DNA of 56,155 bases from an uncultured SAR86 cluster bacterium (GCA_902617955.1 CACMYW010000003.1:1-56155); one strand, 5' to 3'; numbered from the stretch's first letter, positions 1 to 56,155 are shown. Numbers and translations are program-made. Notes: generated by a model not told the origin, from the letters alone.

Positions 1-189
1 GAATTTTATAAAAAAGTCATCCTCCTTTTTTTTAGGTGGATAAATAGCTATCAATTGATCACACCCAACGCCGAGCTTTCTGTGCGCAATTTTTTTAACC
101 AACGCTTTAGAAAAAGTAATATTTGAGGTCAAAGCATCAATAACTATAAAGTCATTACCGTTACCATGCATTTTTTCAAAGGCAATCAT
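1..189 (-). CDS. dapF: Diaminopimelate epimerase, N-terminal part (runs off window); in frame with upstream lysA
   Basis: Manual translation MIAFEKMHGNGNDFIVID...HRKLGVGCDQLI matches the DapF N-terminal KMHGxGNDF and GxGCDQ motifs. Confidence 0.95.
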   Translation of the reverse strand, partial: MIAFEKMHGNGNDFIVIDALTSNITFSKALVKKIAHRKLGVGCDQLIAIYPPKKKEDDFFIKF

Positions 190-1422
190 TTTAAAAAAAT
201 CTATTTCATGCTTAAACAAGTCATCATGAGACTCTCTTTGTCTTATTAACCTAAAGTCATCTCCCTCAACAAGAATTTCACATGCTCTTGGTCTAGAGTT
301 ATAGTTGGAGCTCATTACAAAACCATAAGCTCCAGCAGTTCTAACTGCCAAGAATTCATTTTCTTTTATTTTAACTTCAGCCTCTTTGGCTAAATAATCC
401 CCACTTTCGCAAACAGGCCCAACTACATCTACTTTATTATGACCGATGTTTTGTTCTAGCAAGGGCACAACTTGATGATTGGCTTTGTATAAAGCAGGTC
501 TAAGCAAATCATTCATTGCTGCATCTGTAATAAGAAAATTATTCTTCAAATACTCTACCTTTGCTAATAGAATTCCAGCATTTGCGGCAATAGATCTTCC
601 CGGTTCAAGAAATATTCTTTTATTGGTTCCTGAGAAAACATCCTGATAGATTTTCATGAGTTCAGCAGGAGCAGAAGTCTCTTCATCAATATATCTCACT
701 CCTAGACCACCACCCATATCAATAATCTTAATTTCTAAACCTATTTGATCTAATTGGTTTGCTAAATCTAACATTTGCTCCGCAGCATTTTTAAAGTTTT
801 TTAGATCTAAGATTTGAGAGCCAATGTGACAAGTAATTGCTAGAAAATTTAACTCTGGCTTGTTCGAATATTCTTTTGCAATATTTAAAGCTTTTTCAAA
901 GGATATTCCAAATTTGTTCTCTTTTTTACCTGTCTTTATGTATTCATGTCCACCAGCATCAACATCCGGATTAACTCTTAAGCCAATAGGAGCTACTAAG
1001 TTCATGTTCTTGGAGATTTGATAGATTCTTTTCAGTTCACTCTCAGACTCTACATTAAAAGACAAGATTCCAACCTTGAGGGCAAGTGCGATTTCATCTG
1101 CAGATTTCCCTACTCCTGAAAATATTATTTTCTTAGGGTCAATACCTGCCTTAATGCACCTATGGAGCTCACCGCCAGAAACAATATCAAAGCCACTTCC
1201 ATGTTCATCTAGTAACTTTAAAATACTAAGGTTTGAAAGGGCTTTTACTGAGAAACAAACGATTCCATTAAGGCTTTTAAGGCTTTTTTGATAGACATCT
1301 AGGTGTCTTAACAGCGTAGCTTTTGAATAAACATAAGCTGGAGTTCCAAACTTCTCAGCAATGTTTATGATGGGAACATCCTCACAAAACAGCTCCCCTT
1401 GTTTAAAATTAAAGTGATCCAT
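190..1422 (-). CDS. lysA: Diaminopimelate decarboxylase (no stop codon before dapF)
   Basis: Manual translation from ATG 1422: GTPAYVYS, FSVKA (PLP Lys), HIGSQ, DMGGGLG, EPGRSI, GPVCESGD, GAYGFVMSSNYNSRPR. Absent from the ORF track because the frame has no stop in the window. Confidence 0.96.
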
Positions 1423-1525
1423 CTATATTTTGAGTACCCGGGCTCAGAGTATTTGGTTGTATGGGACCCTTATAACCACAGCTAGATAGAAATACGAATA
1501 GAAGTACTGCAATAAAAATTTTCAT
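1409..1525 (-). CDS. lptM: Small lipoprotein, LptM/YifL/LppL family, 38 aa
   Basis: MKIFIAVLLFVFLSSCGYKGPIQP...: lipobox LSS-C followed by CGxKGP; position upstream of lysA-dapF as in Pseudomonas. Confidence 0.8.
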   Translation of the reverse strand: MKIFIAVLLFVFLSSCGYKGPIQPNTLSPGTQNIDGSL

Positions 1526-1564
1526 CAAAGTATTATGAATAAATAATACTTAAAATCCTACTTT

Positions 1565-2959
1565 CTAATACTTGTATTCTTCTTCTTTAAACGGGCCATC
1601 TACAGGGACATGAATATAATCAGCTTGTTCCTGAGTAAGCTTAGTAATGGTTCCTCCAAACCCTTGAACCATTAATTCTGCAACTTCCTCATCAAGTTTT
1701 TTTGGTAGAACCTTTACAGTAATTAACTCTTTCTTTTTCTCATCATCATTAATGTTTGCAAAAGCCTGTTCATATAAGAATATTTGAGCAAGGACTTGGT
1801 TTGCAAACGATCCATCCATAATCCTACTGGGATGACCGGTTGCATTTCCAAGATTTACCAATCTGCCCTCTGCCAACAAAACGATATAATTTTTACTGCT
1901 CAGATCAGGCTCTTCGTCCGGGGTTGCATCTCTAAAAACTCTATGAACTTGAGGTTTTATCTCTTCCCAATGCCATGCATCTCTCATATATGCAGTATCA
2001 ATTTCATTATCAAAGTGACCAATATTACAAACCAAGGCAGTATTTTTAATATTTCTCAATATCGGTGCATCACATACATTTACATTACCGGTAGTAGTAA
2101 CTAACAAATCTGTATCTTGAAGTAAGGTTTTATTAATGTCCTCATCTTTTCTTGAAACAACACCATTCTCATATGTTGAAACTACCTCAAAGCCATCCAT
2201 ACAAGCCTGCATGGCGCATATTGGATCAGACTCGACTACTCGAACGATCATTCCTTCTTGGGCCAAACTTAATGCAGAGCCTTTTCCAACATCACCATAA
2301 CCAATAACAAGTGCTTTTTTTCCAGACAGCAACATATCTGTAGCTCTTTTAATGCCATCATTCAGACTATGCCTGCAACCATATTTATTATCATTTTTTG
2401 ACTTAGTAACGGAGTCATTAACATTAATAGCTGGGATTTTTAGTTCTCCATTTCTAAGCAATTCTTTTAAACGATGAACACCAGTTGTTGTCTCTTCTGA
2501 AACACCATGTATTCTCTCCAACATTTCTGGATATTGTTGGTGTATTAAGCCGGTTAAATCCCCGCCGTCATCAAGAATCATGTTCGCATCCCATGGTTGT
2601 CCATCTTTTAATATCGTTTGTTCAAGGCACCACTCATACTCTTCTTCAGTTTCACCTTTCCAAGCAAATGTAGGTATACCTTTTGCAGCCATAGCAGCTG
2701 CAGCATGATCTTGAGTTGAGAAAATATTACACGAAGACCATCTAAGCTCTGCACCAAGTTCTTGCAAAGTTTCCATTAATACAGCAGTTTGAACTGTCAT
2801 ATGAATGCAGCCTAAAATTTTTGCTCCTTTGAGAGGCTGATCATCTTTATATTTGTCTCTTAATGCCATAAGTGCAGGCATTTCATTTTCAGCTAGAGAT
2901 ATCTCTCTCCTGCCAAACTCTGCAAGATTTATATCTGCAACTTTATAATCTTCGCTCAT
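1565..2959 (-). CDS. ahcY: Adenosylhomocysteinase
   Basis: [51 protein letters not shown]; likely start MSEDY at 2959 after a GGAG SD. Confidence 0.98.
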
Positions 2960-2975
2960 AACTATCTCCAAAAAA

Positions 2976-4130
2976 TTAAGACTTTAAGGCTTCTATTTGG
3001 TCTACTTTTTCCCATGTAAAAGAGTCATCTTCACGACCAAAATGCCCATAAGCAGCCGTATCTTGATAGATTGGCCTTTTTAAATCAAGCATTTTTATAA
3101 TTCCTTTTGGTCTAAGATCAAAAACCTCACGCACCATCGACTCTATTTCAGCTTGATCAATTTTTCCACTGTCAAATGTGTTTACATTAATTGAGGTTGG
3201 TTCTGCAACACCAATAGCATATGAAACCTGAACCTCACACCACTCAGCAAGACCAGCTGCAACAATATTTTTTGCTACGTATCTAGCAGCATATGCTGCT
3301 GATCTGTCTACTTTTGATGGATCTTTGCCTGAAAATGCACCGCCACCATGACGAGCCATGCCACCATATGTATCTACAATTATCTTTCTTCCAGTAAGCC
3401 CACAGTCTCCAACAGGACCTCCAATAACAAATTTTCCGGTAGGATTAATAAAGATCTTAGTTTCATCTAATAGCCAATTTGATGGAATCACAGGCTTAAT
3501 TATTTCCTCTAAAACAGCCTCTTTTAAGTCATCCTGAGAAATACCCTCATCATGTTGAGTTGATAATACAATTGCTGATAGGCCTTTTATAGATTTACCA
3601 TTATTGTCATATATAACACTTACTTGGCTTTTTGCATCAGGCCTTAACCAATCTAAGCCACCATTTTTTCTTAGCTCAGACTGCTTTTTAACCAATTGAT
3701 GTGATAAATCTATGGGTGCAGGCATCAGAGCTTCATTTTCCTTACAAGCATATCCAAACATCAGGCCTTGATCGCCAGCTCCTTGCTCTAGATTCTCACC
3801 TTCACCCTCATTTACGCCTTGAGCAATATCTGGAGATTGCTGAAAAATATGATTTTGAATTTCACAATTTGATCCATTAAATCCTAAGTCATCATTATCA
3901 TAACCAATAGAATTTATTGTATTTCTTATCACCGGCTCAAGATCTGGGTTTCCTTTAGAAGTAATCTCTCCTGCAACAACAACAATATTATTTTTAATAA
4001 GAGTTTCGCAAGCCACTCTGCTGTCTGGATCCTCTTTTAAGTATGCATCTAAGATTGCATCTGATATTTGATCGCAAACTTTATCTGGATGACCTTCTGA
4101 AACAGATTCTGATGTAAATATATAACTCAT
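2976..4130 (-). CDS. metK: S-adenosylmethionine synthetase
   Basis: [35 protein letters not shown]. Confidence 0.99.
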
Positions 4131-4936
4131 AATAAACTCCTTTCTCTAAAAATTTTATTGATTAAATAAGACTTGTTAAGTGTATAAAAATGAAATTTTT
4201 GGCAGCCCAACTCAGATAAATAGTCCAGCTGATCATTACAAATTTCAATAGCATACTTTTGATTTGATATATCATCATCTCCAAACTTGTTGATGATATT
4301 TGGTGGAATTTTAGTACCGCATTTTTCTGCCATTCTTGTTATATTTTCTATGTTATAAATTGGCATAATTCCAGGTATGATCTCTACTTCAATATTTTCC
4401 TTTAGAACAGTTTCAATTAATTTTTCATAATCATCTTTACTAAAGCAAAACTGCGTAATGGCTTTTTTTGCCCCTGATTCATATTTATTTTTAAGAAGCT
4501 GTAAATCAAAATCAAACCCTTTGGAGTCCGGATGTGGTTCTGGATATGCGGAAACAATGACCTCAAAGTTTTTATTGTTAAGAAACTCCACAAAGTCTGA
4601 GGTATTAAAAAATCCGTTAGGATGCTGCTTAAATTTTCCCTCTGGACTGTCGCCTCTCAATGCAACAAATTTTTTTACTCCAAGTTTCGCAAAATCTAAG
4701 ACTATTTTTTCTAAATCATCAATGCTTTTGTTAACAAGAGTTATATGAGCAGCGATGTCCAGATTATTTTTTTTAAGTGCCTTTATAAGTTCCAGTGATT
4801 TATTTTCTGCACCTCCACCTGCTCCATAAGTAACCGAAACAAAAGATGGACCAAGGTGCTCTAGTTTTTTATATTCAGATAATAGAGCACTAAAGTCTAA
4901 GTTTGCTGGTGGAAAAAATTCTAAAGAAATATTCAT
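4127..4936 (-). CDS. metF: 5,10-methylenetetrahydrofolate reductase
   Basis: [38 protein letters not shown]; start 4936, alternative in-frame ATG at 4963. Confidence 0.96.
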
Positions 4937-4956
4937 TATTCTGCACCTTAAAGGCG

Positions 4957-5000
4957 CCCCCATTTAGCAGTTTAAGTATGCAAGCAGGGACAAATCACTT
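4957..5000 (-). ncRNA. SAM-II/SAM-V-class riboswitch aptamer
   Basis: Minus strand AAGUGAUUUGUCCCUGCUUGCAUACUUAAACUGCUAAAUGGGGG: P1 AAGU/ACUU, conserved GAUUU, UUGC and GCUAAA, pseudoknot UCCC/GGGG; directly upstream of metF-metK-ahcY. Confidence 0.8.
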
Positions 5001-5099
5001 TTTAAGATTTGGTATTTTATAGTTTTTAAGAGATAGAGACAATTAAACGTTTAATTAATTTTACAGGCGTACTATTATTAACTTTTATTTCTATCATAT

Positions 5100-7085
5100 A
5101 TGTCAAATTTACCTCTAGTAAGTAATGCGATTAGATTTCTTTCGGTTGATGCTGTTCAGTTAGCAAACAGTGGGCATCCAGGAATGCCTATGGGAATGTC
5201 AGATATAGCGGTTGTGCTTTGGAAAAATCACCTCAAACATAATCCTCAAAATCCCAAATGGTTTAACCGAGACAGATTCGTATTATCCAATGGTCATGGC
5301 TCAATGCTGCTTTACAGTTTGCTTCATCTTTCAGGGTATCCAATTTCAATCGATGATATTAAAGGATTTAGAAAACTTGGATCTAAAACCCCCGGACATC
5401 CAGAGTATGACATTGAGATTGGTATTGAAACAACTACGGGTCCTCTTGGTCAGGGGCTCTCAAATGGTGTTGGCATGGCTTTGGCTGAGAAGCATCTGGC
5501 CGCAAAATTTAACAAAGAAAATCTAAAGGTCATTGATCACTATACATATGTTTTTTTAGGTGATGGTTGTTTGATGGAAGGAATATCCCACGAAGCTTGT
5601 TCCTTTGCTGGAACTCACAATTTAGGAAAACTTATTTGTCTTTATGATGACAACGGAATTTCTATTGATGGTGAAGTTAGTTCTTGGTTTAGCGATGACA
5701 CTCAAAAGCGTTTCGAGAGTTATAACTGGCAAGTAATCAAAGTTGATGGGCACAACTTGAAAGAAATAGATCAGGCTATTTCAAATGCCAAAGAGAATGC
5801 TGATCAGCCTACACTTATTTGCTGTAAAACAAAAATAGGATTTGGTTCTCCTAATAAAGAAGGCACATCTGGAGTTCATGGTGCCGCATTAGGTGATGAT
5901 GAGGTGAAACTCACGAGAGAAAAACTGGGTTGGGAATATCCTCCATTTACAATTCCTAGAGAGGTTTATGAGGTTTTTGATGCAAAAGCAACAGGAAAAG
6001 CCTATGAAGATGACTGGAACAATCTCTTAAAAAATTATGAAGCGGATTATCCGGAAGATTATTCTGAGCTATTAAGAACATCCTCAAATAAGCTACCAGA
6101 TAATTTTGAGGATAAATTCAGTGAGTTTTTATCAAACTGTGTTGAAGAATCATCAAAGCTTGCAACAAGAAAAGCTTCTCAAAACTGTTTAGAGTTCTTT
6201 TGTGCGCAACTTCCAGAAATGATTGGAGGCTCCGCAGATTTAACTGGCTCAAATAATACCTTAAGCTCATCGAATACAGAGCTTTTACCAGAAAGCCCAG
6301 AAGGAACTCATATCTACTATGGGGTAAGAGAGTTTGGAATGACTGGCATAACCAATGGGATGATTCTTCATGGTGGCATCAAACCTTATAGCGGAACTTT
6401 TCTAGTATTTATGGATTATGCAAGAAATGCAGTAAGACTCTCAGCATTGATGAAGATACCAAATATTTTTGTATACACTCATGACTCAATTGGTTTAGGT
6501 GAAGACGGGCCAACTCATCAGCCAATTGAACACTTAGTAACTTTAAGAGCAACCCCAAATTTAAATAATTGGCGCCCAGCAGATTTAACAGAGACCGCAG
6601 TAGCTTGGCACAATGCAGTTTCTTCAAAGACTGTACCAACTTCTCTTATTTTAACCAGACAAGGCCTGCCTTCAATTGTAGATAATAAAGATACTGCTGA
6701 GCTGATCAAATATGGTGGCTATGCATTAAAGTTTAATAATAAATCAGAAGTAAATTTAGTGGCATCTGGCAGTGAAGTGCATTTAATTATGGATGCAGCT
6801 AATTATCTTGAAGCTGGAAATATTCTATGCAACATCGCATCAATTCCATGTCTTGATATTTTTAAAGCACAGTCAGATGAATACAAAAATCAGGTAATTG
6901 ATCCTACAAAGCCAACCTTGTTTGTTGAAGCACTTCATCCAAATTCTTGGCTAACGATTGCAAAACCTGAGGATGCTGTTATTGGCATCAATACGTTTGG
7001 AGAAAGTGCTCCCGGAGATGAATTAATGAAAGAATTTGGATTTACTGCCGAAAACATTATTTCATCAGTCAAGAAATTAATCTGA
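5100..7085 (+). CDS. tkt: Transketolase
   Basis: SGHPGMPMG, RDRFVLSNGHGS, GDGCLMEG, GEDGPTHQP. Confidence 0.98.
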   Translation: MSNLPLVSNAIRFLSVDAVQLANSGHPGMPMGMSDIAVVLWKNHLKHNPQNPKWFNRDRFVLSNGHGSMLLYSLLHLSGYPISIDDIKGFRKLGSKTPGHPEYDIEIGIETTTGPLGQGLSNGVGMALAEKHLAAKFNKENLKVIDHYTYVFLGDGCLMEGISHEACSFAGTHNLGKLICLYDDNGISIDGEVSSWFSDDTQKRFESYNWQVIKVDGHNLKEIDQAISNAKENADQPTLICCKTKIGFGSPNKEGTSGVHGAALGDDEVKLTREKLGWEYPPFTIPREVYEVFDAKATGKAYEDDWNNLLKNYEADYPEDYSELLRTSSNKLPDNFEDKFSEFLSNCVEESSKLATRKASQNCLEFFCAQLPEMIGGSADLTGSNNTLSSSNTELLPESPEGTHIYYGVREFGMTGITNGMILHGGIKPYSGTFLVFMDYARNAVRLSALMKIPNIFVYTHDSIGLGEDGPTHQPIEHLVTLRATPNLNNWRPADLTETAVAWHNAVSSKTVPTSLILTRQGLPSIVDNKDTAELIKYGGYALKFNNKSEVNLVASGSEVHLIMDAANYLEAGNILCNIASIPCLDIFKAQSDEYKNQVIDPTKPTLFVEALHPNSWLTIAKPEDAVIGINTFGESAPGDELMKEFGFTAENIISSVKKLI

Positions 7086-7088
7086 ATT

Positions 7089-8219
7089 ATGCGACTGTTG
7101 TCCGATTTAGATATTGCGAAAAAAAAAGTAGGACTAAGGTTAGATCTAAATGTTCCAATTAAAGAAGGAGTCGTCGCAGACGACACTCGAATTTTAGCGT
7201 CGCTTGAAACCATAAATTACTTAATTAAAGCAGAAGCAAAAATTGTTATCCTTTCCCATCTTGGCAGACCCAAAGAAGGCACCTTTGATGACCAACTTTC
7301 TCTAAGACCGGTTGCCAGTCATCTTAGTAACGAATTAGGCATCTCCATTTCCTTAATCAATTCTATGAAAGAATTCCATGATACAAATGCACAAATCTGT
7401 ATGCTAGAAAATATTCGTTTTTTTGAAGGAGAATCAAAAAATTCTGATTCGCTTGCAAGGGAAATTGGTGCACATATTGACGTATATGTTTTCGATGCAT
7501 TTGGAACTTCACACAGAAAGCAAGCCTCTACTTATGGAGCAATCAAAGTAGCTCCTCTTTCATGTGCAGGTTTTTTAGTGCAAAGAGAAGTTGAAGCCTT
7601 GTCTAGGGCATTAAAAGACTTTTCATCTCCGTTTGCTGCAATCATTGGAGGATCAAAAGTTTCAACAAAGTTGGAGGTCATTCAGAATTTAGGCCAGATA
7701 TGTGACAAGGTTATTACCGGAGGCGGAATAACCAATACCTTCTTGGCAGCCAAAGGTTTCAAGGTTGGCAACTCACTTTACGAGAAAGATATGATTAAGA
7801 CCGCAAAGTCCTTATTAAACGATTTTAATATTATGCTTCCGGAGGAGGTTGTGGTCTCAAATAGTTTCGATGGCCCACCAATAAAGAAAAAAATTAGTGA
7901 GATCGAAGATAATGAAATTATTTTAGATCAGGTTATTTCTGAAGACATAAAACAATTTATTGATTCATCAAATACTATTATTTGGAATGGGCCCTTAGGT
8001 GTTTTTGAAAATAAAAACTTCTCAGAGGGTACTGAGGAGCTTAGTAAATTAATTGGCATGTCTGATGCCTATACACTTGCAGGTGGTGGTGAAACACTCA
8101 GCGCAATTAATCAGTTTATAAACAAAGAAGATATATCCTATTGCTCTACAGCCGGCGGTGCCTTTCTTGAATTTATCGAAGGAAAAGAGTTACCATCCAT
8201 TAGCGCACTAAGCGATTAA
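7089..8219 (+). CDS. pgk: Phosphoglycerate kinase
   Basis: RLDLNVP, SHLGRP, LENIRF, GGSKVSTK, WNGPLGVFE. Confidence 0.97.
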   Translation: MRLLSDLDIAKKKVGLRLDLNVPIKEGVVADDTRILASLETINYLIKAEAKIVILSHLGRPKEGTFDDQLSLRPVASHLSNELGISISLINSMKEFHDTNAQICMLENIRFFEGESKNSDSLAREIGAHIDVYVFDAFGTSHRKQASTYGAIKVAPLSCAGFLVQREVEALSRALKDFSSPFAAIIGGSKVSTKLEVIQNLGQICDKVITGGGITNTFLAAKGFKVGNSLYEKDMIKTAKSLLNDFNIMLPEEVVVSNSFDGPPIKKKISEIEDNEIILDQVISEDIKQFIDSSNTIIWNGPLGVFENKNFSEGTEELSKLIGMSDAYTLAGGGETLSAINQFINKEDISYCSTAGGAFLEFIEGKELPSISALSD

Positions 8220-8235
8220 CTATTAAGGAGAATTT

Positions 8236-9300
8236 ATGTCATTAATAAGTATGAGACAGCTTTTAGATCATGCCGCGGAGAACTCTTATGGTGTTCCTGC
8301 CTTCAACGTTAATAACCTTGAACAAATGAGAGCTATCATGGAGGCAGCTGATGAAACAAATAGTCCTGTGATTGTTCAGGCTTCTGCAGGTGCAAGAAAA
8401 TATGCTGGCCCTAATTTTCTAAGACATTTAATTTTAGCTGCAATAGAAGAGTTTCCGCACATTCCGGTAGTTATGCACCAAGACCATGGGGCATCTCCAG
8501 CAGTATGCCAGAGATCCATACAGCTTGGTTTTTCTTCAGTGATGATGGATGGATCATTAGAAGAGGACATGAAGACTCCAGCATCATATGATTACAATGT
8601 TTCTGTTACAAAGCGAACAGTTGATATGGCACATGCCTGCGGGGTTTCTGTTGAAGGAGAGTTAGGTTGTTTGGGTTCACTTGAAACCGGAGAGGCTGGT
8701 GATGAGGACGGGAGTGGGGCCGAAGGAATTCTAACCCATGACCAGTTATTAACTGATCCGGAAGAAGCAGCTAGCTTTGTAAAAGATACTCATGTTGATG
8801 CCCTAGCAATTGCAATTGGAACAAGTCATGGTGCCTATAAATTTACAAGGCCACCAACTGGCGATATTCTTGCAATCGACAGAATAAAAGAAATACACAA
8901 AAGGATTCCAGATACTCATTTGGTTATGCATGGGTCCTCAGCAGTTCCTCAGGATTGGTTAGAAATTATTAATAAGTTTGGTGGGGATATTCCAGAGACT
9001 TACGGGGTTCCAGTAGAAGAAGTTCAAGAAGGAATAAAGCATGGAGTTAGAAAAGTAAATATTGATACTGATTTAAGGCTTGCATCAACTGGTGCAATAA
9101 GAAGATTTTTAGACGCTAACAAATCAGAGTTTGATCCTAGGAAATATCTCTCTGAAACCTTGGTAGCGATGAAGGAAATATGTATTAACAGATACGAATC
9201 ATTTGGTACCGCAGGTAATGCAGACAAGATCACACCACTATCATTAGAAGAGATGCATTTGCAATATCTGTCAGGAAATCTCGATCCAACCGTAAATTAA
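8236..9300 (+). CDS. fba: Fructose-bisphosphate aldolase class II
   Basis: [33 protein letters not shown]. Confidence 0.97.
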
Positions 9301-9303
9301 GTC

Positions 9304-9741
9304 TTGCTTTGTTTAGCACAAAGGGTCAAAAAAGCCTCGGTAAGAGTTAATAAGGATTTAGTCAGCTCTATTGATAAAGGCATACTTTTAATGGTTTGTT
9401 TTGAACAAACTGACACACAAGTTCAAATAGATAAACTAATTTCAAAAATATTAGATTATTCATTTTTCGAAGGAGTTAGCGGCAAGTTAGATGTAAGTTT
9501 GCGTAAAATAGGAGCAGAATTGCTAATTGTAAGCCAATTTACCTTAAATGCATCTACAAAAAAAGGCTTAAAACCTAGTTTCCATAAGGCTGCATCTCCT
9601 GATTTAGCAGAAGAGCTTTATAATAAACTCAAATCCACCATAAATCTTGAATATAAAAATGTAAAATATGGTGTTTTTGGGGCATATATGGAACTCGAAT
9701 TAACCAATGATGGACCCTTTACATTAAATTTTAATTTCTAA
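9304..9741 (+). CDS. dtd: D-aminoacyl-tRNA deacylase
   Basis: QRV, SQFTL, FGAYM, NDGP motifs; TTG start. Confidence 0.92.
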   Translation: MLCLAQRVKKASVRVNKDLVSSIDKGILLMVCFEQTDTQVQIDKLISKILDYSFFEGVSGKLDVSLRKIGAELLIVSQFTLNASTKKGLKPSFHKAASPDLAEELYNKLKSTINLEYKNVKYGVFGAYMELELTNDGPFTLNFNF

Positions 9742-9745
9742 ATCA

Positions 9746-10909
9746 ATGAGCCAAACTAAAGACTTTAGAGACTACATATCCAATTGGATAGATGAAAATT
9801 GTCCAAAATCAATGATGACTCCAATGCCAGCTAGCGAGCAGGTATGGGCATCATCATCAATTTCATTTCCAAATTCAGATTCTGAAAAATGGTTTAATGC
9901 AATGACTCAAACTGGATATTCCACACCAGAATGGCCAAAGGAATATGGCGGAGCAGGTTTGGATTTTGAGCAAGCTAAGATTTTAAGGCAAGAACTTAAG
10001 AAAAGAGGCTGCAGAAATCCACAGATTAATTTTGGAATAACAATGCTTGGTCCGGTACTTCTTGAATTTGGAACAGAAGATCAAAAAAAGGAGTTTCTTC
10101 CAAAGATAGCCAGAGGAGAAATATGGTGGTGCCAAGGATTTTCTGAGCCAGGCGCAGGTTCAGATCTTGCAGGAGTAAGTACTTCAGCAACATCAAACGA
10201 TAATGAAACTTACATAATTAATGGATCCAAAATTTGGACCTCAGAAGCAGATAAAGCTGATTGGATGTATTGCCTTGTTAAGACAGATAAAACAAAAAAG
10301 CATGACGGAATTTCATTCGTTTTGATTGATATGAAACAAGATGAGATAACAACAAACAGAATTCAATTGATCAGCGGTGTATCCCCGTTTTGCCAGGTCT
10401 TTTTTGATGATGCCAAAGCGCTCAAGTCACACTGTATTGGTGGAGAAAACAAGGGATGGCCGGTGGCAAAATCATTGCTTATGCATGAAAGAACCATGAT
10501 GAGCGATATGGAGTCTGAGGGAGCAGTAGATATATCACCTTCAGATTTGCTTAAGAATTGCTCAGAATTTTCGGATAAAAAATTGTTACATAATGAAATT
10601 ACAAAACATGAACTAAGAAATGAGCTTATTGATTTGACCATGCAAAGAGTTAAAGAGGAAAGTCAATTTGGATTTTCAGAGGCTGCGCTCACGCTTAAGT
10701 ACTTGAGTACTGAAGAGCTTCAACTCAGATGGGAGCTAAACATCAAATCTCTTGGTATGGGTGGACTGCTTGTCCCCGGAAAAGGATCTGAGATGATCAA
10801 CGACGTGGTTAAATCTTTTTTTTATTCAAAGGCTTACACTATTGCCGGGGGTTCGAGCGAAGTTCAGCTCAACATCATTTCAAAGAATATTTTAGGATTA
10901 CCATCATGA
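9746..10909 (+). CDS. Acyl-CoA dehydrogenase
   Basis: WPKEYGG, WCQGFSEPGAGSDLA, NGSKIWTS, TIAGGSSEVQ. Confidence 0.93.
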   Translation: MSQTKDFRDYISNWIDENCPKSMMTPMPASEQVWASSSISFPNSDSEKWFNAMTQTGYSTPEWPKEYGGAGLDFEQAKILRQELKKRGCRNPQINFGITMLGPVLLEFGTEDQKKEFLPKIARGEIWWCQGFSEPGAGSDLAGVSTSATSNDNETYIINGSKIWTSEADKADWMYCLVKTDKTKKHDGISFVLIDMKQDEITTNRIQLISGVSPFCQVFFDDAKALKSHCIGGENKGWPVAKSLLMHERTMMSDMESEGAVDISPSDLLKNCSEFSDKKLLHNEITKHELRNELIDLTMQRVKEESQFGFSEAALTLKYLSTEELQLRWELNIKSLGMGGLLVPGKGSEMINDVVKSFFYSKAYTIAGGSSEVQLNIISKNILGLPS

Positions 10910-11499
10910 AAATCAAAAGTATTGCAGTTTTTTGCGGAGCCCATTTGGGGAATGATCCAATCTATGAGGAAAAAGCCAAGGAGATTTCTCAATTAATTGC
11001 TTCAAAGGGCATCAATGTTGTTTTTGGTGGTGGTGATGTTGGCTTGATGAAGGTTGTTGCAGACACCGCAATCGAATTTGGTGGTGAAGTAACAGGTATT
11101 ACTTTAAGCAGCCTAGATTCCTTTGAGCTTACCAACTCAAGAATTACCAAAACAATTATCACTAAGGATTTATTTGAAAGAAAACAAGAATTTTTTAATC
11201 ACAGTGATGCATTTATTGTTCTGCCCGGAGGCGTAGGGTCATTGGATGAACTTACCGAAGTTCTTGTCAGCAACCAATTAGGAATCATTAATAAACCAGT
11301 TGGAATTTTGAATACCAATAATTATTATGACTCTTTTTTTAAATGGTATGACCATTCTGTTAAATCTGGTTTTGTATCAGAGGCAAACTACTCACAACTA
11401 ATTGTGGACACAAATCCTGACAAACTTTTAAATCGTGTTCTAGAAGCCAAGATGCCAGAAGATGATTCATGGCTGGAAAGACTTAATATTCCCAAATAG
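10906..11499 (+). CDS. LOG-family nucleotide phosphoribohydrolase (TIGR00730-like)
   Basis: GGGDVGLM, ERK, LPGGVGSLDE. Confidence 0.9.
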   Translation: MKIKSIAVFCGAHLGNDPIYEEKAKEISQLIASKGINVVFGGGDVGLMKVVADTAIEFGGEVTGITLSSLDSFELTNSRITKTIITKDLFERKQEFFNHSDAFIVLPGGVGSLDELTEVLVSNQLGIINKPVGILNTNNYYDSFFKWYDHSVKSGFVSEANYSQLIVDTNPDKLLNRVLEAKMPEDDSWLERLNIPK

Positions 11500-11500
11500 C

Positions 11501-12211
11501 TTATTTTTTTGAGAAAAGAAGGCCAAGCTCAAATAATAACCACATAGGTAGAGCCAAAAATAATTGAGAAAAAATATCTGGTGGCGTTAATAGCATCGCA
11601 ACAACAAAAAAACCCACTATAAGATAAGGGCGCAATGCCTTAACTTCATCTTTAGTCTTAATTCCACTTTTAATGGTCAGATAAGTTGCCACCGGTACCT
11701 GGAAAGCAATTCCAAATGCTAAAAGCAGTTTTAGCATGAAATTTAGGAATTGATTAATATCAGTCATTACAGCTATGTTTTCTGGGGCAATCCCAACAAG
11801 AAATTGAAGAATGAGCGGAGTTACAACTAAGTATGCAAACAGCACTCCCACATAAAAAAGAATGGCTGCAAAAAATAGGATTGGTTTTAAGGTCGCAGTT
11901 TCTTTTTCATATAATCCAGGCGCAATATATTTCCATGCCTGATAAAAAAGATACGGCATGCTAATTAATAAGGCGAGATAAAGATTCAGCTTTATCGGAA
12001 CAAGCAATGGGGAGGTAACTTCAGTGGCAATCATGGTTGAATTGACCAAAAGCTCACTCATGGGAGTAGAAAAAATATTATAAATTTGATTTGCAAATGG
12101 GATGGATATAATAAAAATTACTGCAACACAGATCACATAACTTAATAACCTCTTTCTAAGTTCTGAAAGATGACTAACTAACGATTCAGATTCAGGATTT
12201 TTCTGATTCAT
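11501..12211 (-). CDS. tatC: Twin-arginine translocase TatC
   Basis: SHLSELRKRL, YQAWKYIAPGLY, LTPPDIFSQ. Confidence 0.96.
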   Translation of the reverse strand: MNQKNPESESLVSHLSELRKRLLSYVICVAVIFIISIPFANQIYNIFSTPMSELLVNSTMIATEVTSPLLVPIKLNLYLALLISMPYLFYQAWKYIAPGLYEKETATLKPILFFAAILFYVGVLFAYLVVTPLILQFLVGIAPENIAVMTDINQFLNFMLKLLLAFGIAFQVPVATYLTIKSGIKTKDEVKALRPYLIVGFFVVAMLLTPPDIFSQLFLALPMWLLFELGLLFSKK

Positions 12212-12434
12212 TTTTCTCAAGCTCTTCTAGCTTAAACTCATTAAAGATATCTTGCTTTATCTCATCTGCGCCAATGTCTCTTTCGATATCCTCCCTAAAG
12301 GATGAAAATTTTCTTTTTAAGCGCGTTGTATTTTTAATTATTATTTTTGAAATCTCAGGAAGCCTTTCAGGGCCAAAAAGCAACAGAATAATTAACCCTA
12401 TAAAAAGAATTTCAATAAAGCCTATTTGAAACAA
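12192..12434 (-). CDS. tatB: Twin-arginine translocase TatB
   Basis: MFQIGFIE...FGPERLP; between tatA and tatC. Confidence 0.92.
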   Translation of the reverse strand: MFQIGFIEILFIGLIILLLFGPERLPEISKIIIKNTTRLKRKFSSFREDIERDIGADEIKQDIFNEFKLEELEKNESEKS

Positions 12435-12445
12435 TTTAGTTACTT

Positions 12446-12622
12446 CTAATCTTTAGATTTATCATTCTCCTTTGATTCGTCATCATTGATAGCTTTTTTA
12501 AAACCTTTTATGCCTTGTCCAAGATCGGACCCAATTGACCTTAGTTTTTTACTACCAAAGAGGACTAGAACCACCAAAAGAATGATTAATAGTTGCCAAA
12601 TGCTTATACCGCCTAATCCCAT
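12446..12622 (-). CDS. tatA: Twin-arginine translocase TatA, 58 aa (not in ORF track)
   Basis: Manual translation [44 protein letters not shown]... Confidence 0.96.
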
Positions 12623-12661
12623 ATTTTGACCTCTGCAATAGTATACTTTAAAAGAGAGGAG

Positions 12662-14209
12662 CTAAGAATTAATAAGAAATAAAACTGCTAATAGCAATAA
12701 GCCTGCCAACGATAGTCTATTAATGAATTGTTGCTTAAAAATCTCATGTTTTAATGCTTCAATTTTTTTATTCTGATGCTGCGGATTATCTGCAATGGAC
12801 TTCAAAGCATCTAAGATATTTAAAATATCATTAGGTAAGTTAGCACCCTTTTCCAATATTTCGTATTTATTTTCCTCAATGTATTTGAGCAATTGCTTGG
12901 GATGATACTTATTTCGAATCCAGTCATCTAAATAGGGCTCCGCTATCGACCAAAAATCTAGTTTTGGATAAATACTTCTTCCCATACCCTCGATATGAAT
13001 TAACGTTTTTTGAAGGAGCACCAATGACGGCTGGATTGATAAACCAAAACTGCGGGTACTTTCAAATAAAAATAGTAACAGCTTTCCAAACTCAATTTCT
13101 GCAAGTGGTTTTTCAAAAATTGGCTCACAACAAGATTTAAGTGTCATCTCTAGGTCATAAACATCTGAATCTTGTTCTACCCATTGATTAGAGATAAATA
13201 AATTAGCAAGTTTTTTGTAATCTTGTTTAATTGTACAACTTAGCATGCGTGCTAGATTATAAAGGTCTGCATCACTTAGGCTGCCAACAATCGCGCAGTC
13301 AACAGCAATATACCTATTCATTTCTGGATTTTTTAAATCAACAAAAATATTGCCTGGATGCATGTCGGCATGAAAGAAATTATCTCGAAAAACTTGGTCA
13401 AGAAAAATTTTGACACCGTTTTCTGCAAGGATCTTTAAATCAACTCCAGCAGTTCTAATTTTATCAATATCTGTGCATGGAGTTCCGTAGATTCGCTCCA
13501 TAACAAGAATATTTTTGCTAGTGAATTCTTTATAAACTGTTGGAATATAAAGCAGATTTGAATGTAAGAAATTTTCTCTTGTTTGTATGGTGTTATTTGC
13601 CTCCAATCTCAAATCGATTTCTTTTAAGATTGTTCTTTCGTAGTCATTTACAACTTGATTAATCTTTAAGCGGTAACTGTCTTTAAATAAAACCTTAACA
13701 AAGAATGCAAATAACTTAAGAAGCTTTATATTTGAATTAACCTTTTTGGATATATTTGGCCTAAGAATCTTAATTACTATTTCTTGATTATTTTCGATTA
13801 GATTGGCGGTATGAACTTGTGCAAGTGAAGCCGAGGCCAAGGGCTTTAAATCAAAATTCTTTATTTTTTTAAACTGTTCGTGTGTAATTGACCTTTTAAA
13901 TATTTCTAGCGCCTCTTCTCCTTCAAATGGCTTACAAGAATCTGTTAGTTTCTGTAGCTCAAAAGTATATGTCTGAGGAAGTACGTCTGTTCTAGTAGAT
14001 AAAAGCTGACCAAATTTGATAAATAATGGCCCCATAGATTCAAGAAAAGCATTCAATCTTTCAGAGGATGGTATTTTTTTCTTAAAGAAGTAAAAAATGT
14101 TTAAGTAATTTAGCAGCCCAAACAACTTACTAGTGCCATTCTCAAAAGGGATATTTATTATTCCATGATAAAAAGATAAGAAAGTTATTTTAATTGCACC
14201 AAAAATCAT
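12662..14209 (-). CDS. ubiB: Ubiquinone biosynthesis atypical kinase UbiB
   Basis: GPLFIKFGQLLSTR, ASASLAQVH, FFHADMHPGN. Confidence 0.95.
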   Translation of the reverse strand: MIFGAIKITFLSFYHGIINIPFENGTSKLFGLLNYLNIFYFFKKKIPSSERLNAFLESMGPLFIKFGQLLSTRTDVLPQTYTFELQKLTDSCKPFEGEEALEIFKRSITHEQFKKIKNFDLKPLASASLAQVHTANLIENNQEIVIKILRPNISKKVNSNIKLLKLFAFFVKVLFKDSYRLKINQVVNDYERTILKEIDLRLEANNTIQTRENFLHSNLLYIPTVYKEFTSKNILVMERIYGTPCTDIDKIRTAGVDLKILAENGVKIFLDQVFRDNFFHADMHPGNIFVDLKNPEMNRYIAVDCAIVGSLSDADLYNLARMLSCTIKQDYKKLANLFISNQWVEQDSDVYDLEMTLKSCCEPIFEKPLAEIEFGKLLLFLFESTRSFGLSIQPSLVLLQKTLIHIEGMGRSIYPKLDFWSIAEPYLDDWIRNKYHPKQLLKYIEENKYEILEKGANLPNDILNILDALKSIADNPQHQNKKIEALKHEIFKQQFINRLSLAGLLLLAVLFLINS

Positions 14210-14211
14210 TA

Positions 14212-14700
14212 TTAAGATTGTCCTATTCTTTCTGCTCGATCCAGCCTCAAGGCAAATGCTCTAATATTATTTAAAACTATGTCTTCATTAAGAGCTTTAT
14301 TGGTTTCGGTCTGCGTGGTTCTTCTTTGTAGCATCATTAATCCAAGCGCCGGTATGTCTCCTAAATGTTTTGCTACTAGATATTCAAAATTTATATTGGT
14401 ATTTCTAAGCAAGTTAATTAGACCAAGGGCCTTTTCACTATCACCTGATATCCATTCCTGCTTAAATTCATGCCTCAATAAAAATGACACATCAGTTAGA
14501 CCGCAGCTGATTTCAAAATCTTTATCATTAGATTTATTAGTAGAAAGCTGACTCAGTTCTTCTGATAGAAAAAGATTGAATTCGCAAATGCCAGTGATCT
14601 CAAGGTTGGCATTAATGGGATAGAATCTTTTTAAGGCGTTTTTAAAAGTGCTGTTAGATTCAAATAATTCATCTAAAAAATGTGTCAAATTTACTTTCAT
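14212..14700 (-). CDS. ubiJ: Divergent UbiJ-like accessory protein
   Basis: Position between ubiE and ubiB; ISGD, LAKHLGD-like segment (VAKHLGDI) and C-terminal LRLDRAERI resemble UbiJ. Confidence 0.6.
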   Translation of the reverse strand: MKVNLTHFLDELFESNSTFKNALKRFYPINANLEITGICEFNLFLSEELSQLSTNKSNDKDFEISCGLTDVSFLLRHEFKQEWISGDSEKALGLINLLRNTNINFEYLVAKHLGDIPALGLMMLQRRTTQTETNKALNEDIVLNNIRAFALRLDRAERIGQS

Positions 14701-15437
14701 TATTTATAAGCCTTATGAATGGCAACGATTCCATTTAATAAATTAAAGAATTTACATTCCTGAAATCCACCATCGAGTATCATTTGCTTCAATGTTACTT
14801 GGTCAGGATGCATTCTTATTGATTCAGCCAAATATTTATAGCTCTCTGAATCATTGGCAAGAAACTTTCCCATCCTAGGAATGATGTTGAAAGAATACCA
14901 ATCATAAACTTTTGAAAATAGACTATTTTGTGGTTTCGAAAATTCTAAAACCAAAAGAACTCCATTACTCTTAAGGCATCTTCTCATTTCCTTTAATCCA
15001 TCTTCCTTATTGGTAAAATTTCTCAAGCCAAACCCAACTGTTATTAGATCAAAACTATTATCTTTATATGGGAGTGACTCACCGCTCGCAACCGAAAAGT
15101 ATGTATTTGAATGAAAGTTTTCGTTAACCGCCCTCTTGTAACCATTCGATAACATTGATGCATTAATGTCTGTCATATGCACTTCTATTGCATTGTGTTT
15201 ATTCAAAAGAATTTTTGGAATGTCACCAGTCCCACTTGCTATGTCCAATACCTTGCTGTCTGATTTGACTTCACTAAGCTCAATTAAAATTTCTTTCCAT
15301 AATCTATGCAATCCAAAGGACATCGCATCATTCATTAAATCGTAATTGTCGGCAACTGATGAAAAAACGCCCCCTACCTTTTTTTCTTTATCTTTTTCAT
15401 CGACTTGTTTAAAGCCAAAATGTGTTTTTCTATTCAT
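14700..15437 (-). CDS. ubiE: Ubiquinone/menaquinone C-methyltransferase
   Basis: THFGFK, YDLMNDAMSFGLHRLWK, LDIASGTGD, YLAESIR. Confidence 0.97.
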   Translation of the reverse strand: MNRKTHFGFKQVDEKDKEKKVGGVFSSVADNYDLMNDAMSFGLHRLWKEILIELSEVKSDSKVLDIASGTGDIPKILLNKHNAIEVHMTDINASMLSNGYKRAVNENFHSNTYFSVASGESLPYKDNSFDLITVGFGLRNFTNKEDGLKEMRRCLKSNGVLLVLEFSKPQNSLFSKVYDWYSFNIIPRMGKFLANDSESYKYLAESIRMHPDQVTLKQMILDGGFQECKFFNLLNGIVAIHKAYK

Positions 15438-16293
15438 CTATATTTTTTACTAATTCTAGGAAGCTATCATACCTTGACTGATTGATTACGCCCTCTTCGA
15501 CTCCTTCTTTAACAAAGCACCCTTTATCCTTTTTATGCCCACAGTTTCTAAATTGACATTTTTTTGAGGCCTCTGTTATTTCATAGAAAACACTTTTTAT
15601 TGAACTTTTACTTACTGGACCCTCTTCGATATCTCTTACACCTGGCGAGTCAATAATAGACCCATCAACATTTTCCACTTTGAGTAGCCTAGATGTTGAA
15701 GTGGTATGTTGACCCTGTTCATTCGATAAGACTTTAGTTTTAAGATCTATTCCAGTAAGTGCACCGGTTAGAGAAGACTTGCCAACACCTGATTGACCAA
15801 CGAAGATGCAAGTTCTATTTTCGAGATAGTTTTTTAATTCTGAAATGCCAAAATTTTCTTTGAAAGAAGTGATGAAGTAAGGAAGATTTAAGTTAGCGTA
15901 TAGATCTTTTGTATCTTCAAATTCTTGCGATAACTCTAGGTCAGATTTATTAAAAACTAAGAATGGCTCTAGTTTTGCTCCATCAGCAATTATTAACCAC
16001 TTATCAATAAATAATCTTGGTGCTTGAGGAACTGAAGCAAGAATAATCCCAATATTAGTTAGATTCGCTGCCAATAACCTTTTCTTTTGCCCACGAAATC
16101 TATACAAAGCACTTGATCTGTCATGAATTTTACTAATGATTGCGTTAGATGATTGTACAAGTATCTCAACATTGTCTCCGACAGCTACTTCATGGTTTTT
16201 TGGAGTCATACAGTTGTATGTTTTTTCTTGAGACAGCACCAAGCAAGAATTTGTGTAAAACTCTATTACTTTGCCAATTTGAACTTTTTCCAT
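15430..16293 (-). CDS. rsgA: Ribosome small subunit-dependent GTPase
   Basis: NKSDL, GQSGVGKSS, GQHTT, DSPG, CQFRNCGH...C zinc finger. Confidence 0.95.
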   Translation of the reverse strand: MEKVQIGKVIEFYTNSCLVLSQEKTYNCMTPKNHEVAVGDNVEILVQSSNAIISKIHDRSSALYRFRGQKKRLLAANLTNIGIILASVPQAPRLFIDKWLIIADGAKLEPFLVFNKSDLELSQEFEDTKDLYANLNLPYFITSFKENFGISELKNYLENRTCIFVGQSGVGKSSLTGALTGIDLKTKVLSNEQGQHTTSTSRLLKVENVDGSIIDSPGVRDIEEGPVSKSSIKSVFYEITEASKKCQFRNCGHKKDKGCFVKEGVEEGVINQSRYDSFLELVKNIDE

Positions 16294-16333
16294 TTAAGTC
16301 ACAAAATACACATATTTTAGGACATAACAGTTA

Positions 16334-16882
16334 ATGACATCTCAATTATCTAATAAAAATCTTATTTGGCTCGATTTGGAGATGACCGGTCTTGATCCAG
16401 AGCATGAGAGGATTATTGAGATTGCAACGATTGTCACTGATTCTGAACTTAACATTATTGCCGAAGGTCCTAACTTGGTAATCAATCAAAATAAATCTCT
16501 TCTAGACTCTATGGATGAGTGGAATCAGAAACAACATGGTTCAACCGGTTTAATTGACGCAGTTAAAATTAGCAACATCACAGAACAAATGGCAGAAATT
16601 GAGACCTTAGATTTTATTTCTAAGTATGTTGGTCAAAAAAAATCTCCAATGTGCGGGAATACCGTTTCTCATGATAGAAGATTTCTTTCTAAATACATGC
16701 CCCAACTTGAAGCGTATTTTAATTATCGGCACATTGACGTTTCCTCTGTAAAGGAAGTAATTACCCGGTGGTCTAATAATGCTCAAGCATACGAGAAGAA
16801 CAGCTGTCATCGCGCACAAGATGATATCAGAGAGTCCATTAATGAGTTGCGATTTTATAAAAAAGAATTTTTTAGGATTTAG
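16334..16882 (+). CDS. orn: Oligoribonuclease
   Basis: WLDLEMTGL, IIEIAT, HRAQDDIRESI. Confidence 0.97.
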   Translation: MTSQLSNKNLIWLDLEMTGLDPEHERIIEIATIVTDSELNIIAEGPNLVINQNKSLLDSMDEWNQKQHGSTGLIDAVKISNITEQMAEIETLDFISKYVGQKKSPMCGNTVSHDRRFLSKYMPQLEAYFNYRHIDVSSVKEVITRWSNNAQAYEKNSCHRAQDDIRESINELRFYKKEFFRI

Positions 16883-18473
16883 GACCTATAGTAAAAGTTT
16901 TAGAAAAAGAAATCCCTGCAGATTTTTCCAACACAGATTCTATAAATTTAAAAGTTCCCTTAAGGATAGATTCATTTAAGTAAATTTTTGTATACCCTCT
17001 ATGAGAAGTATTTACCCACTTTATCTCTTTATTTGCATTAATAATTCCTTGCTCGAGTTCTCTTGGGTTGACCCCATTTAGATATTCACTTAGCCCAGGA
17101 GAAGTAACGGAGGGAGTTCCAAACTCATAACCAATATGTTCTTCAGCATTGTTAAAAAGTTTTGAAAACCATGCATTATGCGTATCACCGGCCAAACTAA
17201 TTAATTTTGAATTATTGTTTTTAAATAGAGAAAAGATTCTATCTCGTTCTGCAGGATATCCATCCCATGCATCTAAGTTGCTTGGCAATCCAAGCTTTAA
17301 CAAAGGTAGATATTGTTTAACCTCCTCTGAAAGGTTGCTGTCAGAGAGGGCAGATGAAATATCAGGAAATTTTAATTTTGTCATTAAGACTTGCTGGCCT
17401 AGAATATTCCAAGCAACTTCTGAGTTGCCATAAGTATCTGTCAACCAACTTAATTGAGGTTCCCCAATTAATTTTCTTTCTTTATTCAGAAGATCATTGT
17501 AAAAACTATCCGTATCAAATTGTCCGGAGGAAAAATAGTTTCTTGGATCAATTTGTTTATCTCTGTTGTTCTGTCTTGTATCAAGCATGACTAGATTCAG
17601 AAGCGAGCCAACTTTAAATGATCGATAAATATTTCTTTTATTTGTATTCTCTCTTATTGGCATCCATTCTAAATATGCCTTAATGGCATTTGATTTCCGT
17701 TCAAGGAAGTTTCCCTCTGATGCATCATGATTTTCTGCACCATACTTCCAAGTATCGTTTGTAATCTCGTGATCATCCCAAACCGCAATCAAGGGATGGG
17801 TAGCGTGTAATAGTTGTGATTGAGGATCTTTTTTATATTGAGCATGACGTTTTCTGTAATCAGATAAAGTGAGTATTTCATGATGAGGTTCCGGAATGCG
17901 GTTTAATAGCTGTGCATTTTCAGTTGCATATCCATCCATAGGATATTCGTATAAATAGTCACCAAGATGAATCCAAAAATCTATTTCTTCATATGCACAG
18001 GCTTCATAGACATTAAAATAACCTGCAGGAAAATTTGAACAACTCATGACAGCAAAGCTAGTTTCCTTTGCTGAATCATCGAGAAGCTTAGCTCTGCCAA
18101 CATCTGAAGTTAATCGATCACTACGAAATCGGTAAAAAAAATATTTGTTTTTACCAAAGCTAAAATTTGGTTCGTAATCATACTTAACACAGTAGTCAGT
18201 ATCAAAAGTCGTAGTTATTTTTTTACTAAATACGATGTTACTGAAATTTTTATTAAGTGAAATTTCTAAGTTGCATACTATTGGGCCTGGGGATACAGGA
18301 GTAGCTCTTGTCCAAAGAATAATGCTTTTATTTGTTGGATCACCGCTGGCTACTCCATGATAAAAACCTTTAATATTTGATTGCGCTGTTATGGAATTTC
18401 TAAGCCCAGCACAACTTGTTGATGCAGCAGCAAGACCTAATGCAGAAATCTTAAGAACTTCTCTTCTTTTCAC
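16872..18473 (-). CDS. phoD: PhoD-family alkaline phosphatase/phosphodiesterase with Tat (lipo)signal
   Basis: KRREVLK Tat motif, HGVASGDP, HLGDYLYE, WDDHE, LDTR, DAWDGY, GDTH. Confidence 0.93.
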   Translation of the reverse strand: MKRREVLKISALGLAAASTSCAGLRNSITAQSNIKGFYHGVASGDPTNKSIILWTRATPVSPGPIVCNLEISLNKNFSNIVFSKKITTTFDTDYCVKYDYEPNFSFGKNKYFFYRFRSDRLTSDVGRAKLLDDSAKETSFAVMSCSNFPAGYFNVYEACAYEEIDFWIHLGDYLYEYPMDGYATENAQLLNRIPEPHHEILTLSDYRKRHAQYKKDPQSQLLHATHPLIAVWDDHEITNDTWKYGAENHDASEGNFLERKSNAIKAYLEWMPIRENTNKRNIYRSFKVGSLLNLVMLDTRQNNRDKQIDPRNYFSSGQFDTDSFYNDLLNKERKLIGEPQLSWLTDTYGNSEVAWNILGQQVLMTKLKFPDISSALSDSNLSEEVKQYLPLLKLGLPSNLDAWDGYPAERDRIFSLFKNNNSKLISLAGDTHNAWFSKLFNNAEEHIGYEFGTPSVTSPGLSEYLNGVNPRELEQGIINANKEIKWVNTSHRGYTKIYLNESILKGTFKFIESVLEKSAGISFSKTFTIGPKS

Positions 18474-18522
18474 ATGACTATATTAACTCTACAGAGTAAC
18501 TAATATGTGAAATTTCGGTAAC
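18474..18522 (-). promoter_or_regulatory. Probable Pho-box array upstream of phoD
   Basis: GTTAC (18522), TTCAC (18511), GTTAC (18500) and GTCAT (18478) lie in one 11-bp register; TAATAT follows 10 bp after the third repeat. Confidence 0.5.
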
Positions 18523-18852
18523 TTAATCTTGCTTAGATTGAGGCTGTATATTTATAGGGAAAGGCGTAACTTGGTTTTTAGTTTGTTTAATTTTAGCTTC
18601 TCCAGATTCAGCAACCTCATCTATTCTGATGATGGCATTGATGGGCAAGTAAGACCTTTCAACACTCTTAAATTCATTCTTTAATTTTTCGTTTGAAGGG
18701 TCTACTACTAGCTGTTTATTTTTATTAAATATATACTCTTCAACCTCTATGAAACCATACATATCGCTTTGATAAATTTGTTTGGCAAAAATTTCATAGA
18801 TTTCTCCAAGTTGAAGAAATATTATTTTATAGATTGTCTTTTTATTAGCCAT
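18523..18852 (-). CDS. DUF1820-like protein
   Basis: YKIIF...YEIFA...GFIEVE...VVDPSNEKLKNEF...IIRIDEV pattern; divergent from miaB. Confidence 0.75.
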   Translation of the reverse strand: MANKKTIYKIIFLQLGEIYEIFAKQIYQSDMYGFIEVEEYIFNKNKQLVVDPSNEKLKNEFKSVERSYLPINAIIRIDEVAESGEAKIKQTKNQVTPFPINIQPQSKQD

Positions 18853-18862
18853 AATTAGTTAT

Positions 18863-20185
18863 ATGGGTACTAAACTTTATATTAAAACCTATGGTTGTCA
18901 AATGAATGAATATGACACCCAAAAGACTGTTGAAATCCTAAAAAAGGAAAAGGATATAGAGCTAACGCAGTCACCGGATGATGCAGAAATCATTCTTCTA
19001 AATACTTGTTCTATAAGGGAAAAGGCTGAAGAAAAGGTTTATTCAGAACTAGGAAGAATTAATAAACTTAAAGAAATGAACCCAAATTTAAAAATTGGGG
19101 TCGGTGGTTGTGTTGCCTCGCAAGAGGGAGAAAATATTTTCAAAAGAGCGCCATATGTAGACCTTATTTTTGGACCTCAAACACTCCACAAGGTACCTGA
19201 ACTATTAGATCAAGAAGATAAAATCAAAGCTGTTGATGTATCTTTCCCGATAGAGGAAAAGTTTGACTCACTGTTGCTGCCTGAGGCATCAGGCCCTTCC
19301 AGTTTTGTTTCCATAATGGAAGGCTGTTCAAAATTTTGTACTTTTTGCGTTGTGCCCTATACCAGGGGCGAAGAAGTTAGCCGAAAACCAAGGCAAATCT
19401 TTGATGAAGTTGCAAGATTAGCTGAGCAGGGTGTCAAAGAAATAGTTTTTGTTGGTCAAAATGTAAATAGTTACAAATATTCTGAGAATGGCAGAATCCT
19501 TGGTTTAGCAGATTTAATTCAAATATGTGCAGAGATTAATGGTATTGAACGCATTAGATATACAACCTCGCATCCTCTTGATATGACTAACGATTTAATA
19601 GAAATATATAAGTATGTGCCTCAATTGGTTGATCATCTCCACCTACCAGTTCAATCAGGGTCAGATAAAGTTCTTTTAGATATGAAAAGAAATTATTCAT
19701 TTGATGATTACCTCTCTATTATTGAAAGGCTTAAACAAATAAGACCAAATATAAAAATTTCTTCAGATTTTATTATTGGTTTTCCAACAGAAACTAAGAA
19801 AGATTTTGAAATGACCATGAACTTAGTTAATGAAGTAAAATTTGATGCCTCCTTTAGTTTCATCTTTTCTGCTAGACCAGGCACACCAGCTGCACAGCTA
19901 GCAGATTGCTCAACATTAAATGAAAAAAAAGAAAGGCTGTATGAACTTCAATCAAGGTTAAATGAGTTTCAGGCCTCATACAGTAAAGAATTGGAAGGAA
20001 CAATTCAAAGGTGTCTCGTAACTGATTTATCAAAGAAAGATTCACGGGAAATGCAAGCAAGAACAGAATGTAACAGAGTGGTAAATTTCCACTTCCAAAA
20101 TCCAAATATTCTAGGTAAATTAGTAGATATAAAAATTGATGAAGCACTTTCCAACTCTCTCAAAGGCACCCTTTTTACTCAATAG
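18863..20185 (+). CDS. miaB: tRNA-2-methylthio-N6-dimethylallyladenosine synthase
   Basis: TYGCQMN, NTCSIREKAE, CSKFCTFC radical SAM motif, TRAM C-terminus. Confidence 0.97.
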   Translation: MGTKLYIKTYGCQMNEYDTQKTVEILKKEKDIELTQSPDDAEIILLNTCSIREKAEEKVYSELGRINKLKEMNPNLKIGVGGCVASQEGENIFKRAPYVDLIFGPQTLHKVPELLDQEDKIKAVDVSFPIEEKFDSLLLPEASGPSSFVSIMEGCSKFCTFCVVPYTRGEEVSRKPRQIFDEVARLAEQGVKEIVFVGQNVNSYKYSENGRILGLADLIQICAEINGIERIRYTTSHPLDMTNDLIEIYKYVPQLVDHLHLPVQSGSDKVLLDMKRNYSFDDYLSIIERLKQIRPNIKISSDFIIGFPTETKKDFEMTMNLVNEVKFDASFSFIFSARPGTPAAQLADCSTLNEKKERLYELQSRLNEFQASYSKELEGTIQRCLVTDLSKKDSREMQARTECNRVVNFHFQNPNILGKLVDIKIDEALSNSLKGTLFTQ

Positions 20186-20188
20186 TTA

Positions 20189-21145
20189 ATGCAAGACCAG
20201 CAAATCTCATCCTTACATCTTAAATTAGAGCCTGAGAATCCAAAGTATATTGCCGCATTTGTTGGAGAGTTAAATGGCAACATAAAATTGATAGAAGATA
20301 AACTTTCTGTCAGGATTTTCCATAAAGGTAATGAAATTAAAATTGAAGGTGACATAAAGGTTATCGAAGAGGCGTCCAATACCATACAAAATCTTTATGC
20401 CAACTGTTGCTCGGGAGTTGAGCTATCAAGTGATATTATTCACGCCGCATTAAATAATAAAAAAGAAGACTTAAGGTCATTGAAAGAATACGTTATTAAA
20501 ACCCCCAGAAAAAAAATTTCACCAAGAACCACTAATCAGGAAAATTATTTAGCAAGCATAGACAAACATGAAATTAATTTCGGTGTAGGACCAGCTGGTA
20601 CAGGTAAAACCTATCTAGCAGTTGCAAAGGCAATAGAATTTTTGCTCTCAGAGAAGGTGGATAAGATAGTGCTTATTAGGCCAGCGGTCGAGGCAGGTGA
20701 AAAGCTAGGGTTCTTGCCTGGAGATTTAAATCAAAAAGTAGACCCATATTTGAGACCACTTTACGATGCTTTATTTGAAATGTTAGGAGTTGATAAAGCA
20801 AATAGATTATTTGAGAGAGATATTATTGAGTTAGCTCCATTAGCTTATTTAAGAGGTAGAACACTCAATAATGCATTTATTATTATGGATGAAAGTCAAA
20901 ATACCACCATTGATCAGATGAAGATGTTTCTTACAAGAACAGGATTTGGTTCATATGTTGTAGTAAATGGAGATATGTCACAAGTAGACCTTCCAAAAAA
21001 TGTTTTATCTGGGTTAAGGCATGCCATTGGAGTTCTTAAGGATGTTAATGGTATATCGATTACAGAATTTAATTCAAAAGATGTTGTAAGGCACCCATTG
21101 GTTAAAAAAATAATCGATGCTTATGCTGACCATGAGAACTCCTAA
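20189..21145 (+). CDS. ybeZ: PhoH-like ATPase (YbeZ)
   Basis: GPAGTGKTY, RPAVEAGEKLGFLPG, LAYLRGRTL, DESQN. Confidence 0.95.
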   Translation: MQDQQISSLHLKLEPENPKYIAAFVGELNGNIKLIEDKLSVRIFHKGNEIKIEGDIKVIEEASNTIQNLYANCCSGVELSSDIIHAALNNKKEDLRSLKEYVIKTPRKKISPRTTNQENYLASIDKHEINFGVGPAGTGKTYLAVAKAIEFLLSEKVDKIVLIRPAVEAGEKLGFLPGDLNQKVDPYLRPLYDALFEMLGVDKANRLFERDIIELAPLAYLRGRTLNNAFIIMDESQNTTIDQMKMFLTRTGFGSYVVVNGDMSQVDLPKNVLSGLRHAIGVLKDVNGISITEFNSKDVVRHPLVKKIIDAYADHENS

Positions 21146-21150
21146 AATTC

Positions 21151-21597
21151 ATGCCATTGAATATATTTAACAATACAGATTTAGATATACATTCTTTCAA
21201 GAGCGAGATGAATAAATTAGTAGATAAACTATTAAAAGATATGAACTCAAAACAAAATGTAAATCTCAATATCGTCGATGATGCAGAGATGCAAAAACTT
21301 AATAAAACATTCCGCAACAAAGATATGCCCACAAATGTACTGGCTTTTCCAAACATAGGTATCGGTGCAGATGATGAGCTTGGTGATATAGCTATCAATA
21401 CAGATGCTGTGACAAGAGAATCAAATCAGCAGAATATAACAACCAGAGATAGATTCTTGCATTTGCTGGCACATGGAACTTTGCATCTTTTTGGATATGA
21501 TCATAAAGAAAATATTGAAGCAGAAGCCATGGAAGAACTTGAAATAAAATACCTTAAAGACTTTAATATAAGGAATCCATATACATATGAAATCTGA
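21151..21597 (+). CDS. ybeY: rRNA maturation endoribonuclease
   Basis: PTNVLAFP, LGDI, HGTLHLFGYDH. Confidence 0.95.
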   Translation: MPLNIFNNTDLDIHSFKSEMNKLVDKLLKDMNSKQNVNLNIVDDAEMQKLNKTFRNKDMPTNVLAFPNIGIGADDELGDIAINTDAVTRESNQQNITTRDRFLHLLAHGTLHLFGYDHKENIEAEAMEELEIKYLKDFNIRNPYTYEI

Positions 21598-22426
21598 AGA
21601 AGAAAAACCTCCGTCGACAGCATTTAAAAAGCTTAAAAATCTAATATCTTTTAAACCTAAATCTCTGAATGAGGTATCAGAGGTCTTACAGCATGCGCTA
21701 AATACAAACATTATTGATAAAGAAGCTCAATTAATAGCTGAGAAGGCTATACGGCTTGGAGATACAACTTTGAAGGAAATAATGATTCCAAAGGTTGAAA
21801 TGGTCACAGTTGACGTAAATGAAAGCCAAGATGTATTTATAAATAGAATTATCGAATCTGGGCACTCAAGGTACCCTGTTATGGGCGAAAATAAGAATGA
21901 GGTTAAGGGTCTGCTTTTGGCCAAGGATATATTACCCGCTTTGCATTCTAAAACCCCAATTTCTTTAGAAAAAGTAACTAGAAATATAAAAGTAGTTCCT
22001 GAGAATAAGAAAGCCGACACTATGCTTGAAGAATTTAAAAACGACAGATCTCATATGGCAGTGGTTATAGATGAGTATGGATCAGTATCAGGCTTGATAA
22101 CCATCGAAGATGTTCTTGAGGAATTAGTCGGAGAAATTGAAGATGAACATGATACCGGCGACGTTGATGAATTAATTCAAGTGAGTCCTACTGAATATAT
22201 TGCTGACGCTAGATTAGATATAAATGTATTCGAGAAAAAATTTGACTTAAAGTTTGATGATCTTGACGCAGAAACTGTCGGTGGATTATTTATTCATAAA
22301 TTAGGTTTGCTGCCAAAAGTTGGTGATAGGATTGAAGTTAACAATATGACTTTAGCTGTCACAGCTGCTGATAAAAGGAAAGTTAAAAAGATTGGCATCA
22401 CAATTAATAAACCAACGTCTGATTAG
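21587..22426 (+). CDS. corC: CBS/CorC-domain Mg/Co homeostasis protein
   Basis: SGHSRYPV, HMAVVIDEYG, TIEDVLEELVGEIEDEHD. Confidence 0.93.
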   Translation: MKSEEEKPPSTAFKKLKNLISFKPKSLNEVSEVLQHALNTNIIDKEAQLIAEKAIRLGDTTLKEIMIPKVEMVTVDVNESQDVFINRIIESGHSRYPVMGENKNEVKGLLLAKDILPALHSKTPISLEKVTRNIKVVPENKKADTMLEEFKNDRSHMAVVIDEYGSVSGLITIEDVLEELVGEIEDEHDTGDVDELIQVSPTEYIADARLDINVFEKKFDLKFDDLDAETVGGLFIHKLGLLPKVGDRIEVNNMTLAVTAADKRKVKKIGITINKPTSD

Positions 22427-23900
22427 ATATCTCACAACCGCATTAGTTGGAATATTATCGTTTCTTGCTTTTGCACCTTATGATCAAAAGTGGACCCTAG
22501 TATTATCCTATTTATATTTGGTCTCGATACTAACTAGTTCTTCAACTAAAAATAAATGGTTGCATATTCTCTTGTGGGGATTTGGACTTTGGTTTGCTGG
22601 AACTTTTTGGCTAATAGTGAGTATTCACTATCATGGAAATGTACACATAGCATTATCAGTCACTGCATTAATTTTTCTAGGATTGTTACTTTCAAGTATA
22701 TTTGTGCTCCCGATTATGCTATTTGTATACATTAAAAGAATATCTAACTTTACAAATGCTCTCATCCTGTCTTCAATATTAATATTGCTCGAATCAGCAA
22801 GATTTTTTATTTTAGGAGGATTTCCATGGCTGCAACCAGGAGTAATTTTCCTTGATACGATACTTGATTTCTTGATACCAATAATTGGTGTGATCGGATG
22901 CTCGCTATTATTTTATTTAATAGTCTCAGCAGCAGCTCTTAGTTCAAAAAAAGCATATAAGTATGGCTTAAGTATTTTATTAATAATTGCATTTGCAATA
23001 CCTTCCTTAACCACAAAATTAGACATTCATAATTCAAGCGATGAGCATTTAAAATTTGGAATAGTTCAGCCTTCATTTGGGCCACGTCAAAAATTTGAAA
23101 GTGATTATGGGAAATCAATTGAAGATAGATTAATCAGCTTGAGTTTAGAGAAAGAAGGATTAGATCTAATTGTTTGGCCAGAATCTCCTTTTCCATACAC
23201 GCTAAAGAGCTTATATGGAAACAACCTTGTGAAGAGGCTTGAAGAGAATAATTTGAATGTAATTTCCGGTATCTACCAATCTGAATCAGCTCCTACATCA
23301 ATTAATTATTTTAATACTTTGACAATCTTGTCTAGTGAAAAATTATCCGGGTATAAAAAGGTTAATCTTGTTCCGTTTGGGGAATTTCTACCATTTGAAT
23401 CAATTCTTAGAGGTTTAATAGATTTCTTTGATTTACCTATGTCTTTTTTAAAACCTGGAAATATAACTAACGAAATTATTCCTTTTAAAAATCATTCTAT
23501 CTTGCCACTTATTTGCTTTGATACAGCATATATAAATAATTACATACAAAAAGTAAAGAAATCAACAATTGTAGTTAATGTAAGCAATGATAGTTGGTTT
23601 GGAGAGTCAAATGGTCCAGATCAGCATTTTCAGATTGTTAGATCAAGGGCAAAAGAAATTAATAGGTGGATTTTACGATCTACAACAAGTGGTATATCAG
23701 GTTTTATTGATAATAAAGGAACAATTGTTGATAAAATGGAGACAAATGAACAAGGAATTATCTCTTTTAATGTCCCCCAGACAACAAATAACTCCTTATT
23801 TGTAAATTTTGGTTATGATTTAATGAGATATATCATAATATGTTGTTCATTTTTTATTATAATATTGTTTCTAAGAAAAGTTTTAAATGAAAATTCATAG
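22392..23900 (+). CDS. lnt: Apolipoprotein N-acyltransferase
   Basis: Multiple TM helices, GGFPW, WPES, KVNLVPFGE, LICFD, SNDSWFG. Confidence 0.95.
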   Translation: MASQLINQRLIRYLTTALVGILSFLAFAPYDQKWTLVLSYLYLVSILTSSSTKNKWLHILLWGFGLWFAGTFWLIVSIHYHGNVHIALSVTALIFLGLLLSSIFVLPIMLFVYIKRISNFTNALILSSILILLESARFFILGGFPWLQPGVIFLDTILDFLIPIIGVIGCSLLFYLIVSAAALSSKKAYKYGLSILLIIAFAIPSLTTKLDIHNSSDEHLKFGIVQPSFGPRQKFESDYGKSIEDRLISLSLEKEGLDLIVWPESPFPYTLKSLYGNNLVKRLEENNLNVISGIYQSESAPTSINYFNTLTILSSEKLSGYKKVNLVPFGEFLPFESILRGLIDFFDLPMSFLKPGNITNEIIPFKNHSILPLICFDTAYINNYIQKVKKSTIVVNVSNDSWFGESNGPDQHFQIVRSRAKEINRWILRSTTSGISGFIDNKGTIVDKMETNEQGIISFNVPQTTNNSLFVNFGYDLMRYIIICCSFFIIILFLRKVLNENS

Positions 23901-24423
23901 TGCAGCATTAACTCTTATTATTCTTTCCAGTTTTCTAAGTGCTAATAAGTCTATTGAAATTGATATATCACAGCAAAGACTATACGTTTATGAAGATAAA
24001 TCGATGTTAGCTAGTTACCCTATATCTAGCTCATCTTTTGGAGAAGGTCAAATCGAAAATTCCTATAAAACACCTCTAGGAAAACACAAAATTCTTACTA
24101 AAATAGGAACAAATGTTGAAAAAAATACAATTTTTGTTAGTAGAGAAAATATGAATCAAGTTGCTGAGATAGTTCATGAGAGACATAATAATGAAAATGA
24201 CTACGTTACATCAAGAATACTATGGCTTGATGGGCTTGAAGAAGGTCATAACAAAGGCGGAAACGTAGATTCCTTTAAAAGATACATATATATTCATGGC
24301 ACACATGAAGAAGGACTCATAGGCGAGAAAGCGTCACACGGGTGTATAAGGATGTTCAATAATGATGTAATTGAGCTGTTTTCTTACATCCCTGAAGAAA
24401 CGGAAGTAAATATAAAAATTTAG
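23887..24423 (+). CDS. YkuD-family L,D-transpeptidase
   Basis: Signal peptide, TPLG, IYIHGT...ASHGCIRM. Confidence 0.9.
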   Translation: MKIHSAALTLIILSSFLSANKSIEIDISQQRLYVYEDKSMLASYPISSSSFGEGQIENSYKTPLGKHKILTKIGTNVEKNTIFVSRENMNQVAEIVHERHNNENDYVTSRILWLDGLEEGHNKGGNVDSFKRYIYIHGTHEEGLIGEKASHGCIRMFNNDVIELFSYIPEETEVNIKI

Positions 24424-26564
24424 TATTTAACTTCTTGCTTAAATGCTAATTTCTTTTTTTTGAGATCATCTGTTGGCGCATCAGCAAACCTCCCACCATC
24501 ATTGGCTAATGCAACGAGTAAATCTGCTGGTTTCCAGAAATCTTCATCTTTTTCTGCAAATTTATTTATCTTTTCAAGTACTTTGTCTAGACCAATTGAG
24601 TTCGCATAAAACATTGGACCACCTCTCCATATAGGAAAACCATAACCATTGATATAAACGATATCCATATCACTTGATCTTTGAGCAACACCCTCTTCTA
24701 AGATCTTCGCTCCTTCGTTTACTAAACCGAGAATACATCTATCAACTATTTCTTCATCAGAAATATCTCTTCTAGTAAAACCATTTTCTTCTGCAACTTT
24801 GACATAGATCTCTTCATTTTCTGGTGCTGGGTTAGGGGCACGAGATCCATCAGAATAATTATAGAAACCCTTACCATTCTTTTGACCAAACCTTTCTTGT
24901 TCACATAACGCATCTGCAATTTTATTGATAAGAGGTGTTTCGAGTTTTGCAAGTTTTCTTGCTCTCCACCCTAAATCTAACCCAACTAAATCCATCATTC
25001 TGAAGGGCCCCATACTCATTCCGAAGGATTCAAGTGCAGTATCAATTTGATTAGGTAATGCGCCTTCCAGTAACAACATATTTGCCTGTTGGGTATAACC
25101 AAAAAGCATTCTATTGCCTATAAAACCTGGTGCATTTAAAGACATAACGGCAGCCTTCTTTATAATCTTTCCTAACTTCATTATTGTCGCAAGAGTTTCT
25201 TTGGATGTTTTCTCTCCTCTTACAATTTCTAATAATCTCATAATATTGGCTGGACTAAAAAAGTGAGTACCCACTATCTTTTCTGGCCTATTAGTAACTG
25301 ATGAAATTGCATCAATATCAAGACCTGAAGTATTGCTTGCAAGAATAGCATCGTCCTTAACTACGTTATCAAGTTTCTTAAAAATTTCTTGTTTTAAATC
25401 AAGATTTTCATAAACTGCCTCAACTACAATGTCACAGTCAGCTAGATCCTCATAATTGAGTGATGGTGTAATTAAGCTCATAACACCATCTTTCATTTCT
25501 TGTGAAAGTCTTCCACGGTCGACCATCATTTGATAATTTTTTTCTATAACACCTATTCCCCTTTCTAGGTTCTTCTCATCTTGATCAAGAACAATTACAG
25601 GTATACCTGCATTAGCAAAATTCATTGCAATACCACCCCCCATTGTTCCTGAACCAACAACACCTGCAGATCCTATTTTTTGGGTTTCTGTATCTTTAGG
25701 TACATCTAATATTTTTCCAGCTGTTCTTTCACCAAAGAATATATGGATCATTGCTTCTCTTTGAGGATGAAGCAAACACTCTAGAAACAAATCAGATTCT
25801 TTCTTCATACCAGCATCAAAATCATCTTCTTCAATTGCAGCCTCTACACATTTGATAATTTGACCAGGTGCAAATTGACCTTTTCTTGACTTAGATGCTA
25901 AAGCTTTTGCTTCTGCCATTACGTTTTCATTGCCACGTGCTTCCAATAATTTTTCATTTAAGTCTCTTACCTTTGGATGTTCAGTTGTTTCATCAAGCTT
26001 TTTATGCAAAAAGCTAATCGCGTCCTCTACTAAATCACCGGTAGAAATGCCATCTAAAACACCTTGATCAAGTGCTTTTTTCGCAGGAACTGGTACCCCT
26101 GAAAGCATTATTTTAAGTGCTTGTGATGGCCCAACTATTCTTGGCAACCTTTGGGTTCCACCTGCACCGGGCAATAAGCCTAAATTAACTTCTGGTAATC
26201 CTACAATTGATTTTTCAGTTGCAATTCTGTAATTACAACATAGAGCTGTCTCTAAACCGCCACCTAAAGCAGGCCCATTTATTGCTGCAACAACTGGTTT
26301 CTCGCTATATTCAATGTTTTTTAGTGCAGTATGGAGATCCGGACCTTCCATTTTTTGACCAAATTCAGATATATCTGCGCCAGCTATGAATGCATTTCCT
26401 GCTCCTTTTAAGACAATACCTCTAACATTTTCATCACTATTTGCTTTATCAAATTGATCACAAAGACCAACTCTAACACCACTGCTTAAAGGGTTTACAG
26501 GCGGATTATCAACCTCAAGGATTGCAATATCACCTCGTAATTCGTAGTTAACTGTACCTTTCAT
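24420..26564 (-). CDS. Bifunctional enoyl-CoA hydratase/3-hydroxyacyl-CoA dehydrogenase
   Basis: AGADI, GGGLE, PEVNLGLLPGAGGTQR, GSGTMGGG, SNTS, HFFSPA, GFIGNR. Confidence 0.95.
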   Translation of the reverse strand: MKGTVNYELRGDIAILEVDNPPVNPLSSGVRVGLCDQFDKANSDENVRGIVLKGAGNAFIAGADISEFGQKMEGPDLHTALKNIEYSEKPVVAAINGPALGGGLETALCCNYRIATEKSIVGLPEVNLGLLPGAGGTQRLPRIVGPSQALKIMLSGVPVPAKKALDQGVLDGISTGDLVEDAISFLHKKLDETTEHPKVRDLNEKLLEARGNENVMAEAKALASKSRKGQFAPGQIIKCVEAAIEEDDFDAGMKKESDLFLECLLHPQREAMIHIFFGERTAGKILDVPKDTETQKIGSAGVVGSGTMGGGIAMNFANAGIPVIVLDQDEKNLERGIGVIEKNYQMMVDRGRLSQEMKDGVMSLITPSLNYEDLADCDIVVEAVYENLDLKQEIFKKLDNVVKDDAILASNTSGLDIDAISSVTNRPEKIVGTHFFSPANIMRLLEIVRGEKTSKETLATIMKLGKIIKKAAVMSLNAPGFIGNRMLFGYTQQANMLLLEGALPNQIDTALESFGMSMGPFRMMDLVGLDLGWRARKLAKLETPLINKIADALCEQERFGQKNGKGFYNYSDGSRAPNPAPENEEIYVKVAEENGFTRRDISDEEIVDRCILGLVNEGAKILEEGVAQRSSDMDIVYINGYGFPIWRGGPMFYANSIGLDKVLEKINKFAEKDEDFWKPADLLVALANDGGRFADAPTDDLKKKKLAFKQEVKY

Positions 26565-26724
26565 TAAATACCTCTTATTTTATGTAAATTCTCAGAATAG
26601 AGATGAAATTATATAGTCATTATTTTGTTAAATATACTGAAAATACACTATACATATCTTAATATTGCTGATTAATTCATAAATTTTATATAGTAAAATT
26701 AATTTAAATTATTTATAAATACTA

Positions 26725-26752
26725 TTGATATTTAAATATAAATACATATAAT
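26725..26752 (+). promoter_or_regulatory. Sigma70-type promoter
   Basis: TTGATA (26725-26730), 16-bp spacer, TATAAT (26747-26752), 7 nt before a hairpin start. Confidence 0.6.
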
Positions 26753-26757
26753 AGTAC

Positions 26758-26833
26758 AAGTCAGCACTCCTCTCCCCCTATGTATTGCTGACATTCTCTG
26801 GAAATAATGGAGGGCTCAATGCCCTCCTTTTTT
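26758..26833 (+). ncRNA. Candidate small RNA or attenuator with C-rich loop
   Basis: GC-rich island in AT-rich spacer: GTCAGCA/TGCTGAC stem enclosing CTCCTCTCCCCCTATGTAT, then a terminator hairpin. Confidence 0.65.
26809..26833 (+). terminator. Rho-independent terminator
   Basis: GGAGGGC-TCAAT-GCCCTCC-TTTTTT. Confidence 0.85.
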
Positions 26834-26840
26834 AAAAAAT

Positions 26841-26942
26841 ATGAGCAAAAAGCATAAGAAAAAAATAATAGAATCTGTTGAAGTGCTTACTTTAGTAACT
26901 CTGTTTCTTTCAAGTATTTATGCTGTTGCACCTGTAGTATAG
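26841..26942 (+). CDS. Putative 33-aa single-pass membrane peptide
   Basis: MSKKHKKKIIESVEVLTLVTLFLSSIYAVAPVV*: basic N-terminus plus hydrophobic helix; fills the gap between terminator and GPx. Confidence 0.6.
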   Translation: MSKKHKKKIIESVEVLTLVTLFLSSIYAVAPVV

Positions 26943-26951
26943 TATTCCTCT

Positions 26952-27494
26952 ATGCGGCTAGTATTAGCATTAATAATTTCTTTGTGTTTTTTTGGAATCA
27001 CCCAATTTGTGAGTGCCTGCTCAGATTTGCTAAACCATGAAATCAGGTTGCTTGATTCTGATGAAAAGTTAAATCTTTGTGAGTTAACCGGAAAATCTGT
27101 TCTTGTTGTAAACGTTGCGAGTAGATGTGGATATACAAATCAATATACTGAATTACAAAATTTATATGAGACTTATTCAGAGATGGGTTTCACAGTTTTA
27201 GGTGTCCCATCAAGAGATTTCTATCAAGAATTTAGAGATGACTCCAAGGTCTCTGAATTTTGCTCAACTGAATACGGCGTGACATTCCCTATGCTAACTA
27301 CCAGCAAAGTAAAAGGCTCTAAAGCACTACCATTCTTTAAGAAACTTGCTGAAGCTTCTGGCATGGAACCTAATTGGAATTTTAATAAATACTTAATTTC
27401 AAAAGATGGCTCAACTGTAGAGGGCTTTCGATCAAAAGTTAAACCAAGTTCCGAAGAACTAATTTATAAAATTACAACTGACCTTAATAGTTAA
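26952..27494 (+). CDS. Glutathione peroxidase-family protein with signal peptide
   Basis: VVNVASRCGYT (Cys, not Sec), QE, WNFNKYL. Confidence 0.93.
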   Translation: MRLVLALIISLCFFGITQFVSACSDLLNHEIRLLDSDEKLNLCELTGKSVLVVNVASRCGYTNQYTELQNLYETYSEMGFTVLGVPSRDFYQEFRDDSKVSEFCSTEYGVTFPMLTTSKVKGSKALPFFKKLAEASGMEPNWNFNKYLISKDGSTVEGFRSKVKPSSEELIYKITTDLNS

Positions 27495-28126
27495 GCAGTT
27501 AAAACCTTATTAGGTTTTCTGATAGCAAATATCCCATTATCAACAACACCTGGTATTGAATTTATCTGAATTTCCATATCCTTTGGATTTGATAAATCAA
27601 GTTTTGAAACGTCAATGATATGATTGCCCTGATCTGTAATGACACCACACCTATAAGTTGGAACTCCTCCTAGTTTTACAATTTCTCTTGAAACAAAACT
27701 TCTACTTTCGATCAAAACTTCAACAGGAACACCAAAGTTTCCTAGACATTCAACATGCTTTGATTGATCTACAATACAAACAAACTGATTCGAAGCTGAG
27801 GCAACCAATTTTTCTCTTGTGTGAGCTCCGCCACCACCCTTAATTAAGTTATGTGATGGGTCAACTTCATCAGCTCCATCGATATAAAACTGAATTTCAT
27901 TTACATCATTAAGACTAAAAATCTCTACATTAAACTCTTGAAGAAGTAGGGTAGAAGCTTCAGAGCTAGATACGGCACCTTTAAACTGAATGTTGCTTTG
28001 TTTTAAGATCTCGATGAAGCAATTGACTGTGGACCCGGTTCCAATTCCTAATATAGATTCTTTATTTATTTGAGGAGCCATTTCCTCAAACGCCTTTTTA
28101 GCAACCTGCACCTTTGCGTCACTCAT
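27491..28126 (-). CDS. rpiA: Ribose-5-phosphate isomerase A
   Basis: GIGTGST, DGADEVD, IKGGG, PGVVDNG. Confidence 0.97.
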   Translation of the reverse strand: MSDAKVQVAKKAFEEMAPQINKESILGIGTGSTVNCFIEILKQSNIQFKGAVSSSEASTLLLQEFNVEIFSLNDVNEIQFYIDGADEVDPSHNLIKGGGGAHTREKLVASASNQFVCIVDQSKHVECLGNFGVPVEVLIESRSFVSREIVKLGGVPTYRCGVITDQGNHIIDVSKLDLSNPKDMEIQINSIPGVVDNGIFAIRKPNKVLTA

Positions 28127-28159
28127 ACTTGTATAATAAACAAAATATTAGCTTTTACT

Positions 28160-29704
28160 ATGCGTTTAAAAATAAAAAAAACGGGATCATTCAAGCAATC
28201 CAAGAAGTATATTGATTTAATTAATCAGGCCACTGTTTATGATACTGCTATTAAGACCCCGATTACTTTTGCCAAAAATATTTCTAAGAAATTAGCTAAT
28301 GACGTTTTCTTAAAAAGAGAGGACTTGCAACCAGTTTTTTCTTTTAAAAATAGAGGAGCTTACAACAAGATTTCACAATTGTCTGCATCACAAAAAAAAC
28401 TAGGAGTTATAGCTGCATCTGCTGGAAATCATGCTCAGGGCGTTGCTAATGCATCACAAAAATTAAAGATCCCATGTTTAATTGTCATGCCTGAAACAAC
28501 TCCAGAAATTAAAATCCAATCCGTACAATCATTTGGCTCAAAAATCCTTTTACATGGTGATAACTATAATCAGGCATACAAAAAGGCATCTCAGATTGCC
28601 AAGGATAAAGGGATGGAGTTAATTCCTGCCTTTGATGACCCGCTAACCATTGCGGGTCAGGGTACGATAGGTAAGGAGATTGAATCCGAGGAAGAAGCTT
28701 TTGATGCCGTATTTGTACCAGTTGGTGGAGGAGGCCTATTAGCAGGTGTATCAGCATGGATTGCTCAGCATTCACCAAAAACCAAAGTCTATGGTATAGA
28801 AGTAGAAGATTCAGCATGTCTCTTGGAAGCAGTTAAATTTAATAAGCGTGTAAAACTAAGAGAAGTTGGACTGTTTGCTGACGGCGTGGCTGTTGAACAA
28901 ATTGGTAAACATACTTTTGAAGTAATTAAAGAGTGTGTTGACGGTGTTATTACGGTGTCAATTGATGAAGTTTGTGCTGCCGTAAAAGATATATTTGAAG
29001 ACACCAGAGTTTTATCTGAGCCGGCAGGGGCATTGGCTCTTGCTGGTTTAAAAAAGTACTGTAAAAAAATTAATAATAAGAAATTAATTGCAATTAGCAG
29101 TGGCGCAAATATAAATTTTGAAAGACTTAGCTATATTGTTGAGAGATCTGAAGTAGGTGAAGATCGTGAGAAATTATTGAGTATAAAGATCCCTGAAAAA
29201 CCAGGGAGTTTCCTTAAGTTATGCAGAATCTTTGGAAAGTCACAGATTACCGAATTTAATTATCGTTTTTCTGATCAGGCTGAGGCACACGTATTGGTTG
29301 GCATTCGTCTAAAAAATGATAATGCCTTTAAAACATTAAGAGCAAAGTTAAAAAAAAGTCGCTTCTCGTATTCCGACTTAACTCGCAGCGTCATTTCAAA
29401 CGATCATTTACGTCATATGATCGGAGGCCACTTAATTAAAGCCAACAATTTAAATGAAAGGCTGTTTAGATGTAAGTTTCCTGTGAAACCAGGAGCTTTA
29501 TTGGATTTTCTTAAAGCCTTTGGATCCGAAAGAAATATTTCACTTTTTCATTACCGAAATCTTGGAGCTGCATTTGCAAATGTTTTAATTGGTATCCAGG
29601 AAAAAACGGGAAAACAAAAATCTCTAATCAAGCATCTTCAGTCACTTGATTATGAGTTTATCGAAGAGTCTGACAATGTCGGCTACATAAATTTTTTGAA
29701 ATGA
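28160..29704 (+). CDS. ilvA: Biosynthetic threonine ammonia-lyase
   Basis: KREDLQPVFSFK, ASAGNHAQG, GGGGL, two ACT-like C-terminal repeats; likely start ATG 28160. Confidence 0.96.
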   Translation: MRLKIKKTGSFKQSKKYIDLINQATVYDTAIKTPITFAKNISKKLANDVFLKREDLQPVFSFKNRGAYNKISQLSASQKKLGVIAASAGNHAQGVANASQKLKIPCLIVMPETTPEIKIQSVQSFGSKILLHGDNYNQAYKKASQIAKDKGMELIPAFDDPLTIAGQGTIGKEIESEEEAFDAVFVPVGGGGLLAGVSAWIAQHSPKTKVYGIEVEDSACLLEAVKFNKRVKLREVGLFADGVAVEQIGKHTFEVIKECVDGVITVSIDEVCAAVKDIFEDTRVLSEPAGALALAGLKKYCKKINNKKLIAISSGANINFERLSYIVERSEVGEDREKLLSIKIPEKPGSFLKLCRIFGKSQITEFNYRFSDQAEAHVLVGIRLKNDNAFKTLRAKLKKSRFSYSDLTRSVISNDHLRHMIGGHLIKANNLNERLFRCKFPVKPGALLDFLKAFGSERNISLFHYRNLGAAFANVLIGIQEKTGKQKSLIKHLQSLDYEFIEESDNVGYINFLK

Positions 29705-30840
29705 AAAATATAAAAGATTTTGAAGTTTATGTCCCGCAATCAAAAATTGATTTACTGCATGAAAAAATAGCGCTCACTCGATGGCCAGATGAATTAAATG
29801 ATAATAAGTGGTCCCTCGGAACAAGCCTAGATTATTTGAAAAAAGCTACGCATGCTTGGGTTAATGATTTTAGTTGGCGAGATCATGAGGCTTTAATCAA
29901 TAATGCTGGTAGCCATATGTTTCATTCAAGTTCAGGGTTAGATATTCACTTTCTTCATAGTAAATCAAAACATAAAAATGCATACCCCTTAGTGATGACG
30001 CATGGTTGGCCAGGGAGTGTGCAGGAGTTTTTATCAATCATACCGATCCTTAACGAAGGAATAGATGGAGTTTCTTTTGATGTTGTATGTCCTTCAATGC
30101 CCGGTTATGGATTCTCTTCTAAACCAAATGATTTTGGAATGAACTCTCAGGAAATTGCAAAGATTAACCATGAACTTATGCTTGCTCTTGGATATAAAAA
30201 ATATATAGCTCAAGGTGGTGATTGGGGTGCAACAGTGAGTAAGTGGATGGCGGATCAGTTCAAGGATAGCTGCGAAGCCTTGCATTTAAATTTAGTTCTT
30301 GCCTGGCCACCTGACAGCGATGACCCTATGAAAGGAGTTACTGAGGATGAGATTGAAGGCATGAAAAACTTTGAAAAATACCAAGAGGAGGGGTTTGGAT
30401 ACTTTGCTATTCAAAGTACAAAACCTCAAACTGTTGCTTATGGTTTAAATGATTCTCCTGTAGGTTTGGCTGCGTGGATTATCGAAAAGTTTCATGCATG
30501 GACTGACGATGATTTAGATAAATTAGTTATACCTCTTGATCATGTACTCAGCATTGTTTCACTTTATTGGTATACAGAAACTATTTCCTCCTCGATGAGG
30601 CTTTATTATGAGAATGGTCAAACAGGTTTTTCTTTTGACTATGTAGACCAACCTACAGGATGTGCAGTTTTTGATCGTGAGATCGCAAAGCCGCCCAAAG
30701 CTTGGGCTGAGAAAATATATCACATAAAGCATTGGGACACTCACCCAGGAGGTCATTTTGCTGCAATGGAAAATCCTAAGATTCTTGCCGAAAGTATTGT
30801 AAACCTTGTTAAGAAGGGCGATTTATCAGCAGGTAAATAA
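29701..30840 (+). CDS. Epoxide hydrolase (microsomal EH-like)
   Basis: TRWP N-domain, HGWPGS, QGGDWG, DSPVGLAAWI, GGHFAA. Confidence 0.92.
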   Translation: MKNIKDFEVYVPQSKIDLLHEKIALTRWPDELNDNKWSLGTSLDYLKKATHAWVNDFSWRDHEALINNAGSHMFHSSSGLDIHFLHSKSKHKNAYPLVMTHGWPGSVQEFLSIIPILNEGIDGVSFDVVCPSMPGYGFSSKPNDFGMNSQEIAKINHELMLALGYKKYIAQGGDWGATVSKWMADQFKDSCEALHLNLVLAWPPDSDDPMKGVTEDEIEGMKNFEKYQEEGFGYFAIQSTKPQTVAYGLNDSPVGLAAWIIEKFHAWTDDDLDKLVIPLDHVLSIVSLYWYTETISSSMRLYYENGQTGFSFDYVDQPTGCAVFDREIAKPPKAWAEKIYHIKHWDTHPGGHFAAMENPKILAESIVNLVKKGDLSAGK

Positions 30841-31365
30841 TCCATTCTCATTACAAATGTAGTCCATTGGAACATCATGAGACTCACTATCAAATGATAG
30901 ATTTTGTAATTCGAAAGCAATTCCTATTTTTTTAGCGTCACTAGAAGTTAAGGCTTTATCATAATAGCCGCCCCCATAACCCAATCTATTACCTGACTTG
31001 TTGTATGCCAGACATGGACATATAAATAACTCAATGTCATTAACTGAAATCTCTTCATTGTCAGTTTCCTTAATACCAAATTTGTTTACAACAAAAGTAT
31101 CATCAACTTTATGTAGGGTAAAAACCATGCTGTTAGAAATAATCTTTGGAAGAACAATTAATTTATTTAAATCAAAACAACTCTTAATAATATAACTTGT
31201 GTCCACCTCATTTTTTATAGGTAAATAGCAAGCAATCAGGTTTGCTTCTTGAAAAATTTCAGATTCAACAATATTTGTTTGTATTTTTTTTGATCGATCA
31301 AGGTACTCATCTTGAGGAAGATGTAGCCTCCGATTAAGTTGTGATTTTCTTAAATCAGATTTCAC
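30826..31365 (-). CDS. ygfA: 5-formyltetrahydrofolate cyclo-ligase
   Basis: NEVDT, GNRLGYGGGYYD, HDVPMD; likely GTG start at 31365, downstream of 6S RNA. Confidence 0.93.
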   Translation of the reverse strand: MKSDLRKSQLNRRLHLPQDEYLDRSKKIQTNIVESEIFQEANLIACYLPIKNEVDTSYIIKSCFDLNKLIVLPKIISNSMVFTLHKVDDTFVVNKFGIKETDNEEISVNDIELFICPCLAYNKSGNRLGYGGGYYDKALTSSDAKKIGIAFELQNLSFDSESHDVPMDYICNENGLFTC

Positions 31366-31378
31366 GATTACGGAGGCT

Positions 31379-31549
31379 AAAAACCAATTCACCGCTATAC
31401 ATTTTTTCCTGAACCGAAAGTCCAGGTGGCAAAGCTCTTATCGAATCAGGCTTCCCTAAGGTATTGCTCAACATCGACAGTGGAATATTGCCTATCATTT
31501 AAGTATCGGTTCAAAGATATCGAATGTATTGGCAAATGAACCAGTGTTT
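31379..31549 (-). ncRNA. ssrS: 6S RNA
   Basis: Canonical zapA-ssrS-ygfA position; rod pairing ACTGGTTCATTTGC/GCGGTGAATTGGT, ATACATT/AATGTAT, TGAACCGA/TCGGTTCA around a central bubble; TATAAT just upstream; ends approximate. Confidence 0.88.
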
Positions 31550-31601
31550 AAATTATACATCTTAAAATTGATTTCAACATGCAGGATTTTTTCAAGCAAG
31601 A

Positions 31602-31862
31602 TTAATTCAGGGCATCATCAATGGATGAGATTATTTGATTAATTTTATTTGAATCATCGTCACTTACTTGTGTTCCCTTAAGTGACTGAAACGCTAGATT
31701 AAGTGCTGCCAAAATTAGCGCGTTGCCTTTATCCGGTATCTGTTCAATCTCTTTGTTTAGAATTGTTGAGGCTTCTAATAGAAGTGGCTTATCCTCAGGA
31801 GGACAAGCAATTGAAATATCTCTTCCCATCACACGTATCGATAGGATCTCTTTATCACTCAT
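31602..31862 (-). CDS. zapA: Cell division protein ZapA
   Basis: IRVMGRDISIACP, LAALNLA; synteny with 6S RNA. Confidence 0.85.
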   Translation of the reverse strand: MSDKEILSIRVMGRDISIACPPEDKPLLLEASTILNKEIEQIPDKGNALILAALNLAFQSLKGTQVSDDDSNKINQIISSIDDALN

Positions 31863-32058
31863 GTTCAGATCTTGATTGCAGTTTAGCTAGGTCTCTCTTT
31901 AAGGACTCAATTTCTTGTGCCTGTAAGATTTTATTTTCTTTCCAAACCCTTTCCTGTTTGATGTAGTGATCAATGATTCCTTTTTGCTCATTGAACCTAT
32001 TGAGCAAGTCATTTACTTTTTTAATTAGGTCAGAGAGCCCTTTTTCTTTCGATTCCAT
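31855..32058 (-). CDS. Small coiled-coil protein (ZapB/TIGR02449-like)
   Basis: 67-aa heptad pattern, immediately upstream of zapA. Confidence 0.6.
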   Translation of the reverse strand: MESKEKGLSDLIKKVNDLLNRFNEQKGIIDHYIKQERVWKENKILQAQEIESLKRDLAKLQSRSEHE

Positions 32059-32126
32059 TAAATATCAGTTTAAATCTTAGATGTAATTTAGGGAAGTTTG
32101 ATAGAAAAAAAGAGTAAAATGCTTTT

Positions 32127-33425
32127 ATGAAAACTATGTTTGCAGACAGAAGAAAAGCAGTTGGCGGTGCAATGGGTCCTAATGCATGCCTGCTGATTGC
32201 AAGTAATGATCATGTTTCACGTAACATTCATCATACTTACTCTTTTAGACAGGACAGTTATTTTTGGTATCTATCTGGGTTTAATGAGTCAGATTCCATA
32301 ATAGTTATTAAAACTGATAGCGAGGCAAACTTAAGCTCCTATATGTATGTTCCACCTAAAGATGAACATTCAGAACTTTGGGACGGATATCGTGCTGGAC
32401 CTAAAGGCGCTGAAGACGACTATGGATTTTCTAAGGGATACAACAACCATGAGGCAGATCAAACCATTCCAGATTTATTGGCAGGATGTAATAAGGTTTT
32501 TTCATTAATTGGTTACAAAGAAGATTTTTCTAAGAGGGTTGCAGGTTGGGTTAAGCAGGCAAGATTGAAAGATCGCCATACTGCAGCCATCGAACACCTT
32601 GATGCTGGGCCATTTTTATCCTCGTTAAGGCGAGTTAAATCAGAAAAAGAAATCCAATTAATGAAAAAGGGTTGTGAGATTTCCGCACAAGCGCATAAAG
32701 CAGCCATGCAATTTGTTGCTCCCAATATGAATGAGCAAAGTCTTGAAGCGTTTTATTTATATAAATTTGCTGAGCAAGGCTCAAGGTTTCCTGCTTATAC
32801 ACCAATTGTTGCGGGTGGTGAACATGCTTGCATCTTGCATTATGTTGAGAATGATCAAACCTTAAATGATGGTGATCTAGTTTTAGTTGATGCAGGTGGA
32901 GAATATGAATGTTATGCATCAGACATCACAAGAACATATCCTGTGAATGGAAAATTTAGTGATGAGCAGCTAGCAGTTTATAAGGTTGTTTTGGAGGCTC
33001 ACAAACAAGCCATTGAGGCGGTCAAAACAGGGAATCATATTATGCAGCCTCAAGAAATTTCTGAACAAGTTATTACTGAGGGATTGGTTGATTTGGGCAT
33101 ACTTGATGGAAAAACCGAAGATTTATTGGAAGAGGGCGCTCACAAAAACTTTTACATGCATAAAGTTGGCCATTGGATAGGCCTAGATACACATGATGTG
33201 GGAGCTTACTCAGATGGCAATAATTTCACTAATTATGAGGCAGGAATGGTGCAAACCATTGAGCCAGGAATTTATATTTCTAGCAAAAGCTCTGTTGATG
33301 AAAAATGGAAGGGGATCGGGGTTCGAATCGAAGACAATATTCTTATTACCGATCAAGGCAATGAAAACCTTACACAAAGCGCTCCAGTAGATCCAAAAGA
33401 AATTGAAGCCCTGATGTCTTCATAA
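32127..33425 (+). CDS. pepP: Xaa-Pro aminopeptidase
   Basis: FRQDSYFWYL, DAG, ASDITRT, GHWIGLDTHD, TIEPGIY, GVRIEDN. Confidence 0.96.
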   Translation: MKTMFADRRKAVGGAMGPNACLLIASNDHVSRNIHHTYSFRQDSYFWYLSGFNESDSIIVIKTDSEANLSSYMYVPPKDEHSELWDGYRAGPKGAEDDYGFSKGYNNHEADQTIPDLLAGCNKVFSLIGYKEDFSKRVAGWVKQARLKDRHTAAIEHLDAGPFLSSLRRVKSEKEIQLMKKGCEISAQAHKAAMQFVAPNMNEQSLEAFYLYKFAEQGSRFPAYTPIVAGGEHACILHYVENDQTLNDGDLVLVDAGGEYECYASDITRTYPVNGKFSDEQLAVYKVVLEAHKQAIEAVKTGNHIMQPQEISEQVITEGLVDLGILDGKTEDLLEEGAHKNFYMHKVGHWIGLDTHDVGAYSDGNNFTNYEAGMVQTIEPGIYISSKSSVDEKWKGIGVRIEDNILITDQGNENLTQSAPVDPKEIEALMSS

Positions 33426-33430
33426 ATTCA

Positions 33431-34492
33431 ATGAGTATTTTAATTGCAGGCAATGGTATTGTTGCAAAAATACTTTCAATCAAATTAAGACAATCAGGCA
33501 TTTCATCACAGATCCTTGAGGGGGATCCTAAGCATTACCAAAATATTAGAACCATTACTCTCAATCCTGCATCGATAGATTTTTTGAATAGCTTGGATTT
33601 AGGAATTTCAAAAGCTGAGGTTCAAGATATTCATGTTTATGATGCAGAGGGCAGTGGCCGGATTTCTTTTTCAAGTGATGACATTACCGAAGATTACCTT
33701 GCAAAGGTAGTTTTTTACGACGAACTAAATAATGCTTTGGCCAGACATAATTTTAATTTTTTCTCAAAGAATGATCTTGAACAAAATAAAAAATCCACTG
33801 ATCTAGTTATTTACTGTGATTCAAATCAGCAAAACATGCTCGGTGTTAAAGAGGCCCAAAGTTATGAGCAAATCGGTCATACATTTTTGGTCTCTAGCAA
33901 TGACTTAAATGATAACTCGGCAAAGCAATATTTTTATAAAAATGAAATTTTTGCGATTATGCCAACTAATAAAAATAATTTATTTACTGTTGTTTGGTCG
34001 ATCCCAAAAGCTCATGCGTCATCTGATAAAGAGTCAGTTAAGAAAAGTCTCTCAAAGATTTCTAAGAAATTTAATCTCAAATTAAAACTTGAAAGTGAGA
34101 TTGTTTCATTCCCCTTGTCGCATCATCACACAAAAGATTATGTTAAGCCTGGCCAATGTATTTTGGCTGATGCCGCACATTCAATCCACCCCCTTGCAGG
34201 GCAAGGACTCAATCTCGGTATTGCAGATGCAAGTGTTCTTTTAGAAGAACTTGTCAAAGCTAGAAATGCAAATCTTTCGTTTGGAGATATCGCTGTTCTT
34301 AAAAGATATGAAATCAGACGAAGAACAATCAACAAGTCTATGTTGTCGGGCATTAATCTCCTCAACGGTTTATTCAAAGCAGACAATCTTTATTTAAGAT
34401 TTGTCAGAAATAGGGGTCTTAGCCTGGTAGATAATGTTCCTCAATTGAAAAAATTTTTTATAAAAAATGCAATAGGAGAGATAAGATTTTAA
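33431..34492 (+). CDS. UbiH/UbiI/UbiF-family FAD hydroxylase, shortened and divergent
   Basis: DAAHSIHPLAGQGLNLG; position after pepP. Confidence 0.85.
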   Translation: MSILIAGNGIVAKILSIKLRQSGISSQILEGDPKHYQNIRTITLNPASIDFLNSLDLGISKAEVQDIHVYDAEGSGRISFSSDDITEDYLAKVVFYDELNNALARHNFNFFSKNDLEQNKKSTDLVIYCDSNQQNMLGVKEAQSYEQIGHTFLVSSNDLNDNSAKQYFYKNEIFAIMPTNKNNLFTVVWSIPKAHASSDKESVKKSLSKISKKFNLKLKLESEIVSFPLSHHHTKDYVKPGQCILADAAHSIHPLAGQGLNLGIADASVLLEELVKARNANLSFGDIAVLKRYEIRRRTINKSMLSGINLLNGLFKADNLYLRFVRNRGLSLVDNVPQLKKFFIKNAIGEIRF

Positions 34493-34504
34493 GCATTCCA
34501 ATGC

Positions 34505-34539
34505 TTGCACCTTAAAATGAGAATGATTATCATTCTCAT
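34505..34539 (+). promoter_or_regulatory. Fur box overlapping a sigma70 promoter
   Basis: ATGAGAATGAT-T-ATCATTCTCAT palindrome (34517-34539), 16/19 match to GATAATGATAATCATTATC; TTGCAC-17 bp-TATCAT promoter. Confidence 0.88.
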
Positions 34540-34555
34540 CAATACTTTTTAAACA

Positions 34556-35560
34556 ATGAACCTATTTAAACTTTTTCAAATATTAGTCTTCTCTTTATTC
34601 TTAACATCCTGCGATCAAAGTGTTAACCAAGATACACTCACTGTATATACATCTCGTCAGCCTCAATTAATAGAACCTATTTTGGATAAATATACAGAAG
34701 CGACTGGTATTGATATCGTATTACTTTCAGGAAATGCTCAGCAACTTCTTGAGAGAATTGAAGTGGAGGGTATAAATTCTCCAGCCGACCTATTCATCAC
34801 TGTTGATGCAGGAGTTTTGTGGCAAGCCAGCCAAGCAAATATTTTCGAACCAATTTCTTCCAGCATTCTAACTAATAACATTCCTAAGAACTTTAGAGAT
34901 CCGGAAGGAAAGTGGTTTGGGCTGTCAAAACGCATAAGAGCAATTGTAGTGAATGATAAAGGCAATCAAGTACCCCCAAAAAGCTATCATGAGTTAGCTG
35001 AAAAAGAATGGAAAAATAGACTTTGCCTTAGAACTTCAGCAAAAGTTTACAATCAATCCCTAATTGCAAGCATGCTCTATAGGCTGAGTGAAGAAGAAAC
35101 GCACAAAATTTTATCTGGATGGAGTAACAATCTAGCCACCAAGGTATTTTCAAGTGATACCTTAGCACTCAAGGCAGTTCAATCAGGTCAATGTGACGCA
35201 ACAATAGTTAATTCGTACTATTTGGGCAGATTAATAGACCAACAAATTGGAAACAATCTTTCAATTATCTGGCCTGATCAAGAATCATTTGGAGTGCATG
35301 TAAATATTTCAGGCGGCGGTGTGTTGAAAACTTCGAATAATAAAGCTGAAGCTGTGAAATTGCTTGAATGGTTGTCAGGCAAAGAAGCGCAAAAAGATTA
35401 TGCTTTCGTAAACCTTGAATATCCAGTCCTTCAAGATCAAGAACTTCACCCAATATTAAAATCATGGGGCAATTTCAAAGAAGATACTATGCCGGTTCAT
35501 CAATTAGGAGTATTGCAAAGACAGGCTGTCTTAGCAGCCAGGAAAGCGGACTATAATTGA
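34556..35560 (+). CDS. Fe(III) ABC transporter substrate-binding lipoprotein (FutA/FbpA type)
   Basis: Lipobox LTS-C, VYTSR, SPADLFITVDAG, WFGLSKR, YNQSL, NSYY, NLEYP; Fur box upstream. Confidence 0.92.
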   Translation: MNLFKLFQILVFSLFLTSCDQSVNQDTLTVYTSRQPQLIEPILDKYTEATGIDIVLLSGNAQQLLERIEVEGINSPADLFITVDAGVLWQASQANIFEPISSSILTNNIPKNFRDPEGKWFGLSKRIRAIVVNDKGNQVPPKSYHELAEKEWKNRLCLRTSAKVYNQSLIASMLYRLSEEETHKILSGWSNNLATKVFSSDTLALKAVQSGQCDATIVNSYYLGRLIDQQIGNNLSIIWPDQESFGVHVNISGGGVLKTSNNKAEAVKLLEWLSGKEAQKDYAFVNLEYPVLQDQELHPILKSWGNFKEDTMPVHQLGVLQRQAVLAARKADYN

Positions 35561-36132
35561 AACTGTTTTAGAAGTTTAAGTGCTTCAAATAGCGGCAAGC
35601 CAACGACATTCGAATAACTTCCCTTTATTCCTTTTATAAACTTTTCTGCATAACCTTGAATTGCATATGCTCCAGCCTTATCGAGGGGTTCATCAGTTTC
35701 ACTGTATTCTTTAAGCTCAATGGCTGAAATATCTCCAAATTCTACGAATGTAGATACAGATATCGTTGCTATATCTGCTTTTTCAGAATCCCAAGCACCA
35801 ACTGAAACACCGGTTATGACTTCATGAACTTGTCCAGAGAGTTCTGATAGCATCGTAAAAGCATGGTCTGATGACTTAGGCTTGCCATATATCTTATTGC
35901 CCATAACAACAATGGTATCCGCTGCTAATACAGGGTAATTTTCAAGATTGGTAGCAATTGCATTTTTTATCCCTTGAGAACACTTCTCTTTTGCAAGTTT
36001 CTCTGCATTAAACGCTGGACTACCTTCTAAGACGAGATTCTCTTCAATTTCTGCTTCAAGTAACAAAAACTCTACATTGATTTTTTTTAGTAATTCTGCC
36101 CTTCGTGGAGATTTTGATGCAAGATATATCAT
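35551..36132 (-). CDS. maf: Maf-family nucleotide pyrophosphatase (YhdE type)
   Basis: LASKSPRR, AADTIV, GKP, DKAGAYAIQG, NVVGLP. Confidence 0.94.
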   Translation of the reverse strand: MIYLASKSPRRAELLKKINVEFLLLEAEIEENLVLEGSPAFNAEKLAKEKCSQGIKNAIATNLENYPVLAADTIVVMGNKIYGKPKSSDHAFTMLSELSGQVHEVITGVSVGAWDSEKADIATISVSTFVEFGDISAIELKEYSETDEPLDKAGAYAIQGYAEKFIKGIKGSYSNVVGLPLFEALKLLKQFQL

Positions 36133-36164
36133 AAATATATTTTATAGCATAGGTGGGAAACATC

Positions 36165-37043
36165 ATGACAGATAAAGGAAAAGTTATTCTGGTTACTGGG
36201 GCAAGCAGGGGAGTGGGCAAAGGAATTGCTGAAAGTGTTGGGAAACCCGGTGACACAATTATTTGTGTTGGACGCTCTGTGGATTCTGGCACCACAGTAA
36301 ACCAATTTGGTTTTGAGATAAATTCAAGCTTGATTGATACGGCCTCAAATATTGAAAAACAAGGTATAGAGTGTGATGTTTTGCCAGCAGACTTAAATCT
36401 AAAAAAAGACATTCAAAACATTCAATCAATTATTGAGGATAAATATGGCAGACTCGATATGCTTATCCATGCTGCATGCCAAATACATGACGACCTAGTC
36501 TTACCCAAGCCCTTTTGGGAAAAATCAACAGATTTATGGTCTGTCATTGAAGTTGGATTAAAGTCAAACTATTTTCTTAGTCATGCGCTAGCATCAATGT
36601 TGATAAAAACATCCAAATCACTGGTTGTTCAAATTTCTTCACATGGCTCAAGTTGTTATATGCATGGCCCAATTTATGGAGCTCAAAAAGCAGGAATAGA
36701 CAAAATGGCGTTTGATATGGCTTTTGATTTTAAAGATCATGATGTATGTTCCATTTCACTTTGGTCAGGTATTGTTCTGGATGAAAAAACTGAAAAAGTT
36801 AGTAAAAATATGGATGAACAATATGCTGAATTTCTAAAAGGAGCCGCTTCCCAAGCTTTTGCAGGAAAAGTCATTAGAGCGTTTTACGATCAGGAAAATA
36901 AAATGCAGCATAGTGGCAAAACACTTATTGCAGCAGAAGTTGGTAAAGAGCTAGGAATTACAAACCCAGATGGAACTCAACCGAGAAGTGATAGAGAGAT
37001 GCTCGGAGGGCCTAAAGATTTTAATGAAGCAGTAGTTTATTAA
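36165..37043 (+). CDS. Short-chain dehydrogenase (DHRS1-like)
   Basis: TGASRGVG, YGAQK; ATG 36165 (GTG 36153 alternative). Confidence 0.88.
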   Translation: MTDKGKVILVTGASRGVGKGIAESVGKPGDTIICVGRSVDSGTTVNQFGFEINSSLIDTASNIEKQGIECDVLPADLNLKKDIQNIQSIIEDKYGRLDMLIHAACQIHDDLVLPKPFWEKSTDLWSVIEVGLKSNYFLSHALASMLIKTSKSLVVQISSHGSSCYMHGPIYGAQKAGIDKMAFDMAFDFKDHDVCSISLWSGIVLDEKTEKVSKNMDEQYAEFLKGAASQAFAGKVIRAFYDQENKMQHSGKTLIAAEVGKELGITNPDGTQPRSDREMLGGPKDFNEAVVY

Positions 37044-37280
37044 TTAAACTTTTTCGCCTCTGGCTCGGATATCTTTAAGAACGGCACTGATACCTTTCTT
37101 ATCAATAATCCTCATACCCTTAGCAGAGACTTTTAAGGAAACAAATCTATTTTCAGATTCAACCCAGAATCTGTGGGTATGTAAATTAGGCATAAACTTT
37201 CTTTTCGCGCGATTATTAGCGTGCGAAACATGATTTCCAGACTGAGGCATTTTGCCTGTTACTTGACATACTTTACTCAT
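37044..37280 (-). CDS. rpmB: 50S ribosomal protein L28
   Basis: [10 protein letters not shown]...SHANN...FMPNL...[10 protein letters not shown]. Confidence 0.98.
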
Positions 37281-37332
37281 AGGCAAGCGATTTTAAAGTA
37301 CGAAGGGGTTATAAGCAAGATAGAATAACTAA

Positions 37333-37815
37333 GTGAATCAATTATTTTTATTACGTCATGCTAAGTCATCTTGGGCAAGCAATCATCTTAGTGATTTTGA
37401 TAGACCATTAAATAATCGTGGCAGAAGAAACGCCATGGATCTTGGAGAATCATTTTTTGAAAAAAAGCTCAAAATAGATCATGTATTATGTAGCCCCAGT
37501 GCTCGAACAAAAGAAACGTTTGATATTATCCAAAGCATTTCTAATTTTGCATTAGATCATAAATTTATTGATAGTATTTATCACTCAAGCGTTGGGAATT
37601 TAATAGAGATTCTTTCTCAAATCAATTTAGAAACTACATCTGTAATGATTATTGGTCATAATCCCTCCATGCACTTAATGACTGAACTGCTAGTAAATCA
37701 GACAATGGATAAATTCCCTACTTGCACGCTGGCACAAATAAAAATTGTGGATTCATGGGATAAACTAAGAAAACATCAAAATAAATTGATTAATTTTGAA
37801 AAACCAAAAAAATAA
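37333..37815 (+). CDS. SixA-like histidine phosphatase
   Basis: [25 protein letters not shown]. Confidence 0.9.
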
Positions 37816-37817
37816 TT

Positions 37818-38270
37818 ATGGAAATTGAAATAAAAATTATTGACCCCAAACTTGGAACCGAAATTGCTTTACCTGAATATGCCACCGAAGGATCAGCAGG
37901 TATGGATCTAAGAGCGTGCCTCAATGAACCCATTAAAATAAAATCTAATGAGACTTTTTTGATTCCTTTAGGATTTGCAATGCATATTAATGATCCAAGC
38001 TTGGCAGCGATCGTAATACCGAGATCAGGGTTAGGATTTAAACACGGGCTTGTTTTAGGAAACCTAGTGGGCTTGATTGACTCTGATTATCAAGGTGAAC
38101 TCAAGGTACCAGCCTGGAATAGATCTGATAAAGACTTTGAGATTAACTCTGGAGATAGGATAGCCCAAATGCTTATAGTTCCTGTAATCCAAGCAAAATT
38201 TAACATCGTTGATGCATTTAAAGAATCAAAAAGAGGAGTAAAGGGATTTGGTAGCTCAGGGGTTGGTTAG
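37818..38270 (+). CDS. dut: dUTP diphosphatase
   Basis: [30 protein letters not shown]. Confidence 0.97.
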
Positions 38271-38275
38271 AAAAT

Positions 38276-38518
38276 TTATTTCTTTCCAAACCTTTTTTCA
38301 AACCTTTGAACACGACCGCCGGTATCAACAATCCTTTGAGTGCCGGTGTAAAAAGGATGAGATGCAGATGAAATATCAAGAGGATAATATGGATAAGTTT
38401 TGCCTTCATACTCCCTTGTTTCACTAGTTTCTAATGTTGAAGGTATGAGAAAGTACTTATCAGCACCAGAATCATGGAATAAAACTTCTCTGTATTCAGG
38501 ATGTATATCTGCTTTCAT
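38276..38518 (-). CDS. rpmE2: 50S ribosomal protein L31, type B (Cys-free)
   Basis: [16 protein letters not shown]...[12 protein letters not shown]; no Cys. Confidence 0.93.
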
Positions 38519-38578
38519 AATAAAATTAGTTTCTAAGGATGAGCACTATATCAAAACCTGATGGCTTTACAAAGATAA

Positions 38579-40543
38579 ATGAGTAAATTTTTTTATAACA
38601 TCTCTTTACCACTTGCTGTTCAAGGAACATTTACTTATTCGTCAGATATTGGGCTAGAAATTGGATTTAGAGTACTGGTTGATTTCTCCAACAGAGAAAG
38701 AATTGGTGTTGTAATAAAAAAAGTTGATAAGCCTGCATTTAAGACCTTAAAAATAAAAAAGATTTTTGATGACTTTGAAATTTTTAATACCAATGAATTG
38801 GCATTGCTGCATTGGATATCAGACTATTATCACTTTCCAATTGGGCAAGTCATCGATAACTTTATGCCCCCCTACCTAAGAAAAGCTAATGCAGTTGAAC
38901 TCCAAAACAATGATCTAGTAAGTGAGGCAGTGCCGCACTTTAATTTAGATTTAACCTCACATCAAGAAAAAGTATTTTTAGCTTTAAAACAATTAAAAGG
39001 TTTTGATCCCTGCCTTCTGTATGGTGTGACGGGTTCTGGCAAAACTGAGATCTACATTAAATTAATTCAAGAACAACTTAAGACCAATCAATCTGTATTA
39101 ATGCTTATTCCTGAAATTTCTCTAGCTCCGCAAATGGTAAAGAGGTTAAAGAAAATTTTTGGAGAGTTGGTAGCTTACTACCATTCTGGAATTACCAACT
39201 TAAATAGATGGAAGGTTTGGAGGGATGCTAGAAATGGTAATAAAAAAATTATTATTGGAACTCGATCTTCTGTTTTAATGCCACTAAAAAACCTTGGTCT
39301 AATTATTGTTGATGAAGAGCATGATCATTCTTATAAACAAGTTGAGGGCCTTAGTTATTCAGCTCGTGATGTAGCAATCAAAAGAGCTAGCGATCTAAAG
39401 ATACCAATAATTTTAGGCTCTGCTACCCCATCTTTGAGTATCTTGCGTCAGGTTGAAGATAAGAAATTTAAAAAAACAGAGTTGCTTGAAAGGTTTAATC
39501 AATCATCGCCACCTAAATTAACTTTTGTAGACATCAATACTAATAATTTAAAAGGCGGGATTTCTGAGATTGGTCAAAAAGCCATCTTAGATGATTATGC
39601 GAGCCAAGTACTAAGCATGGTATTTATTAATCGGCGAGGATTTGCACCTGAATATCGATGCAGTGAATGTGACTGGGTTGCGAGATGTAATAATTGTGAA
39701 ACCAACATGGTATTCCATCATGAGAAAAATCGATTGATATGCCACAGATGTGATTCTGCATATGGAATACCTGAGCTATGCCCCGATTGTGGGAATAGTG
39801 AGCTTGGAGGAGTAGGCTATGCCACTGAGAGTATATCGAAATACTTACAAGACAATACCCCGATTGATAGGAGCGAGGTTTATAGATTTGACAGTGATAC
39901 AACTAAAAAAAAGGGCACTTTAACTGAGCTATTAAAAAACATTAATGATGCCAATCAGGGCGTAATTGTTGGCACTCAAATGCTCATCAAAGGACACGAT
40001 TTTAAGAAATTAAAAACAGTAATCGTCATGAATATTGACGCAGGGTTAACCAGTATTAATCCATCAGCAATAGAAGATCTTGGCCAACAATTAATTCAAG
40101 TTAGTGGGAGAGCAGGAAGGTTGGAAACTAAAGCAGTAGTCCTTGTTCAGACCAGGTATCCTGATCATCCTTTATTAAAGAAACTTAAATCGGGAACATA
40201 TATGCCATTTGCTATGGATCTATTAACAGAAAGAAAAAAGCAGAGCCAACCGCCTTACGCTTATCAAGCTCTTTTAAAATCTTCATCAACTGTGATTCAA
40301 AAAAATATTAACTTTTTAGAAGCTATTTTAAAAAATTTTGAATTACCAGGATGTGATTTTTATGGACCGATGCCAGCATCGATATTTAAAGTTAGAGGAC
40401 GATATTTTCATTATGTTCTATTGCAAGCTAACAAAAGAACGGTACTCCATAATGCTTTAAATCAATTGGAAAAAAGAATTGGTCAATTAGCAAAATCAAG
40501 TAGCGTGAGATGGAAAGTGGAAATTGACCCTTTGAACTTTTAG
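38579..40543 (+). CDS. priA: Primosomal protein N'
   Basis: GVTGSGKTE, DEEHD, NRRGFA, four CxxC, QVSGRAGR. Confidence 0.97.
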   Translation: MSKFFYNISLPLAVQGTFTYSSDIGLEIGFRVLVDFSNRERIGVVIKKVDKPAFKTLKIKKIFDDFEIFNTNELALLHWISDYYHFPIGQVIDNFMPPYLRKANAVELQNNDLVSEAVPHFNLDLTSHQEKVFLALKQLKGFDPCLLYGVTGSGKTEIYIKLIQEQLKTNQSVLMLIPEISLAPQMVKRLKKIFGELVAYYHSGITNLNRWKVWRDARNGNKKIIIGTRSSVLMPLKNLGLIIVDEEHDHSYKQVEGLSYSARDVAIKRASDLKIPIILGSATPSLSILRQVEDKKFKKTELLERFNQSSPPKLTFVDINTNNLKGGISEIGQKAILDDYASQVLSMVFINRRGFAPEYRCSECDWVARCNNCETNMVFHHEKNRLICHRCDSAYGIPELCPDCGNSELGGVGYATESISKYLQDNTPIDRSEVYRFDSDTTKKKGTLTELLKNINDANQGVIVGTQMLIKGHDFKKLKTVIVMNIDAGLTSINPSAIEDLGQQLIQVSGRAGRLETKAVVLVQTRYPDHPLLKKLKSGTYMPFAMDLLTERKKQSQPPYAYQALLKSSSTVIQKNINFLEAILKNFELPGCDFYGPMPASIFKVRGRYFHYVLLQANKRTVLHNALNQLEKRIGQLAKSSSVRWKVEIDPLNF

Positions 40544-41407
40544 TTAGATATCAAATTCTTGATTAACAAGTTTTTCAGATAGCCTCCACAATTTTTCTGC
40601 TTCCGCTTCATTCTTTGAGTAGTGTGATGTTTTGGCAACTCTTCCATCCACCCAGTAAGCTCCAGTAATACTGAGACCGTCTATCTCAGCCAGATAAATT
40701 ATTGTATTTGCACCTTTGAGAGGTGATCTAAAAAATGGCTTTAAAATTATTTTCAATACTCTTCCTAAGAGTGAATTATTTTGATTGCCCAATGAGGTAT
40801 TAACTCCGCCTGGATGAATTGCATTGACAGTAACGCCATCTTTTTGAAGTTTCTTCGCCAATTGCTTTGTAAAAAGAATGTTTCCAAGTTTTGATTGACC
40901 ATAAGCTTTTAGCCCCATTTTAAAGTCATCTTTATAATTTATGTCATCCCACTGCATTCCTTTTACAAAATGATGTGCTGCTGAAGAAACATTGATGATT
41001 CTTGATTCACTTTCCTTCTTAACAAGATCTAGCAATAGGTTTGTAAAAAGAAAGTACCCCAAATGATTGACCGCAAATGTATTTTCAATTCCATCAATGG
41101 TTTCACTGTATTCGGTATTCACCACTCCTGCATTATTGATAAGCAAATCTATTGCTTTAAGGTCATTTTTAATTTTATCAGCACATTTTCGAATAGAGTC
41201 TTGAACAGAAAAATCACAAAAGAAACTATTGATTGAAAGATTTGGGTTAATTTTTTGCATTTCATTTTTTAAATCTTCAGCCAGCTCTTCATTGCGATAG
41301 GTAAAAGCAATTGATTTTGCTGATTCAGCAAACTTTATTGCGGCAGCTTTGCCAATACCGTTTGTAGCACCCGTTATCAAAATTGTTTTGTTATTTGTCC
41401 ACTTCAT
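40544..41407 (-). CDS. Short-chain dehydrogenase (retinol DH/WWOX-like)
   Basis: TGATNGIG, NNAG, NHLGYF, YGQSK, HPG. Confidence 0.9.
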   Translation of the reverse strand: MKWTNNKTILITGATNGIGKAAAIKFAESAKSIAFTYRNEELAEDLKNEMQKINPNLSINSFFCDFSVQDSIRKCADKIKNDLKAIDLLINNAGVVNTEYSETIDGIENTFAVNHLGYFLFTNLLLDLVKKESESRIINVSSAAHHFVKGMQWDDINYKDDFKMGLKAYGQSKLGNILFTKQLAKKLQKDGVTVNAIHPGGVNTSLGNQNNSLLGRVLKIILKPFFRSPLKGANTIIYLAEIDGLSITGAYWVDGRVAKTSHYSKNEAEAEKLWRLSEKLVNQEFDI

Positions 41408-42675
41408 CAGATATAGATTTTAATTTTTTGACCCGGAAATATACTAGATGGATCTAATTCGTTCCATTTAATCACTTCGTTGACGGTTACCCCAAAACGA
41501 ATTGCAATTTCAGAAATAACATCTCCTTTTTGGATGGTATATGTCAAGAATTCGGGTAAGGGATCCATAATGGTATTAGGTTTTGGCTTAACTTTGAAAT
41601 ATTCATGAATTCCAAGAAATATACTTCTTGCAATCATTCTTCTGCCAGGTTTTTTTGATAATCTCCTAGAATCGTCAGGGTTAGTTATGAATCCAGATTC
41701 AACTAAAACAGATGGGATATCTATTGATTTTAAAACTCTAAAGTCAGCAAATTCAATATTTGGTTTATGCATGTGTGTGAAAGGATCTCTTTTTAATTGC
41801 TCTAATATCTTTTCACCAAGAATTATACTATTTTCAATTTTAGCCTCATAAGCTAGCTGATATATTGCTCTGGCAGCGTCCTCATCAAAGTCTTGGAAAT
41901 CAAGCCTTCCAACCTTTGACTTTATTGAGCTATCTGCAACAAGCTTAGCTTTTGACAAATTCTCTGCTGTAATCGATGAGGCTTCTTCAGACCATACATA
42001 CACTGATGCCCCCTTTACTCTTGAGAGTCGAAAGCCATCAGCATGAATAGAAACAAAAAGATCTGCTCCTAATTCTCTTGCTTTTTGATAGCGATCATCT
42101 AAATTTACAAATTCATCTGTAGATCTAATCATGATTGGCTTATAACCTTGGGTATCCCTTAGAGTTCTCTCAAGCTCTTTGGCAATCATCAAAGTTACGT
42201 CTTTTTCAAGAATGTTGGTTCCAACCGATCCAGGATCCTTTCCCCCATGGCCAGCATCAATTGCAATTAAAATATCGCGCGTATTTTTTTTGATTTTTTG
42301 CGATTGCTTAATTTCCAGTATTAATTTGACGTGGTCTTTAGATTTAATCTGCCATGGCTTTTTCCAATAAACAGACTCATTAAGATCAATTACAATCCGA
42401 GAGAGGTTATTTTGATCTGATGCTCTTACAAGCTTTAATGGCCCAAGGTTATTTTCTTCTGAAAATGAACTTACCTTGGTATCTCGAACATCAATAACAA
42501 TTCTTGATGGGTCATCTAGGGCATAGGCATTAATTAAGGCAACTTTTTGAAGCTTGAATGAAATTCTTATATCACCATTGGGTAGTTCTTTTATGTTTTC
42601 AAAATTTAGTGAGTTTGCACCGAGAGGCGTAAATAGACACAAAAAAAATACAAGTGAAAAGAAAACTTTATGCAT
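41407..42675 (-). CDS. amiB: N-acetylmuramoyl-L-alanine amidase (AMIN-Amidase_3-LysM)
   Basis: PSRIVID, IDAGHGGKDPG, SIHAD, LVESGF, C-terminal LysM; follows tsaE. Confidence 0.92.
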   Translation of the reverse strand: MHKVFFSLVFFLCLFTPLGANSLNFENIKELPNGDIRISFKLQKVALINAYALDDPSRIVIDVRDTKVSSFSEENNLGPLKLVRASDQNNLSRIVIDLNESVYWKKPWQIKSKDHVKLILEIKQSQKIKKNTRDILIAIDAGHGGKDPGSVGTNILEKDVTLMIAKELERTLRDTQGYKPIMIRSTDEFVNLDDRYQKARELGADLFVSIHADGFRLSRVKGASVYVWSEEASSITAENLSKAKLVADSSIKSKVGRLDFQDFDEDAARAIYQLAYEAKIENSIILGEKILEQLKRDPFTHMHKPNIEFADFRVLKSIDIPSVLVESGFITNPDDSRRLSKKPGRRMIARSIFLGIHEYFKVKPKPNTIMDPLPEFLTYTIQKGDVISEIAIRFGVTVNEVIKWNELDPSSIFPGQKIKIYI

Positions 42676-43129
42676 GATTAGATTCAATAATTTTTATTAT
42701 TTTACTAGCTGTGCCTGAAAGTTTAACTAATCGAGATTCATTTTTATGCACAATAGAAATTTTTAAATCAAATTTTCTTTTGTTAGGTAAATTCTCCGGC
42801 CACTCAATCAAGATTAATAATTTTTTTTCAGAAACCGTCTCAAGATCTAACATATCTACATCTTCCTGATTATCAATTCTGTATAGGTCAATGTGTTTAC
42901 AAAGAAAATCTTTGACTTGGTATTCTTCATAAATTGTGTAGGTTGGACTTTTAACTTTACCCTGCCAGCCAAGACCATTTATCAATGAGCGTGCAATGGT
43001 TGTTTTGCCCGCTCCAAGGTTACCTTCTAAATGGATTTCAAATTTTTCTTCATCAGCGGATCGCAATGCATCTGACAATAATCGTCCAAGTTCAATTGAA
43101 GCAGATTCATCCTCAAGCAAAATATTCAT
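42668..43129 (-). CDS. tsaE: tRNA threonylcarbamoyladenosine biosynthesis ATPase
   Basis: GNLGAGKTT, VKSPTY, HIDLYR, IEW. Confidence 0.96.
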   Translation of the reverse strand: MNILLEDESASIELGRLLSDALRSADEEKFEIHLEGNLGAGKTTIARSLINGLGWQGKVKSPTYTIYEEYQVKDFLCKHIDLYRIDNQEDVDMLDLETVSEKKLLILIEWPENLPNKRKFDLKISIVHKNESRLVKLSGTASKIIKIIESNHA

Positions 43130-43136
43130 AGGAAAA

Positions 43137-44603
43137 CTAATTAATGTTCTTTTTTATCAGCCCAATCAGTGTTTTAGCATCTAAACCTCTATCGCCAAAA
43201 TTTTTTGAATACTCGGTGCCAGATCTTCCATGAACAGCTACACCAAGTTTAATTGCATTTAATGAATCCAGCTTGTTACCAATTAGACCTGCAATTATGC
43301 CCGCAAGGATGTCTCCTGATCCGGGAATTGATAGGGCTGGAGAGCCCTCATTACAGATATAATTAGCATTACTTGAAATAACGGTCTGATGGCCTTTGAG
43401 AACAATTGATGCCTTAAATTTTGTTGCTAGATTGGTTGATGCAGAGAGTCTGTTTTCTTGAATTTCTTCAGTGGATAAGTTTAACAGAGCTGCTGCCTCA
43501 CCTGGATGTGGTGTTAGGATTAATTTAGAAGGAAGGTCTGTATCTTGAAATGGCTTATTGCATAAGAGCCTTAATGCCCCAGCATCCATGATCAAGGTTT
43601 GATTGTTTTCTTTTGCTGATTCAATTGCCATATACAATAGTTGTTCTGACCAATAGCTGTCTTTAAATCCAGGACCGCAAACGATTACTTCGGCACTTTT
43701 AATATCGTCTTTAAAATCTTGTGGATTATCAGATCCAGAAACCATAAGTTCTGGAAGATATGATAGCGCAGGGGTAACGGCGCTCTCCTGACTTAAAAGC
43801 CTTACAAGTCCAGCTCCAACAGACAGAGCTCCTGCACTTGCAAGTATTCCAGCACCCTCATACCCTGCATCGCCTGCTAAGATAGCTATCTTTCCAAACA
43901 TGCCTTTATGAGAATCTAACTTTCGTTTTGGTAAAAGGTCTTTCACATCTTCAAATGAAAATAAATTGGCAGCTTCTCTCATCTCTTCATCTATATTTTT
44001 ATTTAATTTAAGTAATTCCATTTTACCAGTGAAATTTTTTCCAGGATCAAGAATTTGCCCAATTTTATATCCAAAAAAAGTCAGTGTATTTGTTGCTAGA
44101 AAAGTTTCTTCTGATGCCTTACCACTTGATACATTTAAGCCAGTAGGGGCATCAATGGCAATCTTATGTTTGAATGTATTTGCTATTTTAATTACTGATT
44201 TGATTTCATTCGAAATAGTTTCTCTGCCACCAATTCCAAGCATGGCGTCCACAATGACAGTTTCCTGTTTATTGAAATCATCCAGATCAACTAATGCAAT
44301 CAAGTGATTTTCTATATCTTTTTCAGCCACCATAGTGAGGTTGGATTTAGTTTTTTCTTGTAGAACCCTTAAAAAATAAACCTTATAACCATAATCAATT
44401 AAATATTTACCTATATAGATCCCATCACCACCATTATTGCCAGGACCAACAAGAATAATGAAACTTTCCTGTTTGAGATTACTAATTATCCATTTTGCTG
44501 CAGCATTTGCAGCATCCTTCATTAGACCTAATTCATCAATGCCTGATGCAAATAATGATTTTTCAAAATCATATATCTGAGATGGGAAATAGAGTTTTTT
44601 CAA
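43137..44603 (-). CDS. nnr: Bifunctional NAD(P)HX epimerase/dehydratase
   Basis: GPGNNGGDG, DAMLGIG, DSHKG, TPHPGEA, GSGDILAG. Confidence 0.94.
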   Translation of the reverse strand: MKKLYFPSQIYDFEKSLFASGIDELGLMKDAANAAAKWIISNLKQESFIILVGPGNNGGDGIYIGKYLIDYGYKVYFLRVLQEKTKSNLTMVAEKDIENHLIALVDLDDFNKQETVIVDAMLGIGGRETISNEIKSVIKIANTFKHKIAIDAPTGLNVSSGKASEETFLATNTLTFFGYKIGQILDPGKNFTGKMELLKLNKNIDEEMREAANLFSFEDVKDLLPKRKLDSHKGMFGKIAILAGDAGYEGAGILASAGALSVGAGLVRLLSQESAVTPALSYLPELMVSGSDNPQDFKDDIKSAEVIVCGPGFKDSYWSEQLLYMAIESAKENNQTLIMDAGALRLLCNKPFQDTDLPSKLILTPHPGEAAALLNLSTEEIQENRLSASTNLATKFKASIVLKGHQTVISSNANYICNEGSPALSIPGSGDILAGIIAGLIGNKLDSLNAIKLGVAVHGRSGTEYSKNFGDRGLDAKTLIGLIKKNIN

Positions 44604-44605
44604 GA

Positions 44606-45976
44606 CTATTGAGTTATATAGCCAAGGCGATTAGATCTAAATGAACCCAGCCAAACTCTCTCATTTTCCATAAGAGCAACTGTCCCTGGACCCATATTTG
44701 TATTCTTAAAAGAGATTCTATTTTTTAGATCCAGTGTATTCCTATTTAGGATTGAAATTGACCATGGCAAGGTACAGTTTTCATTAAGGCCGCATCGAGC
44801 ATAGTCATAAATATTTGAATCATGAGAGACAACCCAATAATCATTGTCTTGGAGAACAATGTTATCAGGAGAGTTTGTTTTATGAGAAGCTAAATGCTGT
44901 TTACTTTCTAGGTCATATAACGAAGTTGAATCACCCAGATTATAATTTACAGCCAAATAATTTTTTTCTGGATCATAGCTTAGGCCGTTAGGGTATGCTC
45001 CTGAAGTATATCTAAGTTCTGTAAATCCATTTTTCTTTTCCCATTTAATTACAAAACCCGTATTAAATTTAAAATAATATGCAAGAATCCATTTCTCCAT
45101 ACTAAAATTTCTAGGAAACATATGCGTTGCATAAAATGATCCTGAATCAGTCAAACTCACATCATTCAAGTAGTATTTATTTTCTGTTGAAACACAGCCC
45201 TTCCATTCAAGGTTCCAAGTCTGATCTTCTTTGAAAAGCTTATACATTTCGATCCGCTCATCAGGTAGATGAGAAACAACCGCTAACTGATATTGACCAT
45301 CTTTACGTTTAACGAGGTCAATGCCATGGGGACCTATCAGATCTGAATCTTTACGTAAGCACTTCTCATCCCCCCATTCATTGCTACCGTATAAAATATC
45401 GATTTTTTCTTTCTTCAAGGTTTTAAGGTTTAGCAAACTAATTTTGCCTACCCCTTCTTCTTGAATTGGTTTTTGTCCACCGTATTCGGATACGATGAGC
45501 CCACTTCCATCTGGAATTATTACTAGGTCCTCAGGATTTTTAAAACCGCAAACAACTTGAATCTCATCATTGCTTTCACATCCAACCAATGGCTCAAACG
45601 GGGTTTTATCTCTTGCACTTTCTAAAAGAAGAACCGTGCCTATTGCAAAGAGAAAAAGAGTGCCGAAGATCATAAATTTTTTGAAATGATCTAATGCAGC
45701 TGTTTTGGCCCAATCACTGAAAAATAAAAATAATAGGCCCCTGAAAATACTCAAAATGCCAATTAAAATAACGATGTAATTCCATGGTTGGTAATAAATA
45801 GGACTTTCAGGAATTCCAAAATATAAGAAAATCCCGCCAATAATGACACCAAAAAGACCAAGCATCTTCAGATAATTTGAGGCAAGGGTTCGAATCACGG
45901 CCTTTTGCCAAAACTTATAAAACAACGGAAGGCTAACGCCAAGAGCAATTAGTAATACACCAAAAATTAATTCCAT
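44606..45976 (-). CDS. Four-TM membrane domain fused to paraoxonase/arylesterase-like beta-propeller
   Basis: About 118-aa hydrophobic N-terminus, then NPEDL, PHGI, VVSH, LNDV, PNG, PDN. Confidence 0.75.
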   Translation of the reverse strand: MELIFGVLLIALGVSLPLFYKFWQKAVIRTLASNYLKMLGLFGVIIGGIFLYFGIPESPIYYQPWNYIVILIGILSIFRGLLFLFFSDWAKTAALDHFKKFMIFGTLFLFAIGTVLLLESARDKTPFEPLVGCESNDEIQVVCGFKNPEDLVIIPDGSGLIVSEYGGQKPIQEEGVGKISLLNLKTLKKEKIDILYGSNEWGDEKCLRKDSDLIGPHGIDLVKRKDGQYQLAVVSHLPDERIEMYKLFKEDQTWNLEWKGCVSTENKYYLNDVSLTDSGSFYATHMFPRNFSMEKWILAYYFKFNTGFVIKWEKKNGFTELRYTSGAYPNGLSYDPEKNYLAVNYNLGDSTSLYDLESKQHLASHKTNSPDNIVLQDNDYWVVSHDSNIYDYARCGLNENCTLPWSISILNRNTLDLKNRISFKNTNMGPGTVALMENERVWLGSFRSNRLGYITQ

Positions 45977-46860
45977 TTTTTTAGCTCCATATTGATTAAT
46001 TCTGCAAGCTCAAGAGGCTTGTCTACCAATACGTGATGAGCCGCATCTTTGATAACTTTAAATTCCATTATTTCGCTGAAAGCACTTTGCATATATTTCA
46101 TTATCTTTGATCCTAAGAGCAAGCTGTCGCTTCCAGAAATAAATAATGCAGGACAGGAAAATGAAAACCCATATCCATCCAGTCGTTTTAATGATCTAAA
46201 TAATCTGTCATCAAATTTCCATCGCCATCCATCGCTTGTTTCTTTGATTGAAAATTCAGCAATAAATCTTAAATACCAATCATTTTTACATTCTTGGGGT
46301 GGCATTAGCCTAAAACGAGAAAGAATTTCTCTTTTTGATGAGTAATATTTTATGGGTCTTAACGGACCACTACTTATGTGCTTATCGTAATCATAGTCAG
46401 GAGGTCTTATTGGGCTGTCGATGATGATTAAACCACTAACAAGTTCTGGCATTTCAGATGCAATGTATGCAGCTAGATGCCCTCCAAGGGAATGACCAAC
46501 TAAAAAAATTTTCCGTTTTAACATTCCTTCGCTATCAATAACGCCAAGAACAGCATCTTTAAATAACTCAAAGTCATATTTATCAAAATGACTGGTATCT
46601 CCCATGCCCGGAAGTTCTGGGGCAATAATCGTGCCTTTTGATTTGAGCAATGGTGCAATGGGGTCCCACCATTTACTATGTGCGCCGGTCCCATGAATTA
46701 AAACAGTTAGCTGTTCTTCGTCATCAATATCCCATTTCTGATAGGCAACCTCATGACCATTAAAAGCATATTTTTTTTGTTCTAATTTTGCCTCAATTGC
46801 TTGATGAAACCAGTTCGGAGCATCTGCAATGTCCTCCTTAAGCGAGTCGGATATTTTCAT
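45967..46860 (-). CDS. Alpha/beta hydrolase
   Basis: HG oxyanion motif, GHSLGG, AAHH; likely start 46860. Confidence 0.88.
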   Translation of the reverse strand: MKISDSLKEDIADAPNWFHQAIEAKLEQKKYAFNGHEVAYQKWDIDDEEQLTVLIHGTGAHSKWWDPIAPLLKSKGTIIAPELPGMGDTSHFDKYDFELFKDAVLGVIDSEGMLKRKIFLVGHSLGGHLAAYIASEMPELVSGLIIIDSPIRPPDYDYDKHISSGPLRPIKYYSSKREILSRFRLMPPQECKNDWYLRFIAEFSIKETSDGWRWKFDDRLFRSLKRLDGYGFSFSCPALFISGSDSLLLGSKIMKYMQSAFSEIMEFKVIKDAAHHVLVDKPLELAELINMELKKWN

Positions 46861-46899
46861 TAGATGCATTCTAATAGATAATGGCTGACTAAACGAATT

Positions 46900-47667
46900 A
46901 TGCAATTGATCAGACCTGCGGCAACCATAGTCTTAGCAAGGGATTCATTAAAGGGCCCTGAGGTATTGATGGTTAAAAGAAGTACAAACTCAGCATTTGG
47001 TGATTTGCATGTATTCCCAGGAGGCACTCTTGATCCAGAGGATTATTTGTCAGAAATTTATCAAATGAGCGATGATCTTGATGATCGATCAGCTTCATCA
47101 ATGTTAAAAGTTGAAAAAGATGGCCTTGCTTATATGATTGCTGTTGTTAGGGAGTGTTTTGAAGAGGTTGGTATATTGATGTCTAAATCATTGCCGGCAT
47201 CCCTTGATCCAAAGGCATTAAAAAACATTCGGGATCAGATCAATAATAAAAAATTAACGTTTTATGATTTTTGTCTTAGTAACGATATCCATTTTGATTT
47301 TACTAATATCGTTCCAATCTCACATTGGATAACACCTGAGGTAGAGAAAAAAAGATTTGATACCCGTTTCTTTTTTACAAAAACAGATGAGTCACAACAA
47401 AATGATCATGATGGCTGGGAGCTAACCGAAAGTGTATGGATAAAACCTAGTGATGCACTTAAAGCAAACAGCGAAGGTGCTTTTAATATGATCATGCCTA
47501 CAATCAAAAACCTTTCTCTGTTACTGCCTTATAAAACAGTAGCTGATGCTTTCGCTGGCCTGAAAGATGAGGTTGACAATATTCAATCCATTCTGCCAAA
47601 GTTTTTCAAGAGAGATGGAAACTGGATCGGTTTATTGCCTGATGATGAAGGATATGAAGATGCATAG
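46900..47667 (+). CDS. NUDIX hydrolase (NUDT19-like)
   Basis: PAAT, FPGG...RECFEEVG with insertion, HWITP, RFDTRFF. Confidence 0.88.
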   Translation: MQLIRPAATIVLARDSLKGPEVLMVKRSTNSAFGDLHVFPGGTLDPEDYLSEIYQMSDDLDDRSASSMLKVEKDGLAYMIAVVRECFEEVGILMSKSLPASLDPKALKNIRDQINNKKLTFYDFCLSNDIHFDFTNIVPISHWITPEVEKKRFDTRFFFTKTDESQQNDHDGWELTESVWIKPSDALKANSEGAFNMIMPTIKNLSLLLPYKTVADAFAGLKDEVDNIQSILPKFFKRDGNWIGLLPDDEGYEDA

Positions 47668-48469
47668 TAAATTAATTCAAAAGATTACAGCACCCAATGC
47701 AAGTATGTTTACAGGCGGTGGGACAAATACTTATCTGATAGGTAAAGAAGAGATCACTATTGTTGATCCAGGCCCAAACATTGAGACACACATCAATGAA
47801 ATTGCTAATACGGTAGGGGAAAAAGCAACAAGGATTTTGGTTACTCATACTCATAGGGACCATTCACCAGGAGTGAGACCATTAAAAGATATTTTAAATG
47901 TTCCCTCCTATGGATTAATGGTGGAGCAAGATGATGGACATCAAGACAAAACCTTTACTCCAGATAAAGTCTTAGGTCATGGCGATGTGATTGACTGCGA
48001 AGAATATAAAATTGAGGTCATTCATACCCCTGGCCACGCATCAAATCATCTTTGTTATTTAGTTCACGATGCATCAACGTTAATTACCGGTGATCATATT
48101 ATGAACGGTTCAACAGTAGTGATTGCTCCGCCTGATGGGAACATGAAGCAATACCTGTCTTCATTAAAACTTCTCAAAGACTACGCATTTGATTACATTG
48201 CACCTGGTCATGGAGATTACCTTGAAGATCCAGTCGCTGTGATTGATTGGATTATCAATCATCGACTTCAAAGAGAATCTAAGGTTCATGAGTGCCTAAA
48301 AAAAATATCTCCATGTGATGTCAATGATTTGGTCAAGCTCGTTTATGATGACGTTGACCCAAAATTACATCCGATTGCACTGTGGAGCCTCACAGCACAT
48401 TTAGAAAAATTAGAAGAGGATGGCATAGCTGTTTTGAGTGGAGATAAAAAAATCTGGTCACTTAATTAG
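47660..48469 (+). CDS. Metallo-beta-lactamase-fold hydrolase (LACTB2-like, C-terminal winged helix)
   Basis: APNAS..T..GTNTY, HTHRDH, TPGH, GDH, PGHG; likely start 47660. Confidence 0.9.
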   Translation: MHSKLIQKITAPNASMFTGGGTNTYLIGKEEITIVDPGPNIETHINEIANTVGEKATRILVTHTHRDHSPGVRPLKDILNVPSYGLMVEQDDGHQDKTFTPDKVLGHGDVIDCEEYKIEVIHTPGHASNHLCYLVHDASTLITGDHIMNGSTVVIAPPDGNMKQYLSSLKLLKDYAFDYIAPGHGDYLEDPVAVIDWIINHRLQRESKVHECLKKISPCDVNDLVKLVYDDVDPKLHPIALWSLTAHLEKLEEDGIAVLSGDKKIWSLN

Positions 48470-48471
48470 TT

Positions 48472-48834
48472 ATGTTTGGATTTATTTTAGGCTGCTTCTA
48501 CTTACTAAGTGCCTTAACTTTTCTTTGGCTTAATAATAGTAAATTTGATCTCGTTGGATTCTTTTTTAATAAAGCGAATCATAAATTCTATGTTGGTTAT
48601 GAACTCAGTTTCTTGGTCCTTTGTATGTTTGCATTGCTGGAAACAATGAGTTGGGTTTTTTTTATTTTGCTAGCAATCCATTTCATGGGTTTTTATATAT
48701 TGGCTTTCAATGCTGAAAAATTTTACTCAATGAGAAATGAAATTGACGCACTAGGTCAAAACTCAATGATAAATTTTTCTGTAATCTTTTATCTGCTTGG
48801 AGGAGTTTTTTCTTTATTTACTGTTTTGATTTAA
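48472..48834 (+). CDS. Hypothetical membrane protein (about 4 TM)
   Basis: 120-aa hydrophobic ORF, 2 bp after the MBL gene. Confidence 0.65.
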
Positions 48835-50760
48835 AGAGAGTTTATTCTCAACTAAATTCTTAACAACCTCTGGTTCAGCTAAGGTAGAAGTATCTCCCAG
48901 ATCATGAGTTTCACCTGCTGCAATTTTTCTTAAAATCCTTCTCATTATTTTTCCTGAACGTGTTTTAGGCAAATTGGGTGACCATTGAATTAGATCAGGT
49001 TTAGCAATGGGACTTATTTCATTGGCAACAAACTTTGAAAGTTCATTAGCAAGATCATCGTCTGAATTTTGCCCAACCATCAGGGTTACAAATGCATAGA
49101 TTCCTTGCCCTTTGATGGGGTGCTCAAACCCAACAACTGCAGCCTCAGCAACAATCGGATGAAGCACAAGGGCGCTTTCAATTTCAGCTGTTCCAAGCCT
49201 ATGACCTGAAACATTCAAGACATCATCCACCCTTCCTGTTATCCAGTAATAACCATCTTTGTCCCTCTTTGCACCATCTCCGGTAAAGTAAATATCCTCA
49301 TACTCAGAAAAATACGTATCAATCATTCTTTGATGATCCCCATAAACCGTTCTTATTTGGCTTGGCCAAGAATTTTGTATCACAAGATTTCCTGAGCCTT
49401 CACCTTCAATTAAATTACCTTCATCATTCATTAAGCCTGGCTTAACACCAAAAAAAGGAAATGTTGCTGAGCCTGGTTTTACAGGTGTAATTCCGGCAAT
49501 GGGTGAGATCAATACAGAGCCAGTCTCTGTCTGCCACCAGGTATCAATAATTTGACAACGCGATTCTCCGACAATTTTATAATACCAATCCCAGGCCTCA
49601 GGATTGATGGGCTCACCCACAGTACCAAGCAATTTTAAAGATTTTCTAGATGTATCCTTTACAGGTTTATCGCCTTGAGCCATTAATGCTCGAATCGCAG
49701 TTGGCGCAGTATAAAAAATATTTACTTGATGCTTATCACATATCTCCCAGCATCTTGAGGATGAAGGATAAGTAGGCACGCCTTCGAAAATAACACTGGT
49801 TGCACAATTACTTAGCGGTCCATAAACAATATAAGTATGCCCAGTTATCCAGCCAACATCTGCGGTGCACCAATAAATATCATCTTGCTGATAACCAAAT
49901 ATAAATTTAAAACTCAGGTGTGCTCCTAGCAGATATCCCCCAACACTATGCATGACTCCTTTAGGTTTCCCTGTAGATCCAGATGTATAGAGAATAAAAA
50001 GAGGATCCTCCGAATTAGTTGCTACACATTCGCAAGTCGGATCATATTGAGCAATCTTTTCTTTGTAGTAATGATCCCTGCCTGCAACCATTTCAATACT
50101 TTCACCTGTCCTTTGAACAACAATACAATTTTTAACTCCAGGACAAGAATCTAATGCAGTATCTACATTTTTTTTGAGATTAGTTTTCTTTCCTCCCCTA
50201 ACTGATTGGTCAGCAGTGATGACTAATGAGCAGTCAGCATCTAGAATCCTGTCCTTAAGAGATTCAGCAGAGAACCCTCCAAATACCACAGAATGAACTG
50301 CGCCTATCCGAGCGCAAGCCAGCATTGAATACACTGCTTCGGGAATCATGGGTAAGTAGATGCAGACTCTATCGCCCTTATTTACTCCAAGATCTTTCAT
50401 AAAATTAGCCAATCGACATACATGGTCGTGTAATTCTTGATAAGAAATATTCTTGCTTTCAGCAGGATCATCGCCTTCCCAAATAAAAGCAGTTTTATTT
50501 TGATGATGCTCTAGATGTCTATCAATGCAGTTATAAGCAATGTTTAACTCACCATCCTCAAACCATTTCGCATTTTTGAATTGATTGTTAAAAGTAGTTG
50601 TAAACGGCTTGCTCCACACTAAATTTTCTATCGCGGCATTTTGAAAAAAAGTAACAGGATCATTGATGGACTGTTCATACAGCCTTTTATACTCTTCCAG
50701 TGAGCTTAAATGCGGGTTTGTAAAACCTCTTTCAGGTGAAATGACTTTTGTATCAGTCAT
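48814..50760 (-). CDS. acs: Acetyl-CoA synthetase
   Basis: [32 protein letters not shown]. Confidence 0.98.
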
Positions 50761-51425
50761 TAAAGGATTGTTGGATGAGGATTTATAAAGTTTTTACCCT
50801 TTGGATTTGTGGTAATAGTTTCTAAGAGCATCTCATAATCCTTACCATCTTCCTCAAGATTAATGTCTGCAGCATTTACTATGAGGAGCGGGGCACTTTC
50901 ATAGTATAAAAAGAATTTTGAATAAGCTTCATTAAGTCGTTCAAGGTACTCACCAGTTAAATACCTCTCATTAGGATTTCCTCTTTTATTAATTCTATCG
51001 AGTAAAACCTCAACAGGAGCTTGAAGGTATATCACTAAGTCTGGAGATGGGGCATCAATTGTGGTGTGCTCATAAACTTTGTCGTACAGTGCTAGCTCTT
51101 CATCAGATAAAGTGACCTCAGCAAAAAGCCTATCTTTTTCTATTAGAAAATCAGCAACTCGAACAGGCTCAAACAAACTTTGTTGCTTAAGATCCTCAAT
51201 TTGTTGCATCCGCTGAAATAAAAAGAAAAGTTGTGCAGCCAGGGCAGATTGACTAGGATTTTTATAAAAACTGTTCAAGAAAGGGTTTTCTGCAGGTTTT
51301 TCCAGAAATACATCATAATTAAATGATTGCGCTATTTTATGAGCAAGGGTTGTCTTTCCAACACCAATAGGCCCTTCAACTGCTATGAACTTTGGTATGG
51401 GAGCTTCCTGAATTGCTAAATCCAT
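50760..51425 (-). CDS. Deoxynucleoside kinase
   Basis: [30 protein letters not shown]. Confidence 0.92.
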
Positions 51426-51452
51426 CAATGTAAAAAAATTATCTTACAAAGA

Positions 51453-52718
51453 TTATCCCAACTCTCCAGATAAGCCAAATTTTTTAGAGTTTGATGAGTT
51501 CTCTCGATGCCTTTTAATCATCTCAAGTTTAGTTTGTCGGTTGCATGATTGAAATTTTGTCCACCAATCACCAATTTCACTCTCAGAATTAGAGGCCTCA
51601 ATTCTTAATAATAGCAAATCATATGCAGCTCTAAATCTTGGATGTTGTAGTACTTTAAAGGGTTGATTTTTGATCCTACTTTGAAGCCTCAACTGCAATG
51701 ACCAAATATCTTTTATGTAAGTATAAAATCTCCTTGGTACAGCAGTTAAGATTTGCTGGTCTCTTAAAATTTTATCCATGTTAGGAAAAAATCTTCTTGT
51801 GCTAATCGAATCTTCAACAGTTGCTATTTCAATTAACTTTGGCCATAAAATGGCTGCCAAAAGAAATCCAGGAGTTACTGATTTACCTTCATGAATTCTG
51901 TTATCAGTATTAATAAGCGCTGACATCTGCAATCGATAACCATAGCTATTGGACTGCCCGACATGACTCACTAAATGTTTTAACAAGTCGAAAGTTTCCA
52001 GTTTTTCAAAGTTATGTTGAGCTTTGCCGTGCATAAATATTTTATTAAATTCATCAAACCTTCTGGCATTGGATATGCTGCTCAAAAGATATCCTTTTTC
52101 ATAAATTGCATCTTTTATTTGTTTATCAATTTTAAAGTTTAGCTTTGTTGCAAATCTTACAGCCCTTAAACTTCTGACAGGATCTTCTTCGAAGCGCAGC
52201 ATGGGGTCGCCGATAGAAACTATTTTACGCTTATAAGAATCATTCACCCCTTGATGTCTATCGAATAATTTTTTTTGAATGGGATCAAAGTAAAGAGAAT
52301 TAATTGTAAAGTCTCTTCTTTCACAGTCCTCCTCAATGGTTCCCCAGACGTTATCCCTTAAAATTTTACCTAGCTGGTCCTTAACAATTTTTTCTTGATT
52401 CGATTTTGCTCCGGATGCTCTGAAAGTAGAAACTTCGATAACTTGGCTACCCTTGTAAACATGAACTAACTTAAATCTTTTCCCAATAATTCGTGAGGCT
52501 TTAAATATCTTTCTAATTTGCTCTGGTGTTGCACTGGTCGCTACATCAAAATCTTTAGCTGGAATATCTATTAACTGATCTCTAATGCATCCCCCAACAA
52601 GGTAAGCATCATGACCTTTTTTTTGTAATTGCTTGATGATCTCCTCAGCAAATTTATCAAATTTATTCTGGAGGAGTTTTTTTGGTGGACTTACAAATGA
52701 ATTATTTGGGTTGCTCAA
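51453..52718 (-). CDS. pcnB: Poly(A) polymerase I
   Basis: VGGCIRD, KDFDVAT, IIGKRFKLVHV (PAP signature), RRDFTIN, HPRFRAAYD. Confidence 0.95.
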   Translation of the reverse strand: MSNPNNSFVSPPKKLLQNKFDKFAEEIIKQLQKKGHDAYLVGGCIRDQLIDIPAKDFDVATSATPEQIRKIFKASRIIGKRFKLVHVYKGSQVIEVSTFRASGAKSNQEKIVKDQLGKILRDNVWGTIEEDCERRDFTINSLYFDPIQKKLFDRHQGVNDSYKRKIVSIGDPMLRFEEDPVRSLRAVRFATKLNFKIDKQIKDAIYEKGYLLSSISNARRFDEFNKIFMHGKAQHNFEKLETFDLLKHLVSHVGQSNSYGYRLQMSALINTDNRIHEGKSVTPGFLLAAILWPKLIEIATVEDSISTRRFFPNMDKILRDQQILTAVPRRFYTYIKDIWSLQLRLQSRIKNQPFKVLQHPRFRAAYDLLLLRIEASNSESEIGDWWTKFQSCNRQTKLEMIKRHRENSSNSKKFGLSGELG

Positions 52719-52738
52719 ATTAAAGTTTTGGAGATTGA

Positions 52739-53365
52739 TTATCCCCCTAGTTGTTTTTCTTTTATCTCATCTAGAGTCTTGCAATCAATGCAATGCGTGG
52801 CAGTGGGTCTCGCTTCTAGTCTCTTTAAGCCAATCTCAATTCCACACGAATAACAGTATCCATAGTCATCTTGTTTAATTTGCTCTAAAGAGCTCACAAT
52901 CTTTTTGATAAGTTTTCTTTCCCTATCCCTAGTTCTTAATTCAAAGGCAAACTCTTCTTCTTGTGAAGCACGATCAACAGGATCTGCAAAAGTTTCACCT
53001 TTATTTTTAAGGTGATCAAAAGTTTTTTGCATTTCTTCTTTAAGGTGCTCTCTCCAATTAAGTAAAACTTTATTAAAGTGACGCTTCATAGCAGCACTCA
53101 TATATTTCTCATTCTTTTTGGGCTTGTAGGACGAGATTTGGGGTTCTTTTTTCTTAGAGACTCTTTTCTTTTTTGCAACAGATAATTTTGCTACTTTCTT
53201 TTTCGGAGCTTTAGACTTAGCTGCAGTATTCTTTTTAGTTATTTTCTTCGGCGCTGTAGATTTTTTCTTGGGAGCAGCCTTCACTTTTTTATTGACTGTC
53301 TTGGTTGATGCTTTTTTATTTGAGGTTTTCTTTGCTGTTGTTTTTTTACTTTTTTTAGTTGGCAT
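52739..53365 (-). CDS. dksA: RNA polymerase-binding factor DksA with Lys-rich N-terminal extension
   Basis: DPVDRASQEEE, RDRERKL, CYSC...CIDC zinc finger. Confidence 0.95.
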   Translation of the reverse strand: MPTKKSKKTTAKKTSNKKASTKTVNKKVKAAPKKKSTAPKKITKKNTAAKSKAPKKKVAKLSVAKKKRVSKKKEPQISSYKPKKNEKYMSAAMKRHFNKVLLNWREHLKEEMQKTFDHLKNKGETFADPVDRASQEEEFAFELRTRDRERKLIKKIVSSLEQIKQDDYGYCYSCGIEIGLKRLEARPTATHCIDCKTLDEIKEKQLGG

Positions 53366-53446
53366 TTTGGTTTTTCAGTTATTGAGATTAATCAAATTAT
53401 TTAAGGGCGAAGAAAATAGCAGAAATGAACTTAATAAGCTAGTTTT

Positions 53447-54439
53447 TTATAATTTTTTTAGGACCTCATGATAGCCAGATTCTGTTAATCTTGGACCAAA
53501 AGTCTCAACAATTTTAGAAGCTCCATAATTAGCAAATTTTCCACATTCATTTAGAGAATTGCCCTGAGAGAGCGCATACAAAAAACAGCCTGCAAACATA
53601 TCGCCGGCTCCATTTGTATCTACCGCATTAATGCTTTCAGCTTTTACTTGAATTAATTCATCTTTATTCACAATTGAACACCCCTTGGAGCCTGTTGTAA
53701 CAATACTAATAAAATCTTTTTTTGTAAGACCATCAAGTGCCGAATCAATAGATTCAGTTGATGTAAAAGCCATAGCTTCTTCATCGTTACAAAAAATGTA
53801 ATCAACTCCAAAACTTTCTAGCTCGGTAAATCTGTCTCTAAATCCCATAACAATGCCTGGATCTGAAAGTGATAGGGCAATTTTTACATTTTTTTCGGAC
53901 GCTCTTTTCAAGAGCTCAAGGGTGACAGAATAGTTTTCATCACTCGACACCATATAGCCTTCAACGTAAAGAATATCGGTATCAAGCATCGCTACAAAAT
54001 CAATATCATCCATTCGCATAAGCGCACTCACATTGAGGGCTGTCGACATAGTTCTTTTTGCATCTGCTGTAACCAAGATTAAACATTTACCTGTTGGGAC
54101 TTCATCAGCATCCCGCATTTTAAAATTATGGTTAACACCAATATTTTTAAGGTTTGCAAGGTAGCTATGACCATCTTCATCATCGGCAACCACGCAAGTA
54201 TGAAAACATTTAGCACCAAAATGAGTTGCAGCTACCAATGTGTTTGTTGCTGAGCCTCCACAATCAGAAACGGATTCCGCATTCTCTTTTTTTAACTTAT
54301 CAATAATTGGAGCATGCTCCTCAGCATTTGATAGATTCATTTGATCAATTTCTAGGCCAACTTCAGCAATGAATTCATGTGATACTTTAAATTGGGTATC
54401 AACCAATGCATTTCCAATCGCAGTTATGTCATATTTCAT
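53447..54439 (-). CDS. PfkB-family (adenosine/inosine-type) kinase
   Basis: GNALVD, GGSATNT, DTNGAGD. Confidence 0.9.
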   Translation of the reverse strand: MKYDITAIGNALVDTQFKVSHEFIAEVGLEIDQMNLSNAEEHAPIIDKLKKENAESVSDCGGSATNTLVAATHFGAKCFHTCVVADDEDGHSYLANLKNIGVNHNFKMRDADEVPTGKCLILVTADAKRTMSTALNVSALMRMDDIDFVAMLDTDILYVEGYMVSSDENYSVTLELLKRASEKNVKIALSLSDPGIVMGFRDRFTELESFGVDYIFCNDEEAMAFTSTESIDSALDGLTKKDFISIVTTGSKGCSIVNKDELIQVKAESINAVDTNGAGDMFAGCFLYALSQGNSLNECGKFANYGASKIVETFGPRLTESGYHEVLKKL

Positions 54440-54441
54440 CT

Positions 54442-55725
54442 TTATAATTCCTCTATTGCATCTAAAACTTTTTGGGATGCAGATTGCATTACTTCGTCTA
54501 TATGCGTGGTTGATAAAAATCCAGCTTCAAATTTTGAAGGCGCAAAGTAAATACCTTTACTCAAAGATTTTATAAAGAATTTTTGGAAAACTTTTGAATT
54601 TGTTGCGCATACATCTTCAAAATTTTCAGGCAGTTTTTTTGAGAAAAAGAAACCAAACATTCCGCCAGAAGCATTATAAGCAAAATCAATATCCTTAGTT
54701 TCTAAGCTTTTAGAGATGGCATTTAAGAAGTTTTTAATCGTTAATTCTAATTCTTCGTATGGGTTAGTTTTTTGAAGCTCAGAGATTAAAGCTATACCTG
54801 CCGACATTGCAAGCGGATTACCCGAAAGTGTACCTGCTTGATAAACAGGGCCTTCAGGAGCAAGATATTTCATAATATCTGCATTACCACCAAATGCACC
54901 AACAGGAAGACCTCCACCAATAATCTTACCAAGCGCAGTCAAGTCAGGTTGAATGTTATACATTAATTGCGCACCTCCAAGACTGACCCTGAACCCCGAC
55001 ATTACTTCGTCAAAAATTAGAACCGAATTATTTTGATGAGTTTTTTCTCTTAGAACATTTAAGAATTCAGTATGCCCTTTAATGAAACCCATGTTGCCAG
55101 CTACTGGCTCAACAATTACCGCAGCAAGATCATCTTTCACCTCATCAAAGGTCTTAGTAAATGCTTCAGTATCATTGTAAGGAATAGAGATAGTGAATTT
55201 AGCAAGCTCCTCAGGGATTCCAGGAGAGTCAGGTAAGCCAAAAGTAGATACACCTGAGCCTGCTTTTACAAGCAATGAATCAACATGCCCATGGTAACAA
55301 CCATCAAATTTGATAATGGTATTCCTGTTCGTATATCCCCTTGCTAACCTTATGCAGCTCATTGTTGCTTCAGTACCAGAATTAACCATCCTGATTCTCT
55401 CAATAGAGCCAATGCTTTCCTTAATCAGGGAAGCCATTTGGTTCTCTAGTTTTGTTGGTGCTCCAAAACTTGTCCCATTTTTTAGCTGTTCGTTGATGGC
55501 CTTAACGATAATAGGATTGCTGTGTCCTAATATCATTGGTCCCCAGGACCCAATAAAATCTATATATTGATTTTCATCTTCATCAATTAAATATGGTCCA
55601 TTAGCGCTCTTAAAAAAAACTGGTTTCGAGTTAACATTTTTGAAAGCTCTTACTGGAGAATTCACTCCTCCGGGCATCAGCAACTGCGCCTCTTTGAAAA
55701 GAGCATCTGATTTATTACGATTCAT
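54442..55725 (-). CDS. hemL: Glutamate-1-semialdehyde 2,1-aminomutase
   Basis: PGGVNSPVRAF, NSGTEA, FDEVMSGFR, GKIIGGG, YQAGTLSGNP. Confidence 0.98.
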   Translation of the reverse strand: MNRNKSDALFKEAQLLMPGGVNSPVRAFKNVNSKPVFFKSANGPYLIDEDENQYIDFIGSWGPMILGHSNPIIVKAINEQLKNGTSFGAPTKLENQMASLIKESIGSIERIRMVNSGTEATMSCIRLARGYTNRNTIIKFDGCYHGHVDSLLVKAGSGVSTFGLPDSPGIPEELAKFTISIPYNDTEAFTKTFDEVKDDLAAVIVEPVAGNMGFIKGHTEFLNVLREKTHQNNSVLIFDEVMSGFRVSLGGAQLMYNIQPDLTALGKIIGGGLPVGAFGGNADIMKYLAPEGPVYQAGTLSGNPLAMSAGIALISELQKTNPYEELELTIKNFLNAISKSLETKDIDFAYNASGGMFGFFFSKKLPENFEDVCATNSKVFQKFFIKSLSKGIYFAPSKFEAGFLSTTHIDEVMQSASQKVLDAIEEL

Positions 55726-55841
55726 GACTTATTCAACATATTTAAGAATGAGGGCAAATCTTCTGAAGAAAAGATACCATCTGATATAGCAATCATATCA
55801 AAATTGTTACTGATATTTGACTCATAAGTATCAAAATTTCT
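55722..55841 (-). pseudogene. C-terminal remnant of a ThiE-like gene
   Basis: ...NNFDMIAISDGIFSSEDLPSFLNMLNKS* resembles the ThiE C-terminus and its stop overlaps the hemL start (ATGA); frame closed by a stop at 55842-55844. Confidence 0.5.
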
Positions 55842-56155
55842 TCAAAAGATCAGATGAAAATTCTTGACCTCGCCGCAGGCAAAAGTGCAACTGCGCAAGA
55901 TTTCGGTGAAATTAATCAATTATGTACCCGTTATTTTCTAAAAAGTATTCAAGGACTTATAAGAAAAAATTCTATCAAGCACTCAAGAATTAAAGGTATA
56001 GGCTTATCAGGGCAAACTATATGGCATGCACCCAAATCTAATCATCCCTTCTCAATACAGCTTGGCAACCCAAATTATATTTCTCATGCATTAGGTATGC
56101 CTGTCGTGTCTGATTTTAGGAATTCTCATATTGCCCTTGGAGGTGAAGGCGCTCC
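55821..56155 (+). pseudogene. anmK: Anhydro-N-acetylmuramic acid kinase, 5'-truncated, runs off window
   Basis: GLSGQTIWHAP, SIQLG, DFRNSHIALGGEGAP; N-terminal MSGTSxDG motif absent, in-frame TGA at 55818. Confidence 0.8.

Follow-up and report, generated by a model that had tools for sequence, protein, structure and literature searches.

A conserved, apparently undescribed RNA gene with a C-rich loop ahead of a glutathione peroxidase operon in two families of SAR86

We asked what is encoded by a short intergenic segment (positions 26725-26833) on a 56,155-nt stretch of DNA from an uncultured SAR86 cluster bacterium (GCA_902617955.1 CACMYW010000003.1:1-56155; the whole stretch is called the window here). 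A preliminary description had proposed an undescribed small RNA (sRNA) with a C-rich, anti-Shine-Dalgarno loop at this place. The host assembly amounts to 0.9 Mb (58% complete, 36% G+C), and those of its relatives range from 0.9 to 1.8 Mb. The segment lies in a gap of 387 nt (26565-26951). The preliminary description took it for the largest gap of the window, but a crude ORF list (110 aa or longer) gave three that exceed it, of 734 nt (31393-32126), 441 nt (12221-12661) and 389 nt (18474-18862), and the 387-nt gap is itself partly occupied by a conserved small ORF (26841-26942, see below). The gap of 734 nt contains a 6S RNA (31377-31550, minus strand; Rfam RF00013, 64.1 bits) adjoining a 5-formyltetrahydrofolate cyclo-ligase gene (30826-31392), the classical ssrS-ygfA arrangement. 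The parts of the element are as follows:

26709..26722, plus strand: conserved A/T-rich block TTATTTATAAATAC, directly 5' of the -35 sequence
26725-26730, plus strand: -35 sequence TTGATA of a sigma-70-type promoter
26747-26752, plus strand: -10 sequence TATAAT, separated from the -35 by a 16-nt spacer (whole promoter, 26725..26752)
26759..26833, plus strand: predicted RNA of ~75 nt, from the inferred start to the end of the T-run
26760..26792, plus strand: hairpin 1 (5'-terminal), with a 7-bp stem and a 19-nt loop
26767..26778, plus strand: C-rich loop motif CUCCUCUCCCCC, the proposed seed, with core CUCUCCCC
26796..26803, plus strand: linker motif CUCUGGAA, recognised in the alignment
26809..26833, plus strand: hairpin 2 and U-tract, an intrinsic terminator

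The promoter scored 11/12, the top of 33 promoter-like sites in a 14-kb scan (20000-34000), and TTGATA together with [TC]ATAAT occupied identical columns in 28/28 primary loci aligned by BLAST, which bears out the promoter seen in the preliminary description. Judged by its distance from the -10 sequence (7-8 nt), transcription would start at about position 26759. The stem of hairpin 1 pairs GUCAGCA (26760-26766) with UGCUGAC (26786-26792), and its 19-nt loop (26767-26785) opens with CUCCUCUCCCCC; the perfect 7-bp stem displaying a C-rich loop had thus been read correctly. A linker of 16 nt (26793-26808) leads to hairpin 2, in which GGAGGGC (26809-26815) pairs with GCCCUCC (26821-26827) and is followed by six T residues (26828-26833). 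The textbook terminator of the preliminary description also held up as a strong one, hairpin 2 being the best of 10 terminator-like sites in the same 14-kb scan. Positions 26758-26833 have a minimum free energy of -24.2 kcal/mol (z = -3.87), none of 200 shuffled sequences folding equally well, and this 76-nt stretch folds as just the two hairpins, with the loop motif CUCCUCUCCCCC predicted to be unpaired in the ensemble.

A BLAST search with the 387-nt spacer in full gave matches in 37 of the 61 relatives, and beyond the window's genus only the segment from ~26675 to 26840, promoter to terminator, was kept, at ~70-83% identity. An alignment of 38 instances (A1) was used to build a covariance model, R1, which matches positions 26757-26836 of the window at 85.9 bits. 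When 151 genomes of the order were searched with R1, matches appeared in 38/40 genomes of the window's family (f1) and in 29/30 of family f4; families f2 and f3 gave none (0/40 each) under strict filters by which weak matches could be lost. A pattern combining the promoter and the loop was present at 29 places in 185,579 species genomes. Twenty-three of these places belonged to gammaproteobacterial SAGs or MAGs and all 23 matched R1 (42-88 bits); the pattern-positive genomes include TMED112 as well as SCGC AAA076-P13 and AAA168-P09, which we take to be SAGs of the 2011 SAR86 genome paper. The other six places (Anaerolineales, two cyanobacteria, Peribacteria, Glaesserella and Thermoplasmatota) had no significant R1 match, five of them none at E up to 1 and that of Glaesserella 14.5 bits (E 0.14); by a rough estimate, six is about the number expected by chance. 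A pattern scan of metagenomes led to five long contigs, which say nothing about transcript ends. Conservation over two families puts the element far beyond what chance would produce. D2472 ('Suzuki') and TMED112 (CHAB-I-7) are sister families in GTDB, according to the part available of a paper on a SAR86 isolate (PMC11582366). If f1 and f4 correspond to these two, the RNA would have arisen once, in their common ancestor.

Covariation among homologues, which the preliminary description had named as a check, was found. In an alignment of 69 R1 matches, 64 of them distinct (A2), which was fitted to the model's structure and so leans towards it, compensatory changes on both sides occurred in 12 of the 14 base pairs, six of seven in each hairpin. 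Paired cells made up 98.7% in hairpin 1 and 96.4% over the structure, as against 35-53% when the 3' partners were slid by 1-3 columns, and none of 500 shuffles reached the observed covariation score. Stem variants taken from a MAFFT alignment were GUCAGCA/UGCUGAC, CCAGCA/UGCUGG, ACCAACA/UGUUGGU and CAGCUAGCA/UGCUAGCU for hairpin 1, and GGAGGGC/GCCCUCC, GGAGAGC/GCUCUCC, GGAGGAC/GUCCUCC and GGGGC/GCCCC for hairpin 2. The loop core CUCUCCCC was at least 95% invariant among the 64 distinct sequences; the 3' half of the same loop varies freely and is almost missing in f4. A fixed loop next to covarying stems indicates selection on the loop sequence itself. The block TTATTTATAAATAC, which could be a UP-element-like or operator-like sequence, was kept in the alignments of both f1 and f4 loci despite a different upstream gene.

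These observations bear on the simplest explanation, namely that the element has no dedicated function and amounts to a strong promoter for the genes downstream, a stabilising 5' hairpin and a second, fortuitous hairpin. Hairpins at the extreme 5' end are common stabilisers of mRNA, and the U-tract is weak in some members: at least five T within 8 nt after hairpin 2 were counted in 50/64 distinct sequences and a run of at least four in 45/64, with a few members, e.g., L043 and L066, having no U-tract. However, an invariant loop beside covarying stems, paralogous copies that have no gene to express (see below) and conservation over two families with very streamlined genomes make this explanation highly improbable. 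We conclude that the element is a genuine RNA gene, conserved in two SAR86 families and apparently undescribed.

Two genes follow the RNA on the same strand:

26841..26942, plus strand: unannotated small ORF of 33 aa (MSKKHKKK...), with a basic N-terminus and one predicted membrane helix
26952..27494, plus strand: glutathione peroxidase gene (gpx; BtuE-like; PF00255, E = 4.6e-27)

With the small ORF beginning 8 nt past the T-run, the RNA doubles as the 5' leader of an operon made of the small ORF and gpx. The main copy of the RNA was always located 8-30 nt 5' of the small ORF, which encodes 28-33 aa across f1 and f4. An ORF of at least 25 aa was called at this position in 19/28 f1 loci, a count from a simple caller, some of the other loci containing N or starting outside the search range; it was also found in f4. 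No Pfam or NCBIfam family covers the small protein and a search of the ESM Atlas returned nothing above 0.78. The pattern E-x3-L-x3-F-x2-S-x2-A-I-x-P is kept in both families and therefore the small protein is very likely real. The gpx gene, 9 nt past the small ORF, encodes an N-terminal signal or lipoprotein-like sequence.

Gene order around the RNA was compared among the four families. In f1, wherever the flanks reached far enough (28/28 loci), a fadJ-like gene (minus strand) is followed by the RNA, the small ORF, gpx, then rpiA (minus strand) and ilvA; gpx itself was seen in 27/28 loci, which are all those of sufficient length. In f4, 4/4 loci kept the RNA with the small ORF, gpx and rpiA; there the upstream neighbour is a co-directional pair of lnt and an L,D-carboxypeptidase-like gene. 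In f2 and f3, gpx lies a few bases past a carboxypeptidase (ElsL-like) gene, with neither RNA nor small ORF, in 5/5 genomes (L104-L108). Note that in the window a fadJ-like gene (24420-26564, minus strand) separates the ElsL-like gene (23887-24423) from the RNA. The joint presence and absence of RNA and small ORF across the four families shows that they form one module, and this module supplies gpx with its own promoter. A type I toxin-antitoxin pair was considered and rejected: the RNA is on the same strand as the ORF and 5' of it rather than antisense to the peptide mRNA, the start region of the ORF has no G-rich stretch to match the loop, and the ORF belongs to the gpx operon across two families.

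Such a position would also suit an RNA acting purely in cis, i.e., an attenuator or riboswitch-like leader that sets read-through into the operon of small ORF and gpx. The short RNA would then be a by-product, with a ligand or a protein sensed by the C-rich loop or by the CUCUGGAA linker. The main copy directly precedes the small ORF and gpx in f1 and likewise in f4, where another gene lies upstream, and where a family has no RNA the small ORF is missing too, gpx following the elsL-like gene directly in the five genomes mentioned. Sequences from RNA libraries point the same way. Thirteen runs recorded as RNA contain part of the stretch, and four were examined, all as assembled Logan contigs, which show neither ends, strand nor level and whose source could be DNA carried into the RNA libraries. 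X1 is a 170-nt contig equal to 26788-26957 with zero differences, X7 a 182-nt contig equal to 26767-26946 with 10 differences, X2 a 154-nt contig equal to 26809-26959, and X4 a 1118-nt contig across 26450-27107 with ~94% identity. X1 and X7, from libraries of different studies, and X4 cross the terminator's 3' end with more than 31 nt to either side; thus molecules in these libraries extend beyond the RNA into the small ORF. No space is left for an extra promoter between hairpin 2 and the small ORF, and the hairpin 2 terminator is probably leaky. The lack of cover 5' of 26767 in X1, X2 and X7 carries no information, and the contig ends at ~26946-26959 were discarded as RNA ends, for they coincide with a patch of strain differences in X4 (26947-26958).

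A possible switch for such a leader is a pairing, predicted in the nascent RNA, between the CUCUGGAA motif of the gpx-linked copies and the 5' arm of the terminator (GGAGGG). It shows no covariation because both of its sides are invariant. Yet this linker hairpin is weak (~2 kcal/mol against ~14 for the terminator), and CUCUGGAA is conserved solely in the gpx-linked copies of f1, f4 having almost no linker. Besides, no riboswitch class of Rfam matches, even at E up to 10. The pure leader has a further difficulty, which lies in additional copies of the RNA.

In genera g2, g3 and g6, R1 has a second match elsewhere in the genome, unlinked to gpx; the window's own genus carries the gpx-linked copy only. 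In all 11 second copies examined the promoter is equally distant, hairpin 1 has its C-rich loop and hairpin 2 is followed by T-rich sequence, with other A/U-rich linkers in place of CUCUGGAA. Their upstream genes differ (pseudoazurin-like, apt, ABC ATPase), and all 11 stop at, or a few nt from, the stop codon of a convergent sbcB-like exonuclease gene, no plus-strand ORF being found downstream in any of them. The three most diverged ones (L165, L166 and L167) have another spacer, and one of them also another -35 sequence; their loop keeps UCUCCCCCC. With no gene downstream, a cis leader has nothing to control at these places, which favours a trans-acting sRNA. Facing the end of a convergent gene, these 11/11 copies that keep promoter, loop and terminator argue against the pure leader, the main rival, which we consider unlikely. 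As far as can be judged from sequence, the element presents the attributes generic to sRNA genes, i.e., a conserved promoter and terminator of its own and free-standing copies. We therefore lean, by a modest degree, towards a trans-acting sRNA with a C-rich seed that is also the leader of a peroxide-defence operon. The preliminary description had put forward a trans-acting translational regulator; its own promoter and terminator, the conserved loop and the unlinked copies speak for that part, but no target was found (see below).

The promoter spacer contains an inverted repeat, TGATATT-TA-AATATAA, at 26726-26741. Its general form is TGATAWW-NN-AWTATAA, the central dinucleotide varying between genera across f1, and the pattern is unique within genome G000. 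The repeat resembles the half-sites of Fur and PerR but is arranged 7-2-7 and not as the canonical 7-1-7 Fur box. Fur is present, and a canonical 7-1-7 Fur-type box, TGATAATTATTATCA, occurs in G000 at C29:5261. The repeat is missing from the diverged second copies L165-L167.

How would such an sRNA find its targets? Searches for the classical chaperones gave Hfq in 0/41 genomes of the order (0/30 of high quality), the control search being positive in five model genomes, and neither ProQ nor CsrA in five near-complete genomes (0/5 each). These results fit a chaperone-independent, G-C-rich seed. A single exposed, G-C-rich seed that works unaided by a chaperone is described in published accounts as the mode of RsaE, IsrR and 6C, and also of the cuckoo RNAs (PMC4615179, PMC8034643). 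Target prediction, also named as a check in the preliminary description, was run as a scan of the start regions of 870 crude gene calls in G000: 35 of them paired with the loop at -14 kcal/mol or better, compared with 27-46 for six shuffled loops, so that the true seed did no better than shuffled ones. A genome-wide duplex scan and a list of loop-complementary 7-mers were too noisy for use. The most appealing hit, the ribosome-binding site of ftsZ (L117-L146), was inspected as a conserved target; it reads GGGGAGAG in the window's genus, AGGGGA across f1 and AAGGAGGG in f3, and no G-rich form was found in f4. This candidate was rejected, for f4 carries the RNA yet has no G-rich ftsZ site. The ftsZ sites reveal in their own right a marked difference between families in the use of Shine-Dalgarno sequences.

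The missing targets and chaperones would also fit a decoy, its pyrimidine-rich loop titrating a protein such as Rho (YC-rich sites), a cold-shock protein or one with a KH or S1 domain. Invariance extends over 8-12 nt of the loop, which exceeds a minimal seed, no mRNA target stands out, and none of the classical sRNA chaperones turned up in the genomes searched. Nevertheless, known sponges have many repeated sites where the SAR86 RNA has one, and single C-rich loops in other bacteria act through base pairing, according to the text available of PMC4615179. We regard a sponge as improbable, and base pairing by a trans-acting sRNA is the reading followed here.

The whole window contained only the 6S RNA at the Rfam gathering score, and between 26400 and 27100 a search at E up to 10 gave sub-threshold hits only, with no cuckoo/CcsR, RsaE or riboswitch class among them; the word undescribed in the preliminary description is therefore consistent with Rfam. 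One of these hits, SraG (27.6 of 50 bits, minus strand, 26805-26898), was dismissed as a chance match resting on the palindromic terminator; sraA (22.5 of 56 bits) was also taken as chance. R1 itself gives a weak minus-strand match of 31 bits at the same window positions (26805-26898), which likewise rests on the palindrome.

The same description had likened the loop to those of cuckoo/CcsR and RsaE. The analogy of a C-rich loop stands, but the RNA is a member of neither family, having no Rfam match and a single C-rich hairpin. In mode, the closest likeness is to the CcsR/cuckoo RNAs of Alphaproteobacteria (RSs0680a-d, alpha-r14 group). According to the available portions of two papers (PMC4615179, PMC8034643), these have C-rich anti-Shine-Dalgarno loops, share a transcript with a small-protein gene and increase the glutathione pool. 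Common to both systems are a C/U-rich, anti-Shine-Dalgarno-like loop kept fixed among variable stems, as the same portions have it for cuckoo (PMC4615179, PMC8034643), the coupling to a small-protein gene, to oxidative stress and to glutathione physiology, and the presence of several copies in some genomes. The systems differ as well. In cuckoo RNAs, 2-4 hairpins stand side by side and all carry CCUCCUCCC (PMC4615179, part available), and the SAR86 RNA has one with CUCCUCUCCCCC plus a plain terminator. The former are released by RNase E from the 3' UTR of a DUF1127 gene, as far as the available accounts go, whereas the latter precedes an ORF for a membrane peptide that belongs to no Pfam family. 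Binding to Hfq is also described there for cuckoo RNAs, and Hfq was not found in the 41 genomes of the SAR86 order. Finally, SAR86 belongs to the Gammaproteobacteria and its RNA has no Rfam match.

RsaE/RoxS and IsrR/FsrA of the Firmicutes resemble the SAR86 RNA, in the descriptions at hand, in being short, with their own promoter and terminator and an exposed C-rich motif. No chaperone is needed for these motifs to pair with G-rich ribosome-binding sites. They differ from the SAR86 RNA in having two or three C-rich regions, including UCCC, where it has one loop and no Rfam relationship to them; they have known regulons (TCA cycle, iron sparing) and known regulators (ResD/Rex, Fur). Some 5' leaders yield sRNAs through premature termination, such as the riboswitch-derived SreA/SreB of Listeria and rnTrpL of Sinorhizobium. 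The likeness is that one promoter gives both a short, terminated trans RNA and a read-through mRNA of the downstream genes; those leaders, however, have a known ligand or leader-peptide switch, whereas the SAR86 RNA has no convincing antiterminator or ligand pocket and has stand-alone copies.

For SAR86 itself, Dupont et al. mention, in the part of the paper available, one abundant unnamed non-coding RNA in a glycolysis/pentose-phosphate region of SAR86A and SAR86B (PMC3358033). Apart from that RNA, a full-text literature search returned no SAR86 sRNA in the texts it covered (PMC3358033), and the accessible sections of the paper on a SAR86 isolate make no mention of sRNA, Hfq or riboswitches (PMC11582366). 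That isolate, HIMB1674, is placed in the Magnimaribacteraceae (PMC11582366), probably one of the two families in which R1 had no match, and no cultured carrier of the RNA is known to us. In four near-closed genomes (G034, G032, G009 and G007), the R1 match nearest to the glk/zwf locus was ~82 kb away (a weak second match in G034) and the others hundreds of kb, so our RNA appears distinct from that of Dupont et al., the two being set apart by position only. Both glk and zwf lie together at ~1,061,000-1,069,500 of G034:C1 and ~472,700-481,100 of G032:C1.

The following course of events would agree with these observations. A strong, conserved sigma-70-type promoter would start transcription at about 26759, and the RNA would open with a protective hairpin whose loop exposes a near-invariant C/U-rich sequence with core CUCUCCCC, ending at the GC-rich terminator hairpin. 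By analogy with the RNAs discussed above, the loop seed would most likely pair, with no chaperone, with G-rich stretches of other mRNAs, e.g., ribosome-binding sites, and lower their translation. At the gpx-linked copy, the leaky terminator would allow a longer transcript for the 33-aa membrane protein and the secreted glutathione peroxidase, and the shared promoter would tie production of the RNA to peroxide defence, a putative link to oxidative stress. We infer both the discrete product of 75 nt and its base-pairing mode of action.

A broader reading is that the RNA is a clade-defining, chaperone-free global riboregulator of the two families, at once a repressor with a C-rich seed and, through its leaky terminator, the start of a peroxide-defence operon. 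We hold this tentatively, as a possibility short of probable. If it were true, post-transcriptional control would be firmly wired to redox defence in a genome of ~1.2 Mb with no recognisable Hfq, ProQ or CsrA, and some genera would have gained, by duplication, a free-standing sibling of the RNA under another promoter. SAR86 bacteria rank with the most abundant heterotrophs of surface seawater, and they have streamlined genomes and few regulators. A near-universal RNA of two of their families, placed next to a peroxide-defence operon and with none of the known RNA chaperones found, offers a handle on post-transcriptional control in SAR86, and it could serve as a marker of the physiological state of these bacteria, readable directly from marine metatranscriptomes.
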